A stretch of 12,887 bases of DNA from Nanobdellota archaeon (GCA_043814765.1 JBDRJQ010000002.1:1-12887), one strand, 5' to 3'. Positions 1 through 12,887 are shown, counted from the first letter of the stretch. Notes: generated by a model from the letters alone, not told the origin. Made by a program: numbers and translations.

Positions 1-588
1 CTATTCCTCGGATTCGTGATAGCATTCTCACTATGGTTCATATTCCTACCAGGAGCAACCGCAGAAAGCCTATTCGACACACAACTAAACACCATAAGCG
101 CAATCAACAGCCAAGCAACAGCAGGAAGCATAACAGGAGCCTACAGCACAAGATTCCTAAACGACATCATATCCAACAACCTAAAAGTGCTATTCTTCTG
201 CCTGTTCTTCTCATTCTTCTACGGAGCAGGAGCAATATTCATCCTAACATGGAACGCATCAGTAATATCCGCAGCAATAGGAACCTTCGTAAGAAACAAC
301 ATAGAAGTATACGCAGCATCAGTCGGCCTTTTCAAAGTAGCAGGATACATGCACATCTTCTCACTAGGAATAGTAAGATACATGACCCACGGAATATTCG
401 AAATAGCAGCATACTTCGTAGCAGCACTCGCAGGAGGACTAATATCAATAGCAGTAATGAAACACAACATAGGCACAGAAAAATTCAAAATAGTCATGAA
501 AGACGCTTTGATTCTAACATTCATAGCAGCAGTACTCATAATCGCAGCAGGACTGATAGAGGTTTATATAACACCAGTTCTTGTTTAA
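1..588 (+). CDS. Stage II sporulation protein M (SpoIIM/DUF95)-family membrane protein, 5'-truncated
   Basis: Frame is open from base 1 (LFLGFVIAFSLW...), so GTG16 is not the true start. The protein is hydrophobic with family-typical segments I(I)SNNLKV, WNASVI, HGIFEIAAY..A..GG and C-terminal AAGLIEVYITP. Stop TAA at 586-588. Confidence 0.85.
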   Translation, partial: LFLGFVIAFSLWFIFLPGATAESLFDTQLNTISAINSQATAGSITGAYSTRFLNDIISNNLKVLFFCLFFSFFYGAGAIFILTWNASVISAAIGTFVRNNIEVYAASVGLFKVAGYMHIFSLGIVRYMTHGIFEIAAYFVAALAGGLISIAVMKHNIGTEKFKIVMKDALILTFIAAVLIIAAGLIEVYITPVLV

Positions 589-595
589 TTCTTCC

Positions 596-610
596 AAAAA
601 CTATTTAAAC
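596..610 (+). promoter_or_regulatory. Putative archaeal BRE/TATA promoter for aglB
   Basis: AAAAACTATTTAAAC, with TTTAAA at 604-609 about 25-30 nt upstream of ATG634 in a 45-bp intergenic gap. Geometry fits a short-leader or leaderless transcript. Confidence 0.55.
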
Positions 611-633
611 AAAACTAAAAATAGGAAATACTG

Positions 634-3273
634 ATGAGCGAACTTGAAAAGAGGAAAGAGGCAGTTCTTGAAAAACTTAAACAGGTAACTAGCAAACCAA
701 TTTATTTAATATACTTGGTACTAGGAATAATAGTTTCATGGGGAGTATACATCAGAACAAGAAACCTAAGCATAATCAACTGGCAATACCCAATCGATCC
801 AGACTCGTTCGCATTCCTAAGATACGCAAAATATATAGCAGAACACGGGCACCTGATGGACATCGACATGCTTAGGTACTATCCGATAGGATGGTCTAAC
901 CTCTCAGAATTCAGAGTGCTAAGCTACTTCATTGCTTACCTCTACAAATTCCTAAACTTCTTAATGCCTTCAGTCACAATTGAAAACGCAGATGTGCTAT
1001 ACCCAGTAATATGCTTCGCGGGAGGAGCGATATTCTTCTTCCTGTTCATGAAAAAACTGTTCAACTGGAAAATAGGCCTAGTATCCACAGGATTCCTAAT
1101 AGTACTACCAGCATACCTCTACCGAACAATGGCTGGAGCGGCAGACAAAGAAGCATTCGCAACAATGATGATGTTCGCAGCACTCTACTTCTTCCTATAC
1201 GCATGGAAATCAAGCACAACAAGACAAGCAATAATATATGGGACCCTTGCAGGGCTACTCACAGCACTGACAGGCGCAGTATGGGGTGGTGTTATGTTTT
1301 TATTCCTAATATTCGCAACATTCACACTAATCAATGTCATTCTTGGACAGATGAATAAAAGAACCACCCTCACATATATATTATGGTTCATTATAATGGT
1401 AATCTCAATCAATAGCTTATATCCAGAGAGATTCTACCTAACAAACTTCATCTCAAGCATACAATCAACAGCAACAACCTTTGTGTTCTTCACAGTAATT
1501 GTATATTACCTACTCTCAAAAAAACCAGAGATAACAAGAAAACTAGTTGGCCTGACAAAGAAGAAACTTCCACTAGGATTCATAGCCCCGCTACTAGTCT
1601 TCCTAATAGGACTCATAGCACTAACCCTCTTCTCAGGACCAGAAAAAGTGATATACCAGATAACCCAAGGGTACATACAGCTAACAGAGCCATTCGGAAC
1701 AAACAGATGGGTACTGACAGTAGCAGAGGCACACCTGCCCTCATTCAGCGACTGGAAAGGACAATTCACACAAAAGTATCTATTGATAGTACTTGCAGGG
1801 GCAACCCTTGCGTTTTACACAATGACAAAAGTCTTCAAAACAAAGAGGATTATTCCCACAATAATATTTGCACTAGCCCTCGTAGGGATATCTATAAGCA
1901 GATACTCTCCGTCAAGCCCCCTACTAAACGGAAGCACAGGAATTGCACTTCTTATCTACTTCGGATCATTACTCTTGATATGTGGAATGTTCTTTTATGC
2001 ATATTTCAAATTCTTCAGCAAAGACAAACAGTCATTTGAACTCTTGCAAAAAATCGACAAAAGTGCATTATTAGCAATAATCATCCTATTATACCTCATG
2101 ATATCAGCAAAAACAGCAATACGACTATTGTTCATATTCGCACCAGCAACTGCAATATTCGCAGGATACTTCACAATAGAAACACTGGACCGGCTAAAAA
2201 AAATAAACAACGACACCTACAAGATAATCGGATATGTAATACTGATAGTACTAATCTCAACAACATGGTGGGGATTCTCAGAAGCAAGCATGAATCAAGC
2301 AAGATACACAGGGTCCAGCTACACATACCAATGGGTGCAATCAATGAACTGGGTACGGGAAAACACACCAGAAGATGCAGTATTCGCCCACTGGTGGGAC
2401 TACGGATACTATGTGCAAACCGGAGGAGAACGAGCAACACTAAGCGACGGAGGAAACTCAAGAGGAGCAATAAACTACTTCACAGGAAGACACCTGCTTA
2501 CAGGGCAAAATGAAACAGAAGCATTAGAGATACTGAAAGCAAACAACGCAACACACTTCCTAGTAGTGTACGAAGAGATAGGAAAATACCCTGCATTCTC
2601 ATCAATAGGATCAGATGTAAACTACGACAGATATTCCTGGATAAGCACATTCCAACTAGATCCAAGCCTTGTTCAAGAAACAAGAAACGAAACAGTACTG
2701 ATATTCACAGGCTCAACAGCAATAGATGAAGACTTCATATACCAAGACCAACTATTCCCCAACGGAGGAGCAGGAATCGGAGGAGTAATGATTCCAATAG
2801 AAACAAATACTGTGATGGAAGGCAACGCAAGCCAAACAACTCAAGAGATTAAACAACCAGCAATTTTACTAGTCTATGCAGGACAACAATACCAGATACC
2901 TTTAGAATGCGTATTCATTGACGGTGAAGAAAGAGTATTCCCACAAAAAGGATACCCAGGATGCTTCAGAGTCATGCCTTCAATAGACGGAGCAAACCAA
3001 GTGAATCCTTTAGGTGCGGGACTCTTGTTGTCACCAAAAGTAAGAAGAACAGTATTCACAAAACTATTCCTATATGACCAACCATCAGAATACTTCACAA
3101 AAGTCTACACAGACGAAAACACAGGTATGCCTCTCGCACTATACCAAGGGAGACTAATCGGTCCACTGAAAATCTGGGAAATAAGCTATCCTGACGACCT
3201 GGTAATACCAGAAGAATACTACGGCACAGAGGAACCAGAAGGGGTAACAGCGGTCGGGAAAAAATTTGCATAA
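634..3273 (+). CDS. aglB: Archaeal oligosaccharyltransferase AglB (STT3/PglB family), 879 aa
   Basis: Multi-TM N-terminal region plus soluble C-terminal domain. Motifs: WWDYG (2392-2406), TIxE-type TVAE (1717-1728), acidic DPDS in the first loop and RTMAGAADKE, DGGN after WWDYG, and DK-motif variant EIGKYPAF (2575-2598). Confidence 0.96.
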   Translation: MSELEKRKEAVLEKLKQVTSKPIYLIYLVLGIIVSWGVYIRTRNLSIINWQYPIDPDSFAFLRYAKYIAEHGHLMDIDMLRYYPIGWSNLSEFRVLSYFIAYLYKFLNFLMPSVTIENADVLYPVICFAGGAIFFFLFMKKLFNWKIGLVSTGFLIVLPAYLYRTMAGAADKEAFATMMMFAALYFFLYAWKSSTTRQAIIYGTLAGLLTALTGAVWGGVMFLFLIFATFTLINVILGQMNKRTTLTYILWFIIMVISINSLYPERFYLTNFISSIQSTATTFVFFTVIVYYLLSKKPEITRKLVGLTKKKLPLGFIAPLLVFLIGLIALTLFSGPEKVIYQITQGYIQLTEPFGTNRWVLTVAEAHLPSFSDWKGQFTQKYLLIVLAGATLAFYTMTKVFKTKRIIPTIIFALALVGISISRYSPSSPLLNGSTGIALLIYFGSLLLICGMFFYAYFKFFSKDKQSFELLQKIDKSALLAIIILLYLMISAKTAIRLLFIFAPATAIFAGYFTIETLDRLKKINNDTYKIIGYVILIVLISTTWWGFSEASMNQARYTGSSYTYQWVQSMNWVRENTPEDAVFAHWWDYGYYVQTGGERATLSDGGNSRGAINYFTGRHLLTGQNETEALEILKANNATHFLVVYEEIGKYPAFSSIGSDVNYDRYSWISTFQLDPSLVQETRNETVLIFTGSTAIDEDFIYQDQLFPNGGAGIGGVMIPIETNTVMEGNASQTTQEIKQPAILLVYAGQQYQIPLECVFIDGEERVFPQKGYPGCFRVMPSIDGANQVNPLGAGLLLSPKVRRTVFTKLFLYDQPSEYFTKVYTDENTGMPLALYQGRLIGPLKIWEISYPDDLVIPEEYYGTEEPEGVTAVGKKFA

Positions 3274-3274
3274 A

Positions 3275-4243
3275 ATGAACAAACCTTTATCTAAAAAAAT
3301 AACTGCCATAATCCCGAGCCTACCTGACAAAGACCCGGAACAAGCACTGGAAACACTAAAAAAAACTGACTACCCCCTTGACAAAATAGAAGTCATGATC
3401 ACTAAAGGAAAAAACCCCTCAAGACAAAGAAACCAAGCAATCGACAGAGCAACAGGCAATATAATATTCTTCTTCGACGATGACTCAGAAATACCAAAAG
3501 ACTACTTCAAAAAAGCGCTTGAGCATTATGAAGACGAAACAATAGACGCAATTGGAGGTCCTGCAGAAACCTCGAGAACAGCACCATTTCTGCAAAAATG
3601 CTTCGGATATGTAATTGGATCATACTTCGCAACACAGAGCATGAGCAACAAATTCCATGGACACGGCAAAGTCAGAGAAGCCACAGAAAAAGAATTAATA
3701 CTCTGCAATTTCAACATCAGAAAAGAATCGCTTGGAAAAAACAGATTCGACGAAAGACTATACCCCAACGAAGAAAACGAACTATTCAACAGATTAAAAT
3801 CAGAAGGGAAAAATTTTCTCTACGACCCCAACCTAAAAATCTACAGATACAGAAGAAAAAGCATACTCAACTTTGCAAAACAATTCTACAAATACGGATA
3901 TGGGAGAATAGAACACTTAATAATCAGACCAAGATCATTCTCACCAGTATTCATCATACCACCCCTCTTTGTGATATACCTACTGCTATTAATCGGGCTA
4001 ATTTTTATGCAAAAAGCATACCCAATATATTTTATTCCTCTGGCACTATACCTCCTAATCACAATCGGAAGCGCAGCAAAAATTGCAATAACTGAAAAAG
4101 ACCCAAAAACAATATTAATAACACCCCCCTTATTCTTAATAGTGCACACCTCATACGGCATAGGAATGATAACAAGCCTTTTAAACTTCAGAAAAACAGA
4201 ACGCCCAAAAGAGGTAAAAGTAACAAAAATAAAGCTAAAATGA
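3275..4243 (+). CDS. GT2-family glycosyltransferase with C-terminal membrane helices (ExoA-like), ~322 aa
   Basis: AIIP N-terminal strand, RN.AI..ATGNIIFFFDDD (DxD), AIGGP, FDERLYPNEENEL, KQFYKYGYGR and a hydrophobic C-terminus. ATG3275, 1 nt after the aglB stop, is preferred over TTG3266. Confidence 0.9.
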   Translation: MNKPLSKKITAIIPSLPDKDPEQALETLKKTDYPLDKIEVMITKGKNPSRQRNQAIDRATGNIIFFFDDDSEIPKDYFKKALEHYEDETIDAIGGPAETSRTAPFLQKCFGYVIGSYFATQSMSNKFHGHGKVREATEKELILCNFNIRKESLGKNRFDERLYPNEENELFNRLKSEGKNFLYDPNLKIYRYRRKSILNFAKQFYKYGYGRIEHLIIRPRSFSPVFIIPPLFVIYLLLLIGLIFMQKAYPIYFIPLALYLLITIGSAAKIAITEKDPKTILITPPLFLIVHTSYGIGMITSLLNFRKTERPKEVKVTKIKLK

Positions 4244-5697
4244 GAATCGCAATTGTCTATCCTCCCTTCACAAAAGGGAAGGAATACCCCCTACTAGGAC
4301 AAAACAGACAATTCAGATACTCCAACTCAAAAGAAGTAAGGATATTCCCCCTCATACCGGCAACAGCAGCAACAATCCTGAAAGAAGCAGGACACGAAGT
4401 ACTATTTCTAGATGGCATAAACCAAAGACTAACCAAAAAAGAATTCATACAAAAACTAACAGACTTCAAACCAGACTTAATTGCACTAGAAACAAAAGCA
4501 CCGGTAATAAAAATACACTGGAACTTCATAAATAAAACAAAAGAGAGGACAAAAGCAAAATTCGCACTATTTGGAGACCATGTATCCTACTTTCCAGAAG
4601 AATCATTCAAAAACTCAAAAGTTGATTACATAATAGTTGGGGGAGACTACGATGTTGGACTGCAAAAACTAACAGAGTCAATAGAGAAAAATAAAAAAAT
4701 GCCAGAGGGAATCTGGTACAAAAACAAAAAAATAATCCCTAACGGCAGATTACAAAACATAAAAAATCTAGACAAGATACCCTTCATCGACAGAGAACTA
4801 ACAAACTGGGACCTATACGGAGAAGCATATCTATACCAACCCTGCGCATACATACTAACAGGCAGAGGGTGTGGAAGTGAAGACTGCGGAGCAAGAGGAT
4901 GCACATTCTGCATATGGCAACACGCACTATGGAACAAAACAGCAAGACTAAGAAGCCCTGAAAATGTCGCAGAAGAAATAAGAATACTGGTAGCAAAATA
5001 CAAAATCAAAGAAATATTTGACGACAATGAAGGCGGAGCAGTATGGAGCACAAAATGGCTGAAAGAGTTCCATATTGCAATGGAACAAAGAAATCTGATC
5101 GGTAAAGTAAAAATATCAACCAATGCAAGAGCAGACTCACTCACAGAAGAAAACTGCAAACTAATGAAAAAAATCGGATTCAGACTCCTAAAAGTGGGGC
5201 TAGAATCTGGAAACAATAAAACACTCAAACTAATAAACAAACAAGAAACAGTGCAAGACATAATCAAAGGAGTAAAAACAGCAAAAGACCACGGACTGAT
5301 AGTCATGCTAACATCGATGGTAGGCTATCCCTGGGAAACCGAAGAAGATGTAGCACGAACATACAAAGTAGCAAAAGAACTAATGCTCTACAAAACTCAC
5401 CTTGGAGACTCACTACAATCAAGTGTAATAATGCCTTACCCTGGAACGCCGTTATACAACCAGTCACTAAAAAATAAATGGTTCCTAAAAGACCCAAAAA
5501 ACTATGAAATATTCAACCAAACACAAGCAATCCTAAAAAGTCCCATTGACACACAAAAATGGTGCAAAAAAATGTGGAGCATACATTCAAACCCAGTATT
5601 TATGACAAAAACACTCCTCAGCATAAGAACAAAAAGAGATATAACTTTCTTAGCAAGAGGCTTAAAATCAGTAATAGGGCACTTAAGAGATTATTGA
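4240..5697 (+). CDS. Cobalamin-binding-domain radical SAM protein (BchE/HpnJ-like class B fold) with atypical cysteine motif, 485 aa
   Basis: N-terminal Rossmann-like B12-type domain (GHEVLFLDG, PDLIAL, FGDHVS, VDYIIVG), then GRGCGSEDCGARGCTFC, RSPENVAEEI, VGLESG, VGYPWET and PYPGTPLY. ATGA overlap with the GT2 stop. Confidence 0.88.
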   Translation: MRIAIVYPPFTKGKEYPLLGQNRQFRYSNSKEVRIFPLIPATAATILKEAGHEVLFLDGINQRLTKKEFIQKLTDFKPDLIALETKAPVIKIHWNFINKTKERTKAKFALFGDHVSYFPEESFKNSKVDYIIVGGDYDVGLQKLTESIEKNKKMPEGIWYKNKKIIPNGRLQNIKNLDKIPFIDRELTNWDLYGEAYLYQPCAYILTGRGCGSEDCGARGCTFCIWQHALWNKTARLRSPENVAEEIRILVAKYKIKEIFDDNEGGAVWSTKWLKEFHIAMEQRNLIGKVKISTNARADSLTEENCKLMKKIGFRLLKVGLESGNNKTLKLINKQETVQDIIKGVKTAKDHGLIVMLTSMVGYPWETEEDVARTYKVAKELMLYKTHLGDSLQSSVIMPYPGTPLYNQSLKNKWFLKDPKNYEIFNQTQAILKSPIDTQKWCKKMWSIHSNPVFMTKTLLSIRTKRDITFLARGLKSVIGHLRDY

Positions 5698-5700
5698 GGT
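5696..5700 (+). promoter_or_regulatory. Shine-Dalgarno-like GAGGT
   Basis: GAGGT overlaps the upstream TGA stop and ends 4 nt before ATG5705. Confidence 0.5.
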
Positions 5701-5704
5701 AATT

Positions 5705-7201
5705 ATGAAGATACAATTCGTTTTCGCATCACCAATAGAAATGCCTAAATTCGGAGAGATGGGAGAACAAGTATCCCCCCCATTAGGAATCCTCTATTTA
5801 GCAGGATATCTAAGAGACAAAATCAAGGGAATTGAATTAAGCGCAATAGACGGTCCGAGAATAGGATTCAAAAAGACACTTCAAAAAATCAAAGAGTTCA
5901 ACCCAGACATCCTCTGCGTTTCCTACTATACAGTGTCTGCATTGGGCGCATATGAACTAATAAACTCCCTCAAAAAACATAATTCATCCCTTTTGGTGCT
6001 TGTCGGAGGCCACCATGTCACAGCACTTCCAGGAGAATCATTCAAAAAATCACAGGCAGACATAGAAGTATACGGCGAAGGAGAGATAACCCTAACAGAA
6101 ATTGTAAAAAATTATATCGAAAAAAAAGATCCAAAACAGATAAAACTTGAGAAAACACTCGGCATAGGGTATATGGACCGAGGAAAGTTAAAAATAACTC
6201 CACCCAGACCATTCATAACAGACTTAGATTCAATCCCCTACCCAGCAAGAGATCTCATAAAAATGGATGATTATAATGGATGGTACATCTCAAAGCAAAA
6301 CCCTCAAGCAAGAGTAATATTCGCAAGAGGTTGCCCCTATAGATGTACATTTTGCTCAAACAAAGTATGGAACAGACCGGGAGAAGGGGTAAGGATAAGA
6401 TCGCCTAAAAATATAGCAGATGAGCTTGAGATGCTCAAAAAACAATATGGCATAAGAGAATTTTTTGACGACGGAGACGAACTCAACAATAACATACCCA
6501 GAGCAATAGAGATATGCAAAGAAATCAAAAGGAGAAACCTATGGATGACTTGGAAATGCCAGCTAAGATGCAACAATCTTCCAGAAGAACTGGTAAAAGC
6601 GATGGCTGAAGCAGGATGCTGGTATGTACACTTGGGAGTTGAATCTGGAAATCAGAAAACCCTGAACGGTATAAAAAAAGCCATAACCCTCAAACAAGCC
6701 GAGGATGCATGCCGGCTACTCACAAAGCACGGAATAAAGACACTAGCACTATTCATGCTGTTCAATGTCTGGGAAGAAAACGGCAAACTATGCTTTGAAG
6801 GAGTTAAAGAAACAGAAAATACCCTTCGATTTGCCAAAAAGCTACTAAAAAACAAAACAGCATCATTCATATCCTCAACACAGACACAACCCTACCCCGG
6901 AAGCGAACTATACAACATAGCAATCAGGCACAATCTCATAAAAGAAGGCCTAAAAGGAAATTGGGACTCTTGGCTAAAAGATGAGATGTATATAATGCGC
7001 ATACCCGGAGTCAAAGAAGAGGATATGGCTAAGATGAGATCGAAAGCGAACTTAATAATCGCAAAGCATCTACTAAAATCCGGCAATATCTCTATGAGAG
7101 ACCTAGTCTTCTTTGCGAAGAAAGCAATGAAACTCCTAGAGGACAATATCAAAGCAAAACTAAGAACAAAAAAAGAACCTACATTAACTCTTTCAGCTTA
7201 A
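5705..7201 (+). CDS. Cobalamin-binding-domain radical SAM protein (class B type), 498 aa
   Basis: PPLGILYLAGYL, VGGHHVT, YGEGEITL, PYPARDL, canonical RGCPYRCTFC (Cys 6332-6355), GVESG and PYPGSELY. Confidence 0.92.
   Translation: MKIQFVFASPIEMPKFGEMGEQVSPPLGILYLAGYLRDKIKGIELSAIDGPRIGFKKTLQKIKEFNPDILCVSYYTVSALGAYELINSLKKHNSSLLVLVGGHHVTALPGESFKKSQADIEVYGEGEITLTEIVKNYIEKKDPKQIKLEKTLGIGYMDRGKLKITPPRPFITDLDSIPYPARDLIKMDDYNGWYISKQNPQARVIFARGCPYRCTFCSNKVWNRPGEGVRIRSPKNIADELEMLKKQYGIREFFDDGDELNNNIPRAIEICKEIKRRNLWMTWKCQLRCNNLPEELVKAMAEAGCWYVHLGVESGNQKTLNGIKKAITLKQAEDACRLLTKHGIKTLALFMLFNVWEENGKLCFEGVKETENTLRFAKKLLKNKTASFISSTQTQPYPGSELYNIAIRHNLIKEGLKGNWDSWLKDEMYIMRIPGVKEEDMAKMRSKANLIIAKHLLKSGNISMRDLVFFAKKAMKLLEDNIKAKLRTKKEPTLTLSA
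7163..7177 (-). terminator. Possible oligo-T archaeal terminator of the minus-strand operon
   Basis: Minus strand reads TTCTTTTTTTGTTCT just after the GT4 TAG (T7 at 7168-7174). It could equally be Lys codons of the + strand gene. Confidence 0.25.
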
Positions 7202-8246
7202 AAGAAAAGTCTCTACCTATTTTCTCCCAAGAATACTTATCCTGAATGAACTTAATTGCCTGCTCATTTTTATTATTTGACCTAGATGCTAAAGCATCAA
7301 TAATCCCTTCGGCAAATTCAGGTATACTCGTACCAGTCTGGTAGGTATAGCTTTTAAATGTGTAGAGATCACCAACATCGTTACATACAACTCTCTTCCC
7401 CATGGCAAGATTCTCACGTATCTTCATGGATGTCCTAAAATAATTCGCCTTACGAGCCTTATAATAAACAACACAGATATCGGCAAGCTTAATAAATTTA
7501 GCAACCTCAGTTTTATCCATATACCCAGTAAATACGACTTGATCTGTAATACCTAATTTTTTTGCTATTACCTTAAAATCCCCAAGCATCTGCCCGCCAC
7601 CAACGATTATAAGCTTAACATTTTTACGCTTCTTCACGACTATTGAAAAAGCTTCAAGTATCGCATCAAGATCAGATGCAACATTAAGATGGGCAGTGTA
7701 AACAATCAACTTATAACCCCCCAAAGAATATTTTTTGATAATTTCTGCCTTATCAAACGCCAAATCCGTGTTAAAAACATCAAAATCAACACCCTGATTA
7801 AGGAAATACAATCTATTTTCCTTAACCTTAAAATCCCTAATAGCATGCTTCCTCAAGTTATCGTTATGATAGCTAACCATATCAAAGAATCTCGGAAAAG
7901 GTGTCTGGACAGCCTTTGAAACAAGTGATATCAAACCATCCCTATAAGCATAATCTAAGTCATCTAAATCCAGAACAGTATATGCACCCCTAAACTTCTG
8001 GAAAAACATCGGAAAAGTAACATTCGGATAGGCCTTAATACCCACAACAACATCCGGCCTCTTGAAAAAAGATAGGAAAGTATATTTACATAAAGAAAGG
8101 GCATACTCAAACATGAATGGCTTTGAATGAACCGGCTTGATGTACTCAACAATATGCCCCTCTTTCTGTAGGGACTTTCCAAGATACTGTGTTTTAAGCC
8201 AGCAACCAGAATCTAAAGATGCCCCACAAATTAAAAGAAACTTCAT
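7179..8246 (-). CDS. GT4-family (GT-B) glycosyltransferase, 355 aa
   Basis: GHIVEYI, LDLDDLD, NQGVDF, LIIVGGG, VVFTGY, ADICV and SMKIRENLAMGKRVVCNDVG (GT4 K..E..A.G..VV motif). ATGA overlap with the upstream gene's stop at 8243-8246. Confidence 0.92.
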   Translation of the reverse strand: MKFLLICGASLDSGCWLKTQYLGKSLQKEGHIVEYIKPVHSKPFMFEYALSLCKYTFLSFFKRPDVVVGIKAYPNVTFPMFFQKFRGAYTVLDLDDLDYAYRDGLISLVSKAVQTPFPRFFDMVSYHNDNLRKHAIRDFKVKENRLYFLNQGVDFDVFNTDLAFDKAEIIKKYSLGGYKLIVYTAHLNVASDLDAILEAFSIVVKKRKNVKLIIVGGGQMLGDFKVIAKKLGITDQVVFTGYMDKTEVAKFIKLADICVVYYKARKANYFRTSMKIRENLAMGKRVVCNDVGDLYTFKSYTYQTGTSIPEFAEGIIDALASRSNNKNEQAIKFIQDKYSWEKIGRDFSFKLKELM

Positions 8247-9337
8247 TTTTTTCTCCTTTGATAAGTTAAGCTATCCTTTAGAATATAAGGATACAGCCAA
8301 GGATTAAATTGAATATTTCCATTCTGAAAACAAGAATGCGTACAGTAACAACTCTTTACTTTGATTGAAGACCGCTGAGATTTAGCAAGATCAGAATACC
8401 ATATCCTTAAAAAACTCTCAGCTTCCCTAAGATTGCCGACTTTCGGAAGCAATTCACAAAAATAAACATTTGCCTGAGCATCGACAACACAATGTACTTT
8501 GCCAGCATAACAGGGAATTAGCTGTTTCTTCTCTTCCATAATTCTAAGATACAGATCATATTGATAACTCCTTAACCCGTTAACCAGCTTAGATTTTAAC
8601 ATAGAATTCCTAAAATACTTATAAAAATCAAAAGTTTCAGAAATAACTTTCTTAGCATCCCTAAGCTTATCAACTGAAGGGCATTTCAATTCCGGATCCT
8701 TAGGTTTACCGCGCATAAACTCAAAATTATGAGACTCTATCAAAGGCATATTCTTTTTAACATAACCAATTAGTTCAGACAGCTCCCCGATATTTTTGTT
8801 TGTAATTGTAGTGTTCACCCTAATAACCAAATTGCCAAACTCTTTTTTCAAATCACGAAGCAAACTATAAGTCTCAAAAACCTTATCAAAACTTCCCTTA
8901 ACACCCCTAATATAATCATGGGTCTTCTCCAAGCCATCTAAAGACAAATTTATAGAGACAATACCCTTGCCGTTTGAAATAGCCAGTATATCTCTCGTTT
9001 TCTCTAAAATTTTCTTAGGTAAAAGACAACTGGTAGGTATAGAAAAGGAAGACATATGTTTGCAATTTTTGTAAAACCTCAGATATATCTGACTGATATC
9101 CTCTCTTAAAAATGGTTCTCCCCCTGAAATAGCCAATGTTTCTAAATTCGGAAGCTGCCTAGCCAAAGAGTCTATCTCACTAAGAGAAAGTTCATCTTTT
9201 GCAGGATTCAAAGTCTTCCAGTTAAAGCAATGCTTACATTTAGAATTACACCTGTCTGTAACAAATAATATCAAAAAGCTAGGAGTATTAAGATGATTCT
9301 TAATGACAGCAGTCCTTAGATAACTTAGCATTAACAT
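8243..9337 (-). CDS. Radical SAM protein with C-terminal SPASM/twitch-type Fe-S domain, ~362-364 aa
   Basis: FVTDRCNSKCKHC (CxxxCxxC 9227-9250), ISGGEPFLR, SLDG..HDYIRGV.GSF and a C-terminal CYAG...C...YFCE...CYCTHSC. Start is ATG9337 or ATG9331. Confidence 0.92.
   Translation of the reverse strand: MLMLSYLRTAVIKNHLNTPSFLILFVTDRCNSKCKHCFNWKTLNPAKDELSLSEIDSLARQLPNLETLAISGGEPFLREDISQIYLRFYKNCKHMSSFSIPTSCLLPKKILEKTRDILAISNGKGIVSINLSLDGLEKTHDYIRGVKGSFDKVFETYSLLRDLKKEFGNLVIRVNTTITNKNIGELSELIGYVKKNMPLIESHNFEFMRGKPKDPELKCPSVDKLRDAKKVISETFDFYKYFRNSMLKSKLVNGLRSYQYDLYLRIMEEKKQLIPCYAGKVHCVVDAQANVYFCELLPKVGNLREAESFLRIWYSDLAKSQRSSIKVKSCYCTHSCFQNGNIQFNPWLYPYILKDSLTYQRRKK
8253..8257 (-). promoter_or_regulatory. 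Shine-Dalgarno AGGAG for GT4
   Basis: Minus-strand AGGAG lies 6 nt upstream of ATG8246. Confidence 0.55.
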
Positions 9338-9354
9338 GACTAAAAATAACCCAA

Positions 9355-9404
9355 ATTATAAAGTTTGTGCATTTAAAGATAACTGATGCAAAACTTTTAA
9401 ATAG
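9355..9404. promoter_or_regulatory. Divergent back-to-back BRE/TATA promoters forming an imperfect inverted repeat
   Basis: + strand ATGCAAAACTTTTAAATA (9386-9403) lies ~30 nt before ATG9433. - strand ATGCACAAACTTTATAAT (9372-9355) has its TATA ~20-30 nt before ATG9337/9331. Confidence 0.6.
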
Positions 9405-9432
9405 TGCTGAAAAAACTTCAAGAAATAATAAA

Positions 9433-10854
9433 ATGAGAATCCTATTTATAATCCCAAACCTAAGCGGAGACTTCCAAAAAGCCATGCATCCCCACATAGG
9501 AGTCGGGTACATGGTAGCAATGCTGAAGAAACACAACCATAATTCTGAGGCAATAGACTTACGCATAGAAAGCAAACTGAAAAGCCTAGATAAAAAAGTC
9601 CGCTTCTTCAATCCAGAGATTATAGGCACAACATTTATGACAAGAGATTATAAAAAAGCCTACAAATTTGTAAACTTCCTAAAACAAAGATACAAAAGAA
9701 AGATAATTATTGGGGGGCCACACCCATCCTTATTTCAAGAAGAAACACTAAAAGGATGCAATGCAGACTATGCTATCGTCGGAGAAGGAGAATACGCAAT
9801 TCTCGCATTAGCAAACAAAGAGCCTCCTAAAAAAATAAAAAACCTCATCTGGAAAGATGGAGAAAAAATCATAAAAAACAAGACAGAAGTCATAGACAAC
9901 TTAGATGCTCTCCCTTTCCCAGCCTACGATAAAAACTCTCTAAAAAAATACGTTGACAAAAAGATTCCGCTAGTAACCTCAAGAGGATGCCCATTCAGCT
10001 GCGTATACTGTTCGATAAAAAATGTGATGGGTAAAAAATGGCGTCCTAGAAGTGCAGAAAACATAATTGAAGAAATAGAAAACTGGAAAGCAAACGGGTA
10101 TAACTTTTTTCACATAGCTGATGACAACTTTGCATTAGACCGTGAAAGGGTTAAAAAAGTATGCAACCTGCTTATTGGAAAAAAACTCAATATAAATTGG
10201 GATCTAAGAAATGGTATCCGAGCGGATACCGTAGATGAAGAACTATTAAGGCTAATGAAAAAAGCCGGCTGTGAATATGTCTCATACGGAATTGAATCAG
10301 TAGATCAAGAGGTACTTGATGCCAGCAAAAAAGGCCTAAAAGTTGAAACCATAGAAAAAGCAGTATATGCAAGTTTGAAAGTCGGCATCAGAACAGGAGC
10401 ATCATTCATAATTGGGTTACCAAAAGACAATTTCACTAAATTCAACAAATTACTAAGGTTCATCAATAAATACAATTTTGAAGAAGCCTTAATCTACAAC
10501 TGCGTACCGTATCCAAAAACAGAACTAGAAATTTGGATTAAGAAAAACGGTAGATACCTCAGTAGCCCAGAAGAATACCTGAATTATGCATCATACTGGC
10601 AGAATAAAGTCTTATTTGAAACCCCAGAATTCAGTGCAGCGGAAAGGACAAAAGCCTTCCAAATTGCTGAAACGGTAGTCTGGAAAAAGCTACTCAGAAA
10701 AGAATTAGGGTACCTGTTATCCACAATAGCATACCCTTTCTGGATAAATCCCACACTACGAAAAGCCTTCATAAAACCCGGACTAGCGCTATGGGTAGTG
10801 CTAAGAAAAATAAGGGGCAAGAAAAAGTATTACACACAAAATGGTCAAGCCTAA
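9433..10854 (+). CDS. Cobalamin-binding-domain radical SAM protein (class B type), ~473 aa
   Basis: MRILFIIP start (ATG9433 preferred over GTG9367, which lies within the promoter region), PHIGVGYM, IIIGGPHPS, VGEGE, LPFPAY, TSRGCPFSCVYC (Cys 9988-10011), ADDNF, GIES, FIIGLP and PYPKT. Confidence 0.92.
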   Translation: MRILFIIPNLSGDFQKAMHPHIGVGYMVAMLKKHNHNSEAIDLRIESKLKSLDKKVRFFNPEIIGTTFMTRDYKKAYKFVNFLKQRYKRKIIIGGPHPSLFQEETLKGCNADYAIVGEGEYAILALANKEPPKKIKNLIWKDGEKIIKNKTEVIDNLDALPFPAYDKNSLKKYVDKKIPLVTSRGCPFSCVYCSIKNVMGKKWRPRSAENIIEEIENWKANGYNFFHIADDNFALDRERVKKVCNLLIGKKLNINWDLRNGIRADTVDEELLRLMKKAGCEYVSYGIESVDQEVLDASKKGLKVETIEKAVYASLKVGIRTGASFIIGLPKDNFTKFNKLLRFINKYNFEEALIYNCVPYPKTELEIWIKKNGRYLSSPEEYLNYASYWQNKVLFETPEFSAAERTKAFQIAETVVWKKLLRKELGYLLSTIAYPFWINPTLRKAFIKPGLALWVVLRKIRGKKKYYTQNGQA

Positions 10855-12346
10855 AATTGATAAAGTTCTCCTATTGTTAACAAGCTGTCTTGCTGTTTAT
10901 TTTGCTATTAGGATTATTGACTTTTCAAAAATAATAAGCTACTTCCCAGTACATGTCACTGGAGACATTCCTTCTTATATGGCCCAATTATTTTTTTTAT
11001 CAGAATACGGCTTTCATCAGATTGTACCTTACTGGTTTAATGGAATGGTACTATTTTTAAGATATCCCCCAGGATGGTACTATTTCACACTTCCGATATA
11101 CCAATTAACTAAAAGTATCACATTAGCGACCTATATCTCAATAACAACAATTTTTTTACTAATCTTTATAGCTTTATACCAATTCGGAAAAGTCGAAAAA
11201 ATCTCTAAAGTAAAAAGAGTTGCATTTTTCTTCTTCATGTTCGGAAATGGAATCGCAGTAGGCAACTTCTTAAGATTAGGCAGAGTCACAGAGCTGTTCG
11301 GTTGGCTATGGTTTATTACAACTATGGCAATAATTCTATATTACAAAGACCATAGGGTGAACTTAAAGTTTTTTTGGATTATTCCCGCATATGCCATGAT
11401 AATCCTCAGTCATCCCCCATTAACTATATTTTTTAATATTTTATGTTTTTTCCCAATGCTGTTCTTAATAAAAAAAAGCATTTATGAAAAGATAATAGTT
11501 GTCCTATCAATGGTAGCTGGGCTTATAGCCTCAGCATTTTGGTGGGTTCCCTTTGTTCTAGACAATTTGAAAAATAATGTCCTTTCGAATAACCCTCTTG
11601 GTAAAAAAATGCTTGGATTAGAAGATCAGCCCCTGTTAAATTTTATTTTAAACAATATTGCCACATCTTCAATATGCATACTGCTGTGGGCATCATTCTA
11701 TGTCTACTGGCAACATAAAAACAAATCAAAAAGAGAACTCCTCTTTTTTTCACCTTTACTAATCTTAAGTTTACTATTCTTCCTAAGGATAAGCTTATTA
11801 CTACCTCTAGCAAACATAGTTTATTCAGACATTTATGCAATGGGGTTCCTGTTCTTCAGCTTATATTTCTTATTCAAAACCCCTTTAAGAAAAAGAGTTA
11901 AAATAATATTCTTAGTAATACTAACCCTATTCGTGATAGGAAATGTAGGTATATCCATCTTACATACCCCTTGGTTCCCTACATACACCCAAGTAGAATA
12001 CAACACATTTTCATTACTACAGTTGATACAAGGAAAATTCCTTATGATAAACAGCCCTTACCCAACCTCATATCCACATGCCTACTATTGCTATGCTTCG
12101 GTTTACTACAAAGTATCAACACCCTTCGGAATGGGAACAGAAGGGTTTTTCCCCTCTTACCTAAAGCCCATACAAGAAATTACCCAGTCCATAAACTCTA
12201 AAAATTGCGAAAACACAACAGAACTAGCCGAAAAAATAGAACTAACAGAAATAATTACCTATGATGACTCCTGCGACTTACTAAAAAACTGCGGATTCGA
12301 AGAGATAAAAACAAACAAACCTGCATGCCTGTACAAAATACGATGA
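10841..12346 (+). CDS. Polytopic membrane protein, PTPS-related/YfhO-like; probable GT-C-fold glycosyltransferase, 501 aa
   Basis: One N-terminal TM, then a loop with GD and W(F)NG..LF.RYPP, about 10 further hydrophobic segments including SAFWWVPF, and a short Cys-containing soluble C-terminus. Overlaps the upstream gene by 14 nt. Confidence 0.65.
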   Translation: MVKPKIDKVLLLLTSCLAVYFAIRIIDFSKIISYFPVHVTGDIPSYMAQLFFLSEYGFHQIVPYWFNGMVLFLRYPPGWYYFTLPIYQLTKSITLATYISITTIFLLIFIALYQFGKVEKISKVKRVAFFFFMFGNGIAVGNFLRLGRVTELFGWLWFITTMAIILYYKDHRVNLKFFWIIPAYAMIILSHPPLTIFFNILCFFPMLFLIKKSIYEKIIVVLSMVAGLIASAFWWVPFVLDNLKNNVLSNNPLGKKMLGLEDQPLLNFILNNIATSSICILLWASFYVYWQHKNKSKRELLFFSPLLILSLLFFLRISLLLPLANIVYSDIYAMGFLFFSLYFLFKTPLRKRVKIIFLVILTLFVIGNVGISILHTPWFPTYTQVEYNTFSLLQLIQGKFLMINSPYPTSYPHAYYCYASVYYKVSTPFGMGTEGFFPSYLKPIQEITQSINSKNCENTTELAEKIELTEIITYDDSCDLLKNCGFEEIKTNKPACLYKIR

Positions 12347-12887
12347 AAACACCTAGCTTCCTAAAAGATAATGTGCTACTCATAGTTGCAACCCTCTTTT
12401 TATCAACTTGTGGATACATATTCCACTTTATAGCAGGAAGAGAATTGGGACCTGCTGACTACGGGCTGGTTATGAGTTTACTTTCAATTATCTATATCGT
12501 GAATATTTTCCTACAGGCATTACAATCGATAATAGCCACAAAGATATCAGAAGCAAAAACACAAAAAGATAATTTAAAACTTATTGGGTTGCTGAAATTA
12601 TTTTTATACAAAAACATTTTATGGGCAGTATTTTTCTCATTAATATTTATAGCAATAACACCATTCTTAGCATGGTTGCTAAATACGACAAACTATTCAG
12701 TGATACTCATCTTGATTATCCTTATTTTTGGTGCATTCATGCTACCGATTGTGAGGGGGTATTTCCAAGGAGAACAGAAATTCGGGCAACTGAGCATAAC
12801 CTATATAACCGAAGCAATAGCTAAACTTGGATCATTAGTCTTATTACTTACGCTATACAAAGGAGTTGTAAGTGCAATGTTAAGCTT
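12343..12887 (+). CDS. Oligosaccharide flippase (Wzx/AglR-like, MOP superfamily), 3'-truncated
   Basis: Absent from the ORF track because it has no stop in the window. ATGA overlap at 12343-12346. My translation MKTPSFLKDNVLLIVATLFLSTCGYIFHFIAGRELGPADYGLV...RGYFQGEQKF...EAIAKL shows the flippase hallmarks R.LGP..YG and RG.FQG...F. Confidence 0.88.
   Translation, partial: MKTPSFLKDNVLLIVATLFLSTCGYIFHFIAGRELGPADYGLVMSLLSIIYIVNIFLQALQSIIATKISEAKTQKDNLKLIGLLKLFLYKNILWAVFFSLIFIAITPFLAWLLNTTNYSVILILIILIFGAFMLPIVRGYFQGEQKFGQLSITYITEAIAKLGSLVLLLTLYKGVVSAMLS

Follow-up and report, generated by a model that had tools for sequence, protein, structure and literature searches.

The Agl pathway of Haloferax comprises AglJ, AglG, AglI, AglE and AglD, the flippase AglR, AglS and the oligosaccharyltransferase (OST) AglB. 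We know of no characterised Agl pathway that uses radical SAM enzymes, and such a step is likewise not known from GtrA/B/C and ArnC/D/E-F/T, the three-component extracytoplasmic glycosylation systems. Sugar-modifying radical SAM enzymes with a B12-binding or twitch domain are known from antibiotic pathways (GenK/GenD1, BtrN). Radical SAM enzymes acting on lipid-linked sugars have a precedent in HpnI, HpnK and the putative HpnJ, and in the calditol synthase Cds (PMC13459092), and MoeK5 has been named as a methylase of the moenomycin pathway (PMC11214058). The HpnJ reaction itself is only proposed so far. A literature search returned nothing that joins radical SAM enzymes to AglB or N-glycosylation, or B12-binding radical SAM enzymes to archaeal glycosyltransferases.

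Here, the window under analysis is one whole contig of 12.9 kb (C2) from the 0.86-Mb (859 kb) genome of a DPANN archaeon, which is 88% complete. Its genes, among them four for radical SAM enzymes (rS1 to rS4), are arranged in three packed transcription units in the following order:

1..588, plus strand: SpoIIM-family membrane protein, cut at its 5' end (PF01944, 51.9 bits)
634..3273, plus strand: AglB/STT3 oligosaccharyltransferase, 879 aa (PF02516, 62.5 bits; PF21436, 31.5 bits)
3275..4243, plus strand: membrane-anchored GT2 glycosyltransferase, ATG start (PF00535, 41 bits; PF13632, 34.2 bits)
4240..5697, plus strand: rS1, radical SAM enzyme whose N-terminal domain is weakly B12-like (PF04055, 73 bits; PF02310, 27.8 bits)
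5705..7201, plus strand: rS2, B12-domain radical SAM enzyme (PF02310, 68.6 bits; PF04055, 75.8 bits)
7179..8246, minus strand: GT4 glycosyltransferase (PF13692, 57.7 bits; PF00534, 56.7 bits)
8243..9337, minus strand: rS3, radical SAM enzyme with a SPASM/twitch-type, Cys-rich C-terminal domain (PF04055, 57 bits; PF13186, 20.1 bits)
9338..9432, no strand: AT-rich intergenic region between the divergent rS3-GT4 and rS4-GT-C-flippase units
9433..10854 (or from a GTG at 9367), plus strand: rS4, B12-domain radical SAM enzyme (PF02310, 62.9 bits; PF04055, 88.3 bits)
10841..12346, plus strand: GT-C-fold membrane glycosyltransferase (fold match of the AlphaFold model)
12343..12885, plus strand: polysaccharide/MOP-type flippase, truncated where the contig ends (PF01943, 42.7 bits; PF13440, 25.5 bits)

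Gene content and spacing were as described in a first-pass annotation of this DNA. The aglB and GT2 genes are 1 nt apart when GT2 starts at the ATG at 3275 (an in-frame TTG at 3266 is the alternative), GT2 and rS1 overlap by 4 nt and a gap of 7 nt separates rS1 from rS2. On the minus strand, GT4 overlaps the upstream rS3 gene by 4 nt. The rS4 and GT-C genes overlap by 14 nt, and the flippase gene starts either at the ATG at 12343, overlapping the GT-C gene by 4 nt, or at the ATG at 12325. Gene calls and domains also bore out that each of the three units combines a radical SAM gene with glyco-genes. Promoters of both divergent units are presumably located in 9338..9432, where a scan for bacterial-type promoters gave no excess over shuffled sequence. 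The parts of a carrier-linked pathway had all been reported as present; GT2, GT4, flippase and OST were indeed found, while an initiating phosphoglycosyltransferase (PF00953, PF02397) was not detected among the window proteins. Three of the radical SAM enzymes had been called B12-binding, which applied to rS2 and rS4, whereas rS1 was just below the Pfam cut-off of PF02310 (27.8 and 30.5 bits in two scans, cut-off 32.1 bits). Similarly, the SPASM label of rS3 narrowly missed the cut-off of PF13186 (20.1 against 21.5 bits), but the domain is present in most of the best 120 of its 2836 homologs (E <= 1e-10), which carry generic names.

We read the window, with a probability of roughly 70%, as a variable island for N-glycosylation in a small DPANN archaeon, with radical SAM enzymes that tailor the sugars. 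GT2, which probably transfers the first sugar onto the lipid carrier, and GT4 would assemble a short glycan on polyprenyl (dolichyl) phosphate at the cytoplasmic face. Its sugars would be tailored by the four radical SAM enzymes before flipping, and this step is placed in the cytoplasm because SAM, reductant and FeS clusters are required; the substrate may be either the lipid-linked intermediate or a nucleotide-sugar precursor. The MOP flippase would export the tailored product, the GT-C enzyme may attach another sugar, carried on lipid phosphate, on the outside, and the AglB paralog of the cluster would move the glycan onto Asn residues of surface proteins, with an N-glycan as the presumed final product. 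For the B12-domain enzymes, the most probable reaction at unactivated sugar carbons is C-methylation, or else a rearrangement or dehydration like those of HpnJ and AprD4. The first-pass annotation proposed a possible role of the glycan in host recognition or virus evasion. Like the Haloferax pathway, the island is variable and centred on aglB, and both have a WWDYG-type OST, a GT2, a GT4, a flippase of the MOP type and, possibly for adding the last sugar outside, a GT-C enzyme. In the HpnI-HpnK-HpnJ module for the side chain of bacteriohopanepolyols and in the archaeal Cds system, a GT2 places a sugar on a lipid and a radical SAM enzyme then remodels the lipid-linked sugar (PMC13459092), and the island would follow the same scheme. 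Gene content, operon packing, folds and a recurrent linkage of radical SAM and glycosylation genes in both domains, Archaea and Bacteria, underlie this interpretation.

The window AglB exceeds both of its Pfam cut-offs (24.5 bits for PF02516, 23 bits for PF21436) and contains a WWDYG motif at residues 587-591 as well as DPD at residues 55-57, which by position is the putative D-x-D-type motif of the first external loop. Membership in the archaeosortase-A-associated subfamily TIGR04154 was rejected (110.9 bits, cut-off 450), the protein still being an STT3 homolog. A further AglB of 744 aa is encoded on contig C38 next to an AglH-like gene, with no radical SAM gene nearby. It is the core or housekeeping copy, and the window AglB is predicted to be a second, divergent OST of the genome. 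The arrangement aglB-GT2-rS1-rS2 was found in identical order on the metagenome contig L046, with identities of 75, 68, 78 and 75%, respectively. In contrast, no B12-domain radical SAM gene was detected near any of ten other full-length homologs of the window AglB in the neighboring DNA examined, so that the tie between AglB and radical SAM enzymes is specific to the lineage. In L053 and L054, a homolog of the SpoIIM-like protein (53-54% identity) is encoded directly upstream of the AglB homolog; the protein is a conserved companion of this AglB type on the upstream side, outside glycan chemistry.

It was considered that the association in C2 might be incidental, the contig being recently transferred or mis-binned, the glycan ending on lipid or polysaccharide via the GT-C enzyme and AglB serving another glycan. 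Among the 23 contigs that reach 10 kb, C2 has the lowest tetranucleotide correlation (0.938) with the remainder of the bin, a value that fits recent transfer and mis-binning alike, and no ortholog of the window AglB, rS1, rS2 or rS4 was found in 20 sister genomes. In addition, rS2 falls into a clade of 15 sequences (support 100) in which it is nested among bacterial members, and from this tree it looks to have been acquired horizontally from bacteria. The core AglB with its AglH-like neighbor elsewhere in the genome and the homologs of the window AglB type that lack B12-domain radical SAM neighbors also fit this explanation. Nevertheless, we regard it as unlikely: the genes from aglB to rS2 are packed with gaps of 1, -4 and 7 nt in an order that is repeated in L046, the GC content of C2 (0.374) is in line with the bin, the nearest relatives of rS1, rS2, rS4 and the GT-C protein come from MAGs labeled Woesearchaeota or Nanoarchaeota, and the SpoIIM-AglB pairing is common to other DPANN-like contigs. 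Overall, the closest homologs of the window carry Woesearchaeota or Nanoarchaeota labels.

The genome contains 27 PF04055 matches, and 12 paralogous B12-domain radical SAM proteins were identified. A GT2, GT4 or PMT_2 gene lies within four genes of nine of these 12, and two further paralogs are located on C32, in an island with heptose-nucleotide genes and a flippase-like PF03706 protein, where a GT2 is 6-7 genes off. Conversely, 14 of the 17 GT2/GT4/PMT_2 matches are at most 8 kb away from a B12-domain radical SAM paralog, a zone covering 10.1% of the genome, and nine are at most 3 kb away (6.1% of the genome); these 17 matches are not independent events, as GT genes are clustered and contigs are short. 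The linkage exceeds chance. The family is present in 17 of 21 sister genomes, and for 23 of the 29 homologs there a GT or flippase gene is no more than four genes away. The other six, L015 among them, are not in a glyco setting; for one of these the contig is 1.7 kb long and uninformative. A recurrent module in the sister genomes consists of a small GT2, a PF03706 flippase-like protein, a PMT_2 GT-C enzyme, a class I methyltransferase and a B12-domain radical SAM enzyme, joined in some cases by a SPASM radical SAM enzyme. Most paralogs adjoin such modules of GT2, PMT_2-type GT-C and flippase-like genes and not an OST, and paralogs from the own and the sister genomes are found among NDP-sugar genes (DegT aminotransferases, epimerases, UDP-glucose dehydrogenase, heptose genes). 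The paralogous loci resemble the Gtr and Arn systems in that a small GT2 is combined with a flippase-like protein and a GT-C enzyme of the ArnT/PMT_2 type, sometimes together with an ArnD-like deacetylase, and a sugar on lipid phosphate would there be tailored and then flipped, following the same logic. The window differs from Gtr and Arn in that its final transferases also include an OST.

Relatives of rS2 extend the linkage beyond the archaea. Full-length relatives with 45-72% identity were obtained from 16 loci, covering a Woesearchaeota MAG and at least eight named bacterial phyla. Twelve of the 15 loci analyzed are polysaccharide or GT-C/STT3 loci in which a GT or GT-C gene is within four genes of the rS2 ortholog; no GT was found at this distance in L030, L035 and L038. 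The arrangement GT4-rSAM-deacetylase-GT2 recurs at L032, L040 and L043, where the trio of GT2, deacetylase and radical SAM enzyme is reminiscent of the Hpn module. At L036, L039, L041 and L042 the radical SAM gene is directly followed by a Dpy19-like GT-C gene, with STT3 nearby in two of them, and L033 and L034 are Wzy/Bac_transf polysaccharide loci. The window GT2 shows 68% identity to the GT2 of L046 and 30% to the GT2s that accompany rS2 orthologs in the Desulfobacterales loci L030 and L031. Homologs of rS1, rS2, the GT-C protein and the flippase also occur together in L029, along with three further B12-domain radical SAM enzymes. The survey of homolog neighborhoods suggested in the first-pass annotation thus confirmed recurrence of the radical SAM clades beside GTs and flippases, but not beside aglB, where the linkage is confined to the lineage. 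The paralogs of the own genome, the sister homologs (23/29), the rS2-ortholog loci (12/15) and L046 together place the radical SAM enzymes in a glycan pathway, as opposed to chance neighborhood. Relatives in sugar-chain clusters of other archaea and many bacteria point to uncharacterised radical sugar tailoring.

Next, the radical SAM enzymes were compared with curated families. None of the four reached an NCBIfam cut-off, and scores were far below the cut-offs throughout, so none groups with a characterised non-glycan enzyme, in line with the first-pass proposal. HpnJ (TIGR03471, cut-off 577.6 bits) is of the B12-domain type and ranked first or second among the curated matches of rS1 (160 bits, its top match), rS2 (150.2 bits) and rS4 (142.2 bits). 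At these scores, the three enzymes are not HpnJ; furthermore, the window has no deacetylase, and the contexts with flippases, GT-C enzymes and OST imply that the product is exported and passed on to a protein or polymer, in place of forming a membrane-lipid head group as in the Hpn module. The B12-type enzymes scored 119-156 bits with BchE (cut-off 481), and rS1, rS2 and rS4 were far under the cut-offs for BchE, GenK/KedN5-type, PhpK, AprD4 and MgmA-type (TIGR04014) membership. Since no curated cut-off was reached, we infer the reaction, be it C-methylation, HpnJ-like ring contraction or dehydration. Judged by their domains, rS2 and rS4 have a predicted cobalamin-dependent (class B type) architecture with a B12-binding Rossmann domain and a radical SAM core. 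As for the cobalamin supply, a FecCD-type (BtuC-like) permease was not found in the 88%-complete genome. The cluster motif of rS1 is a four-cysteine C-x4-C-x4-C-x2-C in place of C-x3-C-x2-C, and this four-cysteine form is conserved in all three members of the rS1 group; the orthologs in L029 and L046 have 71-78% identity.

A structure model of rS2 (pLDDT 91.1) matched over both domains MgmA best, followed by AprD4 and OxsB, with CysS, TsrM and TokK close behind. AprD4 and OxsB have the same domain architecture as rS2, and AprD4 is its closest solved sequence relative (E 3e-17) and ranks second among its fold matches (TM 0.73-0.75, normalised to the target). Taking structure and sequence into account, rS2 appears about equally near to MgmA, a C-methylase of proteins, and AprD4, a sugar dehydratase. 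AprD4, a close relative, is a diol dehydratase and not a methylase. The antibiotic radical SAM enzymes, with which identity is below 20% in structural alignments, belong to the secondary metabolism of actinomycetes and have soluble substrates, namely pseudo-oligosaccharides or nucleosides. Those described here would instead take part in surface glycosylation, a primary function, and a single genome has up to 12 of the paralogs.

The top curated matches are lipid-pathway radical SAM enzymes (HpnJ, HpnR and the ladderane-associated TIGR04072), which would also fit enzymes that methylate or cross-link isoprenoid chains, either in membrane lipids or in the dolichol carrier, the glyco-genes being merely co-located. 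Gmm, a B12-binding radical SAM enzyme that methylates archaeal GMGT lipids (PMC11214058), would be the model for such an activity; it belongs to the same broad class of archaeal B12-domain enzymes and adjoins the lipid genes gms and grs, whereas the window enzymes adjoin GT and NDP-sugar genes. Among solved structures, rS3 is nearest to the tetraether synthase GDGT-MAS, and the best in-order sister-genome match to rS2 (L015) adjoins SecDF and mevalonate-pathway genes. The genome does encode a genuine tetraether synthase Tes (745 bits, cut-off 450), but on contig C1, away from any GT. Paralogs of the window enzymes sit amid NDP-sugar enzymes, bacterial rS2 orthologs occur in Wzy/Bac_transf loci where there is no archaeal-type lipid, and 12 divergent lipid methylases in 0.86 Mb would be hard to explain, GGGP synthase not being detected in the genome. 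A lipid function is therefore improbable, and sugar tailoring remains the preferred reading. As a candidate Tes/GDGT-MAS, rS3 itself was rejected (NF045702, 53.8-54.7 bits against 450); its best curated family reached 76.7 bits against a cut-off of 395.

SPASM-type radical SAM enzymes are typically peptide maturases. It was thus considered that the window enzymes mature RiPP-like peptides or glycoprotein acceptors together with the GTs, comparable to glycosylated RiPPs and to GT-plus-rSAM systems of Bacteroidetes. The class of rS3 and its weak matches to WgkB, PapB, AlbA and mycofactocin maturase models agree with this idea, as do the scores of rS2 and rS4 with the RiPP methylase model ApyD (129-131 bits), that of GT4 with TIGR04157 glyco_rSAM_CFB (49 bits) and the top rank of the protein methylase MgmA among the rS2 fold matches. 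Moreover, the own paralog on C33 and the homolog L012 lie beside beta-propeller surface proteins, without GTs. However, every peptide-maturase score is far under its cut-off, the intergenic gaps of 45 nt (589-633) and 95 nt (9338-9432) offer no room for an intergenic precursor, and RRE, protease or ABC exporter domains were not found among the window proteins. A separate RiPP-like radical SAM cluster of the genome on C20 forms a distinct outgroup, and in both domains the enzymes have kept GTs, deacetylases and GT-C enzymes as partners. We consider peptide maturation very unlikely and retain the tailoring of sugars as the probable function of the four enzymes.

The highest score with the NCBIfam model of AglG was 27 bits, against a cut-off of 440. 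The GT-C label given in the first-pass annotation stands by the fold of the AlphaFold model (pLDDT 90.1), despite a PF10131 score below the cut-off (25.3 against 26.4 bits). Using Foldseek, the model matched STT3, AglB and DPY19 (TM 0.61-0.62, E 1e-6), with AftD, PglB and ArnT as further fold matches. D42, the putative acidic residue of the first loop in this fold, is invariant across 38 sequences, and each of the 71 homologs is named 'hypothetical', the family being mostly DPANN and without a name. Profile comparison with the PMT_2 paralogs of the genome gave a weak match (probability 23.5%), indicating that the protein represents a separate GT-C family.

For rS4, 1778 homologs were obtained at E <= 1e-40, the nearest with 57-65% identity, and in the tree it paired with a paralog from Actinomycetota (SH-aLRT 99). 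One homolog with 61% identity, P0196 (690 aa), is a natural fusion with a class I methyltransferase domain, which ties the radical SAM enzyme to the methyltransferase that is its recurrent neighbor.

The window spans the entire contig C2 (12,887 bp) of a genome that comprises 859 kb on 39 contigs (completeness 88%, contamination 1.2%), and the label DPANN for the organism rests on the names of its closest homologs. Genes of the window were called from an ORF listing combined with Pfam and NCBIfam scans, which gave the following features, with rS1 to rS4 denoting the four radical SAM (rSAM) enzymes:

1-588: SpoIIM-family membrane protein, cut at its 5' end
634-3273: oligosaccharyltransferase (OST) AglB/STT3, 879 aa
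3275-4243: GT2 glycosyltransferase, membrane-anchored
4240-5697: rS1, B12-type rSAM
5705-7201: rS2, B12-type rSAM
7179-8246, minus strand: GT4 glycosyltransferase, downstream of rS3
8243-9337, minus strand: rS3, SPASM-type rSAM, preceding the GT4 gene
9433-10854, plus strand: rS4, B12-type rSAM
10841-12346, plus strand: multi-helix membrane protein of 501 aa, of the membrane glycosyltransferase fold class GT-C
After the GT-C gene, plus strand: MOP-type flippase, running off the contig end

These genes form three units, each of which mixes rSAM genes with glyco-genes. The junctions of 1, -4 and 7 nt, of -4 nt, and of -14 and -4 nt reported in the first-pass annotation are right, given ATG starts. 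AglB carries the motifs WWDYG (residues 587-591) and DPD (residues 55-57). A bacterial-type promoter and terminator scan, which is ill-suited to archaea, was no richer in the window than in shuffled sequences. The B12-binding label given to rS1 and the SPASM label given to rS3 are backed by sub-threshold matches, at 27.8-30.5 bits for a PF02310-type domain (Pfam cut-off 32.1) and 20.1 bits (cut-off 21.5), respectively. In rS1, a five-residue insertion at about residues 205-225, which is also present in its two close orthologs (L029 and L046, see below), gives the radical SAM motif a four-cysteine form, C-x4-C-x4-C-x2-C; members of the sister clade retain C-x3-C-x2-C.

The 501 aa membrane protein matched PF10131 below threshold only, yet a fold search of its AlphaFold model (pLDDT 90.1) upheld the earlier GT-C label. 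Since Foldseek matched the model to yeast STT3, A. fulgidus AglB, C. elegans DPY19, AftD, PglB and ArnT, the protein is assigned as a GT-C enzyme. All 71 homologs are named 'hypothetical' and mostly carry Woesearchaeota or Nanoarchaeota labels, and D42 is invariant in an alignment of 38 sequences. Comparison with the PMT_2 paralogs of the same genome by hhalign reached a probability of only 23.5%, and the protein belongs to a separate family.

The first-pass annotation had described the window as an AglB N-glycosylation cluster with rSAM enzymes. A metagenome scan with the window AglB as query gave 17 loci. On the 4.3-kb contig L046 the order aglB-GT2-rS1-rS2 was repeated with 75, 68, 78 and 75% identity. 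Among ten loci with full-length AglB homologs (38-43% identity), a B12-type rSAM was found in none (0/10) in the contig DNA examined. These ten have the look of standard aglB islands, in which a PF00953 gene and a flippase accompany GT2s and NDP-sugar genes; one of them (L054) has a non-B12 rSAM at its edge, and a SpoIIM-like gene lies upstream of AglB in L053 and L054. Taken together, the ten ordinary islands and the synteny of L046 indicate that the rSAM cassette was inserted into the variable region 3' of this AglB type in a single lineage. In general, the rSAMs are associated with glycan assembly rather than specifically with AglB. A second AglB of the genome (744 aa, C38:6591-9852, L045) immediately precedes an AglH-like PF00953 gene and has housekeeping genes (HMG-CoA reductase, PGM and PGI) beside it, with no rSAM nearby. 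It is of the type present in sister genomes and is the conserved 'core' OST of the order, giving this genome two OSTs. The metagenome contig L048 (7986-13295) encodes AglB twice in tandem, both copies being full-length (878 aa each), with 42% and 38% identity to the window AglB.

Genome-wide, the Radical_SAM model gave 27 match sites and the B12-binding model 14 matches. The B12-type enzymes of the window have nine more paralogs, on contigs C8, C12 (two), C21 (two), C26, C32 (two) and C33, and rS3 has paralogs on C26, C32 and C20, the last of which also bears a more distant rSAM set within a RiPP-like cluster. An organism of about 900 genes commits at least 12 B12-type and three to four SPASM-type radical enzymes to its glycosylation islands. 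Pfam annotation of 91 neighboring proteins placed a GT2, GT4 or PMT_2-type GT-C within four genes of 9 of the 12 B12-type paralogs. The island that holds the two C32 paralogs also encodes heptose-nucleotide enzymes, an epimerase and a flippase-like protein (PF03706), with a GT2 six to seven genes off from the paralogs, and the C33 paralog, adjoining BNR/sortilin-repeat proteins, is the only one placed elsewhere. Conversely, the sequence up to 8 kb from a paralog, 10.1% of the genome, contains 14 of its 17 GT2/GT4/PMT_2 matches, and that up to 3 kb (6.1%) contains nine; because these genes are clustered and the contigs short, the independent associations number nearer six or seven islands than 17. 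On C32 itself (C32:16918-20478, L006:918-4478), a four-gene set of NTP transferase, HAD phosphatase, GHMP kinase and SIS isomerase resembles nucleotide-activated heptose synthesis and lies, with a SWEET/PQ-loop protein, upstream of two B12-type rSAMs and one SPASM-like rSAM.

A search with rS2 (E <= 1e-20) gave matches in 17 out of 21 genomes from this family and order, the present one included, with 12 copies here, 8 in the same-genus genome G001 and 0-5 in the others. A profile of the 12 paralogs detected 29 homologs in 20 sister-genome loci, for which 149 of the 153 neighbors within four genes were annotated (four ORFs of 70-73 aa were left out). A GT or flippase was present within four genes of 23 of the 29. 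The six exceptions were L023, L024, L027, the 1.7-kb contig L016, which is uninformative on context, L012, where the neighbors are of NUDIX, MazG and beta-propeller type, and L015, which adjoins SecDF and genes for thiolase/HMG-CoA synthase. A module of GT2 (223-240 aa), PF03706 flippase-like protein, PMT_2 GT-C, class I methyltransferase and B12-type rSAM, with or without a SPASM rSAM, recurred, for example in L026, L028, L019 and L009 and on C8, C21 and C26 of this genome. It has the three-component layout of Gtr/Arn-type systems, but with a radical step added. In G001, a single 35-kb contig (C22; L009, L010) carries six B12-type rSAMs interleaved with GTs, flippase-like proteins, DegT, FemAB, Asp/Glu racemase and amine oxidase. 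By analogy with this contig, the many short rSAM-bearing contigs of the present genome may be pieces of a single large island.

In a tree of 42 family members, the terminal branches of rS1, rS2 and rS4 are long, and none of the three has an ortholog among the 20 sister genomes; other paralogs have clear same-genus orthologs. A further scan with one genome per species, seeded by peptide words of rS2 and thus covering the rS2 group only, retrieved full-length relatives in 16 loci; their identity of 45-72% is far above the at most 39% between rS2 and any paralog or homolog within the order. They include a Woesearchaeota MAG (72%) and three Desulfobacterales MAGs (65-68%); the remaining labels were Planctomycetota, Actinomycetota, Fibrobacterota, Auribacterota, Fermentibacteria, Edwardsbacteria and UBP2, besides two unclassified bacteria. 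The group spans at least eight named bacterial phyla, and its members are always unnamed and mostly found beside glycosyltransferases. In a 64-row tree (quick search, SH-aLRT, rooted on distant paralogs) it formed a 15-sequence clade with support 100. Within this rS2-seeded sample, the window, Woesearchaeota and Desulfobacterales sequences formed a subclade (support 100) nested among bacterial sequences, and three other bacterial paralogs paired with DPANN paralogs (support 99-100). Both patterns point to entire sets of rSAMs having crossed between the domains, the simplest direction being from bacteria to this archaeal lineage. The tetranucleotide composition of the window contig is consistent with recent horizontal acquisition, as it correlates less well with the remainder of the bin (0.938) than any of the 22 further contigs of 10 kb or more (0.953-0.998); mis-binning could also produce such an outlier.

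Fifteen of the 16 rS2 loci were analyzed (113 annotated neighbors), L044 being omitted because its match is not an intact ORF. A GT or GT-C was located within four genes in 12 of the 15. The exceptions were L030, with its nearest GT2 five genes away, and L035 and L038, with mostly unannotated ORFs. Three forms of context were distinguished: GT4, rSAM, NodB-type deacetylase and GT2 in order (L032, L040, L043); a Dpy19-like GT-C (PF10034; 783-838 aa where complete, the L039 copy being cut by the contig end) directly 3' of the rSAM (L036, L039, L041, L042); and classical polysaccharide loci with Wzy, Bac_transf and chain-length regulator (L033, L034). The Dpy19-like loci are labeled Planctomycetota, Auribacterota and 'uncultured bacterium' (L039), and STT3 homologs of 833-834 aa occur near the rS2 orthologs of L036 and L042. 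The Woesearchaeota locus L029 contains orthologs of rS1 (71%) and of the GT-C protein (39%), a flippase, a GT4, a methyltransferase and three more B12-type rSAMs. In one of the Desulfobacterales MAGs (L030:5721-7244) the rS2 ortholog is divided between separate ORFs for the B12 domain (164 aa) and the rSAM part (329 aa), through a frameshift, an assembly error or pseudogene formation.

None of the curated rSAM families claimed rS1 to rS4 at NCBIfam cut-offs: the best scores were 142-160 bits for HpnJ (cut-off 577.6) and 119-156 bits for BchE (cut-off 481), and rS3 scored at most 76.7 bits (cut-off 395). The families of rS3 (2836 proteins at E <= 1e-10) and rS4 (1778 at E <= 1e-40) are large, and the names of their members are either generic or taken over from other enzymes. 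Among solved structures, AprD4, a sugar diol-dehydratase, is closest to rS2 in sequence (E 3e-17), followed by OxsB. The rS2 model (pLDDT 91.1) matched the folds of MgmA, AprD4, OxsB, CysS, TsrM and TokK near-equivalently, and comparison with PDB structures and sequences did not discriminate between reaction types. A natural 690-aa fusion of an rS4-like B12-type rSAM (61% identity) with a class I SAM methyltransferase domain (P0196) provides a Rosetta-stone link between rS4-type rSAMs and the recurrent neighboring methyltransferase.

The main rival model is that the rSAMs methylate lipids instead of sugars, as does the archaeal B12-type rSAM Gmm (PMC11214058). Precedents for lipid-linked sugars as substrates are the hopanoid route, with GlcNAc transfer by HpnI, deacetylation by HpnK and a putative ring contraction by HpnJ, and the calditol synthase Cds, which remodels a lipid-linked sugar (PMC13459092). 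In L036 a polyprenyl-phosphate-sugar-synthase-like GT2 is the sole cytoplasmic glyco-enzyme beside the rSAM, which favors a lipid-linked sugar or an NDP precursor as substrate. We put the probability of a glycan-tailoring role at about 0.7, and that of any single reaction far lower. The rSAMs would then tailor carrier-linked or nucleotide sugars in the cytoplasm, most likely by C-methylation or an HpnJ/AprD4-like rearrangement.

This type of glycosylation cluster, whose radical tailoring layer is uncharacterized and of putative chemistry, is real, recurrent and testable, and the compact aglB-GT2-rS1-rS2 operon is small enough for expression testing. More speculatively, and in our estimate less likely than not, the clusters could pass between Bacteria and DPANN archaea as mobile cassettes and use radical chemistry to diversify surface glycans. 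On the lipid-linked sugar, each B12-type subfamily would alter the carbon skeleton or its substituents in its own way (C-methyl branching, deoxygenation, or an HpnJ/Cds-like contraction that yields a carbocyclic pseudo-sugar), and the cassette plugged into the OST here would yield N-glycans with sugars unknown in characterized protein glycans. To our knowledge, all characterized archaeal and bacterial protein-glycosylation pathways tailor sugars with ordinary two-electron enzymes, and we know of radical SAM sugar tailoring from antibiotics, hopanoids and calditol only. In the CC-licensed PubMed Central and bioRxiv literature, the scope of our search, no link of B12-type rSAMs to AglB clusters, DPANN glycosylation or polysaccharide/O-antigen-type loci was found. 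The points added here are the direct wiring of a cassette to an OST, the cross-domain rS2 group and the genome-wide paralog count. If the rSAMs act on lipid-linked sugars, they would represent an extensive layer of surface-glycan chemistry, so far unstudied, in uncultured microbes and a source of new C-H functionalizing biocatalysts.

Two further observations concern cofactor and lipid supply. Despite the 14 B12-binding matches, no FecCD/BtuC-type permease for cobalamin import was matched in the 88%-complete genome; a cobalamin non-producer with no importer recognized would have to supply a large number of B12 enzymes. GGGP synthase (PcrB) gave no match in the same assembly, and C1:3017-4459 (L001:2993-4570) encodes a true Tes, the tetraether lipid synthase (745 bits for NF045702, cut-off 450), an assignment ruled out by score for rS3; this combination suggests remodeling of scavenged diether lipids.
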